DNA of 64,000 nucleotides from Nitrosopumilus sp. (lineage in GTDB: Archaea > Thermoproteota > Nitrososphaeria > Nitrososphaerales > Nitrosopumilaceae). The first letter of the stretch is position 1. Each line of letters opens with the position of its first letter. The DNA lies in the NCBI GenBank assembly GCA_965207075.1, contig CBDBLO010000002.1, positions 1,280,001 through 1,344,000 of the forward strand, in the 5' to 3' direction. The notes under the pieces are model-generated. The model ran no database searches, was not told the DNA's origin, and saw only the letters and a list, made by a program, of their open reading frames with translations. The position numbers were made by a program, and so were the translations under genes. This document shows positions 1-64,000 of this stretch, piece after piece.

Positions 1-1653
1 ACGTTCGGGGACTCGGAGATTGGGGGCGGCACCCCAGTTACGGTAGAGCATACAAGCGTGAACCCCAACAAGGCCCTGCACATAGGACATGTCCGCAACA
101 TCATAATCGGGGACACTGTGTCCCGGATACTCAGAAAGTCGGGGCACGCGGTCAAGGTGCTCAACTATGTGGACGACTCGGGGCTACAGGTGGCCGACGT
201 GGTCGTGGGGTTCAGGCACCTCGGGTTCCCGATGGATCCGCCGCCTGGAAAGACGTTTGCACAGTACTGCGGCGAAGAGGTCTACGTGAAAACAACGCAG
301 AGATACGATTCGGACCCGTCCCTTGAGGGACTGAGACGCGATACCCTGAAGGAGATTGAGGGCGGCTCGACTGAGGCCGCCAAGCTTGCAGGCATGATAA
401 CGCGCCGCGTGCTTGCCGACCAGCTTCAGACGTGCTGGCGCCTCTCCGTATACTACGACTGCCTCAACTTTGAGTCGCACATAATACGGTCCGGCATGTG
501 GGATGCGGTATTTGGCAAGCTCAAGGACATGAACTTGGTGGATCTCGACCGTAGCGGGGGCAAGAACGACGGGTGCTGGGTGATACGGGACGCGCACGGG
601 GCCGGCGCTGGCCGGGGCGAGGGCGACGGCACCAGTGACGGCAGCGCGCGCGACGCCAAAAAGGAGAGCCCGCCTGAGGAGAACCGTGACAAGGTCATCG
701 TGAGAAGCAACGGGACTGCCACGTACATAGCAAAGGACATTCCGTACGCGGCGTGGAAGCTGGGACTGGTCGACGACCCGTTCGGATATGTAAGGTACGA
801 CGCCGAGCAGCCCGGGGGCACCACCCTGTGGCAGACTGCCCTTGGCCGATCGGATTGCGCGATGAACTTTGCCGGGGAGCGCGTAATTACGGTAATTGAC
901 TCGCGGCAGTCGGGGCTGCAGAGAATCGTCTCGGATCTGATGGGGCGCTTCAAGTCAAGCAGGTCCGCGTACGTGCATCTGGCCTACGAGTCAGTCACGC
1001 TGAGCTCTGGCACGGCAAGGACGCTCGGGATGGAGACGGACAAGCGGCAGGCCCACATGTCCGGCCGACTCGGGCTCTATGTGGACGCGGATTCCGTGTA
1101 CGAGGAGCTGCGCAAAAAGGCGGCGGCCGAGACGCTCAAGCGCCACCCTGACATGGACGATTCGGATGTCGCGCGCATATCCCGCGACATCTCTGTTGGG
1201 ACGATAAGGTATGAGATGATAAAGCAGGATCTGGACAAGATAATCACGTTTGACATGGAGCGATCGCTGAGTCTGGAGGGGGATACGGCATCCTACATAC
1301 AGTACGCGGGGGCAAGGGCGTCGAGGATCCTTGAGAAGGCGGGGCGGGAGCCTCCCGACAAAATTGACTTTGGTCTACTCGGGGGGGAGGATGCCGAGAT
1401 TGCGCTGATCAGGGCGATTGGCTCCTTTGAAATTGCAGTGGAGGACGCGGCAAGGAACCTCTCGCCCAAGGTCGTTGCAAGGTACTGCCACGACTTGGCC
1501 GTGTCGTTCAACGCGTTTTACGAGCGCAGCCGGGTGCTGGGGCTCGGTGATCCGGGCTTGGAGGACGCGCGCCTGTATCTGGTCCGCTCGTTCCGGCTCG
1601 CCGTCACGAGGGCTCTGGGCCTTGTGGGGATCTCGGCGCCGGACGTGATGTAG
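1..1653 (+). CDS. argS: Arginyl-tRNA synthetase (5'-truncated by window edge)
   Basis: EHTSVNPNKALHIGH (HIGH motif), RSNGTATYIAKDI, MSGRLG (KMSK-like), C-terminal anticodon-binding domain. Confidence 0.95.
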   Translation, partial: TFGDSEIGGGTPVTVEHTSVNPNKALHIGHVRNIIIGDTVSRILRKSGHAVKVLNYVDDSGLQVADVVVGFRHLGFPMDPPPGKTFAQYCGEEVYVKTTQRYDSDPSLEGLRRDTLKEIEGGSTEAAKLAGMITRRVLADQLQTCWRLSVYYDCLNFESHIIRSGMWDAVFGKLKDMNLVDLDRSGGKNDGCWVIRDAHGAGAGRGEGDGTSDGSARDAKKESPPEENRDKVIVRSNGTATYIAKDIPYAAWKLGLVDDPFGYVRYDAEQPGGTTLWQTALGRSDCAMNFAGERVITVIDSRQSGLQRIVSDLMGRFKSSRSAYVHLAYESVTLSSGTARTLGMETDKRQAHMSGRLGLYVDADSVYEELRKKAAAETLKRHPDMDDSDVARISRDISVGTIRYEMIKQDLDKIITFDMERSLSLEGDTASYIQYAGARASRILEKAGREPPDKIDFGLLGGEDAEIALIRAIGSFEIAVEDAARNLSPKVVARYCHDLAVSFNAFYERSRVLGLGDPGLEDARLYLVRSFRLAVTRALGLVGISAPDVM

Positions 1654-1695
1654 CGTGCGCGCGGCCGCACGCCCCCTGTTGCAACGCGCCTCCGC

Positions 1696-2211
1696 TCACC
1701 CGTATATCGACGACTCTGTGGGTCCGCCGCTTGGAGCCGCCGTCCCCTTTGCGAGGTTGCCCAGGTTGGCGCGGAGTATCTTCTGCATGTGTCCTGACAC
1801 CCTGGCCACGTTGTCCCACGCGTTGTGAAACGTCACCCTGTCAAGAACCTGCTCGTCGACGTGCGAGAATATCGCAAGCCCCACCACCTCGCCTCCGGCG
1901 TTAACCCACTGGTGTCCCACGCCGCAGGCGGTGCATATGCCGCTTATCTCGATTGCCGCCTTTGCAAACGCGGGATTGCTTGGCACCAGCAGCTTTGTGT
2001 CCTGCGGCGTGAACCTCATATTCACGTTGATGTGTATGCGGTCTTCCCTGTTCGCGTTCTTGCTTACTATGATGTTGTCGCCCACATAGAACTGCCAATC
2101 GATGGTCTGGGTCTTGGACCTGACGACCTGGGTCTGATCCTCGTACTTTACCTTTGTTATCTTGATGTATTCCTCCACCAGCTGCTTCATCTGTTCCGAG
2201 GTCTTTGGCAT
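1696..2211 (-). CDS. Hypothetical protein
   Basis: 171-aa ATG-started ORF with protein-like composition, downstream of 2250-2606 on the same strand. Confidence 0.7.
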   Translation of the reverse strand: MPKTSEQMKQLVEEYIKITKVKYEDQTQVVRSKTQTIDWQFYVGDNIIVSKNANREDRIHINVNMRFTPQDTKLLVPSNPAFAKAAIEISGICTACGVGHQWVNAGGEVVGLAIFSHVDEQVLDRVTFHNAWDNVARVSGHMQKILRANLGNLAKGTAAPSGGPTESSIYG

Positions 2212-2249
2212 CCTGCCGTCTCCCCCCTCATCGTCCCTCTGCCCGTACG

Positions 2250-2606
2250 TCAGGCCGACGGCACTGCAAGCCCGGCGTCGCCGCCCTTCTTTTCAAACAC
2301 CCTGTATTCGCCGATTACTGAGCCGCATCCCCCGCACTGGTACTGTCCCCTCTCGACGAGCAGGAGGTTCTCAGAGACCTGCTCGGGCCCCTCGCTGCCG
2401 CCCTCCGGGCTTATCTTGGGCGGCCCGTCAAACTCTTTCTTGCAGTCGTTGCACGCATGCCCTGACATCTTGGACTGCTCTATCTTTCCGATTGGCGCCA
2501 GGAACAGTTTGCCGACGCCCAAGTCCGCCGCCTTTGCCTGCTCCTCAGTCAGGTCCGCGACTATGCTGCCGCCGGAGCCAAACAACCTGAGTTCCGTCAT
2601 GGGCAT
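2250..2606 (-). CDS. Conserved thaumarchaeal Zn-ribbon protein
   Basis: CNDC...CGGC pairs; start chosen at MPMTEL. Confidence 0.7.
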   Translation of the reverse strand: MPMTELRLFGSGGSIVADLTEEQAKAADLGVGKLFLAPIGKIEQSKMSGHACNDCKKEFDGPPKISPEGGSEGPEQVSENLLLVERGQYQCGGCGSVIGEYRVFEKKGGDAGLAVPSA

Positions 2607-3053
2607 GCTACGGACGCCATTCAATTATACGTTATGGATCCTTTTTGGGTTTCGTTCAGACTGACCCGGCCTCTGACAGATTGGTGGCGGCCGGCGTGAC
2701 TACTGGAGGCCAGCTCCCGATGATGCCGCCTGCCCTGGCGCGGCAGGCGCCGTTCGCGGGCCCGGATGCTGCACCGCGCAAACCGGGCGCGGCATCTGGC
2801 TTCTGGACGCGCAGGATCCCGTTACGTGGAAAATGACTGCAGCCCTTCGGGCAGCATTATGAGGAACCCGGCGGGAGCGCCCGTCTGTCAATCCGGGCGG
2901 CCCTGATACCGCGTCCGCGCGCAGCTACGGCGCGCATGCGCGAACACTCGGCCTTGGGCCGGGACGATTAAGGTGGGCGGGAATACCAAAAGGGGGCGCA
3001 GCCGCGGAACCGCACCAGACAAAACTAATAACAGTTGGCCGTCTTGGCACGGC

Positions 3054-3863
3054 ATGATCGAGCACCTCTGGCTTATCCCGCTCGGGTTTGCATCGGGACT
3101 GCTTGGCTCTATGACCGGGCTAGGTGGCGGGATAATTACGGTACCGGTGATGGTGTTCCTCGGGTTCCCGCACACGCTGGCGGCAAGCAACAGCCTGCTT
3201 GCCACGTTCAGCAACGCGGTCGCCTCGACCATCTCATACTCCCGGCAGAAGCGCATCGAGTACGCTTTGGGCCTCAAGCTCGGGCTGCTGTCGCTTCCTG
3301 GCACGGTGGTGGGAGCATGGGTGACGTCAGACGTGGCGCACCACAACTTTCAGTTCCTGTTCGGGCTGGTGCTCGTCGTATCGGCCGCGTACCTGCTGCT
3401 AAAGCCGAGGCTTGCGGGGAGCGCGGGGGAGTCGGCGGCCGGCGGCAGCAAGAACCCGCTGTACTCGTTTCCGGGGCTGATGATCGTGTTTCTGGCCGGG
3501 GTGAGCTTTTTTGCCGGCATGACCTCGTCCTTTTTTGGCATAGGGGGAGGCATAATATTCGTCCCCCTGATGGTCGCGGGCCTCGGGATGTCGATAAAGA
3601 GGGCCGCCCCGACGTCGCAGATGATACTGCTGTTCGCGTCGCTCTCCGGAATCACGGTGCACGGGTTCCTTGGCAATCCCGATCTCCTGCAGGCCTCGTT
3701 CATGGCGATTGGCGCCTTTGCCGGGGGAATAACCGGGGCGCGGCTGTCGATAGAGGCAAAAGAGCGCAACCTCAGACTGCTGACGTTTGGCGTGATACTT
3801 GCGGCGTCTGCAAAGATGTTCTACGACTCGGTGACTTCAACCGTGGATCCGGACCTGTCATGA
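3054..3863 (+). CDS. TauE/SafE (TSUP) family membrane exporter
   Basis: Two GxGGG-containing hydrophobic repeats (GLGGGIITVP; GIGGGIIFVP); start reassigned to ATG 3054. Confidence 0.85.
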   Translation: MIEHLWLIPLGFASGLLGSMTGLGGGIITVPVMVFLGFPHTLAASNSLLATFSNAVASTISYSRQKRIEYALGLKLGLLSLPGTVVGAWVTSDVAHHNFQFLFGLVLVVSAAYLLLKPRLAGSAGESAAGGSKNPLYSFPGLMIVFLAGVSFFAGMTSSFFGIGGGIIFVPLMVAGLGMSIKRAAPTSQMILLFASLSGITVHGFLGNPDLLQASFMAIGAFAGGITGARLSIEAKERNLRLLTFGVILAASAKMFYDSVTSTVDPDLS

Positions 3864-4319
3864 CTTCTTGGCCGGCGGGTTCTTCCTCACCCTGTAGATG
3901 TTGCGCCTCGAGAGCAGCACGAGCTTTCCATCCTCGCCTGCTGCCTCGTAGTCCACTGAGATCCTGCCATACTCGCCGCTTACGTCCTCCACGCCCGATA
4001 TGACATAGGTCACCCTCAGCGTGTCCCCCGTATAGACCGGGGCGAGAAACCTCGTGCCGCGGCCGTCCCAGTCAGGATCACCGTCGTAGCCGGACAGTAT
4101 GATGTGGTTGCCGTATATCTCCTCGAGCCTTGAGAACTCGCCCTCGATCCTGGAGAGGAGCGCCCTGCCGGGTATGAGGCGCCCGGCGGCTCCGCCACCC
4201 TCCTCCAAAAACGCGTTCTTTACGCGTGCAAACTCCATGTACTTGTCAAGCTCTTTCTCGGCGATGGTAAACTCGGACTGCAGCCTGTCGCCCGTGCTAA
4301 ACTCGACGAACCTCTTCAT
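3858..4319 (-). CDS. MaoC-like hotdog-fold dehydratase
   Basis: RFLAPVYTGDTL motif typical of MaoC/hotdog fold. Confidence 0.7.
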   Translation of the reverse strand: MKRFVEFSTGDRLQSEFTIAEKELDKYMEFARVKNAFLEEGGGAAGRLIPGRALLSRIEGEFSRLEEIYGNHIILSGYDGDPDWDGRGTRFLAPVYTGDTLRVTYVISGVEDVSGEYGRISVDYEAAGEDGKLVLLSRRNIYRVRKNPPAKKS

Positions 4320-4364
4320 TTTCTATCCGCGACTGGTGGTGGCGGCAGTGAGTTGCATGTCCGG

Positions 4365-6194
4365 TCAGCGCGCCTCGTCTGTGCAGAATATGACCGTGGA
4401 CAGGGATGCTGCCGGCGAGCCCCCTTCTGCCGCCCTGCTGCCGTCGGCGGCGGGCGTGATAACCGTATCAAACACGTCTGCAACCCTCTGCGGGTCGGAC
4501 TCCGCTCCCGTCACGGAGCCTGGCAGGGCCGCGAACACCCTGATCCTGGATCCCAACACGTCGCTGAGCTCCTGGTTGACCGTGGTGACGAACGGCCGGA
4601 GCGCCCCCCTGAACACCTCTGCCTGAGCCCTCTGTATGCCCGTGGTCTTTTTTCCGGATGGCAGCCGGGGCCCCACAATCATGATCGTGCCGTCAGTATC
4701 CTTGAACCGCCTGGGGTCCTCCCCGCCCCCGGGCACGAACGCGCCCAGCACGGCCTGCGCCGATACGGCGGGCCTGATGACAAACTTTGAGACGAGCCCG
4801 TCCCACTCCTTGCGCGTAATCTTGGTCAGCTTCTCTACTGCCGGGACGCTGCCCGTGTAGTGTACGGCCCCCAGTATCTTCCCCCTCTTCTGCTGGGCTG
4901 TCCCGAGCCACCTGGAGACCTCCTCGGGGTCGGCCAGGTTTATCACGTGCGAGTGCATCTTCTTGGCGATGCGCTCCGCGGCCTCGGCGGGCGCCGCGTC
5001 TGACACGAAGCACACCACGTCCCCCCCGCAGTCGTCCTGTATGTGGGACGCCATGTGCTCTATGTGCCGCACGTCTTCCACGTCCGTGGGATCGGCCGTG
5101 ATTACAATTATGCCTTTTCCGCCTGACAGGTCGGGCCTCGCCTTTGGCGCGGGGAGCGCGCCTGCAACGTGCGGCTTTACCGGGTAAAAGACCCTGTCGC
5201 CTGGCACGACCTTGCCGTCAAGTATTGCCGACATCTCGTCGCCGCACAGGTTCAGCACCGACTCTGCGACCTGGTCCTGCGATAGAAACTCTTGGTTTGC
5301 GATCATCCGCGACGTGTTCTTCTGCACCTTCTCGGCGATGTACTGTATCTTCTCTAGCAGGCCCGTGAGGACCTTGGAGGCCTCTTCCTCTGACACCCCC
5401 TTTTCGTGCGACATCGCCCTTGCGGCCGACGCAACCCCGTCCGACACCGTCTTCTCGTCCTCGCCCAGCAGCGGCAACAGCCTTTCGGACGCGTACCTCT
5501 CCACCTCCGCGGGGCTCATGGACTCGTACCCGCTCACCCTCATGAACTCGGCCGCCGCCTTTGGGTATACGGTCTTGTATATCCTGTCAGAGTGGACGGG
5601 CCCCGGGTTTGTCGCGATGGACGCGATGCCGGTCCCGGCAAGCTCCCATGACATCATTTCAGCAAGCCTGTTCTTCGCGCCCTGGGACGCGGTGTACGGG
5701 CTTCTGAACCTGTAGGGCCGCTGCTCGAGCGGCCTCTCCTCCGTAAAAAAGGTCGATATCGTAATTATCTTGCCGCCCCGCCCCATCACCCTGAGGGCCT
5801 GGACTGAGCCCCAGAACGTCCCTGTCAGGTGTATGTTCACGGTGCTCTCAAAGTCTTTCATCGACGCGTTGGCAAAGCAGGTGACCGGCCCCGACACCCC
5901 CGCGTTGTTTATCATGTAGTCCACCGTCGTGCCGTCTGCCGCCAGCCTGTCAAACATGGAGCTGACGCCCGCCTCGTCGGCCACGTCCACCCCGGGAAAT
6001 ATCGTAACCTTGGCGTCCCCGTGGCCCTGCTGCCGCGCGATGTCCCTTAGTTCTGACGCCGCGGACTCCAGCGGCTCCTTTCGCCTTCCCAGTATGATCA
6101 CGTTTGCCCCGTGCCCTGCAAACTTTTTTGCTATTGCAAGGCCTATCCCGGTGCCACTGCCTGTGATCAGGGCGGTCTTGCCTGCAAAACCCAT
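4365..6194 (-). CDS. Long two-domain SDR oxidoreductase, malonyl-CoA reductase-like
   Basis: TGSGTGIG, NNAG, YTASQ, PGPV motifs followed by a second degenerate Rossmann-like domain. Confidence 0.8.
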   Translation of the reverse strand: MGFAGKTALITGSGTGIGLAIAKKFAGHGANVIILGRRKEPLESAASELRDIARQQGHGDAKVTIFPGVDVADEAGVSSMFDRLAADGTTVDYMINNAGVSGPVTCFANASMKDFESTVNIHLTGTFWGSVQALRVMGRGGKIITISTFFTEERPLEQRPYRFRSPYTASQGAKNRLAEMMSWELAGTGIASIATNPGPVHSDRIYKTVYPKAAAEFMRVSGYESMSPAEVERYASERLLPLLGEDEKTVSDGVASAARAMSHEKGVSEEEASKVLTGLLEKIQYIAEKVQKNTSRMIANQEFLSQDQVAESVLNLCGDEMSAILDGKVVPGDRVFYPVKPHVAGALPAPKARPDLSGGKGIIVITADPTDVEDVRHIEHMASHIQDDCGGDVVCFVSDAAPAEAAERIAKKMHSHVINLADPEEVSRWLGTAQQKRGKILGAVHYTGSVPAVEKLTKITRKEWDGLVSKFVIRPAVSAQAVLGAFVPGGGEDPRRFKDTDGTIMIVGPRLPSGKKTTGIQRAQAEVFRGALRPFVTTVNQELSDVLGSRIRVFAALPGSVTGAESDPQRVADVFDTVITPAADGSRAAEGGSPAASLSTVIFCTDEAR

Positions 6195-6241
6195 GGCTGT
6201 TCGGTTTTGCCTTGATATTTATTTTGATTGATTGGCGGTAC

Positions 6242-6620
6242 TGAAGAGTCTGGGAATCATGTCGCCCCGACGCATAAGAGGGCCTACATGGAGAGGGGGG
6301 GGGGGGCCGCAATGACACTTCAGACCAGGTGTGACGAACAGGCTCTCATGCGAGAGCAAAGGGAGGGGGCCGAGCGCATACCCAAGACCGCCGGCGCGCG
6401 AGGGGCATGCCAAGAAGAGGCAGCGCAGGCACGGGAGGTACGGGCGGAGGCACAGCAACACACTCTGGCACGCGTACTATGCGCAGCTGGAGGACGGGAG
6501 ATGGATGATCGTATACGTGGACGTATAATCCCGGTACATCGTGGGATACGGCGTGCTTGACCACGCCACGTCCGAGGACGCCGCCGCGGTCTTCAGGCGG
6601 GCCTGCCTCGAGCACGGGAC
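6242..6620 (+). pseudogene. Internally deleted, degraded IS481-family remnant (same family as 34665-36001 and 56465-57801)
   Basis: Begins TGAAGAGTCTGGGAATCATGTCGCCCC like the left TIR of the intact copies; aligns to 56465-56610 then jumps to about 56966-57193; frameshift and stop. Confidence 0.9.
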
Positions 6621-6824
6621 TCGCCGCCGCGACTGAACCGCCATCGGTGACATTCTGCTGTTGTCGACGCTTTGATCCCGTCTTTGTTGTTACCGCCCGG
6701 GGCCCCTGTCATGCGCATTCGGCCAGGATGCATGGCATGCAAACTCGCGGGCAGGGCCGCAGGCGCGCGCCCCGCCACCCACCAGACGACCTCCCGCCAG
6801 CTATTGCCGCACGAGGATCCGCCA

Positions 6825-7160
6825 TCATGGCGACGAACCGAGCGCGCCGTCGATCATGCCCTTGTAGGTCGCCTTTGGCGCCGAGCCGACGTGCTGTGCT
6901 GCGACGCTGCCCTTGCTGACGAGGAGGAGCGTGGGGGTGCTGTACACCTCATGCCGTGACGCCAGCTCGCCGCCCTTGTCTATGTCTACCTCGACGAACT
7001 TGATCCTTCCGCCATAATCCTCGGAGAGCTCTTCCACTGCTTGCTTTATCTTGCGGCAGTGTCCGCACCACCCTGCGTAAAACTTTACGAACACGGGGAT
7101 GTCCGACTGCAGCACTTCAGATTCCCACGCGCCTGTGTCGTTGATTGGCATGACACCCAT
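6825..7160 (-). CDS. trxA: Thioredoxin
   Basis: FYAGWCGHC active site, TPT cis-Pro motif. Confidence 0.85.
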   Translation of the reverse strand: MGVMPINDTGAWESEVLQSDIPVFVKFYAGWCGHCRKIKQAVEELSEDYGGRIKFVEVDIDKGGELASRHEVYSTPTLLLVSKGSVAAQHVGSAPKATYKGMIDGALGSSP

Positions 7161-7248
7161 ACGCACCGCTGGGATCTAAATTGCTTAAAAAACCTTCGTT
7201 AAGCCGTCGGCTGCCAATATTTATTTGTGGGAGCGCGGCAGTTTCGTC

Positions 7249-7485
7249 ATGCACGACGACGAGCCCGACACGTTTGAGGCGATGACTTGGCCCGAAAAGT
7301 TTGCCGGCATGCTTGCAGGAATCGGCGTCGAGGCGGAGGCCTGCGGCGTGGGCACGACTCCTGCGGAGTCCGGCGATTACTACTCCAGGTATGCGGCAAG
7401 CACGCCGCGCATGGTGACAAACCGCGGGTGCGCCACGCTGAAGGGGTGCAACATAGACGCGGTGCACATCGTGCAAAAGGGGTGA
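7249..7485 (+). CDS. Small conserved hypothetical protein
   Basis: ATG 7249 preceded by AT-rich TATA-like segment at about 7217-7227. Confidence 0.6.
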   Translation: MHDDEPDTFEAMTWPEKFAGMLAGIGVEAEACGVGTTPAESGDYYSRYAASTPRMVTNRGCATLKGCNIDAVHIVQKG

Positions 7486-7567
7486 CTTCAATTAGTGGCA
7501 GTGACAGATGATGGCAGTGATGATTACCGCAACGGCGGCAGTGGCGAAGGGCGGGCGATGAGCTGAG

Positions 7568-7978
7568 ATGCAGGATCCAAACGTCGCGCCGTGGGGGGCG
7601 CTCGACAGGTACCAGGCCCACTTTCTGGTGCGCATTCCGGACTACAACGAGAGGGCGCACAAGGGCGCCGACGTCTTTGCAAGGACGAAACTTGAGACCC
7701 GCGGGCATTTTGCCGCAAAGAGGGTCGAGTCGGTCAGCTGGGAGGGGCCAAGCCATCCGCTGCTGGTGCGGCTCAACCGGGACGCGGAACTCAACGAGAT
7801 GATTGCGCGGCAGTCCGTATGGGACGCGGCCATATCCGTCGAGCAGACCGGCGAGAACGTACGGATACACGGGAGGTGGAGAGACGGGGCCGCGTTTGGC
7901 GTCAGCCGCGACCTGTTTGAGATTTACGACCGCATAGCCGGGCACGTCAGGGAGTCATGCCTTCCACCAGTCAAGTGA
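7568..7978 (+). CDS. Hypothetical protein
   Basis: 136-aa ORF with globular composition. Confidence 0.65.
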   Translation: MQDPNVAPWGALDRYQAHFLVRIPDYNERAHKGADVFARTKLETRGHFAAKRVESVSWEGPSHPLLVRLNRDAELNEMIARQSVWDAAISVEQTGENVRIHGRWRDGAAFGVSRDLFEIYDRIAGHVRESCLPPVK

Positions 7979-8509
7979 CACAAAGTCCACGTTCTTGCTG
8001 CTCCTCGGTATTGCCAGTATGAACTGCTTTCTGACTGTCGATGCGAGCCGGCCTGCCAGCACCACCCCCGTGGACGTTACGGGATCCGCCCTGCTGTATA
8101 CGTGCACCATGTACGGCGCGTGGTCGATGCCGGGCCCGTTCTCGTACACCGCAAAGTCGCACCCGAACTTTATGCCGGAGCTGACGACATACCCGAGATC
8201 CCTGAACTTTTTGTATACGATGTACTTTTTGTCAAACTCGTGGTACTGGCCGCGGCACATCTGGGCCATCTGCTGCGCCGACACGCGGCGCCGCGACATC
8301 GTCACCCTGATTACATTGCCCTCGAGCAGGTAGAGGCTCTCTATGAGGTCCAGCACGAGCGGCACGTCTATCTCCTCTATCCTCGGCTTTGGCATGCCCA
8401 CGGGCTTGCCGTAATACCCCATGGAGAACACCGTCTTGGCGTCGTCCCTGTCCCACACCATCACGCGGTTCTCTACAAGCTCGCAGGGTATGGCCCTTCC
8501 CTTTGCCAT
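7955..8509 (-). CDS. endA: tRNA-intron endonuclease (catalytic subunit)
   Basis: GYVVSSGIKFGCDFAVYENGPGIDHAPY and RLASTVRK motifs; start approximate. Confidence 0.9.
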   Translation of the reverse strand: MAKGRAIPCELVENRVMVWDRDDAKTVFSMGYYGKPVGMPKPRIEEIDVPLVLDLIESLYLLEGNVIRVTMSRRRVSAQQMAQMCRGQYHEFDKKYIVYKKFRDLGYVVSSGIKFGCDFAVYENGPGIDHAPYMVHVYSRADPVTSTGVVLAGRLASTVRKQFILAIPRSSKNVDFVSLDWWKA

Positions 8510-8611
8510 GCGTGGCGTGCGCGCAGCCTGCGTATATGGGTTGCACTCCTCCCGCTCCAGATGTGGCATAGTCCCGCCGCCACGCCCTGTCGCAAAACGC
8601 ACGAGCGGGTC

Positions 8612-9265
8612 TCAGAGGCTGAGGGCAAGCAGTATGAACGAGTCTGAGACCCTCTGGCACTTGTCGGCCATCTCCTCTATCCCCTCTATCACGTCCTTCA
8701 TCAGCATCATCTCCTTCGTGTTGGTTATCTCCGTCAGCAGCTTCATCGTGGCCTGCCTGTACTTTATGTCGATCTCCCTCTCTATGGTCTGGGTCTCCTG
8801 CGCGAGCTCTATCGCGTTTGCCGTGTTCGTAGTCAGGCTCCGTATTATCTCGTTGAGCTTGTACACCTCGTCGACCACCAGGTCGATCAGATCCGTGATG
8901 TCCTTGTCGATCTTCGCGCTTCGCAGGGTGGTGGGCTTTACGTTTGAGAGCTTGAACGATATGCCCGTGATGTATCCAGCAATCTCGTCCATCGTATACG
9001 CGGTGTTGAGCAGGTTCTCCCTGTTCATTATCAGGCCCCCGACGTCGGCGACCTCCCTTGTTATCTTCCGGCGCAGGTTCTCCACGTCCTCCTCAATGGA
9101 CGATATCTGCTCCAGCGCGGACTTGATTCCCTGCTTGTCCCTCTTCATCATCAGGTCCGGCAGGGTGGCAAGTTCTCTTGACGCGTTGAGTATGCGGTTA
9201 ATCTCGTCTTGAAGCACGGCAATCGCCTTGCGCTTTGCCTGTACCTCCAACTCGCCACTATACAT
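8612..9265 (-). CDS. DUF47 / PhoU-like phosphate transport regulator
   Basis: All-helical duplicated fold, IEREID and EEMADKC motifs. Confidence 0.8.
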   Translation of the reverse strand: MYSGELEVQAKRKAIAVLQDEINRILNASRELATLPDLMMKRDKQGIKSALEQISSIEEDVENLRRKITREVADVGGLIMNRENLLNTAYTMDEIAGYITGISFKLSNVKPTTLRSAKIDKDITDLIDLVVDEVYKLNEIIRSLTTNTANAIELAQETQTIEREIDIKYRQATMKLLTEITNTKEMMLMKDVIEGIEEMADKCQRVSDSFILLALSL

Positions 9266-9329
9266 AACAGAGAGTAAATGGCGATTCTGTAATTTAAGTT
9301 GTGTATGGTTGCGGCCGCAGCCCCTCCCG

Positions 9330-11087
9330 TCACTCCGCGTGCAGGGTCTTTTTCTGGCTTCTGTACATCGAGACTATCTCGCGCGTCGTAGTCGCGCTCT
9401 CCGGGTGCTTTTCATCCCTCGTACGGCCCGTATACTTTGGAAACCTGAGCGCGAGTCCCGCGCCCTTCCTTACCGCATCCCACGCGGCCCTGTGGACGGG
9501 GCTGAGCGTTATCTCCGATGCCACCGTCTCTATCACAAGCTCGGGCTCGAACCACACCTCGGCCTCCATCGCGCTGTCTATGCGCGGGTTTCTTCTTACC
9601 GTAACCTTGGGGTGGAGTATCTGGTAGAGCCTGTCAAGCTCCTCGTCGGTGAATCCGGTGCCCACCTTGCATACGCTGGGGAACGTGTCGAGCTGGTCGT
9701 CGTACGCTGCAAGCAGGAGCGTGCCGTATATGCCCGTCCTCCTGCCTTTTCCAAAAAATCCCCCGACCACCACCAGGTCGAGGCTGTCGCCGAGCTCGCT
9801 CCTGTACTCTTTTTTGAGCTTTAGCCAGTTGCTTCCGCGCGCCCCCGCCTGGTATGTGGCGTCCGGCATCTTTAGCATCAGGCCCTCGCTCCCGGCGTTT
9901 ATTGCGCTCTCCATAAACTCCGACATCTCCTGCGCGCTGGTTATCGTGGCCATTGCGACGCACCTCACGCGCTCCCCCTCCGTTATGGTGTCCTCCAGCA
10001 TGGCGCGCCTCTTTGAATACGGGACCTCCAAGCAGCTCCTGCCGTCCAGATACAGTATGTCGAAAAAGTTGACCGCAACCGGGTATTCGGACACGGCCTT
10101 TTCGATCTTGTGCTTTCTCCTGCGGTGCATGAGCTCCTGGAACGGCAGGAACTCGCCGGTCTTCTCGTTTATCGCAACCGCCTCGGCCTCCAGTATGGCC
10201 TCGCCCGCGGACACGTCCTGCGGCAGCCTCTCGGCAACGTCCGGATAGTGGGCGGTGATGTTCTCCAGCCTCCGCGAGAACATCTCGACCCTCTTGCCTG
10301 ACATGTGCACCTGCACCCGCTCGCCGTCAAGCTTGTACTCGGCGGCGAGCCCGGCGCCCATCTTCGATATGGCGTCCTCCTCGCTCTTGACGCGCTCGGC
10401 GAGCATGGGCCGTATGGGGCGGAACGGCTCGGCCCTGAACCTGCCTGCCCCCTCCAGCCCGCCCGCGGCGATGGCCTCGGCTACGGCCCCGAGGTCGCTT
10501 GACACGTTGTATGCGCGCTCGACCGCGCCGCGGTTTGCCTTGTCCCCCGTGAACGCGGCGGCCAGCGCGTCCATTATCGTGTTCTCGGCTATGCCAAACC
10601 GCAGCGTCCCGAGCAGTATCTTCAGTATGTATCCGGCCTCTGCCGGGCGCGCGTCGTTCAGCAGGCTTGATATGTACCTGGACTTCATGCCCTGCGAGCG
10701 CCCCCCCTCGAGCCCTGCAATCCTGAAGAGGGTCTCGTACACCCTCTCCACCGTAATGTCCTGCACGAAGAACGTGGTCTGCGTCTTCTGCCCCATTATG
10801 TCGACTGACGCGCGGCCCAGGTCGCCGTCCTTGCGGTACTGCTCCTCTATCCTCTTCGTGGGGACGCCGGAGGACTTTGAGAGGGCCTTTATGGCAAGCT
10901 TCTCTGCCACCCCGAGTTCGACGCCCTCAAAGTCCGGCCTGATCTTTCCCTGCAGGAGGTACACGGCCCTTGCCACCACGTCATGCGGCGTCTGCTCGAA
11001 CAGCGCTATCAGTATCTGGGTGAGCTCGTTGCGTTTTGTGGTGGACTCCATCTTCCCAAACGCGTCTGCAAGAACGGAAAACTCCAC
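9330..11087 (-). CDS. lig: ATP-dependent DNA ligase
   Basis: EYKLDGERVQVH motif I, EGLMLK, WLKLK, LRFPK. Confidence 0.97.
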   Translation of the reverse strand: MEFSVLADAFGKMESTTKRNELTQILIALFEQTPHDVVARAVYLLQGKIRPDFEGVELGVAEKLAIKALSKSSGVPTKRIEEQYRKDGDLGRASVDIMGQKTQTTFFVQDITVERVYETLFRIAGLEGGRSQGMKSRYISSLLNDARPAEAGYILKILLGTLRFGIAENTIMDALAAAFTGDKANRGAVERAYNVSSDLGAVAEAIAAGGLEGAGRFRAEPFRPIRPMLAERVKSEEDAISKMGAGLAAEYKLDGERVQVHMSGKRVEMFSRRLENITAHYPDVAERLPQDVSAGEAILEAEAVAINEKTGEFLPFQELMHRRRKHKIEKAVSEYPVAVNFFDILYLDGRSCLEVPYSKRRAMLEDTITEGERVRCVAMATITSAQEMSEFMESAINAGSEGLMLKMPDATYQAGARGSNWLKLKKEYRSELGDSLDLVVVGGFFGKGRRTGIYGTLLLAAYDDQLDTFPSVCKVGTGFTDEELDRLYQILHPKVTVRRNPRIDSAMEAEVWFEPELVIETVASEITLSPVHRAAWDAVRKGAGLALRFPKYTGRTRDEKHPESATTTREIVSMYRSQKKTLHAE

Positions 11088-11120
11088 TGCCTTTTTGCGG
11101 CGGGGCCGAATAAAAACAGT

Positions 11121-11534
11121 TCAGATGTACCTGAGTATGGTGGGCTTGCTGGGCCCCGGCGTCATGTCGGAGACGAGCGCAAAGTTGTGCAGCGGGTACG
11201 CCGCCTTGTATTGCTTCATGTAGCTCCATGCCACGTCGTGCGTCTTGAACTCGGTGCGTATCCCGTCGACGACCACCTGCTTGCCGTACACGTCAAAGAC
11301 CACTATGCGGTACGCCTTTGGACGGTTGTGGGGCTTTGCCTTTAGGAGCCAGGCCATGGCGAACACGAAGACGGCGCCGAGCACCACGTACTCGCCTGCC
11401 ACCCTGAAAAAGTCGACGACCACGCCGGGTATGGTCTGTCCGAACAGCACCGCCATAAAGTTTGAGAATGAGATCACGGCCAGTGCGGTGGCAAGGTACG
11501 TCCTCCACTCGAAGATCCAGCCGACCCTGCTCAT
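11121..11534 (-). CDS. Conserved membrane protein
   Basis: Two TM segments and a soluble C-terminus; start reassigned to MSRVGW. Confidence 0.65.
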   Translation of the reverse strand: MSRVGWIFEWRTYLATALAVISFSNFMAVLFGQTIPGVVVDFFRVAGEYVVLGAVFVFAMAWLLKAKPHNRPKAYRIVVFDVYGKQVVVDGIRTEFKTHDVAWSYMKQYKAAYPLHNFALVSDMTPGPSKPTILRYI

Positions 11535-11725
11535 CAGATGGCCTTTGTGCCTTTTTGATTTAACTATTTCCCGCATTTTCTGCCGATCTGCCCGCCGAAT
11601 CCCGGCATCCTGCCCAAAGACGGGCGGCGCGGCGCAGGGGCCGCCGATCTGCGGGGGCTCGTGAACCGGTTCTGGCGCGCGCCGGGGCGGATGCCGCCGG
11701 ATGACACGCACCTGCCCTGCTGCCC

Positions 11726-12880
11726 CTAGTCGGGATCCTCGTACCTGGCCCCGCTGCCGTCCTCGCCGGCCTTGCCTGCGCCGGCCGACGCGTTGTCCAT
11801 TGGAACCATCTTCTCGTCCAGCGAGCTGATGACTGCCTTGTAGCCCTCGGCGTATTCAAGCTCGGAGGGGACCAGCGTGGCCGGGTGTATAAAGCCCTGG
11901 CTCCTCATCTCGAGCGCCTTTGTCGTGGCGCGCTCCCTGACAAGATCCCAGTCCGGCGTGGAGAACCCATCAAACGGCCCCGTCAGCCTCCCCTCGTGCA
12001 TGCTGAACACCAGGGCCTCTACAATTGGAATGCAAAAGTTGATCGTGGCCGCCGAGTTGAGCCTTACCGGCATCAGCGGCATGTTGTGGCTGCCGCGCGT
12101 GTTCCCGGCCACGTAGTGCGGGTTGTTGAATACGCTGCCGACCTCTTCTGTGGCGGGGAACATCTTTTGCGTCCTTACCATGCAGATGGGATCGTCCTTG
12201 CCGACATACGTGCCGGCTATGTTGTGCAGCCGGTCGGTGGATGCCGAGAGTATCGGCTCGCCGTCCTTTGTGTACACGGAGTCCACCACGTACCTGCCGG
12301 GGTACATCAGGGCCGCCTCCAAGAGCGGCTTGTCCTGCCACATCTCAAGCTCGGCAATCCTGCCCCCCTCCACGTCCATCACGTTTATCACGACGCCCCT
12401 TGCCAGGCTCTTGTTGACTATGAGTCCGGTGTTGCTGAGCGCGTCCACAAACATCCTGTATATGGGGTAGTTGAACGCCCCCGGCTCGGTCTTGTCCGCC
12501 GCAAATATCGTAAACGCCTCGTTGGGCCTCTCCTCAAACTCCATCTCGGCCACGCCGGGACCCATGCCTTTTACGTTCCCGGAAAACGAGTCCTTCAGCA
12601 GGTCCTGGCCCGCTCCGTAGAGCCCCTCGGCCCTTGCGACCTCTGTGCCCGCCATGAACGCGTCCCATGCAAGCTTGTGTATCCCCTCGCTGTCGGTCCC
12701 GTGCGTGTGGGACATTACAATGTGGACGTCGTCGCCGCAGTATCCTATGTAGTGGTCAAGGAGCATGTCACTTGAGGACTGCACCACGCCCCTTACTGCC
12801 GCAATCAGCCCGTCGCTGGGCCTCGTGTGCCCGCCGACGCCGCCCACGTCGGCCTTTATGGCCGATACCGTAACCTTCAC
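11726..12880 (-). CDS. fbp: Fructose-1,6-bisphosphate aldolase/phosphatase
   Basis: IKADVG, GLYGAGQDLLKDSFSGNVKGMGPG, YVGKDDP motifs. Confidence 0.97.
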   Translation of the reverse strand: MKVTVSAIKADVGGVGGHTRPSDGLIAAVRGVVQSSSDMLLDHYIGYCGDDVHIVMSHTHGTDSEGIHKLAWDAFMAGTEVARAEGLYGAGQDLLKDSFSGNVKGMGPGVAEMEFEERPNEAFTIFAADKTEPGAFNYPIYRMFVDALSNTGLIVNKSLARGVVINVMDVEGGRIAELEMWQDKPLLEAALMYPGRYVVDSVYTKDGEPILSASTDRLHNIAGTYVGKDDPICMVRTQKMFPATEEVGSVFNNPHYVAGNTRGSHNMPLMPVRLNSAATINFCIPIVEALVFSMHEGRLTGPFDGFSTPDWDLVRERATTKALEMRSQGFIHPATLVPSELEYAEGYKAVISSLDEKMVPMDNASAGAGKAGEDGSGARYEDPD

Positions 12881-13262
12881 GAGGCTGCTGTACGTGCCTT
12901 TGATTTATGTGCTTTTAGTGGAAACGGCTAGTGCCGCCGGGCAGGTCTTTGCCGGCTTTCTTTCACGCGCATCATTCTGTACGTGGGCGCCGCCACCACT
13001 GGTTGCATCCTATATCCTGTCCGCCGCCGCTCGCCCTCATGCGATCGCGGTGTGCGGAGCCTGTCCGCCACCGCCACCGCCACCACCCAACACCGTGATC
13101 CCCTTTGACGATCTCCAAGATATGCGGTGTTATGGTGTGATTTTTTGGCATATTTGGTATGTGCTTCCATAACATGTAACTGCACTCCGCATGAAATGAA
13201 ATTTTTTATGATGCCGCATCTTCTAAAATCCGCCTTGGAAATCGCGGTTTTTTTCATAACAG

Positions 13263-13271
13263 TAATAAATA
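13263..13271 (+). promoter_or_regulatory. Putative TATA box of tuf operon
   Basis: TAATAAATA 22-30 nt upstream of ATG 13293. Confidence 0.5.
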
Positions 13272-13292
13272 CCCCCCAAGAGGACTCCCAAT

Positions 13293-14591
13293 ATGGCAGA
13301 CAAGCCCCACCTGAACATGATAGTGACAGGGCACATCGACAACGGCAAGTCCACTACGATGGGACACTTTCTGATGGACCTGGGGGTGGTTGACGAGAGG
13401 ACCATAGCGGCCCATGCGACTGAGTCTGAAAAGACCGGCAAGGGTGACACATTCAAGTATGCCTGGGTCATGGACAACATAAAGGATGAGCGGGAGCGCG
13501 GCATTACGATTGATCTTGCATTTCAAAAATTCGAGTCGACAAAGTACTTTTTCACCCTGATTGACGCCCCGGGACACCGGGACTTTATCAAGAACATGAT
13601 CACGGGTGCGTCGGAGGCCGATGCCGCCATCTTGGTGCTCTCCGCCAAGGAAGGCGAGACTGACACCGCGGTCGCGGCAGGCGGGCAGGCCAGGGAGCAC
13701 GCGTTCCTGCTAAAGACGCTTGGCGTAAACCAGCTCATCGTTGCAATCAACAAGATGGATGACAGCAGCTATTCGGAGGACGCATACAAGGCGGCCAAGG
13801 AAAAGGGCGAAAAGCTAGTCCGTTCTGTAGGCTACAAGTTGGATTCGGTCCCGTTCATACCCGTGTCGGGATGGAAGGGCGACAACCTGGTGAAAAAGTC
13901 CGAGAACATGCCGTGGTATACGGGCAAGACCCTGCTGGAGGCGTTTGACGACTTTGCCGTGCCAGAAAAGCCGGTCGGAAAGCCGCTGCGCGTGCCCATC
14001 CAGGACGTCTACACCATCACCGGGGTCGGCACAGTCCCCGTCGGAAGGGTCGAGACTGGCACCATGAAGACCAATGACAAGATCATCGTCATGCCTGCGG
14101 GCGCCACGGGCGAGATAAAGTCCATCGAGACGCACCACACCGAGATGCCGTCTGCCGAGTCCGGCGACAACATCGGCTTCAACCTCAGGGGCATAGAGAA
14201 GAAGGACATCAAGCGGGGCGACGTCCTTGGCACGCCCGACGCGCCTCCGATGGTCGCAAAAGAGTTCAAGGCGCAGATTATCGTCATACACCACCCGACT
14301 GCGATTGCGCCTGGGTATACTCCGGTCATGCACGCGCACACGTCCCAGGTCGCCGCAACCGTGACGGAGTTTCTTCAAAAGATAAACCCTGCAACGGGCG
14401 CCGTGGAGGAGGAGAATCCAAAGTTCCTCAAGGTCGGCGACTCTGCAATTGTAAAGATCAGACCCGTCAGGCCCACGTGCATCGAGACGTTTCAGGACTT
14501 TCCTGAGATGGGAAGGTTCGCGCTCAGGGACATGGGCGCCACCATTGCGGCGGGGATTGTAAAAGAGATTACAGAGGAATACAAGCCCTAG
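13293..14591 (+). CDS. tuf: Translation elongation factor EF-1alpha
   Basis: GHIDNGKST, ERERGITID, DAPGH, NKMD. Confidence 0.98.
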   Translation: MADKPHLNMIVTGHIDNGKSTTMGHFLMDLGVVDERTIAAHATESEKTGKGDTFKYAWVMDNIKDERERGITIDLAFQKFESTKYFFTLIDAPGHRDFIKNMITGASEADAAILVLSAKEGETDTAVAAGGQAREHAFLLKTLGVNQLIVAINKMDDSSYSEDAYKAAKEKGEKLVRSVGYKLDSVPFIPVSGWKGDNLVKKSENMPWYTGKTLLEAFDDFAVPEKPVGKPLRVPIQDVYTITGVGTVPVGRVETGTMKTNDKIIVMPAGATGEIKSIETHHTEMPSAESGDNIGFNLRGIEKKDIKRGDVLGTPDAPPMVAKEFKAQIIVIHHPTAIAPGYTPVMHAHTSQVAATVTEFLQKINPATGAVEEENPKFLKVGDSAIVKIRPVRPTCIETFQDFPEMGRFALRDMGATIAAGIVKEITEEYKP

Positions 14592-14613
14592 ACTTGCGTG
14601 GCTGTTGGTTGCT

Positions 14614-14922
14614 ATGACGCAGACTGCCCGTGTAAAGCTTACCTCCACCAGCCTCCCAAAACTGGACGGGGTCTGCGACGAGATAATGAGCATAAAAAAG
14701 ACCGGCGTAAAGGTAAAGGGCCCCACCCCGCTTCCGGTAAAGCGCCTCCACGTCGCGACCCGCAAGTCGCCGTGCGGCAACGGCACCGAGACCTATGAGA
14801 AGTGGGAGATGAAGATGCACCGGCGAATCATCAACATCAACGCGGACGACAAGGCCATCCGCCAGCTTATGAGGCTCAAGATACCCGACGACGTGTACAT
14901 AGAGCTCTCGCTTACGGGATGA
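14614..14922 (+). CDS. rpsJ: 30S ribosomal protein uS10
   Basis: GPTPLP, RKSPCGNGTETYEKWEMKMHRR; canonical position after tuf. Confidence 0.97.
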   Translation: MTQTARVKLTSTSLPKLDGVCDEIMSIKKTGVKVKGPTPLPVKRLHVATRKSPCGNGTETYEKWEMKMHRRIININADDKAIRQLMRLKIPDDVYIELSLTG

Positions 14923-14955
14923 CTGGGAATTCTTAAATTATGACTGGAACAAGGT

Positions 14956-15219
14956 GTGTTGATTATGACCCTTAACGCCGGAGAATCTGCAGTGCTTGCC
15001 AGAAAGGCGCCGGATGATGACAATGACAGCGACGACGGACTGGCCGTCGCGGACGATCCTGCCGTGGAGCGCTTTGACGTACACTACTCGTGCCTGAGGT
15101 GCGGGACCGTCACGTCCGGCACCGAGATATCCAGGCTTCCCGAGATAAAGTGCATCTGCGGGTTCAAGGTGTTTACAAAGGTGCGCCCCCCGGTAGTAAA
15201 GTCGATCCGGGCCATCTGA
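14956..15219 (+). CDS. rpo12: RNA polymerase subunit Rpo12 (P)
   Basis: YSCLRCG...IKCICGFKVFTKVRPP Zn ribbon; acidic N-terminal extension; start uncertain. Confidence 0.85.
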   Translation: MLIMTLNAGESAVLARKAPDDDNDSDDGLAVADDPAVERFDVHYSCLRCGTVTSGTEISRLPEIKCICGFKVFTKVRPPVVKSIRAI

Positions 15220-15321
15220 TCGGCCGGCGCGTCCTGCGTTGTTCTCCCCGCCCACTCCTCTCTCCGCCCGTTGCTGCGCCCAGATTGAACGCGGCGCACG
15301 CCGTCCGTGCAGAATGTGCTG

Positions 15322-15546
15322 CTATCTGCCCCCCTCGTATTTGTGCTCGCGCTGCAGGTGGGTTCTCATTTCCTCCATGCTTGCAAAGTATTTGCCGCAC
15401 TTGCGGCAGTCGTACTTGAGGTCCTTGCCGTGGAACACCTGCTTGTGGTTCATGAGGTCCGCGTCTGACGCAAACGCTCTGTTACATGCGTCGCACCTCT
15501 TCTTTTTCCTCCCGCCTTTCTTTATCTTGAAAATGTCGCCGATCAT
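15322..15546 (-). CDS. Double C2H2 zinc-finger protein
   Basis: CDAC..H...H and CRKC..H....H. Confidence 0.8.
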   Translation of the reverse strand: MIGDIFKIKKGGRKKKRCDACNRAFASDADLMNHKQVFHGKDLKYDCRKCGKYFASMEEMRTHLQREHKYEGGR

Positions 15547-15579
15547 GCCACCTGCCTCCTGGTCCGAACCGCGCGTACG

Positions 15580-16002
15580 TCACTGCCGCCGCTTTCCGTA
15601 TCCTGCCTTTTCGTCCCAGCAGTCGCGGCACAGCTGGCCGTCTATCTTCCAGCCGCTCTTTGGGTTGTGTCTTATGAAGCCCAGCTCCGCGTTGCAGATG
15701 GCGCAGTGGCCCTTCTTCCTCTTGTGGTCTTCCTCCTTTTTGTCAAAGCACTTTTTGCACAGCAGCCCGTCCATGTCCCACTGCCATCTGGGTTCCCAGA
15801 GGTCGTTGATCTGCCTGGTGGTGCCGCACATGGTGCACGGCTGGCGCACCTTGCCCTCGTAGTACTCTACTGACTTTTCATAGTGGCAGTTGCCGCACAG
15901 GCGCCCCTTGATGCCCCATTCGCGTTTCGGCTTGTGCTTGTGCTTGAGCTGTACCTTGCATACGGCGCAGTACGTGGGCTTTCTGCCAAACAGGATTCCC
16001 AT
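15580..16002 (-). CDS. Multi-CxxC zinc-binding protein
   Basis: Three repeats of CxxC...WxxxGxLCxxC. Confidence 0.8.
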   Translation of the reverse strand: MGILFGRKPTYCAVCKVQLKHKHKPKREWGIKGRLCGNCHYEKSVEYYEGKVRQPCTMCGTTRQINDLWEPRWQWDMDGLLCKKCFDKKEEDHKRKKGHCAICNAELGFIRHNPKSGWKIDGQLCRDCWDEKAGYGKRRQ

Positions 16003-16184
16003 GCCGTGTCGCGTGCTGGATTCTATAAATTTCAATGTGAATTATTTTGGCCTCGACCCCCCCAACCCGGCCTCCTGCGTGCGCACTGGCTGTCGTACGG
16101 GCTTGATTGGGCCGCCATTGCCCGTACTGGGTGGGCGATTTGTCGTATGACGCGTACATGCAGTCGAGGAATGGCTGCTGGATC

Positions 16185-16313
16185 CTAGGCGCGGCCGTCT
16201 AGGATCTTTTCGAGGGCCTGGCCTGCATTGAGCATTCCGTGCCTCCTTGCGTATTCCTCGATCGCACTGTACTGGTCCTTTGTAAAGCAGACCGGCATTG
16301 ATCGCTTGCTCAT
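16185..16313 (-). CDS. Small (42 aa) ribbon-helix-helix-like protein, absent from ORF track
   Basis: Manual translation MSKRSMPVCFTKDQYSAIEEYARRHGMLNAGQALEKILDGRA*; AT-rich TATA-like segment about 25 nt upstream on the minus strand. Confidence 0.65.
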   Translation of the reverse strand: MSKRSMPVCFTKDQYSAIEEYARRHGMLNAGQALEKILDGRA

Positions 16314-16528
16314 GACTTGGCTCGAGATGTACCCGTAATTATGTGATTTGGCGCCGATGCTGCCGGCATTGTTACCCGCGACTCGTTAGTACGGTCCCTG
16401 CGCCGCGCCGACCCGCGGGACGCAGGCGTCTGGCATCGTCATGTGAGGCCCCGGCCTCCGCCTGTGCCCCTGGCTCTGGACCTCTCCAGGCCCCGCGCCG
16501 CTCGGATGTGCGGCAGGCCCGCCTGGAG

Positions 16529-17089
16529 TCAGGGTTCCATAATGGAGCTTGCAAACCGCTTGTGCAGTATGGGGAGCTCTTTACACAGCCATGCAAAGAA
16601 TCTTACAAACTCCCTCGCCTCGTCCTCTACATACTCTGTGATTTTGCCATAATTGCCATCCGCGTACCACCGGCTCACCATTGAGCCGCTCTGCGCCTTG
16701 CCCGTCATGCGGTCAAGGCCTGAGCCTTTGAACTCGCAGCCGTTCATTATGATGCCAGTTGTGTGGAGGTCCATCATGGGCCTGTCCCTGATGTTTATTG
16801 TCTGCAGTCCGTGTATTTCCGACCTGCGGCTTAGAAACCTGTGCTCGAATCCCAGGTTGTATCCCACCGGTACAAAATCAAAGACACTATCGCTTGACAC
16901 GCCTGTGTTTTCGACGAACCTCCTTAGAATCTCTTGCTCTCCGTGTTCCCACTCCTTTAGTACTACAAGCGGGCCCGCGGGGGTTCCGTTGTTCCTGTCC
17001 AGCGCTTGATATTGCACGGTGACTATCTTCGAGGACCCCTCATCCAGTCCGGACGTTTCGATATCTAGGTAATACGTTCCCATGCGCAT
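16529..17089 (-). CDS. RNase H-like (DEDD) exonuclease-domain protein
   Basis: YLDIETSG, GYNLGFE, MDL, YVEDE motifs. Confidence 0.8.
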   Translation of the reverse strand: MRMGTYYLDIETSGLDEGSSKIVTVQYQALDRNNGTPAGPLVVLKEWEHGEQEILRRFVENTGVSSDSVFDFVPVGYNLGFEHRFLSRRSEIHGLQTINIRDRPMMDLHTTGIIMNGCEFKGSGLDRMTGKAQSGSMVSRWYADGNYGKITEYVEDEAREFVRFFAWLCKELPILHKRFASSIMEP

Positions 17090-17149
17090 GTGCGCAAATG
17101 TGCAGTATTAATTATTGCTGGCGCCCGTCGGCACCTGCTGCTTGGCATA

Positions 17150-17632
17150 TTACACTGCGGCCCATCTTGCCAGGGCCTTGTCCGGACTGCTTATCTCGTC
17201 CACGCTCGTATAGTAGCTGTTGGTCCAGTCGTCGTATCCGAGCCCTGTGAACAGCATGAGGTTGAGCGGGTAGGAAGCGCTGTCGGTGCACCTCCTAAAG
17301 TCGTCCCTGAACAGGAAGACCTTCTTGCCCCATGCAATCGCCATTCCGAGCTCCACCATCACGCCTTCGTCAGGCGGCGTGCCGTTGACTACTGCGAATA
17401 TGCCGTCGGAATTCCTGACATCGCTCATGTCGGCCTGCCCAACCGTATATGCGGCCCTGTCCTTGGACATGTCTGCTTGGTTGTTGCGCTCAAACGGCTC
17501 CCACACCTCCAAATTCATTTCACTCAAGGCGCCGACTATCTCTTGCAGCGGGCCCGCCTTCTGCTGCTTGGAGAATCCGTACGGGTTTGCCAGATAGATG
17601 ATCTTTCTGCGGCTGTTTTTGCTGTTGTCCAT
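17150..17632 (-). CDS. Nucleoside 2-deoxyribosyltransferase family protein
   Basis: IYLANPYGFS, DEGVMVELGMAIA, NLML motifs. Confidence 0.85.
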   Translation of the reverse strand: MDNSKNSRRKIIYLANPYGFSKQQKAGPLQEIVGALSEMNLEVWEPFERNNQADMSKDRAAYTVGQADMSDVRNSDGIFAVVNGTPPDEGVMVELGMAIAWGKKVFLFRDDFRRCTDSASYPLNLMLFTGLGYDDWTNSYYTSVDEISSPDKALARWAAV

Positions 17633-17780
17633 GCGGCCGGATACCTGCGCTTGCCAGTCCTTGGACTGCAATATACCTTGCTGTGCTCGTGTCGTGTGCA
17701 GTTGGCTTCCTGCAGGCGCCGCGCCGGCACTGGCTCGGGCGGCCGGAAATCTTTAAAGAATGTCCGCGCGGCCACGGGCC

Positions 17781-17966
17781 ATGGGTACGCCGACTGAGTC
17801 CAAAATCCGGGACTCCGGCATAGGGCTGCCCGAGCTTATCTCGCACTTTAGGGAACGATGCAGGGAGTGCGGCCACCACCGCATAATGCACGATGCCGGT
17901 GGATATTGCGAGGGCGTGATGAACAAGCCGTGCAATTCCGGCTGCGAGTCTTTCGAGGCTGAATGA
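17781..17966 (+). CDS. Small Cys/His-rich protein
   Basis: CRECGHHRIMH...C...C...C; TTTAAA at 17752-17757. Confidence 0.65.
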   Translation: MGTPTESKIRDSGIGLPELISHFRERCRECGHHRIMHDAGGYCEGVMNKPCNSGCESFEAE

Positions 17967-18160
17967 TCTGGGCCTTGCCGCCATGCGTGGACCCGATGTC
18001 GGGCGTGACGTCCGTGATGGGTGGAGGATCGAGGGGCGGCACGCCCGGCATCCGTTAGGCCGCGCCCGCAGGAAGCCATGCGGGGGCAAATCATTCCAAA
18101 ATGGAGTCTGTACGCGGAATGCTGCCAAATATTTAAACGCCCATTAGCCGTCGTATTGAC

Positions 18161-18394
18161 ATGACTGTTGCGTACGTGATGCTCAACTGCGATCTCGGGG
18201 CCGAGGCCGAACTTGTGGAAAAACTCCGTGAGCTGGAGAACGTGTCGCATGTGTCTGAGACGATGGGGGCCCACGACATGCTGGTCAAGCTGGAGGCGGA
18301 GAATTTTGAAAAGATACGTGAAATCGTGGCATGGAGCATAAAGAACCTGCCAAAGGTGCGCTCCACCACCACGCTTATTGAAAAAGATGCCTGA
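18161..18394 (+). CDS. Stand-alone Lrp/AsnC ligand-binding (RAM) domain protein
   Basis: AYVMLNC...GAHDMLVKL...VRSTTTL; TTTAAA about 25 nt upstream. Confidence 0.85.
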   Translation: MTVAYVMLNCDLGAEAELVEKLRELENVSHVSETMGAHDMLVKLEAENFEKIREIVAWSIKNLPKVRSTTTLIEKDA

Positions 18395-18515
18395 CGCGCA
18401 CCATTACTGCATTGACGGTGGCGGTGGTGGTGGTGGTGATGATGATGACAATGATGTTCGCAGGAGATCCATCTGCATGTATGGCCGGTGACGCGTAGTC
18501 GGAGCCCCTGCCCGC

Positions 18516-18950
18516 CTAATCCTGGAGCCCCCCGCCGTGCCTTTTTCCGCCGCCGTCGCCAGCATCCCCCACCCTGACGTTCCCTTTTCTGGCGCCACTG
18601 TCCTTATCCTCGTCCTCGTGGTGTCCGGCCGCATCGCCCCCTCTGCTGCTTGGGCCTACCATGTCTTCCGGCCTGACCTTGCTGTCCCAGTCGCCCCTTG
18701 CGCCCTTTACCAACGCTGCAATTCCTGCCGCGATAAGGGCCGTTACCCCCCCAAGGAATCCGGCCTGTTCGGCCATTGCATCGGCGCAGCTCACACTGAC
18801 AGGCTCCATGTCCTCAGAGTACCTGTAGCACGTGTCGAATTCCTCCGACTCGATGGAGGCCGACTGGTAGTTCCCGCCAAATACGCCGAGCACGATAAAC
18901 CCCGCAAAGATCAACCCTATGCCGATCATGGAGAACCTGATGTCGCCCAT
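18516..18950 (-). CDS. Membrane protein
   Basis: Two TM helices, WDSKVRPEDMVGP tail. Confidence 0.7.
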   Translation of the reverse strand: MGDIRFSMIGIGLIFAGFIVLGVFGGNYQSASIESEEFDTCYRYSEDMEPVSVSCADAMAEQAGFLGGVTALIAAGIAALVKGARGDWDSKVRPEDMVGPSSRGGDAAGHHEDEDKDSGARKGNVRVGDAGDGGGKRHGGGLQD

Positions 18951-19000
18951 CGCCACAGCATGTATGCGACATGCCATATTTAGTCTAGTTGCGCCGGGTG

Positions 19001-19492
19001 TCACTTGCGGCCCTGAAGCATCCCCGCAAGATTGGCAAGGGAGTCATCGTAGAACCTGCCCATGTCATCTAGCAGCCGGGCAAACTCCCCCCTTGGCATC
19101 CTGATGCTGTTCATGTATGACTGCCAAGTTATGGTTATGGTGCCGTCCTTCTCGTTTGAGTTGATGGTGATTGTGGCCACGTACGCGCGCAGGGGGAGCC
19201 CGTCCGTCGCAACGTACGTGAAGCTCCTGCCGGCGCTCCATGACACTATGTGCTCCTCTATGGTTTTTCCGTCCTCAAACGCCACGTTCCTGACCGCCCC
19301 CACGCCCCTCCTGGAGTCTGACGTGATGTCGACCCTGCTGACGCCTGGAGCCCACCGCGGCATGGATGCAATGTCCCCTAGTATCTTCCATGCCTTTTGG
19401 CGGGTTGCCCTTATCCTTGGCGACCTCCTCTTGAGAGTGGCGCTGTGGTGTGCTCTACTGCCCGCCGTCGTGCGGGCCTTGGAACCCTGCAT
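19001..19492 (-). CDS. SRPBCC / polyketide cyclase-like protein
   Basis: AWKILGDIASMPRWAPGV, GVGAVR motifs in the C-terminal part of the 813-aa ORF; start uncertain. Confidence 0.8.
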   Translation of the reverse strand: MQGSKARTTAGSRAHHSATLKRRSPRIRATRQKAWKILGDIASMPRWAPGVSRVDITSDSRRGVGAVRNVAFEDGKTIEEHIVSWSAGRSFTYVATDGLPLRAYVATITINSNEKDGTITITWQSYMNSIRMPRGEFARLLDDMGRFYDDSLANLAGMLQGRK

Positions 19493-19568
19493 TTGCGTGA
19501 ATGCCATCCGTCTGGTTATATGCCTTGCTTGGCGACAATTTTTAATCATGTGTGCCTCAGAGGCATAC

Positions 19569-20945
19569 ATGGTATTCGGGTTTGGAAGAAAGAAAAAGAC
19601 GAGTGACGGACGCGCCCACGGTGACAGCCGAATCCTGCGCGACGAACCGTATGGCCCCGTTGATGTCGCCGGCGGCGGCAGCGACGATAACCGCGGCGAC
19701 GCTCCTGACTTGCGCATTCCGCCTGACAGGGCCTCCAAGATTGTATCTGAGTATGGCCGGCGCAGGCGGCAGCGGGCCGTATCCGAGATCAGGGACATAC
19801 GCGACTCTGTCGAGCCCATGATCGAGGAACTCGTGGAGCTGGGACGGATCCTTGAGCACGACGACCTCAACGTGGACTCTATTGACAAGCACCTTGGCAT
19901 TATAGTGGTGCGCGGAAAAAAGCAGGTCATTGACGTAATAAGGCGCAGTGTGGCCCCCCTTCCCACGGTGGACTCGATTGAGAGCGCCGCAAAGGCCGAG
20001 TCAGAACTCCGACAGCTCTTGAAAAAGATGGGAGACGTGCTCGGCAGGCAGACGCGCGTCATACACCTGTTTGCAAAAAAACATGCAAACCGGCTCAAGA
20101 GCAACCTTGAGGTGATGAACTCCCGGCATTCGGAGATGCGTGACATCCTGAACCGGTACAACGAGGCCGACTCGGAATCCGGGGAGATCGTCGCAATTGC
20201 AGACGGGCTGGCCAGGCGCCGCGACGATCTGCGCAAGAAAACGCAGAGGGTACGCGACATGTCTGCCGAGTTTGAGCTGCTCGAATCACGCGCCTCCGAA
20301 TCAAGATCAGAACTCGCCAGGATAAAGTCGTCCAAAGAACACGCCGAATACCTGAGACTGCTGTCTGACATTGAAAAATGCGACACCCAGATGTCGCAGA
20401 TACGCGCCGAGATAGGCGCCCAGTTCTCGAAGATATCCCGGCCGCTTGGCAGGTACGAGTACGGCTCCTCGCTTGACAAGGCACAGCAGAAGATACTTGC
20501 CGGACTGGTGGCCGACCCTGCCAGCACCGTGCACCTTGGGAACGTGGAGACCATATCCGTGATATTCTCAAACGTGAGGCGTGCGGTGGCAACTGGCTCC
20601 ATCTCGGCCAAGGACGTGGAAAAGACGATCGCCCTGCTCGCGGAGACGGCGGACATGGTAAGGCCCCTTGCCGGCAGGGTGGCCGAATGCGACGGGCGCC
20701 GGGGGGATCTTGCAGGCAGGGCCCGCGCCGCAAAGCCGGCCGGCCTTGATGAATGCGAGGCCAAACTGTCAAAAGCCGTCTCGCAGCACAAGGATACGGG
20801 ACGTAGGATGGACGCCCTACGGGCCCAGATCAAAGACGACAGCTCTGCCATCTTGGATATGTCTGCCGGCCTCCAGACGCGGCTACGCCAGCACACCGGA
20901 GTCAGGTATGAGGTCGACCCGCCACGCATAGAACCCCCCACATGA
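19569..20945 (+). CDS. Long coiled-coil protein
   Basis: MVFGFGRKK start, heptad-rich helical sequence. Confidence 0.75.
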   Translation: MVFGFGRKKKTSDGRAHGDSRILRDEPYGPVDVAGGGSDDNRGDAPDLRIPPDRASKIVSEYGRRRRQRAVSEIRDIRDSVEPMIEELVELGRILEHDDLNVDSIDKHLGIIVVRGKKQVIDVIRRSVAPLPTVDSIESAAKAESELRQLLKKMGDVLGRQTRVIHLFAKKHANRLKSNLEVMNSRHSEMRDILNRYNEADSESGEIVAIADGLARRRDDLRKKTQRVRDMSAEFELLESRASESRSELARIKSSKEHAEYLRLLSDIEKCDTQMSQIRAEIGAQFSKISRPLGRYEYGSSLDKAQQKILAGLVADPASTVHLGNVETISVIFSNVRRAVATGSISAKDVEKTIALLAETADMVRPLAGRVAECDGRRGDLAGRARAAKPAGLDECEAKLSKAVSQHKDTGRRMDALRAQIKDDSSAILDMSAGLQTRLRQHTGVRYEVDPPRIEPPT

Positions 20946-21253
20946 CGCTTGCCTGCTGGAAATCCGTGCGTTTGACGGTGAAAAAGCCTGACGAATCTGA
21001 CATAGCGCGCATTTGCAAATGCCAAGGTGTGGATGTGCAGGGCGCCTGATGCTTGCCCCACATCTGTTGATTCGTCTTGCTCCGAAAGCCTGCAAATGCT
21101 GAGTCTGCCGTCGATGATCCCTCGACAGTTGTCATACCTTCGGCCTTGGGGGGTATCTTGTGCGCCTTTCATACGTACCGATGTAGTGGCGATGGGACGC
21201 CGTTTTGGCCTGGCATTGCCGCGCACGGTGTGTCTGGTGCTGCTCCAAATTAC

Positions 21254-21313
21254 CTGCACGCATCCTTGCTGCACGCATCCTTGCTGCACGCATCCTTGCT
21301 GCACGCATCCTTG
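21254..21313. repeat. Tandem repeat, 4 x 15 bp CTGCACGCATCCTTG
   Basis: Four exact consecutive copies read directly. Confidence 0.95.
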
Positions 21314-21352
21314 CAGCGCCATACTCTTAAACTCGCACTGTCTACTGCCTGC

Positions 21353-21754
21353 ATGTTCTTCAAAAGGACAAAATACGAGCGACGCGTGGTGTTGCACCGC
21401 GAAGTACTCGACAGCATACTGTCGTACTGCCAGATGAAGCACCCAAACGAGGGCGTCCTGATACTAAAGGGCAAGTCAAAAAACGGCGTCATCACAGTGG
21501 ACGGACTTGTGATTCCTCCGTTCAGCCACTCGGGGCCCACGTTTGCGGGGTTTCCACACTCCTTTCTGCCGTTTGACATGAGCTATATAGGCATGGTCCA
21601 CTCGCATCCGAGTGGGCCTGCCACGCCGTCCGTGACAGACCTGCACAACTTTTTTGGGCTTGTCTCCGTGATTGTGGGCTTCCCGTACGAGGACAAGTCG
21701 GTGTTTGCATGGGACAGCGGCGGAAAGCAAATTCCACTCGAGATAGGGCCGTAA
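21353..21754 (+). CDS. JAMM/MPN+ (Mov34) metalloprotease
   Basis: HPNE...HSHPSG...S..DL JAMM motif. Confidence 0.9.
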   Translation: MFFKRTKYERRVVLHREVLDSILSYCQMKHPNEGVLILKGKSKNGVITVDGLVIPPFSHSGPTFAGFPHSFLPFDMSYIGMVHSHPSGPATPSVTDLHNFFGLVSVIVGFPYEDKSVFAWDSGGKQIPLEIGP

Positions 21755-21966
21755 CTGCGTGCTTTGGCCCTCGCCCCCTGCCGTCTCCCTGAATTCCCCG
21801 CCGCTCTTCTGCAGCGCCTGCACGACGGGGGCATGCATGCGTCGTATGCTATCCTGATCTTGGTTCTGCCGCGGCCCCTGCGACGGATTGCACGCGTGGC
21901 TTCGCAGGATCCGATTCCTGAGCCAATCCGCAACGCTAAAAAGTAAACCCATGGCACGACACTTGC

Positions 21967-22263
21967 TTGGACTTTATGCTTGAGGAGGAGCTTGTGGATC
22001 TGTTTACGCAGTGCCTGCAAGCGCCGGATTCAGCAGACGCCGCCGCGCAAAAGTCGCGCATAACTGAGATTGGACGCGAGATCCATTCTGACGGGGGGCT
22101 TGACGCTATGGTGAACTTTTTCTTTGCGGTGCGAAACAGGGTGCTGGGCGAGACCAGACTCGATCCTGCGACGCTCAGCTCACTCTGGGACCAAGTCGAT
22201 CCGAAGTGGGCCGAGGAGTCAAAGAACATCCCCGACGAGTCGGATGCGCCTACCGCCGAATGA
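21967..22263 (+). CDS. Hypothetical protein
   Basis: 98-aa helical ORF. Confidence 0.6.
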   Translation: MDFMLEEELVDLFTQCLQAPDSADAAAQKSRITEIGREIHSDGGLDAMVNFFFAVRNRVLGETRLDPATLSSLWDQVDPKWAEESKNIPDESDAPTAE

Positions 22264-22492
22264 CGTGCCGCACAACTGCCAAGGCCTATACGCGACGTTC
22301 GTGCATATTCTGCAGCAGGTTCCTCTGCGCACCGTTGGGAAGCCGTGACTCGGCCGCCGCGCGCCGCGTTTGTGGTGTCACTCTTGCAGCCTGAGGACTT
22401 CGCTAAATGGGTACATTTCGGGCATACGTATGGGGCTGGGTGCCACCGGGGTTTGACAAAACTTTATAACCTTTTTTGGACGTGTCACATCT

Positions 22493-22831
22493 GTGTTCAA
22501 CTATAAGACGTACCTGATATTCCTGTTCGTGTCACTGGGTGTCAGCATAGGGCTGCAGATGGTGCTTCCGTTTCCGTGGGGGCTTGTGGCGGCCATCGGC
22601 CTGTTCATCGCGTTTCCGCTGATGCTTCGGAGGCAGTACCTCAACCGCATGCGCGGGGGCTACGGCGGGGGCGGCCCGTCCGGTACGGGAAGTCGCGCCG
22701 GCGGATTCTTCGGGCTGGGCTCGCAGGGAGGTTCTGGCGGCGTGAGGTACGTCTGCCTCGTGTGCAACAACAGGCACAAGGGAGGATCCTGCCCCAGGTG
22801 CGGCTCCAAGATGCAGCGAGCCGATTTCTGA
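22493..22831 (+). CDS. Membrane protein with Gly-rich linker and C-terminal Zn ribbon
   Basis: Two TM, CLVC..CPRC; TTTATAA at 22463-22469. Confidence 0.75.
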   Translation: MFNYKTYLIFLFVSLGVSIGLQMVLPFPWGLVAAIGLFIAFPLMLRRQYLNRMRGGYGGGGPSGTGSRAGGFFGLGSQGGSGGVRYVCLVCNNRHKGGSCPRCGSKMQRADF

Positions 22832-23148
22832 TGTCCCTTGACGACCTGCGCCAAAAGGTGGCGTTTCATAATTCAGTCGACGTCTGGATAGCTGCATGCG
22901 GCGAGCGCGGGGAGAAGTGGGACGACCCCGAGGGGTACAAAAAATTCATCGCATACCTGCTGGAGAAGGGACTCAACCTCAAGGCGTTCAACCTGTGCGC
23001 CCATGAGGCGGGGGCAGTCGATGAGAAGAAGACACAGTTTGTCGAGACCCTTGCCCAGTCAAAGGACTCGGATCCCAACTCCGGGAACTATACGATACGG
23101 CTCAGCAGCTCTGCAATCTCTGCTATACGCGCGTATCGCGACCGCTGA
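22831..23148 (+). CDS. Conserved hypothetical protein
   Basis: TGATG overlap with the upstream stop (translational coupling). Confidence 0.7.
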   Translation: MSLDDLRQKVAFHNSVDVWIAACGERGEKWDDPEGYKKFIAYLLEKGLNLKAFNLCAHEAGAVDEKKTQFVETLAQSKDSDPNSGNYTIRLSSSAISAIRAYRDR

Positions 23149-23155
23149 TCCGGTG

Positions 23156-24754
23156 CTAATGCCGCCTGAGCCGCGGATTTACTATGCTGTCTAGGGCGTT
23201 TCCTATAAACACAAAGGCGAGCCCTGTTATCGCTATCATGACGCCGGGCGGCACCATCCACCACCACAGCCCCCTCGCCGCAGCGCCAAACGTGTTTGCG
23301 TCGTGCAGTATCTGCCCCCATGTGGGGAAGCTCGGGTCGCCCAGCCCCAGGAAGCTCAGGCCCGCCTCCGTCGTGATGGCGGCCGGGACCGATATCGCTA
23401 TGCTTGCAAACGCGTACGGCAGCAGCTGCGGGACTATGTGCCTTGTTATTATTTTGGAGCGGCTCTGGCCCATCGTCTCGGCCGCGTCCACGTATCCCCT
23501 GGTCTTTATCTGGAGTGACATGCTGCGCGCCACCTTTGCGACCCCCACCCATCCGAACATGGCGAGGAATCCAACCATGAGCAGTATGCTGTTGCTGATC
23601 GTAACCGAGAGTATGATTAGAAACGGCAGCGCCGGCAACGCGTATATCACGTCGTTGAACCTCATCATGGCCTCGTCGGTCCTCTTGCCGCGGTATCCCG
23701 CGTAGACCCCGTACAGGAGCCCCGCGACCACCGACGCCACGGCCACCGTGATTCCGATGAATAGGGCAAGCGGCGTTCCCCACAGCAGCCCTACTGCAAG
23801 GTCGCGCCTCAGCTCGTCGGTGCCCATTATTCCAAATGCCTTGCCGCCTACCACGAGCCGCGACTCGAGCATGTCGAACCCCTCCAAACTAGACACGGTT
23901 ACGCGGAACGTGTACACGCCCCGCAGCACGGAGCCGTCCGCGGCGTCAGAGAACAGCACGTCTTCGGCCGACGCGCCCGACGTGTCGTGCCCGTATATGG
24001 AGGGCGCCTGCATCGCAATGTTCTTCCGCATTGTGCTGTCAGTCGAGAATATGCGCTCCGAATGCGTCGCGGAGCCGCCGCCGTAGTCTGCCCGCCCCTC
24101 CGCACCCCCACGATCCGCCGCAAGGCGCGGCAGGGCTTTTGAGAGCAGCAGGATCGTGCTCCCGTCGGGCCTGTCCACCGACACCTCCAGGAGCGGGGAT
24201 CCCCCATACCCCGCCGAAAAGCTGTAGATGAAGTCGCTTGGAAAGTCGTCGTACCCGTAGTCCACCGTGAACTCGTGCTCAGTGACAGTTATCGTACCTG
24301 CGGCGCCGTCCACGGCCACGGCGCGCTCTGACACTGCGGGGTCATCAAGCATCATATGCTCGGGTATCTTTTGCGGCAGGATGGCGTTGGTCCACGCGGG
24401 GACGGCGGCCTTTGGGTATGATATCCAGCTCTTCGGGTTGTTCCATTCCTGGAGGGTCTCGACTGGGATGGCAACTATGGTGGCCGCCGATGTGATTATC
24501 AGGGCCGCGAGTATTGCGACGCCTGCCACCCCCATGCGGCTTGACAGGATCTCGCGCCACGTGTCGCGCAATCCTCCCGCGTCTGTTGCCGCATGCGGTG
24601 CCTCCGGCGGCTGCCGCGTCGGGTGCGACGGTGACGTGGGAGACGGCCGCGGCCCCGCGGCCGGCGCAGGTGCCGCGTACTCTGCTTTTCCTTCTTTTTC
24701 GTGCGGCCCCTCCTTTCCCGGAGGCCCCGCCGCCCTGTCGCCACTCGCGTTCAA
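23156..24754 (-). CDS. Oligopeptide/dipeptide ABC transporter permease (OppC/DppC type)
   Basis: GTDELRRD, EAA-like YVDAAETMG, EAGLSFLGLG. Confidence 0.9.
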   Translation of the reverse strand: MNASGDRAAGPPGKEGPHEKEGKAEYAAPAPAAGPRPSPTSPSHPTRQPPEAPHAATDAGGLRDTWREILSSRMGVAGVAILAALIITSAATIVAIPVETLQEWNNPKSWISYPKAAVPAWTNAILPQKIPEHMMLDDPAVSERAVAVDGAAGTITVTEHEFTVDYGYDDFPSDFIYSFSAGYGGSPLLEVSVDRPDGSTILLLSKALPRLAADRGGAEGRADYGGGSATHSERIFSTDSTMRKNIAMQAPSIYGHDTSGASAEDVLFSDAADGSVLRGVYTFRVTVSSLEGFDMLESRLVVGGKAFGIMGTDELRRDLAVGLLWGTPLALFIGITVAVASVVAGLLYGVYAGYRGKRTDEAMMRFNDVIYALPALPFLIILSVTISNSILLMVGFLAMFGWVGVAKVARSMSLQIKTRGYVDAAETMGQSRSKIITRHIVPQLLPYAFASIAISVPAAITTEAGLSFLGLGDPSFPTWGQILHDANTFGAAARGLWWWMVPPGVMIAITGLAFVFIGNALDSIVNPRLRRH

Positions 24755-25806
24755 CTCGACGTCCTCACCCTGGGGTCGAAGTAGCCGTACAGTATGTCTG
24801 CGGTGAATATGCTGGCAAGAAAGAACACCGTGAGCATGTACGTGGCCCCTATGATTACCGGCAAGTCCATTACCGTTATGGCCTCAAAGTAGAGCCGCCC
24901 CATGCCGGGCCAGTCAAACACCGCCTCCGTTATGATGGCGCCGCCAAGCGAGCCGGACAGGCTGAGGGCCAGTATGGTGACTATGGGCGGGGCGGCGTTC
25001 TTCAGGGCGTGCGTGTATATGATCTTCCTACGCCTTACGCCGATGGCCTTCTTTGCCGATATGAAGTCCTCCTGCATTATCCCCGCCATAAAGTTCCTGA
25101 CAAGGTACGCCCATGCCCCGAACCCTATCAGCACTATGGTGATGAGGGGAAGCGCCATGTGGTACAGCAGGGCCGCGGCGTATCCCGGTTCGTCTGGCAG
25201 GATCTCCGGCGTCGCCCTTGCCGGAAACACCTGGTATGTGAACGCGAACAGGAATATCATGATCATCCCCACCCACCATACCGGAAAGCTCGAGCTGATG
25301 ACGGCAAAGCTGGACGTCAGCTTGTCTATTGCGGAGCCCGTCCTGCTCCCCGCCAGTGCCCCTAGGAATATGCCCACGATGGAGATTACAACAGTGGCCG
25401 TCGTGAACAGTAGTATGGTCCTTGGGAGCTTCTCAAGTATTATCTCCCTGACGTCCGAGGAGCCCGCGTCGCTCGTGATGAAGGTGGCCTGTCCAAAGTC
25501 GAGCAGCATTATCTTGTACATTGTGATCCCTATGCGCTGCGGCGAGTACCACGGCTCGTCAAGCCCCAGCAGGGCCGTCCTGGCCTCTATCTGCTCCTGC
25601 ACGAACGCCTCAAACTCATCCACTGACGTGAACCTCTCTGCAGTGGCCGGGCTCTCTGTAATCTCGCTCCGTACCTGAAACGCAATCCCCTGCTTTAGTA
25701 TGCTGTCCATGTTGGAGCCTACAAGCGCGATTGTGATGAGTAGCGTTATCATCAACACGCCGAACATGGTGGCAACCCTGGTGGCGGCGTATCTCTTGAG
25801 GCCCAT
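24751..25806 (-). CDS. Oligopeptide/dipeptide ABC transporter permease (OppB/DppB type)
   Basis: LPRTILL, EDFISAKKAIG, HALKNA, EAVFDWPGMG, DPRVR; start reassigned to MGLKRY. Confidence 0.9.
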   Translation of the reverse strand: MGLKRYAATRVATMFGVLMITLLITIALVGSNMDSILKQGIAFQVRSEITESPATAERFTSVDEFEAFVQEQIEARTALLGLDEPWYSPQRIGITMYKIMLLDFGQATFITSDAGSSDVREIILEKLPRTILLFTTATVVISIVGIFLGALAGSRTGSAIDKLTSSFAVISSSFPVWWVGMIMIFLFAFTYQVFPARATPEILPDEPGYAAALLYHMALPLITIVLIGFGAWAYLVRNFMAGIMQEDFISAKKAIGVRRRKIIYTHALKNAAPPIVTILALSLSGSLGGAIITEAVFDWPGMGRLYFEAITVMDLPVIIGATYMLTVFFLASIFTADILYGYFDPRVRTSS

Positions 25807-26411
25807 GCACGCGGTGCGGCGCCTGCATATAATAACAGTCTCGATGTAGCGGCGTCTATGCCGGCGCCTGCATGCTTGCCGTACTGCCCGCATTGTGCGC
25901 GCAAAGCCTCGTGTCTTGCTACGTCGGCCGACTGTACTGATCCCGAGCGCCGGCCTTTTCAAAGGCATACATTCCGACCTTTTGCACATGACACTTGATT
26001 GGCGGGGCAGAGCTCCGAGGGCTGGGCCGGTGGTTTGCAACGTGTTTGTCCTGGGCGCGGTGCGTCCGCGCGCGGCTTGAACCGACGAGGAATCGTTCAA
26101 GGATATGTCCCGCGAGATCACGTTCCGGACATTTGGGATTCTGTACGAGAGCACAATGGCGCAAGGCCCCTACCTGTAATGGGCCGACGCTATGCAACAA
26201 GTTAGGGGTGGCCGCCTCCGCGTCTTTGGCATGAATGCGGCAAACAGCTTGCCTGCATGCAGTATCCGGCGCGTCTGCTCGGCGGATTGCACCTTTTTTT
26301 CTCCCTTCGGCCTGGCGTGTGGGTGACGTTCGCGCCCTCGCTGACGGCCCCCCATCCACCGCTGTAGCTACCCTAGAAAAGCTAAAATTCAAAGCGTACG
26401 TAGAGCAAGCA

Positions 26412-26540
26412 ATGATCTGCGCCGCATGTGAGGCCCGCAAACACTACGAATGCATAGACTGCAAGAACAACCACTCCACATACCTGTGCTCATGCGACTG
26501 CCATGATGAGAACACAAAACCGCACGATACGGTGGAGTGA
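26412..26540 (+). CDS. Small Cys/His-rich (metallothionein-like) protein, 42 aa
   Basis: MICAACEARKHYECIDCKNNHSTYLCSCDCHDENTKPHDTVE; AT-rich AAAATTCAAA upstream. Confidence 0.6.
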   Translation: MICAACEARKHYECIDCKNNHSTYLCSCDCHDENTKPHDTVE

Positions 26541-26962
26541 CGCGAACACCCCTCCCCCACACGCGTCCTGATCTAACATCTGCTATCCGTACGGGGTACC
26601 GCAGAAAGGAGACCCGTGCAGGCACCGCATGTATTGCATGAACCCCGTTGACGCACGCATTTGTCCGCTGGCCCCGTACCGTTGCATGGTCGCGTATTCC
26701 TTGGAAACCCGCGCCTGTAGGTCTGCATTTTAAGATTTCAGGCAGGGACCACGTTGCCGCCAGAACGCCTTGTAAAATGCGAGGGTGGTGCAAGGCCGGT
26801 GCCAGGTATCCCGAGGCCGCGTCATGCGCGGCGGTTATATCGCGTACTGCCGTGGCTCTGCAATGCGGACATGCCGTGCCGGCTTGCCTGGGACTCCGCC
26901 CGGGCACGGCACAGGTACGGGCGCGTAACCACGCACGGGGCCCTGCCCGCGCCAGCGCAACG

Positions 26963-29752
26963 CTAGTTTAGAAACTCCGTCGTGTATGACTCGCTTACGT
27001 CAAGCTCAGAGTCGATGATTTTGGAGTCCAGCAGGAGCTCGTACGACTCCGTCCATTTGTCGTGGCTCATCTGTCCGACCTCCATGCCCCCTGGCTTGAT
27101 CAGCGGGATGGAGGCCTGCAGCATCCTTTGCTGGTAGGACTCGGACATGCCGACATCGTCTTCCACATAGAGCAGCGTGTGGCGGACTGACTCGTCGACG
27201 TTTTCCAGTGCGTACTCCCATCCGGCCAGCGTCGCATCGACGAATCCCTGCACCAGATCCGGATTGTTTTGAATCAGATCGTTGCTCGTGAACAGGACGT
27301 CGCCGTAAAAGTTTACCCCGTAATCGGCCGGGCGTATTATGGTAGTCTCGTGTCCGCGATCCTCTGCGATGAGCGGCTGGTCGATCAGGTATGCGGCCAT
27401 GACGTCCAAATCGCCGTCTAGCAGCGGTGATATGTCAAACTCCAAGGGAACAACGGTTATGTCGTTGTCATAGTCTACGTCCTGGCTGGCCAGCATGCTC
27501 CTTATGATGAATTCCGACTCGCTTCCGGGCGCCCCGAACTTCATTCCCACAAAGTCCTTTGGCTCCGTGATCCCGGACTCTTCCAGCGCCATCGCCACAA
27601 GCGGGCTCTGCTGGTATATGACTGCCAAGGCGCGCACGTCCGATCCGTTGGACTGCGCTACCAAGAGCTCGTCGGCGCCCGTAACGCCAAAGTCTGCCGC
27701 GCCGGAAACCACGTCCTCTATGGACGTGCTCTCGAACCCAAACGGCTCTATGGCGACTGTCATGCCGTTGTCCAGATAATACCCGTTCTGGTCGGCCGTG
27801 TAGATGCCGGCAAACTGAGCCGAGTCGGTCCACTTGAGCTTTACTACCACCGTCTCGTCGGCCGAGGCCATGCTGTCGTCAGTAAAATACCCGGCGCCGA
27901 ATATGTAGCCGTCATACATCTTTAGCAGCGCGGATTTTTCCGCGTCCGCGCCGGTCTCCGGGTTGGCTAGCATGTACTTTACCCACGTCGTGGCGCCGTC
28001 ACCGCCTGACAGGTCGGCCATGATCTGATCCCTATCCTTGTCCGGGGCGACCAGGTCAAAGACGTTGGAGCCGACCAGGCTCGGGTCTGCCCCGTGGGCC
28101 ACAAGATCAAAGCTGTCCGAGTCTATGACAAACGTATATGATTCAAAGGCAGACTCCATTGCAGTTATGGCCGCAAACGCGTCATCTGCGCCCTGCAGTT
28201 TGTACAGCTCGACTGAAGTGTCTATCGACCACTTTACGGCCGTGACATCCCCGTGCACGCCCGTAAGGTAGAACCCGGCTCCAAAGATGTACCCGTCGTG
28301 AAGGACGATCCAGGCCTTTTTGGCCTGCTGCATGCCGGTTTCGGGGTTTAGGAACACGTACGACATGTACGCCCCGTGTCCGGATTCCAGTATGTCCATC
28401 ACGGGCCCGTATGCCGCGTTAAACTCGTGCGCTTCCCAGTACAGGACGCCGGTCCTGTCCAGAATCGAGCCGTCTGCTATCTCGAGTCCGATTTCGTCAT
28501 CACTGACAAACGGGTACCATTCCTCCGTCACGTTCAGGGCGGTGATCTTTGGGAATGCGTCCTCGCCGTACTGCGCGTACAGGAAGAGGGCGTTGTCAGT
28601 CGACATCATGGCGTGCACCTTGGGGGCCTGGTACTCGTCTGGGTAGAAGCCGGCTCCAAGGATATAGTCATCCCGGGCTACAACCCAGGAAAGCTTCGTC
28701 TCCTCGGCGCCTGTCTCAAAGTTGTTAAAGGTATAAGCTACCCATGTCCCGCCATTCATCTCAGACTCCAGCAGTATGCGCTCAAGATCCTTGTTGGCGT
28801 CAGTCAGCACCACGGACTTGTCCCCGACGCGGCTCGGGTCTGCCCCGTGCGCAACCACGTTCATCGTAGTGAGGCTGGACGCAAACGGATAGATGTCGCC
28901 GGGCACATAGTCGGCGGCGGCATCGTTTATCATGCCGAACGCGTCAGTGCCGGACTCGTCGTACGCCTCGGCGGCATTGCTGGCAACCCACATGGTCTTC
29001 ATCATCTGCACCTCTAGGCCATCGGGATAAAACCCGCTGCCAAAGATCAGTCCGTCGTGCAGCTCAAGGTATGCCTTTTTGGTCGCATTGTGCGAGGACT
29101 CGGGGTCTATGAACGTGTACATCAGCCAGAGGCTGCCCTCAGATTCCAGCTCGGACCTCAGCTCGTCAAACGTCATTCCGCTGGTTAGGAACGGCTCGGC
29201 GACCATCCCGACCCTTTCGGGTATGAACCCGTGGGCCGCAATGATCATGGTCTCAGAGTCGACCACAAACGGATACGGGTCGCTGACGTCATATGCCGAC
29301 GAACCCGCAGTCATTGCATCCAGGGACGCGTCACCGTCGGACTCGTACGCCGCAATGGCGTCGCGCGTGATCTTGACTACGTCCTCTTTTATTACGGCAA
29401 ACCGGTCTGAGAATACGGTCGTCGAGACCAGCAGGTCGGAGGTTAGCGGGTCGGATTCAGCGGGCGCCTCATCTGCCGGATCGCGCTCCACCACGGCTGC
29501 GATGCCGCGCTCGACGATCATGTCCGCGGATCCCGGTAGTGCGCAAATCGGCGCGCCGTTTGTCCTGAGCAGCAGCACGCGCTCACCCTGGCATGTCACG
29601 TCTTCTGGGTCCACACCCATCTCAACCTGCTTTGCAGGAGGGAGGTAATCGGCGGCGGCGTGTGCCACGGACGAGCTTGAAAATGCCACGCTTAAGATGC
29701 CAACGGCCAGCATGGTTGCAAGAAGCGATATAGTCGTTATTTTCAACGACAC
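26963..29752 (-). CDS. Secreted protein: N-terminal PxKQ...TC domain, 4 Cache-like domains, NMT1/THI5-type substrate-binding domain
   Basis: Signal/anchor helix; four repeats ending in I(F/L)G(S/A)G(F/Y)(Y/F); KLKWTDSAQFAG...GYY SBP motif. Confidence 0.85.
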   Translation of the reverse strand: MSLKITTISLLATMLAVGILSVAFSSSSVAHAAADYLPPAKQVEMGVDPEDVTCQGERVLLLRTNGAPICALPGSADMIVERGIAAVVERDPADEAPAESDPLTSDLLVSTTVFSDRFAVIKEDVVKITRDAIAAYESDGDASLDAMTAGSSAYDVSDPYPFVVDSETMIIAAHGFIPERVGMVAEPFLTSGMTFDELRSELESEGSLWLMYTFIDPESSHNATKKAYLELHDGLIFGSGFYPDGLEVQMMKTMWVASNAAEAYDESGTDAFGMINDAAADYVPGDIYPFASSLTTMNVVAHGADPSRVGDKSVVLTDANKDLERILLESEMNGGTWVAYTFNNFETGAEETKLSWVVARDDYILGAGFYPDEYQAPKVHAMMSTDNALFLYAQYGEDAFPKITALNVTEEWYPFVSDDEIGLEIADGSILDRTGVLYWEAHEFNAAYGPVMDILESGHGAYMSYVFLNPETGMQQAKKAWIVLHDGYIFGAGFYLTGVHGDVTAVKWSIDTSVELYKLQGADDAFAAITAMESAFESYTFVIDSDSFDLVAHGADPSLVGSNVFDLVAPDKDRDQIMADLSGGDGATTWVKYMLANPETGADAEKSALLKMYDGYIFGAGYFTDDSMASADETVVVKLKWTDSAQFAGIYTADQNGYYLDNGMTVAIEPFGFESTSIEDVVSGAADFGVTGADELLVAQSNGSDVRALAVIYQQSPLVAMALEESGITEPKDFVGMKFGAPGSESEFIIRSMLASQDVDYDNDITVVPLEFDISPLLDGDLDVMAAYLIDQPLIAEDRGHETTIIRPADYGVNFYGDVLFTSNDLIQNNPDLVQGFVDATLAGWEYALENVDESVRHTLLYVEDDVGMSESYQQRMLQASIPLIKPGGMEVGQMSHDKWTESYELLLDSKIIDSELDVSESYTTEFLN

Positions 29753-29991
29753 GGTCTTATATGCTATGTATATTAATATTCAGAATTCTGGCTGTTGCTA
29801 ATTCGGGGGCCGACATAATAGTACAAATAACAAACACCATAATAACAGCGCCCGGGCGCATTGATCCGCGTGTGTACAATAATGCAGCTCTGCCGTTTGG
29901 CAGATTCCGAATTCGCGACAGAATGTATGATGGCGCCTGCGCAGTGCGCGCCGCGATGGGGCGACCCCTGGGGTGCTGTGGGCCGAGCGCC

Positions 29992-30607
29992 CCTGAGGCA
30001 GAATGGGAAAGTCCGAGCTACTGCATGGCTGGGCCGCGCGCCTTGGTGATTCATGCAGCTTCCGTTTCATCAGAAACATCTGCAAGGGAGGTGAGATGAA
30101 AGGATGAGGATAAGCATGGGAATCGACATTGAAAAGAGAGTACGTGATTACTGCATAACAAACGGAAGGGGAGGGGTCTTGGAGCGAGGACAGTGCCTCA
30201 ACACGCAATCGGACGCAAGGCGGTGCGCGCGGCCAACGTGTACTCGTACAGGGTGCTGCTCCGGATGTACGCGCTCAGTCCTGGCGACGCGCAAGACGAC
30301 CTTGTGCTGAGGAAGTACGTCAGAAGGATAAGGCACTGCAGGCGAGATTGTGGAGATTGACAAGCATGGAGGCCGAAGCCGTCCAAAGCGAGGATCCGTA
30401 CATGCGCAAGCTGTCCGGGATACAAAAAAGGCACCGGGGCAAGGACTGGCCATTGCGCGTGCACATGTACGGACTGACCCCGGCGTTAGCTGTGAACAGC
30501 ACCCCGCCCAGCCTAGGCGTGAACCGGACGCAAGATTGGAAAAACCGGCAGGCACGTCCCGGTGTTACCATGGGAGTACGGGCAGGGGCTTAACCCGAAC
30601 TTTTATG
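29992..30607 (+). pseudogene. Degraded IS110-family element remnant (boundaries approximate)
   Basis: GGAGGTGA SD at 30087-30094; MRISMGIDIEKRVRDYCITNGRGGVLERG resembles the DEDD IS110 N-terminus; further fragments in other frames. Confidence 0.55.
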
Positions 30608-30647
30608 TCAAGATTCATAAGGCAATAATTCTTCCATTCTCCAAACT

Positions 30648-32378
30648 ATGAAAACGTCTTTGGAATCCATCGGCACCTTGGAGTATGTGCTTGATCGGTA
30701 CTCCAAAGACTGGACGTGGAAGGTCACAGGCGACAGGGCCGTCAGCATGATCTCAAGGCTTGTTCCAAACGCGTGGTATGGCGAAAACGCAAGCGAGGTG
30801 ATCATACCCGATACGGCCGAGAGCGTGCGCCACATCAAGATGATGCTTGACAGATACCCTCTTGTCATACGGTCAAAGTCCGCATGGCAGCGAAAGCTGA
30901 CGCGTACCCTGTCTCCGCGCCCCGTGCTGAAGCCCATCTCGCACAAGCTCAAGCGTGCAAAAGCCGGCCAGCAGTTCAGGGGCAAGCTGCTGAACTTTCA
31001 AAAGGAGGGGCTGGACTTTCTGCTAAAATCATCGGGAAACGCGCTTCTTGCCGACGAGATGGGGCTTGGCAAGACGGTCCAGACGCTGGCATACGCGGCA
31101 ACTGAGAAGCAGTCGTTTCCGGTGCTGGTGGTGGCCCCCCTGGTCACGCTCAACAACTGGGAGGCCGAGATCGCAAAGTTCCTAAAGAGGAAGAGCCGAA
31201 ACGGCCGGATTGTAGACGGCGACTCGCCCTCTGTTGCAATGATAAGGACGGGCAAGCGCGACGCGCTTCCGAGATCCGACATTTACCTGATAAACTACGA
31301 GCTCCTCTACAAGCGGCGCGCCGACCTTGCCGAGACGGGGCTGCGTATGATAGTGTGCGACGAAGTGCACAACCTGCGCTCAAAGACCACCCAGAAATAC
31401 AAGGCAGTCAAGGAGCTTGCGGCGCTCGACTCTGTCAAGTACCGCATAGGGCTCTCCGGCACCCCGATATACAACCACGGCTCGGAGATATGGCCGATCG
31501 TCAACATCATAAAGCCCGGGCTGCTTGGCAGCTTCAAGGAGTTCTGCGAGTACTTCTGCTACGTCGACACGAAGGGAAAGGCGATCGTCCTCGAGAGCAA
31601 GCGGGCCTCGCTCCGAAACGAGCTGCAAAAACACGTCATGCTGCGCCGCAAAAAGTCCGACGTGCTCAAGGAGCTGAAGGACAAGGTGCGGTACAAGGAG
31701 GTGGTGGCGTCAAACTCGGACTACTACTTGGAGGAACTCGACAAGATATGGGCAAAGCTCACGGCCGAGCAGAAGGTCGCAAAGGACGAGTTTGAGCGTT
31801 CGGCCTCATACCAGCGCGCAATCAAGAGCGAGCGGCAGGTTGCAGGCATTGCCAAGCTGTCGCACGTCATAAACTTCGTCAAGAACATCATGGAGATCGA
31901 GGAGAGCGTGGTGGTGTTCTGCCACCACAAGATAATTCACAAGATGCTCAACGACAGCCTCAAAGAGTTCTCGCCGGTCTCCATAATCGGGGGACAGACT
32001 GACGCGGTGCGCAACGATCAGATCTCGAAATTCCAGCGCGGCGATTCAAAGCTGATGATCGCCGGGATCAGGGCCGGCAACGTGGGGATAAACCTGACTG
32101 TTGCAAAATACGTGATATTCGCAGAGCTTGACTGGAGCCCGGCCGTCCACAGGCAGGCCGAGGACAGGCTGCACCGCATAGGGCAGAAGAACACCGTGTT
32201 TGCGTACTATCTGATAGGGAGCGGAACGCTTGACGACCAGGTGGCCGGCGTGCTTGTGGATAAGAGCTATGAGATTGACGAGATAATGGACGCGACTGCG
32301 GACAACTTTGAGAACCGGAACAAGTCGGAGTTCATACTGGCCCAGATACAGGACAGGCTGAAGACGGGTGGGCGGTAA
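30648..32378 (+). CDS. SNF2-family helicase/ATPase (SMARCAL1/HARP-like)
   Basis: ADEMGLGKT, DEVH, LSGTP, QAEDRLHRIGQ. Confidence 0.95.
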   Translation: MKTSLESIGTLEYVLDRYSKDWTWKVTGDRAVSMISRLVPNAWYGENASEVIIPDTAESVRHIKMMLDRYPLVIRSKSAWQRKLTRTLSPRPVLKPISHKLKRAKAGQQFRGKLLNFQKEGLDFLLKSSGNALLADEMGLGKTVQTLAYAATEKQSFPVLVVAPLVTLNNWEAEIAKFLKRKSRNGRIVDGDSPSVAMIRTGKRDALPRSDIYLINYELLYKRRADLAETGLRMIVCDEVHNLRSKTTQKYKAVKELAALDSVKYRIGLSGTPIYNHGSEIWPIVNIIKPGLLGSFKEFCEYFCYVDTKGKAIVLESKRASLRNELQKHVMLRRKKSDVLKELKDKVRYKEVVASNSDYYLEELDKIWAKLTAEQKVAKDEFERSASYQRAIKSERQVAGIAKLSHVINFVKNIMEIEESVVVFCHHKIIHKMLNDSLKEFSPVSIIGGQTDAVRNDQISKFQRGDSKLMIAGIRAGNVGINLTVAKYVIFAELDWSPAVHRQAEDRLHRIGQKNTVFAYYLIGSGTLDDQVAGVLVDKSYEIDEIMDATADNFENRNKSEFILAQIQDRLKTGGR

Positions 32379-32409
32379 ACCGGGGGCTGTCCCCGCACAC
32401 GCTGCGCCG

Positions 32410-33072
32410 CTATGACTCGCCTGGCGCCGCACCCGTCTCGGACTCTGCGTGCGACGCCCCTATCATGTCGCGGAGGCCCGATATCTTTTGTAATACGGCG
32501 CGCCGCTCGTCTGCTGACATCGTACTCGACGCGGATACGATACGCTCTATCTCGTTTATGAGGTTGTACGTGCCCGGACCCTTTGGAATCTGACTCGCGT
32601 ACGTGCCGTCCCCCTCCTTTGATATGGCGTCTATCCTCTCGATCCCCTCTGGGAGTATCTCGTACACCTTCTGGGGGCTGCCGTCGCGTACCTGTGGGGC
32701 CACCATTACAAACCCCTCCCTCTGGAGGCCCCCGAGCGCCTCCTCAAGCGGGCCGTTCCTGCCGATCCGCAATATGGCCATCATGTCTACGATGCTGCAC
32801 GAACGTATCTCAAGCAGGCGCAGTATCCTTGCCCAGAGCGGTATCGAGTCTGACCACAGTATGGCGCGTGCAGCGTCCGTCATGACGAACGAGCCGCTGT
32901 CCTTCTCAAGCCGCAAAAGGTCCCTGTCTCTGAGCGATGCCAAGGCGTCAAGTATCCTGCCTACTCCGAGCCTGCTGAGCGCAGAGTGCTCGATTGCCGA
33001 CTCGTTGATGCTGCCGCCTGACGCTGCCGCAAGCTGCAGTACCTCCAGGTCTATGGTGCCGAGCGTTCTCAT
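32410..33072 (-). CDS. Tandem winged-helix hypothetical protein
   Basis: Two wHTH-like segments (LASLRDRDLL; LQREGFV...YEILPEG). Confidence 0.65.
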   Translation of the reverse strand: MRTLGTIDLEVLQLAAASGGSINESAIEHSALSRLGVGRILDALASLRDRDLLRLEKDSGSFVMTDAARAILWSDSIPLWARILRLLEIRSCSIVDMMAILRIGRNGPLEEALGGLQREGFVMVAPQVRDGSPQKVYEILPEGIERIDAISKEGDGTYASQIPKGPGTYNLINEIERIVSASSTMSADERRAVLQKISGLRDMIGASHAESETGAAPGES

Positions 33073-33333
33073 GCATGTGGTTGTGGCATGCCGTGTATAT
33101 CAATCTGCGACCGCCCGTATTCCCACGGTGGCGACGCCGGGACTGGCGGCGTAGCGCCATGCGGGCTGATCCCCCCCCGTCCCTACAGCTCGGAGTATGC
33201 GCCATTGATGACTTTGGAAGCGGCGCGTGCAAGAGAGCCTGTCGCGGGGCGGTAGTGCGATTTCAATATGCTCAGATTATATTGCCCGCAGCTGGCCATA
33301 CCCCTCGTCTGCGGGACGTCCCCCAAAAACGGA

Positions 33334-34656
33334 GGCTGCATCCGGCGGTTATATACCACGTCGAACAACCGCGGTTCCAATTTGACCATATGAAGAACGG
33401 AGATTTGCGCTCCGGTGGGAGTCACTGCACAAGACACGCAAAAACCCCTTCAAAAAAGGTTAAACGGCGTACAGTCCAACCAACCGTGCGCAGGCTGCGC
33501 TCCGCATGCATTCTCTTCGGAGGTCACTAAATGCATGCTCTAGGCCGCAACGGCCTCGAGCGACTGGCGCGTAAGCCTGCCGCTCCTTACATCGTGCCGC
33601 GCGATCAGCTCGATGTTGTAGCATATGATGCGGGCCGCCATCTCCCTGCGCTGGTTGTCCTTCCGCCTGCACGTGACGTAGCTGCCGTACATGGTCTTGA
33701 TTGCCCCGAACACGGCCTCTATGACGCTGCGCTGGTGGTAGTGCCGCTTGAACTCGGGCAGGTCGTCGTTGTACAGGTCCACCATCACGCGCCACGGCCG
33801 GCTGCCGCGGGCGTTGTGCGACGTGTTCTTCTTGGGCTTGATGTACGGCGCAAACCCCATGCCGGCAAGCCGGCTGCACATCTCCCTTGCCAAATACGCC
33901 GAGTCCAGGCAAAAGTCCGCGCTTCCGTCCGCGTCCAGGCACGGCCCGAACCGGTCAAGCAGGGTGCGCATGCCCGCGATGTCCGAGACGCGGCTCCGGG
34001 TCACGAAATAGTCGGTGATTACGCGCGACCCGACGTCTACTACGGCGTGCAGCTTGATCCAGCCCTTCCTGTGCCTGACCCTGTCGGTCCTGAAGTCGAC
34101 CCACCTGTCGGACCTGCGCTCCGCGACGCCCGTGGCGTCGCCGGCGTGCACCCTGCCGCGCTCCAGCCCCGACGCCACCCTCCTGTGCACCTCGTAAAAG
34201 TACGACTCCGGTATCCTGGCGTAGGCGTCGTTGATGGTGCTCGCCCCGGGCGTGCCGCCGGGCCCAAACCCGATCCTTTCGGCCACGTCCGGGTGGGCGC
34301 GCAAATACGACGCGGCCACGTGAAACGTCTTCCTCTCGGCGTCCCGTATCATGCACGCGACGGCCATGGCCCTGGGCGGATATCCCCGGGGGCCGCCTAT
34401 TCCGGGCCTGTTTACGTAGGGTGCGTCAAGCTCGCCCACGATCCTGACCATGGTGTTGAGTATCAGTCCCGAGAGGTGCCCCTTTACCAGGTCGTACGCC
34501 CGCTGATCACGCTTCTCCTCTGAGGTCACTGGACATGATCAGATCCGCTGATCTATATGCGCAGTTTTTAGAAAAGCAAAGCATATTGTAAAATTTTTTG
34601 ACGTTGCAGATTCTAACCTATCCACTTAATCGAGTATATAACCGCCGGATGCAGCC
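33334..34656 (-). mobile_element. IS5-family (IS903-like) insertion sequence, 1323 bp
   Basis: Perfect 23-bp TIR GGCTGCATCCGGCGGTTATATAC (33334-33356 / 34634-34656); 9-bp TSD AAAAACGGA at 33325-33333 and, beyond the nested IS481, 36009-36017. Confidence 0.9.
33540..34529 (-). CDS. IS5-family DDE transposase
   Basis: GDATG, WIKLHAVVD, LDSAY, YHQRSVIEAVFGAIK (YREK-like) motifs. Confidence 0.9.
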   Translation of the reverse strand: MTSEEKRDQRAYDLVKGHLSGLILNTMVRIVGELDAPYVNRPGIGGPRGYPPRAMAVACMIRDAERKTFHVAASYLRAHPDVAERIGFGPGGTPGASTINDAYARIPESYFYEVHRRVASGLERGRVHAGDATGVAERRSDRWVDFRTDRVRHRKGWIKLHAVVDVGSRVITDYFVTRSRVSDIAGMRTLLDRFGPCLDADGSADFCLDSAYLAREMCSRLAGMGFAPYIKPKKNTSHNARGSRPWRVMVDLYNDDLPEFKRHYHQRSVIEAVFGAIKTMYGSYVTCRRKDNQRREMAARIICYNIELIARHDVRSGRLTRQSLEAVAA

Positions 34657-34664
34657 AAAAACGG

Positions 34665-36001
34665 TGTAGAGTCGGAAAATGATGTCACGGTGTGTCGTGA
34701 CATTGCTCCACGCATGCCTGGACTCCATATGAATTTTGAATTCCCGGTTCCGCTGGGCCAGCCCAAGCGGCCGGCAGCGTGCCCGACGTGCGCGAACTGC
34801 CGCGAAAGGTACGCTTTTACATGATCGTGCGCAGCATACGCTGGAGGGTCCTACGGCGGGGTTGACTGAGGTGTCTTACCCGTCGTCATCCTTGTATGAC
34901 CGGCCCTCTGGGAGCCTCCGCTCGCGGTATGCGTCCGCGGGCGTCTGCCCGTACAGGCTGCCGTGCGGCTTGTTGTTGTGGTTCCTGACGAACCTGGCAG
35001 TCGGGTCGCTCTCCATTGCGGCGGGGGCGCCAAACGGGGCCGCCGTGCCCGGCGGTCCCGCAACGTCGGCAAAGTGCCCGACCTTGTACTTGTACTCCTT
35101 GAACACGCGCTCCGCCTTGCCATTGGTCTGGGGATGCCCCACGCGCGCCAGGATCTGCTTTACGCCGGCGTCCCCGAGGTGCTCCTCAAAGTGCGTGCGC
35201 CCCCTTTCGCGCTTTGCCTCGGACTCCATGGCGTAGAACTGGGATCCGTGGTCGGTCAGGACCGAGTACGGCGTCCCGTGCGCCAGGCAGGCCTGCTTGA
35301 AGACCGCGGTGGCGTTCTCGGACGTGGCGCGGTCAAACACGCCGTGTCCGACGATGTACCGGGACGAGTCGTCCACGTATACGATCAGCCACCTCCCGTC
35401 CTCCAGCTGCGTATAGTCCGCGTGCCAGAGCGTGTTGCTGTGCCTCCGCTCGTACCTCACGTACCTGCGCTGCCTCTTCTTGGCGCGCTCCTCGCGCGCC
35501 AGCCCGTTCTCAAGCAGCACCCGGTGCACTACATCCTTTGGGACGTGGTCCCCCGCGTTCCTGATGTGCCAGTATGTGGCAGACGCGCCGTTTACGACCC
35601 GGCCGAACGCGGCCAAAACCGCGGAGTGCTCCCTGCGCCCCGGCTCGCCCTTCCGGTGCCTGCCGGGGCGCCTTGGAAGGTACAGTATCCGCCCCGTGTC
35701 GAGGCGCCTGAACCGGCTCCAGATGCGCTGCACCTGCCTTATGCAGACCTTCAGGATGCCTGCAATCGTCTTGTTGCTTGTCCCCCTCCTCTTTTCGCGG
35801 ACGATGAACCTTGCGTCAAGCGTGTCCAGCTTGCGTATGGGCTTCCTGCCCTTCTCGCTGGCGGTCTTGAGTATGCGCTCGGTCTCCTCCCTTTGTTCCT
35901 GTATGAGGACATGTTCGTCATACTTGGTTTGAGGTGTCATTACGCCTCCCTCCATGTCGGCTCTCTTATGCGTCGGGGTGACATGATTCCCCGACTCTTC
36001 A
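34665..36001 (-). mobile_element. IS481-family insertion sequence, copy 1 (1337 bp)
   Basis: Imperfect ~24-bp TIRs TGAAGAGTCGGGGAATCATGTCAC / TGTAGAGTCGGAAAATGATGTCAC; 15-bp TSD TGCAGCCAAAAACGG at 34650-34664 and 36002-36016. Confidence 0.95.
34876..35940 (-). CDS. IS481-family transposase (HTH + rve integrase core)
   Basis: WHADYT, LTDHGSQF, PQTNGKAERVF DDE triad; ATG preceded by GGAGG. Confidence 0.92.
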   Translation of the reverse strand: MTPQTKYDEHVLIQEQREETERILKTASEKGRKPIRKLDTLDARFIVREKRRGTSNKTIAGILKVCIRQVQRIWSRFRRLDTGRILYLPRRPGRHRKGEPGRREHSAVLAAFGRVVNGASATYWHIRNAGDHVPKDVVHRVLLENGLAREERAKKRQRRYVRYERRHSNTLWHADYTQLEDGRWLIVYVDDSSRYIVGHGVFDRATSENATAVFKQACLAHGTPYSVLTDHGSQFYAMESEAKRERGRTHFEEHLGDAGVKQILARVGHPQTNGKAERVFKEYKYKVGHFADVAGPPGTAAPFGAPAAMESDPTARFVRNHNNKPHGSLYGQTPADAYRERRLPEGRSYKDDDG

Positions 36002-36024
36002 TGCAGCCAAAAACGGACAAATGC

Positions 36025-36031
36025 TTTTAAA
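36025..36031 (+). promoter_or_regulatory. Putative TATA box for the 36055 gene
   Basis: TTTTAAA 24-30 nt upstream of ATG. Confidence 0.55.
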
Positions 36032-36054
36032 CCCAGGACTGCTGTGATCCTCAT

Positions 36055-38286
36055 ATGAATTACCTTTTCATTATTGCCGCAATATCCGTGGCCCCCCTTC
36101 TAGTGACGGGCTCTGGCCCAAGTCCCTTGACCGAGGCTTTTGGCGCAAACAACGACGTATGCGGACTGCAACTCTGCTCCGAGATTGAGGGCGGCCGCGA
36201 CGCATGGGTTGCGGCGCAGGCAGGCGAGCCGGCCAAGGACACCCCGGACGTTGACGTTGCTGGCATCACAGTGCCCCTTCACAAGGGGTATTATGACGGC
36301 CAGGCCGCATATTACATCATAACGGAGGCAAGCGAGCGCGTGCATGCCGACGTGATCACCCGGGCCCAGGGGTGGACTGTCGAGTACGTGCCGTCCTTGG
36401 CGTCGGTTCCGGAGGACGTGCGCTCTGTCACATACATGTTTACAAACGGCGTGCGCGGCAGCGGCGTGCACGGATTCCAGAGTGAGGTCTTTACATCGGT
36501 TCCGGGACAGGACGACTATTCGCCGCTGGCCGGACACATACACGTGACGTGGTACGAGGGCGTGCTTCCAAGGATATTGACATCCGAGCAAGCCATACTG
36601 TCGGCCGCCGAGGCGGGTGACCTGGAACTGACCGAGCTTGACGTCGTGATTAACATGCCGCGATTCACAATGTCGCTGGTGCAGTCAGAAACACTGGACA
36701 GGACGCCTGAGAAGATACTGCGGGTGCCGCTTCACTATGGATTTTACGACGGGCAGAAGGTGTACAATACGATACTGGAGTCCAGCGACAAGACGCACTC
36801 CGAACTGGTGACAAGGCTGCAGGGACTTGACTCTGTGCACGTGCCAATGCTTGCAGACGTCGGTGCCGCCTCCGTCTCAAAGGTATATTTCTTCACGAAC
36901 GGCATAGAGGGACCCGGCGTGCACGGGTTCCAGAGGCAGGTGTTTACGTCGGTTCCGGGCGACGAGGCGTACAGTCCGCTCTCCACGCACGTGCACGTGA
37001 CGTGGACCAACGACGCGGATCCTCGACTCCTAACGTCCGAGGACTCGATTATGGCCGCAGAGGGATCCGGCGACGTGATTCTGACTGAGATTCCTATTGT
37101 AATCAGCATGCCGTTGCTGTCGCTTGATGCAAAGCAGGTTATGGAGCTTCCAAAGAACTTTGCACCATACGATGCCGCGATGGAACCCATGGCGCAAGAA
37201 GAAGAGGAGATGACGTCACAAGAGGGAGGAGAAATGATGGCGCAGGAAGAGGAGATGACGTCACAAGAGGGAGGAGAAATGATGGCGCAGGAAGAAGAAG
37301 CAATGATGGAAGAGCCAAAAGAGATGAAGCTGAGGCTTTCGAGGGCCAACGTTGCCGTAGACATTCCATTGCACATGGGATACCATGAGGGACAGGACGT
37401 ATACTATGTCATCACGGACACTAATGACGAGATCCATGCCGGCATAATCACCGAACTCCAGGACTGGAGGGTCGAGATGGCGCCCTTCCTTGGGAACGCC
37501 CCCGATGCGGCGCTCTCCACGACATACATGTTTACAAACGGGGTCGAGGGTGACGGCATACACGGATTCCAGAACCAGGTGTTTACAAGCACCCCGGAGC
37601 AGGCGGACACGTACAGCGCACTTGCCGCCCAGACGCATGTGACGTGGGCCGACTCGGCCGCCCCGCGCATACTTGATTCGGAGGCCGCCATAATGGAGGC
37701 TGCCGACGCCGGCGAGGTATCGCTTGACGACATCGGCGTGGTGATCAACATGCCGCACATCGTATGGCCGGGCGGACAGATGGTGGTAAAGGAGGATGCA
37801 TCCATAAACGACGACACGCCGTACGGAGGGGGGCAGATACTTGAAATCGACACTGAGGAGATGACCGTAACGTTTGTCGCCCACCGCGGATGGGGCCCTG
37901 ACGGGCGCACCATATACTATATAGTGACAGACGCCACGCCGAGCGGGCCTGCCAACATGATGGGGGTCGTCTCTGCAGACACTTCTGCCGCACTCATTGC
38001 AAACTCTGCCGCAGTTGACCTGTACCAGTTTGCAAACGGCATTGCCGGTTCCGGTCCTCTGGGATTCCAGCCCGGCATTGCAAGCTCTGCCCTTGGCGAT
38101 GCGGGGTATTCGCCCATGTGGCGCATCTATATCATAGAGTGGAAGGATCCTGCAGACGCGAGACTGTTAGAGACTACGGGCGACATCCAGGCATACCTGG
38201 AGGAGGGGCTGATAACTGCCAGTCTGGCCCGTCCGATGGACAGCGACCACATTGTCAACTGCCCGTTTGTCGATCCGTTCCAGTAA
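36055..38286 (+). CDS. Large secreted acidic protein with four internal domain repeats (DUF7482-like) and Met/Glu-rich linker
   Basis: Signal peptide; repeats of PLHxGyxxG.xxYY...FTNG.xGxGxHGFQ...YS..W...RxL. Confidence 0.8.
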   Translation: MNYLFIIAAISVAPLLVTGSGPSPLTEAFGANNDVCGLQLCSEIEGGRDAWVAAQAGEPAKDTPDVDVAGITVPLHKGYYDGQAAYYIITEASERVHADVITRAQGWTVEYVPSLASVPEDVRSVTYMFTNGVRGSGVHGFQSEVFTSVPGQDDYSPLAGHIHVTWYEGVLPRILTSEQAILSAAEAGDLELTELDVVINMPRFTMSLVQSETLDRTPEKILRVPLHYGFYDGQKVYNTILESSDKTHSELVTRLQGLDSVHVPMLADVGAASVSKVYFFTNGIEGPGVHGFQRQVFTSVPGDEAYSPLSTHVHVTWTNDADPRLLTSEDSIMAAEGSGDVILTEIPIVISMPLLSLDAKQVMELPKNFAPYDAAMEPMAQEEEEMTSQEGGEMMAQEEEMTSQEGGEMMAQEEEAMMEEPKEMKLRLSRANVAVDIPLHMGYHEGQDVYYVITDTNDEIHAGIITELQDWRVEMAPFLGNAPDAALSTTYMFTNGVEGDGIHGFQNQVFTSTPEQADTYSALAAQTHVTWADSAAPRILDSEAAIMEAADAGEVSLDDIGVVINMPHIVWPGGQMVVKEDASINDDTPYGGGQILEIDTEEMTVTFVAHRGWGPDGRTIYYIVTDATPSGPANMMGVVSADTSAALIANSAAVDLYQFANGIAGSGPLGFQPGIASSALGDAGYSPMWRIYIIEWKDPADARLLETTGDIQAYLEEGLITASLARPMDSDHIVNCPFVDPFQ
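37201..37290 (+). repeat. In-frame tandem duplication 2 x 45 bp (EEEMTSQEGGEMMAQ)
   Basis: GAAGAGGAGATGACGTCACAAGAGGGAGGAGAAATGATGGCGCAG twice. Confidence 0.9.
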
Positions 38287-38399
38287 TGACTGACGGTGCG
38301 GAGCGCGCCATACAAATGTAATCCAAAATGTTCAATATCTAAAAATATTTTAAGTAATAATGTGGTTTTGTTTATTAATTATTGCCGCGTATATGGCAC

Positions 38400-38774
38400 A
38401 TGAGCATAGCAGGAATGTACATGCTCAACACCAGCAGGTACGACGAGGAAAAGGTGGAGCAGGCGCTCGAGATGCTGTACGTGGACCGCAGACACGAGTT
38501 CCGGACCCTCTCAGAGGAGCTCTTGTCCGAGAAGGCCCTCGAGTCCATGCCCAACTGGCGCGAGTTTGTCCTCAACTTTAGCCTGGACGTTGAAGAGGCG
38601 TTCAGGACGTGGACCGGTGACGCGCCCCTTGTGCCAAGCTCGCCGCAAAAGGCTCTGACGCTGCTGCGCCAGCTTGGCCATGACAAGACCTCTATGAACG
38701 AGCTTGCACACCTTCTCAACCTCTCGTTTAACCTCTCGCTGGAGTTCAAGGAGATCTACAGGCGCCTGCGATAG
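38400..38774 (+). CDS. Conserved hypothetical protein
   Basis: Helical ~124-aa ORF after an AT-rich promoter region. Confidence 0.7.
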   Translation: MSIAGMYMLNTSRYDEEKVEQALEMLYVDRRHEFRTLSEELLSEKALESMPNWREFVLNFSLDVEEAFRTWTGDAPLVPSSPQKALTLLRQLGHDKTSMNELAHLLNLSFNLSLEFKEIYRRLR

Positions 38775-38831
38775 CGCATCGTCGCGGCGCCGTCCCCTGT
38801 TTTCGCATGTGCCGCGCGCCGTTGGCGCCGC

Positions 38832-40394
38832 CTAGCCGCCTTGGAAGTTTTCAGACAGAGCTTCGGCCGCGCAGTTGCCGCCGGCGAGGATCTTGCCCGG
38901 GTTCATCACGTTTGAGGGATCAAGCAGGCTCTTGAGCTCTGCAAACAGCCTTACGTTCTCCTGACCGTACTGCATTTCAACAAACTCCGAGCGGGCCAGC
39001 CCGTCCCCGTGCTCTGCAGTCGTGCTGCCCCCCAGTGCAATTATCCTCTCAAAGTATTCTGCCGCTATCCTCCCCAGGCGCCCCGCTTCTCCCTTTTTTA
39101 GTACGAGGCGCGCATGTATGTTTCCGCTGCCTGCGTGCCCGTACGTAACTATCCTGGCGCCGTACCTCCGCCGTATGTGGCTCAGCGACGCGAAGAGCTC
39201 TGGCAGGGAGCCGAGCGGAACGACCGCGTCCTCTATCACGTGGGGCACCACCTCTTCGGTGCCGTCGTCTATTGATATGAGGCTATAGTGCAGGGCCGAG
39301 TCCCTGTACCCCCACCACCTTGCTATCTCAATCTCATCGGTTATGACAGTCTGCCTTGCGGCCTTGCGCGCCAGCGAGGCTACGCCCTTCTCACCATTGT
39401 CCTCTGCCCCTCGCGCGTCGCTGCCGGAGCCCCCCTCGCGCGTCATGCCTGTCGGTGCGAGATCCCCGCCTTCGTACTCGACGAACAGGAGGCACTGCGC
39501 ACTGCTGCCAAAGCCGCCGCCTATGTTGTCCAGTATCGTCCTGTCGACAAACTCTGCTGCCGACGGCCTCGTGGCGCCTACAAGCTCCATGCAATCGGCC
39601 GCCGCGTCCTGCTCCGTCCCGTACTCCAGGATGTGCAGCGTCCTTGATTCGGGACGCCTTACTGCGTCGATTGTGGCCGATATGATGACGCCAAGCGTGC
39701 CCTCGGAGCCGACTATGGCCCTGTGGGCGTCCGCGGCCGACGATACGGCGTCAAGCCTGTATCCAGACGAGTTCTTTGGAACGTCGGGGTACCTGGACCG
39801 GTTTATTCGCCTTGCAATGTCCCATATTCCGGCCGCCGCGTCGGCGTCCTCCGGCAGCCTTGTGAGTCCGCCCGTCCCGTCTACGATTGTGACTCCAGAC
39901 ACGTTGTCTATGGTGGCTCCGTACTTTAGGCTCCTGCTGCCGGCCGCGTTGTTTGCAACCATGCCGCCTACCGTGCAAAATGGGCCCACCGACGGGTTTG
40001 GCCCGAACATCATGCCTGCGCCTTGCAAAACGTCATCAAGCCTTCCCCTGGTGGCGCCGGCCCCGGCCTCGACCGAGCCGCCTGCCGAGCCGAGCCGCAC
40101 GATCCTGATCCCGCTTATGCTTCTCATGTCAAGTATTATCCCGCAGTTGAGCGCGCCTCCGACGAGCCCCGTCCCCCCGCCCCTTGCCGTTATGGGAGCT
40201 CCCATCTCAGCTGCAACCCTTACGGCGGCCGACACATCCTCCACGTCCCGCGGTATTACGACAACGTCGGGCCTGACTGCATACGAGCTCGAGTCGACTG
40301 AATAGTATCTTATGTGGTGCGGGGATGAGCCCACATCGCCCGATATGACCGACTCTAGTTTTGAGACGAGGCGTGCCGCGTCATACGTGGTCAT
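38832..40394 (-). CDS. FAD-linked oxidoreductase (GlcD/D-lactate dehydrogenase-like)
   Basis: RGGGTGLVG, GSEGTLG, GHAGSGNIH, AEHGDG, DPSNVMNPGK. Confidence 0.9.
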   Translation of the reverse strand: MTTYDAARLVSKLESVISGDVGSSPHHIRYYSVDSSSYAVRPDVVVIPRDVEDVSAAVRVAAEMGAPITARGGGTGLVGGALNCGIILDMRSISGIRIVRLGSAGGSVEAGAGATRGRLDDVLQGAGMMFGPNPSVGPFCTVGGMVANNAAGSRSLKYGATIDNVSGVTIVDGTGGLTRLPEDADAAAGIWDIARRINRSRYPDVPKNSSGYRLDAVSSAADAHRAIVGSEGTLGVIISATIDAVRRPESRTLHILEYGTEQDAAADCMELVGATRPSAAEFVDRTILDNIGGGFGSSAQCLLFVEYEGGDLAPTGMTREGGSGSDARGAEDNGEKGVASLARKAARQTVITDEIEIARWWGYRDSALHYSLISIDDGTEEVVPHVIEDAVVPLGSLPELFASLSHIRRRYGARIVTYGHAGSGNIHARLVLKKGEAGRLGRIAAEYFERIIALGGSTTAEHGDGLARSEFVEMQYGQENVRLFAELKSLLDPSNVMNPGKILAGGNCAAEALSENFQGG

Positions 40395-40585
40395 TGCAAC
40401 CGCGCCCCGCGTTTCGTGACGCCGGCGCGCTTTCCCGTCCCCGCCGCCCGTGCGGCTGCCGCTTCCCTCGTGCAGTACTCCATACCTCCCACCGTCATCA
40501 CCCCCACTTGATCGTATCGGCCGCCCCGCGTCCTGCCCGCCCGTGCGTTCCTGCCCACACCCCGCTCAGCTGCCGCCTGCACCCG

Positions 40586-41905
40586 TCACAGACCTATGCG
40601 GTAATAGTCCCATCTCTCGGGATCAAACCGGGCCACGAACTCGGCCTCCTCCTTGCTCACCCTGGCGCTGACCACGTCCCGCAGCGCAAAGCTTGTGAGG
40701 TATGTGTATTTCTTGGCGCTCGCCTGCATGATGAACATGTTGCGCATGCCGCTTCCGCCTCCCAGCCCCCAGTACCCTATGCTGAGTCCCATTGGCTCCA
40801 GGAATATGGTGTTGGACATGCCGTGGTTCTCGTCGCGTATCTCCTCTCTGAGCTTGTATCTCTCAAGCGGCCCGCCCTTTGCATACCCGACAATCTTGCC
40901 GTTCCGGCCGTTTACGCGCAGCGTGGTCAGTACGGTGCCCGGATCCATCACAGACTCGCCAAACGCAGCGTGCTTGAACTGGAGCGGGGAGGGCAGCTGC
41001 TCAAATATGTTGTACAGCGTGCTGATAAACTCTGGATCGGTCCTGGTGTTTATTGACTCGATTGTCGGTATCAGCTTTAGGTTCTCGTACGCGTGTTCGG
41101 CCTGTATTGTAATCTCTTCCTGCCTGGTCTGGAAGAACGACAGCACTGTGCTGTAAAAGTTCTTTCTCATCTGGTTTGGAAGTATCTGCATTATGGCCCC
41201 TATCATGTCGTCCTCGTTATTCAGCAGGTCCTCAAAGTACGTGACCGCCCTGCGCACTATCAGCGAGGGGCTCCATCCAAGGGCGTGGGCGTTCATCTTT
41301 GCCATCTCCATGGCCTTTGCAAAGTCGCCCAGGGCGTATCCGCTCATGCGGTCAACGACGGACAGGTACCTGCCCATCTCCATCACGTGACTCCTGAATT
41401 CCTGGTCGTCCCTGGCCATGTCGGAGCGCTCAAAGCACTGGAGCGCCCTCTCTTCTGCACTTTTCCTCATCTCGCCGTCCCAAGGATACGTGGTGCGCAG
41501 TATCAGCACCTTTACAATCTCAAAGTCTATTCCGGCCGCCCTGATCTGTTTCTGCAGGTTCTCGTCTCTGGATATGAAGTTCAGAACGCTCTCCTCGTGC
41601 GGCTTGTCCACGTTCTTTAGCGGATCCAGGTCGTGAAAGAGCGCCGCGACATACAGGTGCTCTATGTCGCTCTGCGTAATGTCGATCCTGTCCTGATCCA
41701 TGGCAAGCAGGGTCATGTACGTGACCTCCAGCTCGTGCCTGATGTTGTGGTATCCGTAGTATTTGGTGCCAAGCCCCTTGGTCTCAAAGAGGTTTATCGT
41801 ATAGTCTAGCATCTCCCTGTAGCATTCCTTATCGATGCCGCGCCGCCTCATAAGGTCCAGTATTGTCTCCTTTGTTGCGTGCGTGTATGCTGCAGTCACC
41901 TGCAT
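40586..41905 (-). CDS. HD-domain protein with GNAT-like C-terminus
   Basis: YHNIRHELEV...AALFHD; start reassigned to MQVTAA. Confidence 0.75.
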   Translation of the reverse strand: MQVTAAYTHATKETILDLMRRRGIDKECYREMLDYTINLFETKGLGTKYYGYHNIRHELEVTYMTLLAMDQDRIDITQSDIEHLYVAALFHDLDPLKNVDKPHEESVLNFISRDENLQKQIRAAGIDFEIVKVLILRTTYPWDGEMRKSAEERALQCFERSDMARDDQEFRSHVMEMGRYLSVVDRMSGYALGDFAKAMEMAKMNAHALGWSPSLIVRRAVTYFEDLLNNEDDMIGAIMQILPNQMRKNFYSTVLSFFQTRQEEITIQAEHAYENLKLIPTIESINTRTDPEFISTLYNIFEQLPSPLQFKHAAFGESVMDPGTVLTTLRVNGRNGKIVGYAKGGPLERYKLREEIRDENHGMSNTIFLEPMGLSIGYWGLGGGSGMRNMFIMQASAKKYTYLTSFALRDVVSARVSKEEAEFVARFDPERWDYYRIGL

Positions 41906-42235
41906 ATCATATTGGTTTCGTGGCGTGCTTTTAAAGATCACCGCGCACGGCCGGGGGCGACGGCCGTGCGCGAATGCCCGTATGGCTGCTCCGCTTGGCG
42001 GCTGTGCGACAGGCGTGGCTCTGGGCTGCACACGGCCGGGCGACTGCGGGGTCTGGGCGCGAAGGGCGGTTTTTTTACCGGAGACTGGGCGCGGCTGGCC
42101 GATTAACCGAGCTTGACACACAAGCCTCTCTTTGACATCATAGTAGATCACGGGGCGCCGCATGAACAAGGTTGGGAATCATATAGTCAAGTAAACAACC
42201 ACAATCAATATACCGTACTCTGCCGTATGTAACGC

Positions 42236-43654
42236 GTGTTCACCTACAGAAAGTACCGCGTGCCCGTGAGGCTGACCACGGAGGAAGAGTCAGAGATATT
42301 GAGACTCCGCGACGCGCAGCGCCAGGCATACAACTGGGCCGTGAAACGCCTCAAGTCAGGGTGGAGTACTGGCAGCGAGTATGACATGCAAAAGCTGCAT
42401 ACGGTAGAGAGGCGCACATTCCCGTGGATGGGGGAGGCGCCCGCGGCCGTACAGAGGGCCGGCATCCGCGACGCGTTTACGGCGGCCAAAATGTCCGTCA
42501 GGCGCGGGCGTGGTATAGGAGACGGCCTGAAATACAGGTCGAGGAAGCGCGGGGGGCGCGGGCCGCTCAGGTGCGGGCTACCTCCCGTAGTGGTGGGCGG
42601 ACGTAAGATCAAGCTGCCGCGCTTCGGCACGGTTGAATGCCGAGGCCCCGTGCTAGACAAGCTGCTGGAGCACGAGCCCCGGTCGTACGAGTTTGTTGAC
42701 ATGTCACAGTCCAAAGACGGCAGGAATCCCCGGTACGTACTGTACGTGTCCTGCAGGGTGCGCGTGCCGGAGTCGTGGAACTCGCCGGCATCTGCGGCAG
42801 CCGCGGCCGCTGTCGCGCCGCCAAGGCGCGCCACCAAGGGCATCGACCGTGGAGTGGTGGAACCGACCGTGGTGGCAGCGCTGGATCCGCACGGAGAGGC
42901 CGTGGATAAGACGTCGTACGACACGGCCTCCCCGTTCAGGGAGAACCGCAGCTGGTACCAACGGCGGCAGCGCAGGATGTCCAATATGAACCCGCGTTCG
43001 GGCAGGTTCCAAAGACTGCGGCGCAGGATGCGCAAAAGAATGCAGAAGGTGGCGAACCGCCGGACGTACGCGGAGTGCGTCGCGGCCAAGCACGTGTGCG
43101 ACGACCACGCCCCGCACACCATAGTGTTTGAGGGCCTCAGGCTCGGGGAGATGACACGGAGGGGAAGGGGACAGTACAAGAAGGGCTTGAACCGCGAGAT
43201 GAGGTTCGTGCGCCATTCTGTGATAGAACAGAGAGTGCGCAACCGCGCGGAACTGACGGGTATCCGCGTCATCACGGTGGATCCCGGATATACGTCTCAG
43301 GAGTGCGCGCGGTGCAGGCACGTTGCAAAGAAGTCCCGTGTAACGAGGGACATGTTCAAGTGCGTCAGATGTCATTACATTCAACAGGCGGACATCAATG
43401 CCGCCATGGTAATCGGGAGACTCGGCCTGCCAACCGTTCCCGATACAGTGCATGAGGCAGGCCCTCCGGAGGTCGGAATGCCCTTCGTGAGACGCGAACT
43501 GGATGCGCGCCTCAACTGCTTCACCGAGGCGGTCGGGGGCGTCAACGGACGGCGCGACAACCAAGCGCCGGCGCATCACCTTGCCAAAGGCATGGAGAAA
43601 GAACGTCGCAAAGTATCAAAGGATGGAGGGCCGCGCAGGCGGCAACTCACCTAA
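42236..43654 (+). CDS. tnpB: TnpB RNA-guided endonuclease
   Basis: N-terminal HTH (QRQAYNWA), RuvC-I GIDRG, RuvC-II VFEGL, Zn finger CARC/CVRC after YTSQ, RuvC-III ADINAA. Confidence 0.93.
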   Translation: MFTYRKYRVPVRLTTEEESEILRLRDAQRQAYNWAVKRLKSGWSTGSEYDMQKLHTVERRTFPWMGEAPAAVQRAGIRDAFTAAKMSVRRGRGIGDGLKYRSRKRGGRGPLRCGLPPVVVGGRKIKLPRFGTVECRGPVLDKLLEHEPRSYEFVDMSQSKDGRNPRYVLYVSCRVRVPESWNSPASAAAAAAVAPPRRATKGIDRGVVEPTVVAALDPHGEAVDKTSYDTASPFRENRSWYQRRQRRMSNMNPRSGRFQRLRRRMRKRMQKVANRRTYAECVAAKHVCDDHAPHTIVFEGLRLGEMTRRGRGQYKKGLNREMRFVRHSVIEQRVRNRAELTGIRVITVDPGYTSQECARCRHVAKKSRVTRDMFKCVRCHYIQQADINAAMVIGRLGLPTVPDTVHEAGPPEVGMPFVRRELDARLNCFTEAVGGVNGRRDNQAPAHHLAKGMEKERRKVSKDGGPRRRQLT

Positions 43655-43667
43655 GTATATAATTCCC
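43440..43667 (+). ncRNA. Putative omegaRNA scaffold overlapping the tnpB 3' end
   Basis: Nested helices 43502-43508/43571-43577, 43508-43513/43526-43531, 43551-43555/43565-43569 under a low-conservation C-terminal tail; 5' boundary is a guess. Confidence 0.5.
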
Positions 43668-43703
43668 ACAAGGTTCAATACTCCTGGTCTTGAACGGATC
43701 CGC

Positions 43704-44240
43704 ATGGGCGGGGAGGATAACCACACGCGCGGCGCCAAGCAGAATAGCATCCTGCAACTGCGCACCGAGTTGTCAAACCTTGCCTCCCTGGGCTCTTTTG
43801 AGTTTGTCGCACGCTTTGGCGGCGATGCCGACGACGGGCCCGCCACGTACGTCCTGCGCGACGTGACTGTAAGCGGGCCGCCTCCCGAACGGGACGTCCC
43901 GGCGCGCGGTTCTGGGGGGGACAACCGGACCTATTTCACGAAGAGCCCGATATGCCGCATAAACTGTTCTGCGCGCGATGTATCCATACTTGATGAGATC
44001 ACGCCCAGGATGCTGGGGCCCGGAACGGACTTTGCGGCAGTGCGGGTGGACATCCGTGCTGAGTCCGGAGGCGTGACGGCCAGCCTTGTAGCAAACGTTA
44101 CGGGCAGTGTGGAGGAGCCGTCGGAGTCGCGCGTGCAGCTCGTACTTGTGGTGGTGGATGTGGTAGATCCTCGGCTCGGCTCCAGCATGGGGCGCGACGA
44201 GCTGCAGAATATTTCCAAAACAGGGCCGAAAAACCCCTGA
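43704..44240 (+). CDS. Hypothetical protein
   Basis: ATG 43704 in the 245-aa ORF; beta-rich composition. Confidence 0.6.
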   Translation: MGGEDNHTRGAKQNSILQLRTELSNLASLGSFEFVARFGGDADDGPATYVLRDVTVSGPPPERDVPARGSGGDNRTYFTKSPICRINCSARDVSILDEITPRMLGPGTDFAAVRVDIRAESGGVTASLVANVTGSVEEPSESRVQLVLVVVDVVDPRLGSSMGRDELQNISKTGPKNP

Positions 44241-44412
44241 CAAGTTATCCCCTGCGCGCGGCGCTTGCCGGCCGCGTACTCAGTAGGAGTCTCTTTTCGT
44301 CCAAGCGCCGCACTCTTCGGACGCGGGCTTGCTTTTTTCCTTGGCAATGGCAGTACGCTTGCGCAGGCCGGGCACGGCGTGAAGATGCGCCCCTCTCCGC
44401 CGGGCGGCTCGT

Positions 44413-45129
44413 TTATCCGCCCGTGTGCGCGTCGTACTCTTTTCTCAGATCGTCGTCGGACAGCACCTCGTACGCCTTGTTGATCTCTGCCATTGTAATG
44501 TCGGGATCCGGCGCGTCACTGCCACCGCCCTTTCTGCCGCCCGCCTGTCCGGCCCTGTCCGGGTGTGCCTCCTTTGCAAGCCTCCTGAACGCCTCCTTTA
44601 TCTCGGGCTTGGCCGCGTCGCGGCTAACGCCCAGAATCCCATAATAGTCGGGAAGTCGGCCGCCGCTTGCGTCCTCGAAGAACTCCCTTGCGGCATCCTG
44701 CCGGCCCTTCTTCCTTGTTCCCACCTCCTCGTAGTCGTCTGTCCAGGACGAGTGGTACTTTTCATACGTACGCTCTCTCTTTGAGGCGTACTCCTCTGAG
44801 TTGTCGTAGTCGTTTCTCCTTCGCAGGATTGTGTCCCTTGCAAGAAACAGAAAGATCCCGATCACCGCGGCGGCAAACCCTGCAAGCACCGCAACGGTCT
44901 CCTCGTCTGACACTTCCAGCTCCATGTTGAGCCCCGGCTCCTGCGCGTATGCGTGCTGCTGCAGCGGGGGCGGCGCCAGTACAATGGCGTGGACAAGCGA
45001 CGCTTCCATCTCCCCCGCCGGTGCCGGCAGTGCCTCCGCTGCAGTCGCTGCTGCGGACGCCGCCACGGCCAACGCCAGGACCCCCGCCGCAAGCCCGGCG
45101 CGCGCGAAAATCCAGTATGACACGGGCAA
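44413..45129 (-). CDS. Membrane-anchored J-domain (DnaJ-like) protein
   Basis: DYYGILGV...[12 protein letters not shown]...[10 protein letters not shown]...YD. Confidence 0.9.
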
Positions 45130-45156
45130 AATACACTCCGTGATTATTTATGCCAT

Positions 45157-45642
45157 TCACATCAGCCTAAAGTCTTCTTTTACCGTGTTCAGTACCACGT
45201 GGGTTATCGTATTCTTCACGTGCGTTATGTCCCCCAGTCCCTTGACAAACGTGCTCAGTTCCTGCCTCGACCTGAATTTTGCAATTATGAGCATGTCCGT
45301 TGCGCCCGTCATGTCGTATACGGCGCAGACGTTTTCATACTTGGATATCGACCCCTCGATGTGACTGATCTTGTTCTTTTCTGCAACAACCTCTATGATT
45401 GCAGTCAGCCCGTATCCGACCTTTTCGTGGTTGATGCTGGCGTGGTATCCTTGTATGACTCCAGTCTTCTCAAGCCGCTTTATCCTGCTCAGTACCGTTA
45501 CGGTCGACAGCCCTACCGCGAGGGACAGCTGGCGTGCGGAGCGCCTGGCGTCGCTCATGAGGTTCTTCATTATAAGCTCGTCCTTGCGGTCGTATCTTTC
45601 GTGCTGCCGCGCCTCTTCTGGGGGTTCTATGGGTTTGGTCAC
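45157..45642 (-). CDS. Lrp/AsnC family transcriptional regulator
   Basis: DARRSARQL...RIKRLEKTGVIQGY; YDMTGATDM. Confidence 0.92.
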   Translation of the reverse strand: MTKPIEPPEEARQHERYDRKDELIMKNLMSDARRSARQLSLAVGLSTVTVLSRIKRLEKTGVIQGYHASINHEKVGYGLTAIIEVVAEKNKISHIEGSISKYENVCAVYDMTGATDMLIIAKFRSRQELSTFVKGLGDITHVKNTITHVVLNTVKEDFRLM

Positions 45643-45900
45643 AAACAGAATGGGCGGGAATTACTTATAATCTTATTTGGGGGGCTTCTCGGCGCGCGAG
45701 CGCCTGCGCGGGGGACACCGCGCTCCTTCCGGAGGAGCCACCTGACAGGAACCGGTGGCGTCGCGGCCTTGGCGCCGCACCTCCTGCATCTTCGGGCGCG
45801 CCCATGGCCGGGGCAGCCGCATCGGGGGCCGCCATGTCGTGCGCATGTGCGTCCCACCGTATCGTTAAACGGTTTTTAATGCGCGCGCTGCCCCATACAC

Positions 45901-46134
45901 ATGGCTGGGACTGCGAAGGACGGCCTCGCTGCGAGGGGCGATTCGCTCATGCAGGCGGGCAGGTTTGAGGAGGCGTTGGCCCTGTTTGAGGAGGCCCTAA
46001 AACTGGACGGCGGGGACCCGGACCTGTGGAACCGCGCCGGCGTGGCCCTCCGGAGCCTCGGCAGGTACACCGAATCGGTGGAATGCTTTGAGCAGTCGCT
46101 CCGGATAGATCCGCGTGACCGCGACTCTTCTTGA
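45901..46134 (+). CDS. Small TPR protein
   Basis: Two TPR motifs. Confidence 0.8.
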   Translation: MAGTAKDGLAARGDSLMQAGRFEEALALFEEALKLDGGDPDLWNRAGVALRSLGRYTESVECFEQSLRIDPRDRDSS

Positions 46135-46216
46135 CTTATAGCGCGCCGGCTTTTTCCCTCTCGTCGCCGGGGCGCGCGATCAAAGCTCGTATATTCAATA
46201 CTCTGCAACGTACGGC

Positions 46217-46711
46217 ATGGATTCGGCCGCGGAGAAACTGATCCGTGACGCCTCGTATCTGATAGAGGATGAGGATCTCTATGGCGCAATGCAGCTGCTT
46301 GACGAGCTGCTAAAGCAGGATCCCCGCAACGTCGGCGCGCTGCTAAACAAGGGGGCAGTCCTTCAGAACCTGGGCCACATGAAGCGTGCGGTCGCATGCT
46401 ATGACAGGGCGCTGCGCGCCGAGCCCGGCAACCCCGATGCCCTGCTAAACAAGGGCTCTGCCCTGCATGCCGAAGGGGACTACAGGGATGCGATTGCGTG
46501 CTACGACCTCCTACTGCGCGGCGGCAAAACGTCCACGCTTGCCCTCCTCTACAAGGGCCTGTCGCTTGCCGAGCTGGGCGAGCTGGAGGATGCAATACGG
46601 CACTTTGATGGGGCTCTGGGCGGAGACCCTGAGCTGGAACTCGCCCGTATCTCACGCGACATGGCCCTGAAGATGCTCGATGAAAAGACAGATCCGCGCG
46701 GCGCACAGTGA
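46217..46711 (+). CDS. TPR protein
   Basis: About four TPR motifs (ALLNKG...). Confidence 0.85.
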   Translation: MDSAAEKLIRDASYLIEDEDLYGAMQLLDELLKQDPRNVGALLNKGAVLQNLGHMKRAVACYDRALRAEPGNPDALLNKGSALHAEGDYRDAIACYDLLLRGGKTSTLALLYKGLSLAELGELEDAIRHFDGALGGDPELELARISRDMALKMLDEKTDPRGAQ

Positions 46712-46812
46712 CGGGTGGTACGGGCCTGCCGCCCCTGCATTGGCCGCGGCGCGCCCTTCTCTCCCTCCCTCCTGCCACGCGCCCTGCATCTGGGGGGAGC
46801 TACTGCGCCCTT

Positions 46813-47001
46813 CTAGAACACCGAAACGTCGCCCGGCGCGGGTCCCCTCTTGCTTGAGGCCTGATCATCCCTCTCGTACTCTTCTTTGTGCGCCCGGAGC
46901 TGGTGCTCCCTGAGGCCGTCTATGTCGTCGAACCCCTCGTGGCACGCGTGGCACTTTGGCTTGGCCTCGTCTACAATTGGAAGCACCATACGTGGAAACA
47001 A
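46813..47001 (-). CDS. Small C2H2 zinc-finger protein
   Basis: CHACHEGF...HQLRAH; start uncertain. Confidence 0.7.
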   Translation of the reverse strand: MFPRMVLPIVDEAKPKCHACHEGFDDIDGLREHQLRAHKEEYERDDQASSKRGPAPGDVSVF

Positions 47002-47238
47002 CCACAGTCTTCAATTATCTCTTTTGCAGGGTGCGGCCGCCGCCCCGCCCCCGTCCCAGACGCGGCCCGTACCGGACTCCTACGTGTCCATGCGCCTGCG
47101 GTTATGTTGCAAGCGCTGGCAACGCCGCGTTTGGGCACTGCAACCGCGGCTAGGGCATCATACCGGCCTCCGACACGCGACTTTGCGCGGGAATCCACGC
47201 CTATCAAGGCATATATTCCACACGGGGCTTGGGCGCGC

Positions 47239-48336
47239 ATGCCTCAGCAGCTCGTGGACTGTCCTGACGCTCTGGGGCGCGCAATGTCCGGCGAGGAGCT
47301 CTCGGCCAAGGACGGCATGGACTTGCTGAACATGGAAAACATACACGCGCTCGGGGCGGCGGCGGACTCTGCAAGGAGGCAGCTTGCCGGGGACGACGTC
47401 TCGTTCGTCGCATCATACTACATGAATTACACCAACGTGTGCGCCGCCAGCTGCCAGATGTGCGCGTTCTACCGCAAGGACGGCGCCGACGACGCGTACA
47501 CGCTTGCCCCCGGGGAGATTGAAAAGCGCGTTGGCATTGCAAAGCAAATGGGCGCAACTGAGGTGCACATAGTGGGCGGGTTTCATCCCAGCCTGCCGCT
47601 TGAGTATTACGAGGACATGATCAGAACCATAAAAGAAAAGCACCCCGAGATGAACGTAAAGGCGCTCACCGCGGCCGAGATCTTTTACCTCTCAAAGCTT
47701 ACAAAGAACTCGACTGGCGAGATACTCTCCCGGCTGAAGGACGCGGGGCTTGACTCGATGCCCGGCGGGGGTGCCGAGCTGTTTCATCCCGACGTGAGGC
47801 GCAAGATAGTACGCGGCAAGTGCACCGGGCAGGAATGGCTCGACGTGATCGAACAGGCGCACGGGATGGGCATCAAGAGCAACGTTACCATGCTGTACGG
47901 CCACATCGAGAGGCCGGAGCACGTGATAGACCACCTGGTAAAGATACGCGACCTTCAGAAGAAGACGGGCGGGTTTCTGACCCTCATACCCCTAAAGTTC
48001 AGCCTGGAGAACACGGAGCTGGAGCAGGACGGACTGGTCCGGCACGAGTGCTCGTCCCTGTACGACATGCGAATAATCGCCATATCCCGGCTGATGCTTG
48101 CGGGGGTCCTTGACAACATATCGGTATACTGGGTCGCATACGGCAAAAAGCTCGCACAGGTCGCCTTGTGCAACGGCGGAAACGACCTGGTTGGCACCGC
48201 GTTCTCCGAGGAGATATACAGGGCGGCCGGCAGGCCCACGTCCTCGTCGCTTGACGAGCTGGCCGAGATGGCGCGGGAGATAGGGCGGAGCCCCGTGCAG
48301 CGAAACACCCACTTCGGGGCGATACGCAGGCTCTGA
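47239..48336 (+). CDS. mqnE: Radical SAM enzyme, MqnE/CofH family (probably aminofutalosine synthase)
   Basis: TNVCAASCQMCAF, VHIVGGFHP, VKALTAAEI, SMPGGGAE; near mqnD. Confidence 0.75.
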   Translation: MPQQLVDCPDALGRAMSGEELSAKDGMDLLNMENIHALGAAADSARRQLAGDDVSFVASYYMNYTNVCAASCQMCAFYRKDGADDAYTLAPGEIEKRVGIAKQMGATEVHIVGGFHPSLPLEYYEDMIRTIKEKHPEMNVKALTAAEIFYLSKLTKNSTGEILSRLKDAGLDSMPGGGAELFHPDVRRKIVRGKCTGQEWLDVIEQAHGMGIKSNVTMLYGHIERPEHVIDHLVKIRDLQKKTGGFLTLIPLKFSLENTELEQDGLVRHECSSLYDMRIIAISRLMLAGVLDNISVYWVAYGKKLAQVALCNGGNDLVGTAFSEEIYRAAGRPTSSSLDELAEMAREIGRSPVQRNTHFGAIRRL

Positions 48337-48412
48337 GATCTCATCTGGGGTGCCTTTGCCGCGACGCTGTCGCCGCCTACGGTCTTTTTTGTGGACACAC
48401 GTTCCGCCGGTT

Positions 48413-48730
48413 CTATTCGGGGGGAGCCGACATGTGCCTTTTGACCGACTCGATCTTCTGGCTCATTGTAGTGTCGCGGTCGCGCCTCGAGTCCACCTTT
48501 ATCACGACGCCGACCCTGCCGACGCCCAGGTTGTGGACGGTCTCTGTCATGCGCACGACTGCCTCGTATATTTTACTCATATCTGTGGACTCTAGCACGG
48601 TGCCCATCGGGTTGAGCTGGTACTTGATGCCCCCCATGCCCTGTATGGACTCTATGGCCCTTGCAATGTAAAAGCTGGCGCTGGTGGTCTTGGTGGCCAT
48701 CGGGTACACGCTGACCTCTGCATGGATCAC
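48413..48730 (-). CDS. MTH1187 family thiamine-binding protein
   Basis: AEVSVYP...YQLNPMGTVLE...KVDSRRD. Confidence 0.85.
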   Translation of the reverse strand: MIHAEVSVYPMATKTTSASFYIARAIESIQGMGGIKYQLNPMGTVLESTDMSKIYEAVVRMTETVHNLGVGRVGVVIKVDSRRDRDTTMSQKIESVKRHMSAPPE

Positions 48731-48796
48731 ACGACTCCTGCGCAGCGGGGTGATTAAAAGATGGTGCGCGCGTGCCGGGACTGCCGCCCCGGCGCC

Positions 48797-49063
48797 TCAC
48801 TGCACCTTGCTTCCCTTTTTTCTCCTCTTGATGGCCCCGAAGCTTATGAGCACCAGCATGAATCCGACTGCAATCAGTATTCCGGACAGTATGCTATAGT
48901 CCTGCAGCTCCTGTTGCGCAATCAAGAGATCCAGCGTCTCCTCCTCCGTCATCCCGGACTGCCCTGCCGGCATAGACGAGCTGAACAGGGCGGATAGCGC
49001 GACTCCGACCGCGAGCATGGCCACGCCCCCCGCAAGTATCCTCTTGTCGACAAGCCATGCCAT
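48797..49063 (-). CDS. Small two-TM membrane protein
   Basis: Two hydrophobic helices, basic tail. Confidence 0.65.
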   Translation of the reverse strand: MAWLVDKRILAGGVAMLAVGVALSALFSSSMPAGQSGMTEEETLDLLIAQQELQDYSILSGILIAVGFMLVLISFGAIKRRKKGSKVQ

Positions 49064-49182
49064 GATGGGTATGTGCAGTCTTGGAAATATAATGTTAGCC
49101 TGGTTGCCGGTGTGTGCAGCGGAGCTACCCCTCCCTGCGGCCGCGCTCGCCTGCCGGGTGCGCCGCCTCCGGACTCGGTCCT

Positions 49183-50025
49183 TTACCCCGTCTGCAGTTT
49201 CGGGGCTATGCTGGGCCTAAACGGTTTTGGCAGCAGTCCCCTCTGCGACGCCATCTCAAACATCGTGTTGATCGCCTTCTCACCTGCGTCCCCCATGTCG
49301 ACGGTCTTCTCGTTGACGTACATGCGGACAAACTCCTTGATCATGTCACTGGGCTTGCCCCTCGAGTACCTCATGGCGTACTGCAGGGCTTCTTCCTCGT
49401 TCTCCTTCCCGTAGAGTATCGAGTCGTGCAGGTACCTGTCAAACTTTGCAATGGCCTCTGTCCCGATGTCCGTGCGCATTACGTTGACCCCGAGCGGCAC
49501 CGGCAGCCCGCCCGTGGCCTCGTCCCACCACTTGCCGAGGTCCGCCACCTTTGCGAGGCCCTCGTCCTCGTATGACAGCTGGGTCTCGTGTATGACGAGG
49601 CCAGCGTCGGCCCTGCCCGACCTGACCTCCTCTGGAACGCGGGAAAACTCGGTCTCCACGTACTCGAACTCCCCTATCGCGAGCTGCAGCAGAAGGAACG
49701 CCGATGTCATCCTGCCGGGTATGGCGATCTTGGCGCCCCTGAGGCCGTCCAGGCCCGTCCCGTCCATGGCGGTTACTATCGGGCCGTACCCGAGTCCAAA
49801 GCTTCCGCCGCTTCTGAGTATGGTGTATCCTGGAATGTACGCGCACGCGTGGACCGAGACGGCAGTCACGTCCAGCTGCGGCGAGGCGGCCCTCTTGTTG
49901 AGCGCCTCTATGTCCTCTACCACGTGCTCAACGCTGAACCCGGGCGACGGAATGCCGCCCTCCAGCATCCCGTAAAACATGAACGCGTCATCCGAGTCCG
50001 GCGTGTGCCCGACAGTTACTTTCAA
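49183..50025 (-). CDS. mqnD: 1,4-dihydroxy-6-naphthoate synthase (futalosine pathway)
   Basis: GHTPDSDDAFMFYG, GYGPIV, IAIPG, GLVIHE, LPVPLG; TTG start. Confidence 0.85.
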   Translation of the reverse strand: MKVTVGHTPDSDDAFMFYGMLEGGIPSPGFSVEHVVEDIEALNKRAASPQLDVTAVSVHACAYIPGYTILRSGGSFGLGYGPIVTAMDGTGLDGLRGAKIAIPGRMTSAFLLLQLAIGEFEYVETEFSRVPEEVRSGRADAGLVIHETQLSYEDEGLAKVADLGKWWDEATGGLPVPLGVNVMRTDIGTEAIAKFDRYLHDSILYGKENEEEALQYAMRYSRGKPSDMIKEFVRMYVNEKTVDMGDAGEKAINTMFEMASQRGLLPKPFRPSIAPKLQTG

Positions 50026-50221
50026 TGAATCGCGCGTGCAATGTCGTAATAAAAACCAAAATACCGGAGCGTCTGGGCCGCACGACCGGACAACGCAACC
50101 CCGGCGCCGGGCATCCCAGAATATGGCAGGGTGCCGCACGCGTGGGGGGGGGGGGACGGAGATGGGATGGGAAAGGACGCGCCGACGTCACGTATATAGC
50201 GCCGCCTTCCACGGGCGGTGT

Positions 50222-51229
50222 TTGAACAGCATCGACGCGTACAGGAAGGAGATCCGGATGCAGGTGCCGTACGTGCAGGAGTATGATCCGTCGCCAATAC
50301 GGCCCATCCCAGACGGCTCCCTGGATGGCGCAATATTTGCCGGCTGCGGCGACTCGCTTGCGGCCGCGATGCTCGCCGAGTACTTTTCGGGCTGGCGCTC
50401 AAAGGCGGCGGATCCAAGCGAGCTGGCGGAGGGCCCCGCGCCTGCATCCCTGCCCCCCGGGAGAAGGGTTCCGTACCTGATATCTGTATCCGGCGAGACT
50501 GCCGCCAACGTCAGGGCGGCCGGCGCGTGCCGTAATGCCGTAGCGGTAACCGCAAACCCGGACAGCAGGCTTGCCGACCTTGCGTCCGGCCACACCGTCC
50601 GGCTTGACTTTCCGCGCACCGGCGTGTCCACTGCCGGAAGCATCTCCTTTACGTCAAGCGTCCTTGCATGCCTCTCCCTCGTGAACCCCGGTGCGCTCCC
50701 GCCGCTTGCGGAGCACGCGCGCTCCATGTTTGAGCGTGCGGAGCGCGACGCCACCCGGATCAGGATCCGCGGCTCCCTCTACATACTGGGCGGCGTGGCA
50801 ACGTATCCGCTTGCGATGTATGCGGCGGCAAAGTTCTACGAGGTCCTCGGATACGACGCCAGGCATGTGCGCACCGAGCAGTTCCACCACATGGAGGTCT
50901 TCTCCGCGCGCGAGGGTGATACCGTCATGCTGTTCGAGGAGCCGCGGGGGCGCACATCGGATCTGGTCGGCCCGCTTAGGGAGGCGGGGCTGCACGCGTT
51001 CTGCGTCTCCCCCTCGGGTTCGGCGGCTGCCTCGGGTGACGCCGATGTCTCGGATGGCAACGGTGCCGGTGACGGCCGCGGCCCCCGTGCGTGGGCCCCG
51101 CGCGTACTGTACTATGCGTTTTTGTCACAACTGCTGACGCTCAGGATTGCAGACGAGTCGGGCATTTCAGAATGCCACTATGTGTCTGCCGCGCGGCTGC
51201 GGGGCGCAAGCAACGCGGCGATATACTGA
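50222..51229 (+). CDS. SIS-domain sugar isomerase-like protein
   Basis: FAGCGDS, ISVSGET, AVTANPDS, KFYE; start reassigned. Confidence 0.8.
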   Translation: MNSIDAYRKEIRMQVPYVQEYDPSPIRPIPDGSLDGAIFAGCGDSLAAAMLAEYFSGWRSKAADPSELAEGPAPASLPPGRRVPYLISVSGETAANVRAAGACRNAVAVTANPDSRLADLASGHTVRLDFPRTGVSTAGSISFTSSVLACLSLVNPGALPPLAEHARSMFERAERDATRIRIRGSLYILGGVATYPLAMYAAAKFYEVLGYDARHVRTEQFHHMEVFSAREGDTVMLFEEPRGRTSDLVGPLREAGLHAFCVSPSGSAAASGDADVSDGNGAGDGRGPRAWAPRVLYYAFLSQLLTLRIADESGISECHYVSAARLRGASNAAIY

Positions 51230-51305
51230 CGGCGCCGCGCCCGGGCCCGCTTCCGCGCGCGTCTTCCAAGCCAAGATTTAATAGATGATCTCAGAGCGTC
51301 CGGCT

Positions 51306-53498
51306 ATGGTAAAGTTCAAGTCGACCGGCGAGGTCCTCAAGATAATCAAGAACAAGGATCAGATCCGCAACTTTGGCGTCATCGCCCACGTCGACCACGG
51401 CAAGACGACGATGAGCGACAGCCTCCTTGCATATTCCGGCATCATAGCCCCGTCGGCTGCAGGAAAGGCGCTCGCCATGGACTTTGACAAGGAGGAGCAG
51501 CAGAGGGGCATCACCATATACCAGGCAAACGTCACGCTGCACTTTTCGCAGGCCGGCAAGGAGTACGTGATAAACATGATAGACACCCCGGGGCACGTGG
51601 ATTTCAGCGGCAGGGTGATCAGGAGCCTGCGCGCCATCGACGGCGCGGTGGTGGTGTGCGACGCGGTAGAGGGCATAATGACTCAGACTGAGACCGTCAC
51701 GCGCATGGCCCTCGAGGAGCGGGTGCGCCCTGTGCTGTTCATAAACAAGGTGGACCGCCTGATAAAGGAGCTCCGGCTCACCCCCGAGAAGATGCAGCAG
51801 CAGCTCGCGGACGTGGTGTCCAACTTTAACCGGCTCATAGACACGTACGCGGAGCCCGAGTACAGGGAGAAGTGGAAGGTCTCCATACAGGACGCAAGCG
51901 TAACGTTCGGCTCCGCAAAGGACAGGTGGGCCATCAACATAGACATGATGAAGGAGCGCGGAATCACATTCAAGGACGTCATCGACGCCTACGAGGGCGA
52001 GAAGGTGCCGGAACTGGTGGAGAAGGCACCCCTCGCCGACGCCGTCCTCGGGATGGTGGTAAAGCACCACCCCCCGCCACACGAGGCAGTAAAGTATAGG
52101 ATACCACAGATATGGAAGGGCGACCTCGACTCGGACGTCGGCAAGGCGCTGCTGGCGTGCAGCGACGACGGGCCCACCATAATGATGGTCGTAAACATGG
52201 TGCTCGATCCGGCCGCCGGACCCGTCGCCATAGGCAGGCTGTTCTCCGGTACGGTCAGGGACGGCCAGACAATCCACATAATAGACGAAAAGCGCGAGGG
52301 GCGCATCCAGTCCGTCAACTTCTTCATGGGGAACCAGCGTGAGCAGGTCGGCGAGCTGGGAGCAGGGAACATACCCGCGCTGCTCGGACTCACGGAGGCC
52401 AGGGCCGGGAACACCGTGTCCGCGGTCAAGGAGATGCCCGTGTTTGAGGGGGTAAAGTACGTCTCCGAGCCCGTCGTGCAGGTGGCCATAGAGCCAAAAC
52501 ACCCCAAGGACCTGCCAAAGCTGGTCGACGTACTAAAACAGCTTACCATAGAGGATCCGAACCTCGTGGTGAAGATAGACGAGGAGAGCGGCGAGACCAT
52601 AGTCGCGGGGATGGGGGTGCTGCACCTCGACGTCGCGACGCACCGCATACAGGACGCAAAGCTCGAGATCGTCACGTCCGAGCCGCTGATAAACTACCGC
52701 GAGACCGTGCACTCCTCCTGCGAGGCCGTCATGGCAAAGTCCCCCAACCGGCACAACAAGATCTTCATGAGGGTCGAGCCGCTGGAGCCCGAGATTGCCG
52801 AGATGCTCCGCACGGGCGAGATCAGTGACATGAAGGACAAGAAGACGGTATCTGACCTGCTAAAGGGGGCCGGCTGGGACACGGACACCATAAAGAGGGT
52901 TATGAGGCTCGACTCGCGCGGAAACGTGCTGATAAACGGCACCAAGGGAGTGCAGTTCGTCCAGGAGTCGACTGACTCCATAAACTCCGGGTTTGACGAG
53001 GTGATGAAGGAGGGACCGCTGTGCAGGGAGCAGATGCGCGACTGCAAGTTCACGTTTACGCACTTTGTGCCGCACGAGGATACGGCGCACCGCGGGCTCT
53101 CGCAGCTGGGGCCCGCGTCGAGGCGCGCGTGCATGGGGGCCCTGCTGACTGCTGGCACCGCCATACTGGAGCCGATGCTTGCAATAGAGGTGCGCGTCCC
53201 GACCGATTTGGTCGGTAACGTCGCGACCGTCCTGTCCGGCAAGCGCGGCAAGGTACTTGACATGTCGCAGATGGGCGCGTCAAGCATAGTGACCGGTGAG
53301 ATACCCGCCTCCGAGACGTTCACTTTATCCGAGGAGATGAGGGGACAGACTGCCGGCAGGGCCACGTGGAATACGTCGTTCAAGGAGTGGAGCGAGGTGC
53401 CAAAGTCCATGCTCACAAGCACCATATCGGAGATTAGAAAGCGCAAGGGACTCTCGCCGGAACCACCCAGGGCCGACGAGTTCATCGACAAGGAATAG
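51306..53498 (+). CDS. fusA: Translation elongation factor EF-2
   Basis: AHVDHGKTT, DTPGH, NKVD, diphthamide loop PHEDTAHRG; TTTAATA at 51277-51283. Confidence 0.98.
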   Translation: MVKFKSTGEVLKIIKNKDQIRNFGVIAHVDHGKTTMSDSLLAYSGIIAPSAAGKALAMDFDKEEQQRGITIYQANVTLHFSQAGKEYVINMIDTPGHVDFSGRVIRSLRAIDGAVVVCDAVEGIMTQTETVTRMALEERVRPVLFINKVDRLIKELRLTPEKMQQQLADVVSNFNRLIDTYAEPEYREKWKVSIQDASVTFGSAKDRWAINIDMMKERGITFKDVIDAYEGEKVPELVEKAPLADAVLGMVVKHHPPPHEAVKYRIPQIWKGDLDSDVGKALLACSDDGPTIMMVVNMVLDPAAGPVAIGRLFSGTVRDGQTIHIIDEKREGRIQSVNFFMGNQREQVGELGAGNIPALLGLTEARAGNTVSAVKEMPVFEGVKYVSEPVVQVAIEPKHPKDLPKLVDVLKQLTIEDPNLVVKIDEESGETIVAGMGVLHLDVATHRIQDAKLEIVTSEPLINYRETVHSSCEAVMAKSPNRHNKIFMRVEPLEPEIAEMLRTGEISDMKDKKTVSDLLKGAGWDTDTIKRVMRLDSRGNVLINGTKGVQFVQESTDSINSGFDEVMKEGPLCREQMRDCKFTFTHFVPHEDTAHRGLSQLGPASRRACMGALLTAGTAILEPMLAIEVRVPTDLVGNVATVLSGKRGKVLDMSQMGASSIVTGEIPASETFTLSEEMRGQTAGRATWNTSFKEWSEVPKSMLTSTISEIRKRKGLSPEPPRADEFIDKE

Positions 53499-53650
53499 CC
53501 GCCTCTGTCGTTGCTGTACCCGGGGTACGCTCGAAGTCCGAGCACCTCTGTCTTATTCGGATACGGGCAGGCCTTGCGCACGTGGGGCCCGGAGGATGTG
53601 AAAGGGCGGAGTGACCCACCCCCAGGCTCCTCCACGTCGCAGTCTGTAAT

Positions 53651-53700
53651 AATACTTATATTATGTCATATGTATTACATAATATTGAGAAATATGACAA
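53651..53700. promoter_or_regulatory. AT-rich palindromic operator/promoter region upstream of cdc48
   Basis: IRs ATATTATGT(53658-53666)/ACATAATAT(53677-53685) and TGTCATAT(53664-53671)/ATATGACA(53692-53699). Confidence 0.5.
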
Positions 53701-53842
53701 CGTTCCTAGACTATGGGTCTGAGGGAATCATCAGGCGCGCGCCCGACGGAATATTTGCATGGCCCTCCTGCAGGGACGGCATCCCCGGGACGGCGCCCGG
53801 GACGGCGGAGGCTGGGCCTCCTCAAACCATTGGGGGGATACC

Positions 53843-55984
53843 ATGAGCGAGATTGTCCTGAAGATCGACGAAATCCCGCAGCAGTATGTCGGCGGGGGCA
53901 AAGCAATCGTCGATCCCAAGGTGCTCGAGGGCGCAAACTGGGGTACCGGGCAGATCTTGGAACTGTCCTATAACAAGAAGACCCACGTGAGGCTGTGGCC
54001 GGGGCTCCCTGAAGAGTACGGGGCCGGGCTGATCAGAATCGACGGGGTTACCCGGCAGAACATCGGGGCCGGAATAGGGGACAGGATCTCGATAAAGTCC
54101 GTAGAGGCCGCGGACGCCGAGCAGATCGTCCTGTCGCCGACCGAGAAGGTCCGCGCGGAGGGGCTGGAGGACTACATGACATACAACTATCTCAACCACG
54201 TCTTTACGACCGGCGACACGATCACCCTCGGCACGCAGCTGGGCGGGAGGGTCCAGTTCGTCGTCACGAGCACAAAACCTGCAAAACCCGTGATCGTCAC
54301 GGAGGACACCTCCTTCCGGCTGGGTTCCATGACCAAGGCGGTGGACGCCACGGTCTCCAGAATTACCTACGACGAACTGGGCGGGCTCAAGGGCGAGGTC
54401 CAGAAGATCCGCGAGATGGTCGAGCTGCCGATGAGGCATCCCGAGCTGTTTGAGAAGATAGGCGTAGAGGCCCCGAAGGGCGTTCTCCTGTACGGCCCGC
54501 CCGGGACCGGCAAGACGCTGCTGGCAAAGGCGGTGGCAGGGGAGACCAACGCCCACTTCATCTCGCTGAGCGGGCCCGAAATCATGGGCAAGTACTACGG
54601 GGAGAGCGAGGAGAGGATCCGGGAGATCTTCAAGCAGGCAGAAGAGAACTCGCCGAGCATAGTATTCATTGACGAGATCGACTCCATTGCGCCAAAGCGC
54701 GACGAGGTGTCCGGGGAGGTGGAAAAAAGGATCGTCTCCCAGCTCCTGACCCTGATGGACGGGATGGAGAGCAGGGGCAAGGTGGTGGTCATTGCAGCCA
54801 CGAACAGGCCCGACTCGATTGATCCGGCTTTGAGGAGGCCCGGGCGGCTCGACAGGGAGATCGAGATCGGAATTCCCGACGACGACGGACGGCTTGAGAT
54901 CCTCTCAATACATACGCGCGGAATGCCGATAGACGAGAAGGTGGACTTGAAGAGGATCTCAAAGATCACGCACGGCTTTGTCGGGGCGGACCTCGAGGTC
55001 CTCTCAAAGGAGGCCGCAATGAGGTCCCTGCGGAGAGTCCTGCCCGAGATTGACCTTGACCAGGAAAAGATCCCCCCGACACTGCTGCAGAAGATCCAGA
55101 TCACCGAGGAGGACTTTGGGAGCGCGCTAAAGGAGGTGAGGCCGAGCGCGCTGCGCGAGGTCCAGGTCCAAGTCCCTGACGTGGAGTGGGACGACGTGGG
55201 GGGCCTCGGGGATCTCAAGGAGGAGCTGCGCCAGGCCGTGGAATGGCCGGTCAAGCACAGGGAGGCCTACGACTACGCGGGCGTCGAGGCGCCAAAGGGG
55301 ATCCTCCTGCACGGCCCCCCGGGGACCGGCAAGACCCTGATTGCCAAGGCGCTGGCAAAGATGACTGACTCTAACTTTATCAGCATCAAGGGGCCGGAAC
55401 TGCTCTCAAAATGGGTCGGTGAGTCTGAAAAGGGCGTAAGGGAGATATTCAGAAAGGCCCGGCAGGCAGCCCCGTGCATAGTATTCCTTGATGAGGTGGA
55501 CGCGCTGGTCCCGCGGCGGGGCAGTTCTGGCTCCGACTCGCATGTAACCGAAAGCGTGGTGTCCCAGATCCTGACTGAGATTGACGGGCTTGAAGAGCTG
55601 CACGACGTGCTGATAATCGGCGCCACGAACAGACTGGACATCGTAGACGAGGCCCTGCTGAGGCCCGGAAGGTTTGATCGCGTCATCGAGGTGCCGCATC
55701 CAGATCCCAGGGGTAGGGAGCAGATCCTCAAGATCCACACAAAAAAGAAACCGCTTGCAGGCGACGTCAGCATGCCGGAGCTGGTGGAACTGACGGACGG
55801 CTTTAGCGGCGCAGAGATCGCAGCAGTGGCCAACGCCGCGGCAACTGCCGCATTGAAGAGGTACGTCAGCGGCAAGCATGGGGGCCTCGAGGAGATCAAG
55901 ATCACCCAGAAGGACTTGGTCGAGGCGGCAGGCAGGATCAGGCCTGACAAAAGAAGTGTGCTCGCGGCACGGCCTGCAAAATAA
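53843..55984 (+). CDS. cdc48: CDC48/VCP-family AAA+ ATPase
   Basis: Two AAA modules [20 protein letters not shown]. Confidence 0.95.
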
Positions 55985-56132
55985 CCCCGTCATAATGCCC
56001 TCTTGCGCATCTGCTCGCGCAGGTACCCTTGAGACGTGTTGCATCTGGGGCCAAAAATTAGTCGGCCAACCCTGCTTTGGCCCTGCTGCCGGCCCCGCCT
56101 AGTTTTTTATTCGGGGGCACGTTGCGGCCCCC

Positions 56133-56372
56133 ATGGGACTGCTGTACACAAAGCTGTACATTGACTTTGACCCCGGGCAGTGGGAGCAGGTTGCAAGCGA
56201 TCCGGTGTCGTTTAGGACCCGCGCAGAAGGGGTCACGCTTGACGTGGAGGACACGTCCCACAAGCCCTACCGGCTTGTGTTCAAGGAGGGCGGCAGGGTC
56301 TCGATAATGCGCGTCACAGGCAAGTACCGCATCTTGTGGGATGACGGCGACGCGTCTGTGCAGCGTCAGTAG
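56133..56372 (+). CDS. Conserved hypothetical protein
   Basis: 79-aa ORF; TTTTTAT about 25 nt upstream. Confidence 0.7.
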   Translation: MGLLYTKLYIDFDPGQWEQVASDPVSFRTRAEGVTLDVEDTSHKPYRLVFKEGGRVSIMRVTGKYRILWDDGDASVQRQ

Positions 56373-56464
56373 CAACAGTAGCGGCGGCCGCAGCGGGGGC
56401 TGCCGCGACTGCCGCATGCGGGTCCTGCCTGCGGGGGAAAAACCTTGCTGTTTCTGGCCCTGAC

Positions 56465-57801
56465 TGAAGAGTCGGGGAATCATGTCACCCCGACGCATAA
56501 GAGAGCCGACATGGAGGGAGGCGTAATGACACCTCAAACCAAGTATGACGAACATGTCCTCATACAGGAACAAAGGGAGGAGACCGAGCGCATACTCAAG
56601 ACCGCCAGCGAGAAGGGCAGGAAGCCCATACGCAAGCTGGACACGCTTGACGCAAGGTTCATCGTCCGCGAAAAGAGGAGGGGGACAAGCAACAAGACGA
56701 TTGCAGGCATCCTGAAGGTCTGCATAAGGCAGGTGCAGCGCATCTGGAGCCGGTTCAGGCGCCTCGACACGGGGCGGATACTGTACCTTCCAAGGCGCCC
56801 CGGCAGGCACCGGAAGGGCGAGCCGGGGCGCAGGGAGCACTCCGCGGTTTTGGCCGCGTTCGGCCGGGTCGTAAACGGCGCGTCTGCCACATACTGGCAC
56901 ATCAGGAACGCGGGGGACCACGTCCCAAAGGACGCCGTGCACCGGGTGCTGCTTGAGAACGGGCTGGCGCGCGAGGAGCACGCCAAGAAGAGGCAGCGCA
57001 GGTACGTGAGGTACGAGCGGAGGCACAGCAACACGCTCTGGCACACGGACTATACGCAGCTGGAGGACGGGAGGTGGCTGATCGTATACGTGGACGACTC
57101 GTCCCGGTACATCGTCGGACACGGCGTGTTTGACCGCGCCACGTCCGAGAACGCCACCGCGGTCTTCAAGCAGGCCTGCCTGGCGCACGGGACGCCGTAC
57201 TCGGTCCTGACCGACCACGGATCCCAGTTCTACGCCATGGAGTCCGAGGCAAAGCGCGAAAGGGGGCGCACGCACTTTGAGGAGCACCTCGGGGACGCCG
57301 GCGTAAAGCAGATCCTGGCGCGCGTGGGGCATCCCCAGACCAATGGCAAGGCGGAGCGCGTGTTCAAGGAGTACAAGTACAAGGTGGGGCACTTTGCCGA
57401 CGTTGCGGGACCGCCGGGCACGGCGGCCCCGTTTGGCGCCCCCGCCGCAATGGAGAGCGACCCGACTGCCAGGTTCGTCAGGAACCACAACAACAAGCCG
57501 CACGGCAGCCTGTACGGGCAGACGCCCGCGGACGCATACCGCGAGCGGAGGCTCCCAGAGGGCCGGTCATACAAGGATGACGACGGGTAAGACACCTCAG
57601 TCAACCCCGCCGTAGGACCCTCCAGCGTATGCTGCGCACGATCATGTAAAAGCGTACCTTTCGCGGCAGTTCGCGCACGTCGGGCACGCTGCCGGCCGCT
57701 TGGGCTGGCCCAGCGGAACCGGGAATTCAAAATTCATATGGAGTCCAGGCATGCGTGGAGCAATGTCACGACACACCGTGACATCATTTTCCGACTCTAC
57801 A
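56465..57801 (+). mobile_element. IS481-family insertion sequence, copy 2 (1337 bp)
   Basis: Same TIRs as copy 1; 15-bp TSD GTTTCTGGCCCTGAC at 56450-56464 and 57802-57816. Confidence 0.95.
56526..57590 (+). CDS. IS481-family transposase
   Basis: Differs from copy 1 at three visible residues (V/A, R/H, A/T); DDE intact. Confidence 0.92.
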   Translation: MTPQTKYDEHVLIQEQREETERILKTASEKGRKPIRKLDTLDARFIVREKRRGTSNKTIAGILKVCIRQVQRIWSRFRRLDTGRILYLPRRPGRHRKGEPGRREHSAVLAAFGRVVNGASATYWHIRNAGDHVPKDAVHRVLLENGLAREEHAKKRQRRYVRYERRHSNTLWHTDYTQLEDGRWLIVYVDDSSRYIVGHGVFDRATSENATAVFKQACLAHGTPYSVLTDHGSQFYAMESEAKRERGRTHFEEHLGDAGVKQILARVGHPQTNGKAERVFKEYKYKVGHFADVAGPPGTAAPFGAPAAMESDPTARFVRNHNNKPHGSLYGQTPADAYRERRLPEGRSYKDDDG

Positions 57802-57972
57802 GTTTCTGGCCCTGACGTCACGGCAAGCAGTACAACCGCGCAAAAACGGCGTGCGCCATGTCGGGTGCCGCCCTCCCGGCAGCCCGCCCGGCTCTCCCCC
57901 GCGCCTTGCGCGCCTTTTCACTGGAAGTCCACGGCGCCAGAAAATAAAAGGGGGCCGCTAGGCGTCCGTGTC

Positions 57973-58209
57973 GTGAGTCTTGAGGATAGCGCCCGCAGTC
58001 TGGCCGCGGACTTTGATAACGCGCCTGTCCAGGACGTTCTCTCGGTACTTGAAGGGGTGATCCCGCTGCTTCGGAGCGAATCTGTTGCCTCTTATCTGCA
58101 GAAAAAACTGGACGGGCTGAAGGGTGAGACTGACGAGTCGGCGCGCCGCGCAAAGTGCGCCGCGCTCAGGCCCTACGTGGACTGGTACCTGCAGGGATTG
58201 CAGAAATAA
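57973..58209 (+). CDS. Small helical hypothetical protein
   Basis: GTG start about 25 nt after AAAATAAAA; ends PYVDWYLQG. Confidence 0.6.
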   Translation: MSLEDSARSLAADFDNAPVQDVLSVLEGVIPLLRSESVASYLQKKLDGLKGETDESARRAKCAALRPYVDWYLQGLQK

Positions 58210-58474
58210 CGCATTTCACATAGTGGGCGGCAAAACCGCTTTTCCTGCATGCTTGTGTCCACAACCGTCGCGCAGCCAGATGCTGCCCGCGCCCTGCCCC
58301 GAATGATCTTCGCACCGCTCGGGGCCGTGCGGGCGCTAGTCCTATCCTACGGGACCGGAGGACATCTGCAATGGTGGTGGCGGCGCGGGCGCTGTTTTTT
58401 CATTTTCTGTCGGGCAGAGTCCGGACGCTCGTGGATCCTGCAGTCTGCGCCTACTGCATGACCGTCATGTCAGC

Positions 58475-58963
58475 TTACTCTTCCATTCCTGTCGCCTGTC
58501 GGCCTCCGCCTTCAAACACCCCTATGCTCTGGAGCGCCCGCTCGATCTCGTCCTTGTCCCCCACTGCGGCCTCCATGTCTCCTATCAGCTTTACAAAGTA
58601 CTCGTATCCCGTATCTTGGGCTTTGGCTATGTCGGATCTGTAGCACGCAAGCGCCTTTTTCATGAACGGCACGTCGTCGGCAAGGCCGCCAAGACCTCCT
58701 TTGCCGCTGCCGCCGCTCTCTGCGCCACTCCCACCACCGCCAAGACACTCGAGTACCCTGCGCGATACAGCGTCGATCTCAGGTATCGTCTTGGCCGCTT
58801 GCTGCTGCAGGACCGACGAGAACATGCCGGCCGCGCCCTTTAGCTCCGGGCTTTCTGACAGCGTGCTTAGCCTCCTCTTGTAATGGTTCAGTGACTTTAG
58901 TGTGATCTTGTATCCTCCCTCTTCTTTTAGGTATATGCCGCCCAGCCAGATCCTGTCCACCAT
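58475..58963 (-). CDS. Conserved hypothetical protein
   Basis: MVDRIWLGGIYLKEEGGY, C-terminal part of the 448-aa ORF. Confidence 0.7.
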   Translation of the reverse strand: MVDRIWLGGIYLKEEGGYKITLKSLNHYKRRLSTLSESPELKGAAGMFSSVLQQQAAKTIPEIDAVSRRVLECLGGGGSGAESGGSGKGGLGGLADDVPFMKKALACYRSDIAKAQDTGYEYFVKLIGDMEAAVGDKDEIERALQSIGVFEGGGRQATGMEE

Positions 58964-59169
58964 GCGCCCAGTCTGCTGTGGCGTCGTTAATAGGTTGTTG
59001 CGGCAGGTGCGCATGCGCCAACCATTAAGGACTTGTGCCTGCCGCCCCGCACCCCCGTTCTCGCGGGCAGGGGGCCTGAGCCTGCACGTAATTACTCGCG
59101 GCATGCCGCCGTTGCCCCTCCGCGTCGCTGCAGCCGCCCATGCATCCCCGCCCCGCCCGGTGCATTCGC

Positions 59170-59742
59170 CTAGTTCCGCAGACCTATCTCGCGCGACATG
59201 CGCCGCACCTTGTAGGCCGTCAGCCCGTTTAATCCAAAAACCACCGCCAGTCCTGCATATGCCAGGATCTGGCTGTTCTCTATGAGCACGCCCGAGACCC
59301 CCGCCCCCAGCACGCTTGGCAGCAGAGACAGGACGTAGAGCCACCACCCGCAGCACCCAAGCGGCACCAACGCAAAGAACGAAAAGAACGAGGCCGCCGC
59401 AGACGATGCTGCCACTCCCCCCGTTCCCCTGCCTTGATCCCCGGCGCCTGCCTCCCCTCCGCCTCTCCCGGAGCCTGGCGCGACCCTGCATCCTGCGAGC
59501 CTCCTCCTCTTCTCTGCAAGGTGCGCCTGGAGCCCGGTCCCTGCGCCTATCCCGACTATTATGGCCGGGTTTGTCACCAGGGTCACGTACAGGGCGGACT
59601 CTGCGGGAAGCGACGGGGTTGTTGCAACCACCACGGCCGCGTACGCCAGGATGGCCAGCCCCCCGAACAGGACAGGCCTTACAGGAATGGAAGATACGAT
59701 TATGGCTCGTACACCTCCGTATCCGGATGGAATGCGATCCAC
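59170..59742 (-). CDS. Membrane protein with intramembrane CC motif
   Basis: About four TM helices, PLGCCGWW; start uncertain (overlaps upstream gene end). Confidence 0.65.
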   Translation of the reverse strand: MDRIPSGYGGVRAIIVSSIPVRPVLFGGLAILAYAAVVVATTPSLPAESALYVTLVTNPAIIVGIGAGTGLQAHLAEKRRRLAGCRVAPGSGRGGGEAGAGDQGRGTGGVAASSAAASFFSFFALVPLGCCGWWLYVLSLLPSVLGAGVSGVLIENSQILAYAGLAVVFGLNGLTAYKVRRMSREIGLRN

Positions 59743-60839
59743 TCGAACCAGAATCCGGGGCTAATCGCAAGGCGCTCCATGCTGCGCCCCTCAAGGGGGC
59801 CTGACACTGCCAGGCCGCCATAGTCCCACGAGGATCCCGTCTGCACGTCTGTCAGTGCGGAGCCCTCGTACTCGAACTCCAGCAGCTGCCCGTCTACTAC
59901 CGGCCTCTCAAACGCCCGAGCGCTTCCCTCGAACTCGGATACAATCAAGACGGGCAGGTCGCCGACCGCGTCGTTTATTGCCCCCGAGTCCTCCGCGTCA
60001 CCCTGCTTGTACGCCTTGTATGTATCGCCGTTCTCAAATCCCAGTATGACCTCCTTTGGGTGCATGGCGTCTGGCGACGCCCCCGCATTGTCCACCGGGA
60101 ATATTATGCGGTAGTCCGTATAGTATCCGCCGTAGGGGTCCACGTCGTATGCGCGCACGTGGCCGGTCTCGGTGGTCAGCACCACGGTATCCTGGTGCAT
60201 CCCCCTCCAGTCGTCCCACCTGATTACGTCAAACGGTACGGTGCCGAGCCTCTGCCCTGCGAGTTCCCCCTTGATGGCGGCCCCTAGGGCCTGGCTCCAG
60301 TATGTCCCGGTTGCCCTGTCGTACATCACTAGGTTGCTGTTGTACAGCTTTCCAGACGTTCCGAACTCTACTGCCCGGTCTCCAAGCGTTCTCTCAAAGA
60401 CCTGGCTCGTATAGCACAGCGGGCAGTACGTTACGGCGACCGGGACCCCCCCGACCACGTCGTTTACGATCTCGTGCCATACCAGTATGCGGAGCGGATA
60501 CGCCTTTGCCTCCCCCCCAATCTCGAGCCCTATCACGACGTCGGAGCCGGACATGAACCCTGCTTCCGCCGCATGCGCGAACTTTGGATCGTCTATTGAC
60601 GGGATTCCGTCCGGCGGCGGGCCGCCGCTGATTATCTTGTCAAGCGGGACCGTGTGCTTTTGGCCGTTTGTTACGGTGACGCTTGAGTAGTCGGTCGGAA
60701 GCACGTCGGATTCAGGGCCGGGCACCAGGCTGTCTGCCGCGGACTCCGCTGGGCCGCCCGCGTCATACGCGTAGAGTATGGCCACCCCTAGGACTATTGC
60801 GGCAGCTCCGGCCGCGCCGGCGGCCATTTTCGGATTCAA
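59700..60839 (-). CDS. DUF3179 family protein
   Basis: SGGPPPDGIPSIDDP, AYPLRILVWHEIVND, TYCPLC, FGTSGKLYNSNLVMYDR. Confidence 0.9.
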   Translation of the reverse strand: MNPKMAAGAAGAAAIVLGVAILYAYDAGGPAESAADSLVPGPESDVLPTDYSSVTVTNGQKHTVPLDKIISGGPPPDGIPSIDDPKFAHAAEAGFMSGSDVVIGLEIGGEAKAYPLRILVWHEIVNDVVGGVPVAVTYCPLCYTSQVFERTLGDRAVEFGTSGKLYNSNLVMYDRATGTYWSQALGAAIKGELAGQRLGTVPFDVIRWDDWRGMHQDTVVLTTETGHVRAYDVDPYGGYYTDYRIIFPVDNAGASPDAMHPKEVILGFENGDTYKAYKQGDAEDSGAINDAVGDLPVLIVSEFEGSARAFERPVVDGQLLEFEYEGSALTDVQTGSSWDYGGLAVSGPLEGRSMERLAISPGFWFEWIAFHPDTEVYEP

Positions 60840-61050
60840 ATCTGATTATAAAAATTCTGTAAAATATTAAAGGATTGTTCCACGTCTGCGAAGTGGGTTC
60901 GCCGCCCCTGCGCGGGAGGTTCTCCTGCAGGGCATACGCTGCACTGATCGAGCGTGGGCATGGTGCCAGCGCGCCGGAGAGCCGGAGATGTGACGCTTTG
61001 GCCCCGAGTATGGAGACGCCAAACCGCGGGGAGCGCCTGCCGCGCGCCGC

Positions 61051-61293
61051 TCACCTCCCCACAGGTTCGCCCCTGCTGAACAACGTCAGCAGCACGCCCG
61101 CCATCGTGGCGCCTATTCCGGCCAGCCCGACAAAGATTCCTGTGTTCTTTACGAGCCTGTACTCCGGTTCGAACTGGCCCGTCTCGATTGAGTAGAACAT
61201 GCCCAGCCCTGCCGCGAACATAACCATCCCGATTATCATGGTCGCGGCCGAGTTCTTCACGCCTTGTGTGGGTACTGCTGCTATTAATCTCAT
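61051..61293 (-). CDS. Small two-TM membrane protein
   Basis: Two hydrophobic helices; start uncertain. Confidence 0.6.
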   Translation of the reverse strand: MRLIAAVPTQGVKNSAATMIIGMVMFAAGLGMFYSIETGQFEPEYRLVKNTGIFVGLAGIGATMAGVLLTLFSRGEPVGR

Positions 61294-61493
61294 GGGCGTG
61301 CGCGTGCGGCCCGGCGTCGTTGTCACTGCCTGATGGTGCGCCTCCTGATGCGAATACCTGCGGTACGGGCATCCTCCTTGTGCCTGCCTTGCCCGCACCG
61401 ATTCAGTTCCCCTTCCCCCTCGGCCGTGCGTGGATGTGGAGCACTCGCGTCGCATGATCTAGCTTATATGTCCCTCAGATTTTTTCTCTGCTA

Positions 61494-61871
61494 ATGGCAT
61501 ATGCCACTGTCGATCTTATTGACGTCGTGCAGAAAATTCTGGATCTTGATCCCAAGATGAGATTTGCGGCTATAATCAACCTGCAGGGAAAGATACGGGA
61601 GGCCATAATGAAGACGGGAAAAACCAGCCTCAAGTCGCAAAAGGAAGAGGAGCACTTCTGCCAGCAGGTGTCCCAGAGAAGGAAAATGCGAAAGGAGTTT
61701 GACCGGTCGCTTGGCAAGGTGACGTACGTGCACGTTGAGCGCGAAAAGGTCTCCCAGATGGTCGTGTATACGAGCCGAAACACGATCTATTTCACGATTG
61801 AGCGCGACATGCCCATTCAAAAGAAGATCCGGATCGTCGAAAAGGTGAAAAAGATTACGAGCGCCATATGA
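61494..61871 (+). CDS. Roadblock/longin-like thaumarchaeal protein (DUF6659-like)
   Basis: ILDLDPKMRFAAIINLQG...FDRSLGKVTYVHVEREKV. Confidence 0.75.
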   Translation: MAYATVDLIDVVQKILDLDPKMRFAAIINLQGKIREAIMKTGKTSLKSQKEEEHFCQQVSQRRKMRKEFDRSLGKVTYVHVEREKVSQMVVYTSRNTIYFTIERDMPIQKKIRIVEKVKKITSAI

Positions 61872-61985
61872 TCGTTGGCGCTATTCTGAGCGTTTAGCGG
61901 ACTGACGGGGCATCTGCCCTGGTGATTCTTGTTTGTCCTGACCGTCTTTGAAAATGATATAATGGGCACCGGAGCGTGAGGCGTC

Positions 61986-62264
61986 ATGAAGGTCCTGGTG
62001 GATGAGCACTCTGACGGATGGGATGTAAAGCTCCGCGAGCGGGGGTTTGAGGCGCAAAGCGTCAAGAAGCTCAGAACCGAAGGCATGGCCCTTCAGGCTG
62101 ATTTCTCCGTATTGAAGTATGCACAGTCCAACGAGATGGTGCTGGTAACAAAGGACAAGGAGAACATAATGGGATGCCGGGAAAACGGAATCCGGTGTGT
62201 GCCGCTGGACGACAACGCGCTCTTCGAGCTCGCGGTCTCCGAGCTTGAGCGCCTCGGCAAATGA
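61986..62264 (+). CDS. DUF5615 PIN-like protein
   Basis: MKVLVDEH...D..VL..A....VLVTKD. Confidence 0.8.
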   Translation: MKVLVDEHSDGWDVKLRERGFEAQSVKKLRTEGMALQADFSVLKYAQSNEMVLVTKDKENIMGCRENGIRCVPLDDNALFELAVSELERLGK

Positions 62265-62291
62265 CTATACGCGCGAACACACCTACCCGTA

Positions 62292-62756
62292 TCAGCGTCC
62301 CTGTGTCCCTGCGCCCTGCCCGTCCCCCGTGCCGTCCTGGTCCCTGAGCAGGTTTTTCCTGACTAGGATTGGAATCTTGTAGAGCGACGCTAGGGCTATC
62401 GCGTCCGACGCGCGGTAGTTCTTCAGGACAATGTCCTTTTTTCCCGTGAGGTACAGGTTTGCGCGCAGGACGCTGCCGCTCTGGTACACCTTGACCTTTA
62501 CTAGCACGATCTCGTTCTCCTCGCATATGTCCGATATCATGCTGTATACCGAGGGGATCTGGATCGGCGCCGCGTCGGCATCCGACATGCACACGATGTG
62601 CTTTGCCACCTCGCCTGAAAAGGCCCTGACGTGGAACTCTTTCCCGTCTTCTGAGCGCAGGACTGCCAGCCCCTCCATCCCGTAGGGGTCAAGGAACCCC
62701 ACCGTCTCGATCCTGGCGGACTGGTAGTCCGGTTCCTGCTCCTCGGCGATGTCCAC
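62292..62756 (-). CDS. Bifunctional nuclease (DUF151) domain protein
   Basis: YRASDAIALA...IPILV motif; start reassigned to VDIAEE. Confidence 0.8.
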   Translation of the reverse strand: MDIAEEQEPDYQSARIETVGFLDPYGMEGLAVLRSEDGKEFHVRAFSGEVAKHIVCMSDADAAPIQIPSVYSMISDICEENEIVLVKVKVYQSGSVLRANLYLTGKKDIVLKNYRASDAIALASLYKIPILVRKNLLRDQDGTGDGQGAGTQGR

Positions 62757-62903
62757 GACGCTACGGGGCGCTGCAGTGCTTATAAAGATACAAGGAAGCC
62801 GCGCCGCACCCCGCCCCCGGGGTGCCCGCACGCCCGGTGCATGCCGCGAACCTGCGCACCTGCCATGCGCATTTATTTAACGGCCAATCGCAGCTGGTTG
62901 AAC

Positions 62904-64000
62904 ATGTCCTCAGAGCACCAGCGCTCCCTGAAATACATCCGGGCAAAGCGCGTCAGGGAGTACATGCGCAAGGACTTTACCATAATGCGCGTGTGGGACA
63001 GCACCCGGAGCGCGGCGCAGAGGATGAGCGACAACAACACCGACACCGTCATCGTGACGGACGTCCGCGCGCGCCCGGTCGGAATAGTAACGGACGTGGA
63101 CATACTTGAGACCGTCAGCAACCCGGAAGTGAACGTGGAGAAGACCCGGCTCGACGAGATAATGAGCGCGCCCATGATCACCACCACCGAGAAGACCACG
63201 CTTGCAGACGCCGCCGTCCAGATGAAGGACAAGGGCGTCCACAAGCTCCCGGTGATATCCAACAACGCCGTGGTCGGAGTGATACGGCAGACTGCAATAT
63301 CCACCGCGATAAAGGAGGCAGTCGGCAGCCCCCCGCGCCTGCTCAGCCCGCCTGTCAGGGCGGTGCTCGGAAACCTGGGGTTCGTGCTCCAGTTTGCAGG
63401 CGTGCTGCTGTTCGTGCCCGCGATCGTGGCCACCATCCTAGAGGACACCACGACTGCCACCGGCATCTATCTCAGCACGGTGCTGCTCTTGGCAACTGGC
63501 TTTGCACTCAACTCTTACGGCGAAAAGGCCGGGCTCAACATGCGGCAGGCGTCTATACTGGTCTTTGCAAGCCTGTTTCTCATGTCCCTGTTCGGCTCCA
63601 TCCCGTACTTTTACGTCATGCCCGAGGACATGCCCCCAGAGGAGGCCTTTGCAAACTCGTTCTTCTCGAGCGCCGCTGGTTTTACCACGGGCGGCCTGTC
63701 GCTGTTTGACACGCCGGAGGACCTGGGGCACAGCTTTACCTTCTTCCGGAGCTATACGCAGCTGGTGGGCGGCATGAGTTTCATATACCTCGTAATCACC
63801 GCGTTCTACTCGGAGGCCCAGCTAAGATCCATGCGCGGCTTTATCACGGGAAGGGCGCTCCATCTCAAGGAGCTCTTCCTGTCGATTACCGTGATATTCA
63901 TGCTCTACATCTCGACGCTTGCCCTGCTGCTGTTCGTGCTGGGCAAGCGCGACCTGCTTGACAACTTTTCGCTGTCCATGAGCACCCTCGCGACGGGGGG
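62904..64000 (+). CDS. CBS-pair + TrkH-type potassium transporter (3'-truncated by window edge)
   Basis: Manual reading: N-terminal CBS pair (VGIVTDVDI; IMSAPMIT; KLPV), then TMs with SAAGFTTGG and STLATG pore motifs; absent from ORF track because it runs off the end. Confidence 0.85.
   Translation, partial: MSSEHQRSLKYIRAKRVREYMRKDFTIMRVWDSTRSAAQRMSDNNTDTVIVTDVRARPVGIVTDVDILETVSNPEVNVEKTRLDEIMSAPMITTTEKTTLADAAVQMKDKGVHKLPVISNNAVVGVIRQTAISTAIKEAVGSPPRLLSPPVRAVLGNLGFVLQFAGVLLFVPAIVATILEDTTTATGIYLSTVLLLATGFALNSYGEKAGLNMRQASILVFASLFLMSLFGSIPYFYVMPEDMPPEEAFANSFFSSAAGFTTGGLSLFDTPEDLGHSFTFFRSYTQLVGGMSFIYLVITAFYSEAQLRSMRGFITGRALHLKELFLSITVIFMLYISTLALLLFVLGKRDLLDNFSLSMSTLATG

Follow-up and report, generated by a model that had tools for sequence, protein, structure and literature searches.

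A tnpB-only mobile insertion cassette with IS1595-type ends in Nitrosopumilus and its relatives among the Nitrosopumilaceae

TnpB, from which Cas12 descends, also serves as a compact genome editor. To our knowledge, what it does in nature has been worked out only for elements of the IS605 and IS607 types, whose excision leaves no scar. Among DDE-type elements, the ISNwi1 group of the IS1595 family makes 8-bp target duplications, has the terminus ggnnatTAT, and carries metabolic or restriction-modification passenger genes. In mobile insertion cassettes, of which MIC231 from Bacillus cereus is one, the inverted ends of an IS family enclose a passenger, and the cassette is moved in trans. IS200/IS605 elements, as described in part of a 2026 review (PMC13565253), lack inverted ends and do not duplicate their target. 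The first-pass annotation of the locus studied here took IS605 and IS607 elements as the normal carriers of prokaryotic TnpB, and a view that confines TnpB to them is outdated: the main text of Altae-Tran et al. 2023 (PMC10691335) describes six DDE-associated TnpB branches, DDE-1 to DDE-6, with inverted ends, and the same part of the 2026 review names ISL2, IS630, and IS1031 for DDE-associated TnpB. A link between TnpB and DDE transposons in prokaryotes has therefore been in print since 2023, and the general kind is known even though the partnership is rare.

Positions 42174 to 43667 (plus strand) of the 64,000-nucleotide stretch of DNA from the ammonia-oxidizing archaeon Nitrosopumilus that we analyzed, hereafter the window, constitute a mobile insertion cassette of 1,494 bp in which two IS1595-type ends enclose tnpB alone. 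The left terminal inverted repeat, GGGAATCATATAGTCAAGT (42174 to 42192, plus strand), carries the terminal motif found on IS1595-transposase elements of a sister-genus genome, and the right one (43649 to 43667, minus strand; reverse complement GGGAATTATATACTTAGGT) encloses the tnpB stop codon. These 19-bp ends match at 15/19 positions, and each directly adjoins one exact copy of ACAAGGTT, at 42166 to 42173 and 43668 to 43675 (neither with a strand), the left copy being defined by the window letters and by the spacing in empty alleles. With at most one mismatch allowed, GGGAATYATATA occurs exactly twice in the window; shuffled windows contained a mean of 0.14 occurrences, and 0/100 shuffles had two or more. 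Inspection of open reading frames found no transposase gene within the unit, and the host site of insertion is intergenic. This architecture had been proposed in the first-pass annotation, and we recovered the same unit, repeat, and ends, along with a tnpB stop inside the right end and no transposase. The combination of inverted ends and an 8-bp duplication represents the footprint of a DDE transposase rather than of IS200/IS605 or IS607 transposition. The Nitrosopumilus genome itself (95.4% complete) had no match to the IS1595 transposase profile PF12762, to Y1_Tnp (PF01797), or to the resolvase or serine transposase profile PF00239. As the unit encodes no IS1595 transposase and its genome has no PF12762 match, it is a derivative and not an insertion sequence, leaving the window copy orphaned and non-autonomous.

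The tnpB gene (42236 to 43654, plus strand) encodes 472 amino acids from a GTG start and ends with a TAA stop at 43652 to 43654. Its product scored above the cut-offs of Pfam PF07282 (58.1 bits; cut-off, 26.3), Pfam PF01385 (32.5 bits; cut-off, 30.5), and NCBIfam NF040570 guided_TnpB (135.5 bits over residues 8 to 395; cut-off, 100). Residues D204, E299, and D386, which we take from sequence context to belong to the RuvC motifs, and the zinc-finger cysteines C357, C360, C376, and C379 were unchanged across six aligned paralogues, so that the earlier reading of an intact tnpB with a RuvC triad and zinc finger holds.

The same footprint recurs across the family. Perfect 8/8 duplications flank 33 of the 48 related tnpB elements from Nitrosopumilaceae genomes, every duplication being different, and five further elements have 7/8 duplications, for 38/48 altogether; this set omits copy E, a duplicate of copy D, and loci without resolved ends. 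Such different duplications beside the same ends on other tnpB copies were what the first-pass annotation had proposed looking for. A scan of 27 loci found no GG-initiated end pair at nine (L141, L143, L125, L134, L135, L145, L129, L138, and L117) and, at L130 and L146, a weak pair that is probably spurious; L125 then proved to be a composite element, and the remaining 10 loci lie outside the set of 48. A metagenome scan yielded three loci only, and an order-level protein search of 201 genomes matched the Nitrosopumilus genome itself and a single distant genome.

Contigs from related strains carry the site without the element. A 3,075-nt contig of run X1 aligned to 41700 to 42122 and, after 42 unaligned letters, resumed at 43667, a spacing that places 43 letters ahead of ACAAGGTT, equal to window positions 42123 to 42165. 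Similarly, a 674-nt contig of run X2 aligned to 41868 to 42076 and resumed at 43667 after 89 letters. These two public runs come from two studies, their spacing agrees with expectation to 0 and 1 nt, and the strains are roughly 90 to 95% similar to the window. Both contigs represent empty-site alleles with the spacing of a single ACAAGGTT; the single copy is deduced from this spacing and from there being no difference at 43668 to 43696 among the differences listed, with 48 more differences beyond those listed. The empty allele would read left flank, one ACAAGGTT, and then CAATACTCC. An empty allele had been suggested as a check in the first-pass annotation, and these contigs provide it. Some X2 contigs depart from the alignment at 43667/43668 into two other flanks, corresponding to right-end junctions elsewhere. 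The empty site was not recoverable from species representatives, in the nearest of which the flanking gene was 63 to 70% identical and intergenic DNA did not align.

These observations bear on whether the locus is an ordinary IS1341-type (IS200/IS605) or IS607-type tnpB element whose ends and 8-bp repeat arose by chance. Such elements are the commonest kind of prokaryotic tnpB-only element according to part of PMC13565253 and the main text of PMC10691335, and the protein does match the IS607_TnpB and IS200_TnpB models, but only weakly and far below cut-off (52.7 versus 350 and 46.9 versus 425, respectively). Considering that the architecture recurs with different repeats in the family, that the empty site is spaced as for a single 8-mer, that neither Y1 nor serine transposases had a match in the genome, and that an exact 8-mer at these fixed positions has a chance probability of 1.5e-5, we regard this explanation as extremely improbable.

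Transposase-bearing elements with matching ends were found in other genomes, namely G295, G266, and G334 only. In G295, which belongs to a sister genus, GGGAATTATATM occurred 56 times versus 0 for the reversed control. Two G295 elements, L148 (2,837 bp, duplication AAAATTAT) and L149 (2,690 bp, duplication CAATTTTA), have GGGAATTATATA at both termini and encode an IS1595 transposase that matches PF12762 at 1e-40 and, for L148, NF033547 with 173 bits, so that the IS1595-like partner anticipated by the earlier annotation exists in a sister genus. The first 16 nt of the L149 end are those of the right end in the window, and GGGAATTAT and GGGAATCAT fit by eye what we take to be the ISNwi1-group consensus, ggnnatTAT. 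Two additional IS1595 elements of that genus, L175 and L178, also have 8-bp duplications, and all four elements encode the transposase without tnpB. Two composites, again from the sister genus, combine both genes: L124 (unit 1427 to 3935, GGGTCTAG at both sides) and L125 (unit 1445 to 4006, CCGGTATC at both sides) each hold tnpB and a PF12762 transposase, and in both the 3' end of tnpB adjoins an outer end. The tnpB-only and transposase-bearing elements have the terminal 12 to 16 nt in common and differ in their inner end sequences, so recognition of the window ends in trans is something that we infer. Mobilization in trans by a DDE enzyme, as first proposed, is thus supported by partner elements that share the end in other genomes but not by an IS1595 transposase in the Nitrosopumilus genome, implying that it happened in the past or would depend on an element arriving from outside. 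The core proposal of a tnpB in a DDE-type non-autonomous transposon is supported, and none of the three outcomes named as contrary to it (IS605/IS607-type boundaries without duplications on other copies, no empty site, and no DDE element with the same ends) was found.

Two candidate partners were set aside. Genome G223 has IS1595 ends of CGCTCATATTCC and IS6 ends of GGTTCC...TGCAA, neither of which matches the window ends, and this mismatch had for a time counted against the IS1595 reading. A 3,084-bp end pair in the same genome, L096, contains tnpB and a 373-amino-acid open reading frame that by eye resembles an IS110-type transposase, and we read it as a nested insertion.

Whether TnpB inserts the element, unaided or together with a host factor, and produces the 8-bp duplication through its own staggered cut can be judged from the same elements. 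There are more tnpB-only than transposase-bearing copies, and the window's own genome lacks the transposase, both points in favor of this explanation. However, the same ends and 8-bp duplications occur on the tnpB-free IS1595 elements, and we know of no strand-transfer activity for TnpB, which together make insertion by TnpB highly implausible.

The Nitrosopumilus genome does encode an IS6-family (PF13610) transposase at C2:1024439-1025368, within an element whose end is GGTACTGGTGCAAATTCGG. This is the sole DDE gene of the genome found so far in an element that has both an 8-bp duplication and inverted ends starting with GG, and IS6-like ends also frame paralogues B, C, H, F, and G and the relatives L055, L056, and L061, with the left end of paralogue B matching the end of the IS6 element at 15/19 positions in a by-eye count. 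This enzyme, rather than an IS1595 transposase, might therefore have mobilized the window copy as well. We consider this very unlikely, as the window ends (GGGAATYATATA...) had no match to the IS6-like ends within four mismatches and agree with those of IS1595-transposase elements over 12 to 16 nt. The tnpB copies are diverged (52 to 61% identity), and a TnpB tree, from which the partly masked L061 was left out, requires at least two switches between IS1595-type and IS6-like frames within one TnpB clade. Elements of both frames also bear unrelated passengers, such as a methylase-HNH gene.

A candidate omega-RNA scaffold (43470 to 43667, plus strand), proposed from covariation, overlaps the 3' end of tnpB and runs into the right end. 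Compensatory changes occurred in 14/29 pairs among paralogues and in 8/65 pairs in a sister clade, in a region that also codes for protein, and the single-sequence fold gave z = -1.9. Rfam returned only three chance-level matches, all under gathering scores, and a search for the stretch among RNA sequencing runs gave no match. The last 180 nt of the elements are 0.81 to 0.87 identical versus about 0.70 across the open reading frame, and the frame stops 5 nt ahead of the right end in 10/11 sister-clade elements. In the clade of the window copy the conserved core stops short of the right end by about 57 nt, which makes the start of the putative guide uncertain. If the RNA exits the right end, the right copy of ACAAGGTT would presumably form the first 8 nt of the guide. 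A sigma-70 promoter scan was disregarded as inapplicable to an archaeon.

The sequence preceding the duplication was not uniform between clades. In the L152-type sister clade, 13/14 elements had a G at position -1 relative to the left duplication and 1/14 had the mirror C at position +1 on the right side (binomial, 1.6e-6; Fisher, 1e-5), a motif noticed post hoc in small samples of related elements and possibly marking a candidate TAM position. The window's own clade had G at -1 in 5/6 elements and TG in 4/6, the window copy itself having A, not G (CATGA followed by ACAAGGTT). The largest sister clade had no motif, with G at -1 in 7/18 elements (P = 0.28).

Taken as a whole, these results are likely best explained by an IS1595-framed tnpB cassette that was mobilized in trans and whose TnpB would promote homing by guide-RNA-directed cutting of the empty allele. 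The window copy would descend from a composite of transposase and tnpB, and an IS1595 transposase since lost from the genome would have moved the cassette in trans, leaving it now stranded. TnpB would act as an RNA-guided nuclease, with the scaffold at the 3' end of its gene and transcription crossing the right end and continuing into the duplication and the flank. The resulting RNA would match the empty allele over the 8 bp and the right flank, and it would direct cutting where a suitable motif sits 5' of those 8 bp. An occupied allele would escape, since there the right-hand ACAAGGTT copy follows the transposon terminus (...TTCCC). Repair using an occupied copy would in turn reinstate the insertion or spread it, giving TnpB a role in homing that we infer from these features. 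The cutting of empty sites suggested in the first-pass annotation thus has indirect support.

The mobility part of this explanation could be right and TnpB still be a passive passenger or serve otherwise, in interference with rival DNA or in regulation, with G at -1 reflecting an end-specific bias of the transposase. The motif is missing in the largest clade and at the window copy, the unrelated passengers mentioned above show that other genes ride in these frames, and DDE excision already leaves a break, such that a homing nuclease adds less (part of the 2026 review PMC13565253). Set against these points, the catalytic residues are retained in all six aligned paralogues, the RNA-like 3' structure is conserved with covariation, the frame stops at the same distance from the right end in 10/11 sister-clade elements, and the motif is asymmetric by tnpB orientation, an asymmetry that a transposase with a symmetric preference does not account for. 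We therefore consider a TnpB without a homing role rather unlikely. A broader form of the homing explanation, which we offer tentatively and at somewhat less than even chance, is that TnpB and its guide RNA together make up a transferable homing unit that can join unrelated DDE transposons (IS1595 and IS6) of marine Thaumarchaeota, with the duplication and right flank as guide, any sequence that happens to stand 5' of the 8 bp as TAM, and the TTCCC terminus as an anti-TAM that spares occupied sites. Insertions beside a TAM would then be preferentially kept or copied, leading to the G at -1 in the L152-type clade. If so, the "cut the empty site" principle known from IS605 elements would apply to duplication-making transposons as well.

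The role of a guide-RNA nuclease in a duplication-making DDE transposon becomes directly testable in this family, which offers exact boundaries, an empty allele, autonomous composites of IS1595 transposase and tnpB beside numerous tnpB-only cassettes, changes of frame between two DDE types within one TnpB clade, and a candidate TAM position. Even if homing fails, the locus represents a clean new DDE-framed TnpB cassette from an archaeal lineage with no example in the literature searched.

In relation to the DDE-1 to DDE-6 branches, as described by Altae-Tran et al. 2023, the elements here are alike in having TnpB within an inverted-repeat transposon with the tnpB 3' end near one end, and in the presence of solo tnpB copies with the ends of transposase-bearing relatives, which suggests mobilization in trans. 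They differ in their frames, which are IS1595-type here and IS6-like in paralogues, neither family name appearing in the main text of PMC10691335; in their archaeal Nitrosopumilaceae host and mostly tnpB-only copies; and in having changed frame at least twice within one TnpB clade. Like IS1341-group elements, the window unit is a lone, non-autonomous tnpB of about 1.4 to 1.5 kb with diverged rather than near-identical copies, but it has inverted ends and a duplication, and its genome has no Y1 transposase. It likewise differs from IS607 elements in its duplication and in a genome with no serine recombinase match. The eukaryotic Fanzors are similarly TnpB-family nucleases carried by duplication-making TIR/DDE transposons, and the present family offers a prokaryotic parallel to those partnerships. 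The Fanzor-like association first proposed thus stands as an analogy; the host here is an archaeal MAG-like genome, none of the 18 hits of a PDB sequence search with the window TnpB was named as a Fanzor, and the likeness appears convergent rather than one of shown descent. The ISNwi1 group resembles the present family in its 8-bp duplication, in a terminus fitting by eye the presumed consensus ggnnatTAT, and in elements of 2.1 to 2.8 kb with passengers and transposases matching PF12762, PF12760, and NF033547, and it differs from the window unit, which has no transposase and whose passenger is a protein of an RNA-guided nuclease family. Finally, as in MIC231, IS-family ends enclose a passenger gene and no transposase, with the difference that the passenger in the window may itself act on the inheritance of the element.

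The tnpB gene at 42236-43654 (+ strand; 472 aa, GTG start) is the sole gene of the 1,494-bp unit at 42174-43667, and terminates at a stop codon within the right end of the unit. As the first-pass annotation had described, the direct repeat ACAAGGTT occurs exactly at 42166-42173 and 43668-43675, and each copy adjoins an inverted end, GGGAATCATATAGTCAAGT on the left (42174-42192) and GGGAATTATATACTTAGGT, given as the reverse complement, on the right (43649-43667), with 15 of 19 positions shared. The 12-nt terminal motif has no sites in the 64 kb besides these two ends; shuffled controls averaged 0.14 matches, and two matches were observed in 0 of 100 shuffles. Divergent genes flank the unit, a minus-strand ORF with a weak HD-domain match and an ORF of no assigned function beginning at 43704. 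The protein exceeded the cut-offs of both PF07282 and PF01385 in Pfam and matched the NCBIfam guided_TnpB model with 135.5 bits over residues 8-395, and its scores against the IS607- and IS200-specific TnpB models were far under their cut-offs. Six aligned paralogues all retain D204, E299, D386, and the four cysteines of the zinc finger. The window protein is a TnpB of full length.

The unit is a genuine insertion, and the repeat flanking it is a genuine target-site duplication. Contigs lacking it, the empty allele that the first-pass annotation had proposed to look for, were present in two public sequencing runs from two studies (X1 and X2), in strains about 90-95% similar. The X1 contig aligned over 41700-42122, continued with 42 unaligned letters, and aligned again from 43667, leaving 43 letters ahead of ACAAGGTT, the exact length of 42123-42165; the same count for the X2 empty-site contig was 90 versus 89. 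A single ACAAGGTT was judged by this spacing, and none of the differences listed for the empty-site contigs fell within 43668-43696, with 48 more differences outside that listing. X2 also contained contigs of the 3' part of a similar element (19 differences in a 445-nt piece), which part from the alignment at 43667/43668 into two different flanks, and the right boundary is therefore that of a mobile unit. The occupied form was found in runs X14 and X18, where 0.95-0.98 of the sampled words were present, and X14 is possibly the sample of origin.

The genome itself (2.23 Mb in 2 contigs, 95.4% complete) contains seven full-length tnpB paralogues with 52-56% identity and one internally deleted copy. 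Elsewhere, relatives are scarce. A large protein collection yielded 42 proteins at E <= 1e-5 (top identity, 67%), the species genomes 16 loci from three Nitrosopumilaceae records, and metagenomes 3 loci. A family-level survey found relatives in 11 of 401 genomes, from two genera, g1 (4 of 98 genomes besides the own genome) and its sister genus g28 (6 of 10), and an order-level survey in 2 of 201. For 48 elements oriented by tnpB, we checked the 8 nt immediately beyond the two ends against each other; some rows of this table are non-independent, and 11 loci without clear ends by script were left out of it. The flanking 8-mers matched at 8/8 in 33 elements and at 7/8 in 5 more, and the 8-mer differed every time, bearing out the expectation that other tnpB copies carry duplications of their own. 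Failing rows include copy C of the own genome with L052 and L061, which have common flanks, the pair of copies F and G, and L124, which proved to belong to a larger unit.

Several of these loci have features of their own. C (C2:639558-641081), L052, L061, and L118 differ in their ends and have in common the left flank GACTTGTGAG(A/T)AAC(C); three of them also have the right flank TCAA(T/C)AAGAGATAA in common, with no duplication, and that of L118 differs. Such common flanks could mean that the elements are nested within another repeat or that the unit is longer. In copy G, the left end is duplicated in tandem 35 bp apart (C2:58954-59007), and taking the outer copy as the boundary restores the 8-bp duplication TGTCAAGC. 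A 567-bp internally deleted C-type element (C2:1472339-1472905) keeps both ends, its duplication is exact (TGCAATGA, read along tnpB), and it is therefore MITE-like. A comparison of C2:1-80000 against C2:2120787-2179734 and contig C1 showed that the initial 33 kb of C2 recurs at 92-99% identity near its other end and that C2:36.8-80 kb recurs in C1, a pattern suggestive of strain variants left uncollapsed or of a large duplication. Copies D and E form one such repeat pair rather than separate insertions, and copy F has no tnpB partner in the repeated stretch.

No IS1595 transposase, Y1 transposase, or serine recombinase was found in the own genome, which is 95.4% complete. The motif GGGAATTATATM is abundant in g28, with 56 matches in genome G295 versus 0 for a reversed control. 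Its +/- pairs there lie mostly 1.4-1.6 kb apart, and the pairs fetched contain tnpB. Two pairs, L148 (duplication AAAATTAT) and L149 (duplication CAATTTTA), span 2.7-2.8 kb and each encode a 320-aa IS1595-type protein and a methylase-HNH passenger. Both proteins match PF12762 at 1e-40 and have the IS1595 zinc ribbon, and the L148 protein also matches NF033547. The first 16 nt of the L149 end are those of the window copy's right end. Two more IS1595 elements, L175 and L178, have GGGAATTATAG ends and lie between 8-bp duplications. Two composites, L124 (G266; exact 8-bp duplication GGGTCTAG) and L125 (G334; CCGGTATC), hold tnpB and an IS1595 transposase in a single 2.5-kb unit, with an end-like sequence internally between the two genes and the tnpB 3' end adjoining an outer end. 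The IS1595 assignment made from the sequence alone thus holds at the family level, since these like-ended elements and composites encode the transposase; the window copy's ends fit the ISNwi1 consensus by eye and may belong to that subgroup. Composites of the L124/L125 kind are likely parents of the tnpB-only cassettes. L150 (G266:C1:1710543-1710860), a 318-bp unit that shares the GGGAATTATATAC ends and has a duplication matching at 6/8, is a MITE of the IS1595-type family. Another tnpB element, L096 (G223:C1:2273443-2277526), contains between both ends a 373-aa ORF (2312-3433, - strand) that by eye looks like an IS110-type transposase.

A second set of tnpB elements, copies B, C, H, F, and G of the own genome and L053, L055, L056, and L061 elsewhere, has ends of another type, GGnnCTGnTGCnAAT, which look like those bounding a 4.7-kb element of the own genome (C2:1024050-1028728, duplication GCTGATCA) that codes for an IS6-family transposase (PF13610, 47.5 bits) and a methylase-HNH protein. 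An N6/N4 DNA methylase fused to HNH is the same kind of passenger as in the IS1595 elements L148 and L149 of the other genus. Four elements with IS6-like ends, exact 8-bp duplications, and varied cargo occur in the own genome: the 4.7-kb element, C2:712458-714347 (GCAATCTC), C2:1513954-1517763 (TTTAGACA), and C2:2130836-2133062 (TCCCGCCG). Besides the methylase-HNH element, one of the four carries a membrane-like ORF with PAEA repeats plus a transposase remnant of 15 aa; another carries nested IS5-like, rve-type, and DUF3800 genes; and another carries ORFs without assignment. With the IS6 transposase core as query, tblastn picked up six genomic loci with weak matches (E of about 0.7) that all cover an identical span, including two within the window (about 35104-35391, - strand, and 57075-57362, + strand); these may be copies of one DDE insertion sequence from a different family.

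A maximum-likelihood tree built from 24 TnpBs places the window copy and D, both with IS1595-type ends, within a clade otherwise framed by IS6-like ends, with D as sister of L056 (support 95/98). Parsimony gives three changes of end type, at least two of them forced by well-supported branches. The tnpB module has thus switched DDE frames.

Across the last 230-240 nt of the elements, we observed a conserved fold. Compensatory changes affect 14 of 29 pairs among elements of the window's clade and 8 of 65 pairs among those of the g28 clade, whose terminal stem includes inner sequence of the right end. The elements are about 0.70 identical at the nucleotide level in the ORF, rising to 0.81-0.87 over the last 180 nt. 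The covarying region is also coding, and the reading frame stops 5 nt short of the right end in 10 of 11 g28 elements; in the window's clade, the conserved core ends about 57 nt ahead of that end. This structure fits a predicted guide RNA scaffold that would be read out into the flank.

The base 5' of the left duplication (-1, oriented by tnpB) follows a pattern that depends on clade, a motif noticed after looking rather than beforehand. In the L152-type clade, G occupies -1 in 13 of 14 elements, often as ATNG or NATG, and C stands at the mirror right-hand position just once in 14 (p = 1.6e-6; Fisher 1e-5). Of 6 elements in the window's clade, 5 have the G and 4 have TG; the window copy itself reads CATGA|ACAAGGTT and so lacks the G. 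The main g28 clade has no signal (G in 7 of 18). The right-hand duplication copy is always preceded by ...TTCCC. A symmetric transposase preference would leave no difference between left and right such as 13/14 versus 1/14. The asymmetry would be expected if TnpB reads a TAM on the empty allele, and the -1 G is a candidate for such a TAM.

In titles and abstracts, we found no paper on TnpB with IS1595, and our literature search found nothing joining TnpB with "Nitrosopumil" or "mobile insertion cassette." Passages of Altae-Tran et al. 2023 (PMC10691335) already describe DDE-associated TnpB branches and solo tnpB copies carrying the ends of transposase-bearing relatives, and part of a 2026 review (PMC13565253) names ISL2, IS630, and IS1031. 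IS1595, IS26, and "Nitroso" are absent from the main text of PMC10691335, whose supplements may list them. The principle is already known; new here are the DDE frames and the host lineage, together with the empty allele, the composites beside cassettes, the frame switching, and the candidate TAM geometry.

Follow-up and report, generated by a model that had tools for sequence, protein, structure and literature searches.

A pseudoknot next to the guide is common to the guide RNAs of TnpB and Cas12, and to our knowledge TnpB has rarely been documented in prokaryotic DDE transposons. IS200/IS605 elements are defined by the absence of terminal inverted repeats (TIRs) and of a target-site duplication, by subterminal hairpins and by insertion 3' of a fixed motif of 4–5 nt (PMC13565253). 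In ISDra2, which has a Y1 TnpA and neither TIR nor duplication, the omegaRNA overlaps the 3' end of the nuclease gene and extends to the right boundary: according to the available passages of PMC10097598, nucleotides -5 to -3 pair with -103 to -105, one unpaired base precedes the guide, and the guide, 16 nt long, comes from the flank. For TnpB branches associated with DDE transposases, the available passages of Altae-Tran et al. 2023 (PMC10691335) describe symmetrical inverted ends, with tnpB stopping no more than 250 bp short of the transposon terminus, and solo TnpB elements whose ends are those of relatives with a transposase and for which mobilisation in trans is presumed; the carrier families named in the available parts of that work and of PMC13565253 are IS630, ISL2 and IS1031. 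Eukaryotic Fanzor1 resides in TIR transposons, with a guide RNA that overlaps the TIR (available passages of PMC10530073).

The element described here lies in a window of 64,000 nt, the whole stretch of Nitrosopumilus sp. DNA that was analysed. It resembles ISDra2 in its homologous nuclease, in a putative RNA that overlaps the 3' end of the gene as far as the right boundary, in a short guide-adjacent pseudoknot formed by the last nucleotides of the predicted scaffold, and in a guide that would come from the flank; with Fanzor1 it shares residence in a TIR transposon and overlap of the (here putative) guide RNA with the TIR, and with the DDE-associated branches it shares inverted ends, the nearness of the tnpB 3' end to one of them, and a solo tnpB between ends of a transposase-bearing kind. 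Unlike ISDra2, it has TIRs and an 8-bp duplication, no fixed insertion motif to supply a TAM, a longer predicted scaffold (about 190–200 nt from the pseudoknot strand to the end), and a pseudoknot 3' strand that would double as the transposase-binding TIR tip. It differs from the DDE-associated branches, as the available passages present them, in its lineage, Nitrosopumilaceae-type archaea, and in its ends, which are IS1595-like in the element itself and IS6-like in paralogues. The available portions of main-text accounts of DDE-associated TnpB include neither covariation of the TIR tip with a pseudoknot nor a switch between kinds of end inside a single TnpB clade; 'IS6 family' is absent among the matches listed from the TnpB literature, and papers naming both TnpB and IS1595 do not, by title and abstract, have tnpB as cargo of such elements as their subject.

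Anatomy of the element and of its tnpB gene

Positions 42174–43667 of the window make up an element of 1,494 bp that contains a single intact tnpB. It is bounded by imperfect TIRs and flanked by an exact target-site duplication of 8 bp (ACAAGGTT), the right copy of which lies at 43668–75. As its ends and content indicate, this is a non-autonomous DDE-type transposon, lacking a transposase of its own, whose sole cargo is a TnpB gene and its predicted omegaRNA.

42166..42173, + strand: left copy of the target-site duplication, ACAAGGTT, found once at the unoccupied site of each of two related genomes
42174..42191, + strand: left TIR, GGGAATCATATAGTCAAG, of the IS1595-family type of related archaea; in related MAGs, DDE genes of this family lie between ends that are almost the same
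42236..43654, + strand: tnpB ORF, 472 aa, GTG start, with the stop codon TAA inside the right TIR
43651..43667, + strand: right TIR, CTAAGTATATAATTCCC; ATTCC at 43662–43666 is the pseudoknot 3' strand, and 43667 the putative scaffold end

By eye, the left and right TIRs differ at three of 16 positions. The empty site proposed by the first-pass annotation is real: two related genomes carry the allele ...GCATGC|ACAAGGTTCAATACTCC, with ACAAGGTT present once. Flank identity to these relatives is 81–89%, and the insertion in the window is younger than the split from them. Contigs of four DNA runs span both junctions; they contain no empty-site joint, the listed joints being cross-matches to paralogues.

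Homologous tnpB elements (B, C, D, F, G and those numbered L0xx; the window's own copy is A) were compared at their ends. Near-identical copies at different sites part exactly after the last TIR base (L038 vs L039, L045 vs L054), and the same divergence immediately past the TIR is seen in L048, L049 and L050 and in F vs G: the element is therefore the mobile unit. TIRs are found in every copy, with lengths from 17 to 28 nt. The 8-bp duplications are perfect at 7 of 11 main-clade sites, and are degenerate or missing in several copies. By these features the element falls outside IS200/IS605 (IS1341 group): TIRs and a duplication are present, and a search for the Y1 TnpA domain (PF01797) gave no match in the window's genome (95% complete). 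The resemblance of a TCAC end to IS605-type right ends, suggested earlier, is thus unsupported.

The product of tnpB matches OrfB_IS605 (PF01385; 32.5 bits against a cut-off of 30.5) and Cas12f1-like_TNB (PF07282; 58.1 bits), and its profile matches the ISDra2 TnpB structures 8h1j and 8exa across residues 7–382; solved Cas12f chains also match. It has the RuvC core and zinc ribbon of TnpB, with the Asp-Glu-Asp set and the CxxC...CxxC arrangement: D204, E299, D386, C357, C360, C376 and C379 are invariant in six paralogues, and the QADINAA motif aligns with the RuvC-III motif of solved homologues. From motif position, we take D204 and E299 to be catalytic residues. All seven genomic tnpB copies have full-length ORFs – paralogue identity is only 52–56% – and TnpB looks intact in each. 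The last ~75 codons had been described as non-conserved; as a uniform statement this does not hold, since eight residues (V418, R419, R420, E421, L422, D423, R425 and F429) are invariant among the six paralogues.

A conserved RNA structure over the 3' end of tnpB

In an alignment of 14 homologous copies the last ~190 nt of the element form a conserved RNA structure of 35 pairs. The consensus was derived and tested on this one alignment, in which 96.4% of cells are paired, compared to 42–50% when partners are slid by 1–3 columns, and 17 of the 35 pairs show changes on both sides, compared to 2–4 after sliding; none of 500 shuffles equalled the observed number. An omegaRNA overlapping the 3' end of tnpB, as the first-pass annotation had proposed, is supported by this covariation among homologues.

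43468..43486, + strand: hairpin H1 (GGAGG/CCTTC), whose loop contains the pseudoknot 5' strand GGAAT (43475–43479); predicted from covariation
43491..43607, + strand: predicted omegaRNA scaffold core, P1 (GACG/CGTC) around P2 to P6, with invariant GGAGAAAGAACGTC at 43594–43607; from covariation
43608..43650, + strand: predicted variable 3' hairpin domain (GCCGC-GCAG-GCGGC plus outer stem), from folds of the 14 copies

The three helices that had been named are present and kept: GATGCGC/GCGCATC at 43502–08 and 43571–77, GGCGC/GCGCC around 43552–55 and 43565–68, and CGCCTC/GAGGCG, for which the consensus fold takes a slightly shifted partner (43510–16 / 43532–38). The 3' domain (43608–43650) folds into a hairpin in each of the 14 copies, with a different sequence each time. 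Duplexes between an element's own hairpin arm and its TIR beat cross pairings (permutation p 0.0003), a comparison that is confounded in that the windows include inner hairpin arms, and that lends weak support. Identical codons fill two of four invariant columns in codons 401–472 compared to two of 69 in codons 1–400, counts that are very small. A scan of 41900–44000 by Rfam E-value yielded no credible family (the best, a miRNA model, scored 25 bits where 77.5 were needed). Genome contigs searched for a conserved 19-nt motif gave mainly chance matches, from bacteria of high GC content, and added no members to the family.

Compensatory changes are present, and the RNA has therefore been under selection during divergence of the family. 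This bears on a reading that we regard as improbable, namely that the structure is a relic – its copies immobile, decaying or silent, and guided activity gone from the genome. Such decay would fit a search for RNA runs containing the locus, which listed none, a genome from which the IS1595-family transposase is absent, the several copies with degenerate or missing duplications, and paralogues so dissimilar (52–56%) that most insertions must be old. However, the seven copies retain not only full-length ORFs but also invariant RuvC and zinc-finger residues, and the window insertion postdates the split from relatives of 81–89% identity.

The TIR-tip pseudoknot and the scaffold–guide border

The right TIR pairs, through its last 5–6 nt, with a GGAAY motif located ~190 nt upstream. 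At least five contiguous Watson-Crick pairs between this motif, just 5' of a CCYTCG anchor, and the element's last 5–8 nt are found in 11 of 12 elements, the helix ending 0–2 nt from the element boundary; the pseudoknot is also found in five more distant copies (L048–L050, L052 and L016). Its sequence differs among elements while pairing is kept: GGAAT:ATTCC in A, D and L040; GGAAC:GTTCC in B, C, L041, L042, L043 and L054; GGTTGG:CCAACC in F and G; GGAACT:AGTTCC in L048–50; and GGAATT:AATTCC in L052 and L016. In the TnpB tree A is sister to L041 and L054 (support 98) and D/L040 is sister to L042 (support 99): set against the pairing types, these placements imply at least four separate compensatory events. 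Of 120 pairings across types, only 9 reach 5 bp. The helix is short (5–6 bp), and in L044 one of its positions is mismatched. Pairing of the TIR tip with GAACTGG (14 nt 3' of the anchor) or with AACTGC was considered and rejected: it is found only where ends read CAGTTCC.

A difference between the two ends points the same way. Six lineages have IS6-like ends (B, C, L039, L041, L042 and L047/L054), and in every one the right tip reads GGAAC, whereas their left tip varies (GGTG, GGCT, GGTT or GGTA). By this pattern, the right TIR tip is under an extra constraint compared to the left.

Two borders had been put forward: a scaffold that runs through the TIR, with the flank as guide, and a scaffold that ends earlier, with the TIR itself as guide. 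The covarying helix between the TIR tip and GGAAY favors the first, and because this pseudoknot matches the one solved for ISDra2 TnpB the scaffold most likely ends at 43667. The guide would then start at 43668 and consist of the duplication and the adjoining flank.

43668..43687, + strand: putative guide, the right ACAAGGTT plus flank, ACAAGGTTCAATACTCCTGG, placed by the position of the pseudoknot

The genome contains this sequence a single time, and both relatives retain it intact at their empty sites; the putative guide of each copy matches its own flank only.

According to the second proposal, which we judge very unlikely, the scaffold ends at ...AACTCAC(C) near 43650 and the right TIR, of 16–17 nt, is a fixed guide aimed at ends of the family, the element's own right end included. 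A TIR of this size does equal the guide length known for ISDra2, and in A the CTCAC before the TIR complements a GTGAG directly 5' of P1; B has GTCAG:CTGAC in the two corresponding places, the complement ending 1 nt before the TIR. The proposal rests on this one 5-bp complement, however, which has a counterpart in two of nine lineages (A and B) and is missing in the other seven, D and L040 – which share A's TIR type – among them; in L046, A's closest relative, the homologous bases lie in a strong local hairpin. Neither the variation in TIR length among copies (17–28 nt) nor covariation of the TIR tip with an upstream motif, as a scaffold helix, is expected of a fixed guide, and a guide that recognises the right terminus of its own element would be self-destructive. 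That TnpB has instead been recruited by the host – for example for RNA-guided repression of a neighboring gene, with a regulatory flank guide – is scarcely credible: domesticated TnpB relatives have been described (PMC10705468) and each putative guide matches its own flank only, but catalytic residues are intact, copies are bounded by TIRs and duplications at unrelated sites, and the site is empty in close relatives.

Carrier transposons and the proposed mode of spread

IS1595-family elements of related archaea, encoding Zn_ribbon_IS1595 and DDE_Tnp_IS1595, have ends that match the TIR of the window element. One of them (L200) is 1,513 bp long, with perfect 32-bp TIRs starting GGGGATTATATAC and an ORF with PF12760 and PF12762, and itself shows no target duplication; another (L201) starts GGGGATTATATAGTTAAGTAAAC, compared to GGGAATCATATAGTCAAGTAAAC in the window element. 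Ends of the GGGRATTATATA...AAGTAAAC type lie ~415 nt upstream of the match in five of nine homologous loci and 547–827 nt upstream in two more, and a further IS1595-type end lies 3' of the gene in L198. Ends of the ISNwi1 subgroup read ggnnatTAT, with 8-bp repeats. The window element thus has IS1595 ends and an 8-bp duplication, but differs from these elements in its right tip (GGGAAT here, GGGGAT there) and in carrying tnpB in place of the transposase. A PF12762 search of the window's genome gave no match, and tnpB is the only gene inside the element; since its own IS1595 transposase is missing, the element can only be a passenger-carrying derivative mobilised in trans. The window copy may be stranded, the IS1595-family transposase being missing from its genome.

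Candidates for a transposase acting in trans were rejected, and none was identified in the window's genome. The single IS240-type ORF of that genome (L057) lacks paired TIRs and has just one GGTACTGGTGCAAATTC nearby; an rve-type IS present in multiple copies ends differently (TCTATTATACGG...) and shows a single clear duplication, of 15 bp (r3). In L061 the type-1 TIR next to an IS240 gene is a distinct inverted-repeat remnant of ~220 bp, and IS1595-family copies of genome G063 have 8-bp duplications but different TIRs (CGCTCATATTCC).

Several paralogues have a different kind of end. B, C, L041, L042 and L054 have TIRs reading GGnnCTGnTGCGAA... together with 8-bp duplications, as in IS6 elements. 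In a related genome, elements with an IS240-DDE gene end in GGTTCCGTTGCAAAGTCGG... and GGTTCCTCCTGCAAGG..., also with 8-bp duplications; the TIR of IS26 is GGCACTGTTGCAAA (PMC8477213). The IS6/IS26 likeness belongs to these paralogues and not to the window's copy, and no transposase lies inside the paralogues.

We consider it probable that the element is a DDE transposon of trans-mobilised type with an omegaRNA extending through the TIR, a guide copied from the flank, and spread by homing. The omegaRNA would be read from the tnpB transcript, starting at or before about 43468, and would fold in order into H1, a six-helix core closed by GACG/CGTC and the variable 3' hairpin, followed by the whole right TIR; ATTCC (43662–66) would pair back to GGAAT (43475–79) as the guide-adjacent pseudoknot. 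With the guide taken from 43668 onward – the duplicated target plus right flank – each new insertion would reprogramme it. The ribonucleoprotein would cut insertion-free alleles at the target ACAAGGTTCAATACTC, preceded by left-flank sequence, and the cut allele would be converted by recombination with the occupied copy. The occupied site would escape: its left junction matches for 8 nt only, and its right junction is preceded by the TIR tip and not by the flank.

As the TAM, CATGA had been suggested; this is not established, the empty alleles reading CATGC. No clear TAM was found across the left flanks of the insertion sites examined. A TG falls among the final 3 nt of the left flank at 7 of 10 sites (p about 5e-5, for a pattern chosen post hoc) and at none of four sites of a more distant clade, and is a hint.

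More tentatively – we would put this somewhat below an even chance – tnpB and its omegaRNA may be a portable module, swapped among unrelated IS1595-like, IS6-like and third-type (GGGGTTGGTACC...) DDE frames within one archaeal lineage, the pseudoknot of 5–6 bp being re-tuned each time to let the right TIR tip, bound by the transposase, double as guide-adjacent RNA strand. The carriers would insert with little site preference, and the module would home on empty alleles in the manner of a gene drive, with a very short TAM (perhaps TG), rather than act as a 'restorer' of the IS605/IS607 type. IS6-type DDE transposons are not known to excise, and the usual rationale of 'restorative homing' is therefore not directly applicable.

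The question of the border is answered here by a structural argument, the pseudoknot setting the junction of scaffold and guide at the last TIR base. One short sequence would thus stand under two constraints – recognition by a transposase and folding of a guide RNA – and the sequence of the TIR tip would be re-tuned when the nuclease module changes carrier. The family is also a source of compact archaeal candidate TnpB–omegaRNA pairs with defined scaffolds. If the carriers leave no resealed donor sites, then the accepted rationale for TnpB, the restoring of excised copies, fails; if so, these elements would be a natural test case for non-restorative homing and for a relaxed TAM.

The tnpB element and its family

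The window's tnpB element (copy A) is 1,494 bp long and encloses the gene between terminal inverted repeats (TIRs), left and right being 80% complementary over 20 nt:

from 42174: left TIR, GGGAATCATATAGTCAAG
42236-43654 (+): tnpB ORF, 472 aa
43651-43667: right TIR, CTAAGTATATAATTCCC

A perfect 8-bp direct repeat, ACAAGGTT, bounds the element. The empty site that the first-pass annotation had inferred is real: two related genomes, G061 and G062 (right-flank identity to the window 89% and 81%), carry ...GCATGC followed by ACAAGGTTCAATACTCC, with a single ACAAGGTT and without the element, and insertion and target-site duplication are thus both real. The ORF has the Pfam domains OrfB_IS605 and Cas12f1-like_TNB, and the family profile matches the solved ISDra2 TnpB (8h1j/8exa, residues 7-382) and Cas12f chains. 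Just 5' of the tnpB start (42200-42235) an AT-rich box is followed by a short palindrome (ATATAAC-GGTA...TACCGT), and copies D, F and G have it at the corresponding position; possible roles are promoter and left-end binding site. Two more IS-like ORFs, 35062-35805 (-) and 56661-57404 (+), were found in the window by tblastn (rve-type transposase query, ~34% identity); both belong to a multi-copy family of the window's genome.

Seven full-length tnpB copies (A-G; protein identity 52-56%) are present in this genome (contigs C1 and C2), and additional copies (L-numbered loci) were drawn from three Nitrosopumilaceae MAG records and one metagenome. The closest relative of A is L046 (74% identical), while a distant clade, only 34-37% identical, is present in genomes G063 and G043. 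Every copy with both ends has TIRs, of 17-30 bp. Counting D and E, which lie inside a diverged duplicated stretch, as one insertion, perfect 8-bp duplications occur at 7 of the 11 main-clade sites with both flanks (A, B, F, G, L039, L041, L042; that of G is 8 or 9 bp); D/E and L040 have imperfect ones (6/8 and 7/8 positions matching), and C/L038 and L047 have none. Distant-clade duplications are perfect in L049, L050 and L016. Near-identical copies at different sites begin to diverge exactly past the last TIR base.

Several further features of the family were observed. An eighth, fragmentary copy (contig C2:1472449-1472769; N-terminal 112 aa, 43% identity) comes with a 57-nt scaffold-core match at 1472415-1472474. 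The assembly contains long collinear stretches of 80-99% identity (C2:2155000-2180000 vs C2:8000-33000; C1 vs C2:37000-87000), which may be genuine duplications or a joint assembly of two strain variants; D/E are one pair within such stretches. Copy C (C2:639557-641070), L038 and L047 are different family members (proteins roughly 55-60% identical, TIR types differing) occupying exactly one site in different genomes, with flanks ...GACTTGTGAG.AAC and TCAATAAGAGATAAAAGAG and no clean duplication in any of the three; L054 shares its left flank with L047 and has a different right flank. Element replacement, recombination or re-use of the site could account for this. An empty F site with a single copy of the duplication (...GCGATGT GGCCAAAG ACTAAC) lies in the diverged second copy of the F region (L185, C2:2166100-2168240), adjoining a 2-kb insert that ends ...CTATAATTCCC and contains a 1,038-bp rve-type IS. 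The left ends of F and G bear the TIR twice in tandem, at a spacing of 35 bp (F C2:19497-19545; G C2:58954-59006), and the duplication of G adjoins the outer copy.

Transposon ends and candidate partners

A likeness to IS605-type ends, proposed in the first-pass annotation, is not borne out: according to a recent review, IS605 and IS607 elements produce neither TIRs nor duplications (PMC13565253), whereas the window element has both, and no Y1 transposase was found in the window's genome. The TIR type of the window copy, GGGAATTATATA...AAGTAAAC, is instead common to elements of related archaea that encode an IS1595-family transposase. Nine loci with homologues of a DDE_Tnp_IS1595 fragment were examined for such ends: upstream of the match, one lies at ~415 nt in five loci and at 547-827 nt in two more, and in one locus an end of this type follows the gene. 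In locus L200 the element is complete: it measures 1,513 bp, its 32-bp TIRs are perfect, and its ORF has Zn_ribbon_IS1595 and DDE_Tnp_IS1595 domains.

Paralogues B, C, L041, L042 and L054 have GGnnCTGnTGCGAA-type TIRs instead, which resemble the ends of IS240-DDE (IS6-family) elements of G063 (GGTTCCGTTGCAAAGTCGG..., GGTTCCTCCTGCAAGG...; 8-bp duplications in all) and those of IS26 (GGCACTGTTGCAAA, with 8-bp duplication; PMC8477213). For a third type, GGGGTTGGTACCAAATTC, found in F and G, no partner transposon was identified. The window's genome yielded no IS1595-family transposase and a lone IS240-type ORF without matching ends, so no mobilising enzyme was identified in it.

Other mobile sequences were noted. 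An rve-type IS with HTH and rve domains is present in three near-identical copies (C2:2166406-2167335, 1652843-1653772, 541044-541973), with ends TCTATTATACGGAAAGT... and ...CTTTTCATATAATACA and a clear 15-bp target duplication in one copy. In G063, an inverted-repeat remnant of ~220 bp that has a GGGAATTATACAC end (L061:419-641) directly follows a tRNA-like 3' end and resembles a miniature member of the TIR family bearing that end.

The predicted omegaRNA scaffold and its probable 3' boundary

The alignment of fourteen copies starts ~45 nt 5' of the conserved CGCGAACTGGA block and extends 25 nt beyond the element. Omitted were E (identical to D), L038 (nearly identical to C and L039), L045, L046 and L047 (N stretches masking the 5' scaffold part), L051 and L056 (N-terminal pieces only) and L053 (right end unalignable). 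The structure predicted by RNAalifold comprises seven helices (35 pairs), including all three helices named from the sequence in the first-pass annotation:

43468-72 / 43482-86: H1
43491-94 / 43604-07: P1 (GACG/CGTC)
43502-08 / 43571-77: P2 (GATGCGC/GCGCATC)
43510-16 / 43532-38: P3
43540-43 / 43548-51: P4
43552-55 / 43565-68: P5
43579-85 / 43589-95: P6

Paired cells amount to 96.4%, compared to 42-50% when partners are slid by 1-3 columns, and 17 pairs keep pairing with both sides changed (2-4 after sliding); the observed score was reached in 0 of 500 shuffles. Structure and counts come from one alignment, which favors the structure somewhat, but the margin is large.

Past an invariant GGAGAAAGAACGTC lies a hairpin whose sequence differs in each copy. 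In most copies its outer stem draws on the inner TIR segment, leaving a tail of 6-8 nt unpaired (C differs). This tail is the TIR tip, and a motif in the H1 loop, just 5' of a CCYTCG anchor, complements it by 5-6 contiguous Watson-Crick pairs in 11 of 12 elements; the sole miss, L044, has one mismatch. The helix stops 0-2 nt short of the element boundary. A scripted recount gave 12/14, with F mis-anchored by the script, and pairing a motif with the tail of another type gave 5 bp in only 9 of 120 cases.

Pairing of the upstream motif with the TIR tip
GGAAT:ATTCC – A, D, L040
GGAAC:GTTCC – B, C, L041, L042, L043, L054
GGTTGG:CCAACC – F, G
GGAACT:AGTTCC – L048-50 (distant clade)
GGAATT:AATTCC – L052, L016 (distant clade)

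Since a quick maximum-likelihood TnpB tree places A with L041 and L054 (SH-aLRT 98) and D/L040 with L042 (99), the T:A state on at least two occasions arose or came in together with new ends; with F/G and the distant-clade switch included, the number of separate compensatory changes is at least four. The C-to-T change, from Thr to Met, is non-synonymous, indicating that selection acts on the RNA. Where the ends are IS6-like (six lineages), GGAAC is invariably the right tip and the left tip is variable, as would follow if the right tip alone has to fold as well.

A pseudoknot beside the guide is the arrangement solved for ISDra2, where omegaRNA nucleotides -5 to -3 pair with -103 to -105 and one base separates pseudoknot and guide; Cas12 guide RNAs conserve it (PMC10097598). 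Covariation and this shared arrangement together support the first of two boundaries proposed in the first-pass annotation, a scaffold running through the right TIR with the guide taken from the flank: the scaffold thus probably ends at 43667 and the guide begins at 43668. It is very improbable that, as proposed second, the scaffold ends before the TIR (near 43650) and the TIR itself is the guide. Although CTCAC just 5' of the TIR of A complements GTGAG directly 5' of P1, and B has GTCAG:CTGAC at the same two places, the complement is missing from seven of nine lineages, including D and L040 with A's TIR type, and in L046 (upstream part masked) a 12-bp local stem takes up the homologous bases.

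Guide, target and inferred function

The predicted flank-derived guide, ACAAGGTTCAATACTC..., occurs once in the window's genome and is intact in the empty alleles of G061 and G062. At the left junction of the occupied allele only the 8 duplicated bases are shared with the guide, and at the right junction the TIR tip, not the flank, precedes the target; the occupied allele would in this way be spared from cutting. Because the carriers insert at varied sites, the TAM is not readable from them. Of 10 main-clade sites, 7 have TG within the final 3 nt of their left flank (A, B, the C site, F, L039, L041, L042; missing at D, G and L040), with a chance probability of 4.9e-5 for a pattern picked after seeing the data; of four distant-clade sites, none has it.

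Elements of this kind are already known: Altae-Tran et al. 2023 describe six DDE-associated TnpB branches with inverted terminal repeats and TnpB 3' ends <250 bp from the transposon end, and solo TnpB elements bearing the ends of transposase-carrying relatives (PMC10691335), and Fanzor guide RNAs overlap the TIR (PMC10530073). Relative to the portions of this literature compared, IS1595-like and IS6-like carriers of tnpB, the exchange of end types inside one TnpB clade and a covarying pseudoknot made from a TIR tip are apparently new. Elements of the IS26 type do not excise but form cointegrates (PMC8477213), and restorative homing is argued to pay only for excising transposons (PMC13565253). 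The function that we favor for TnpB would be homing into empty alleles.
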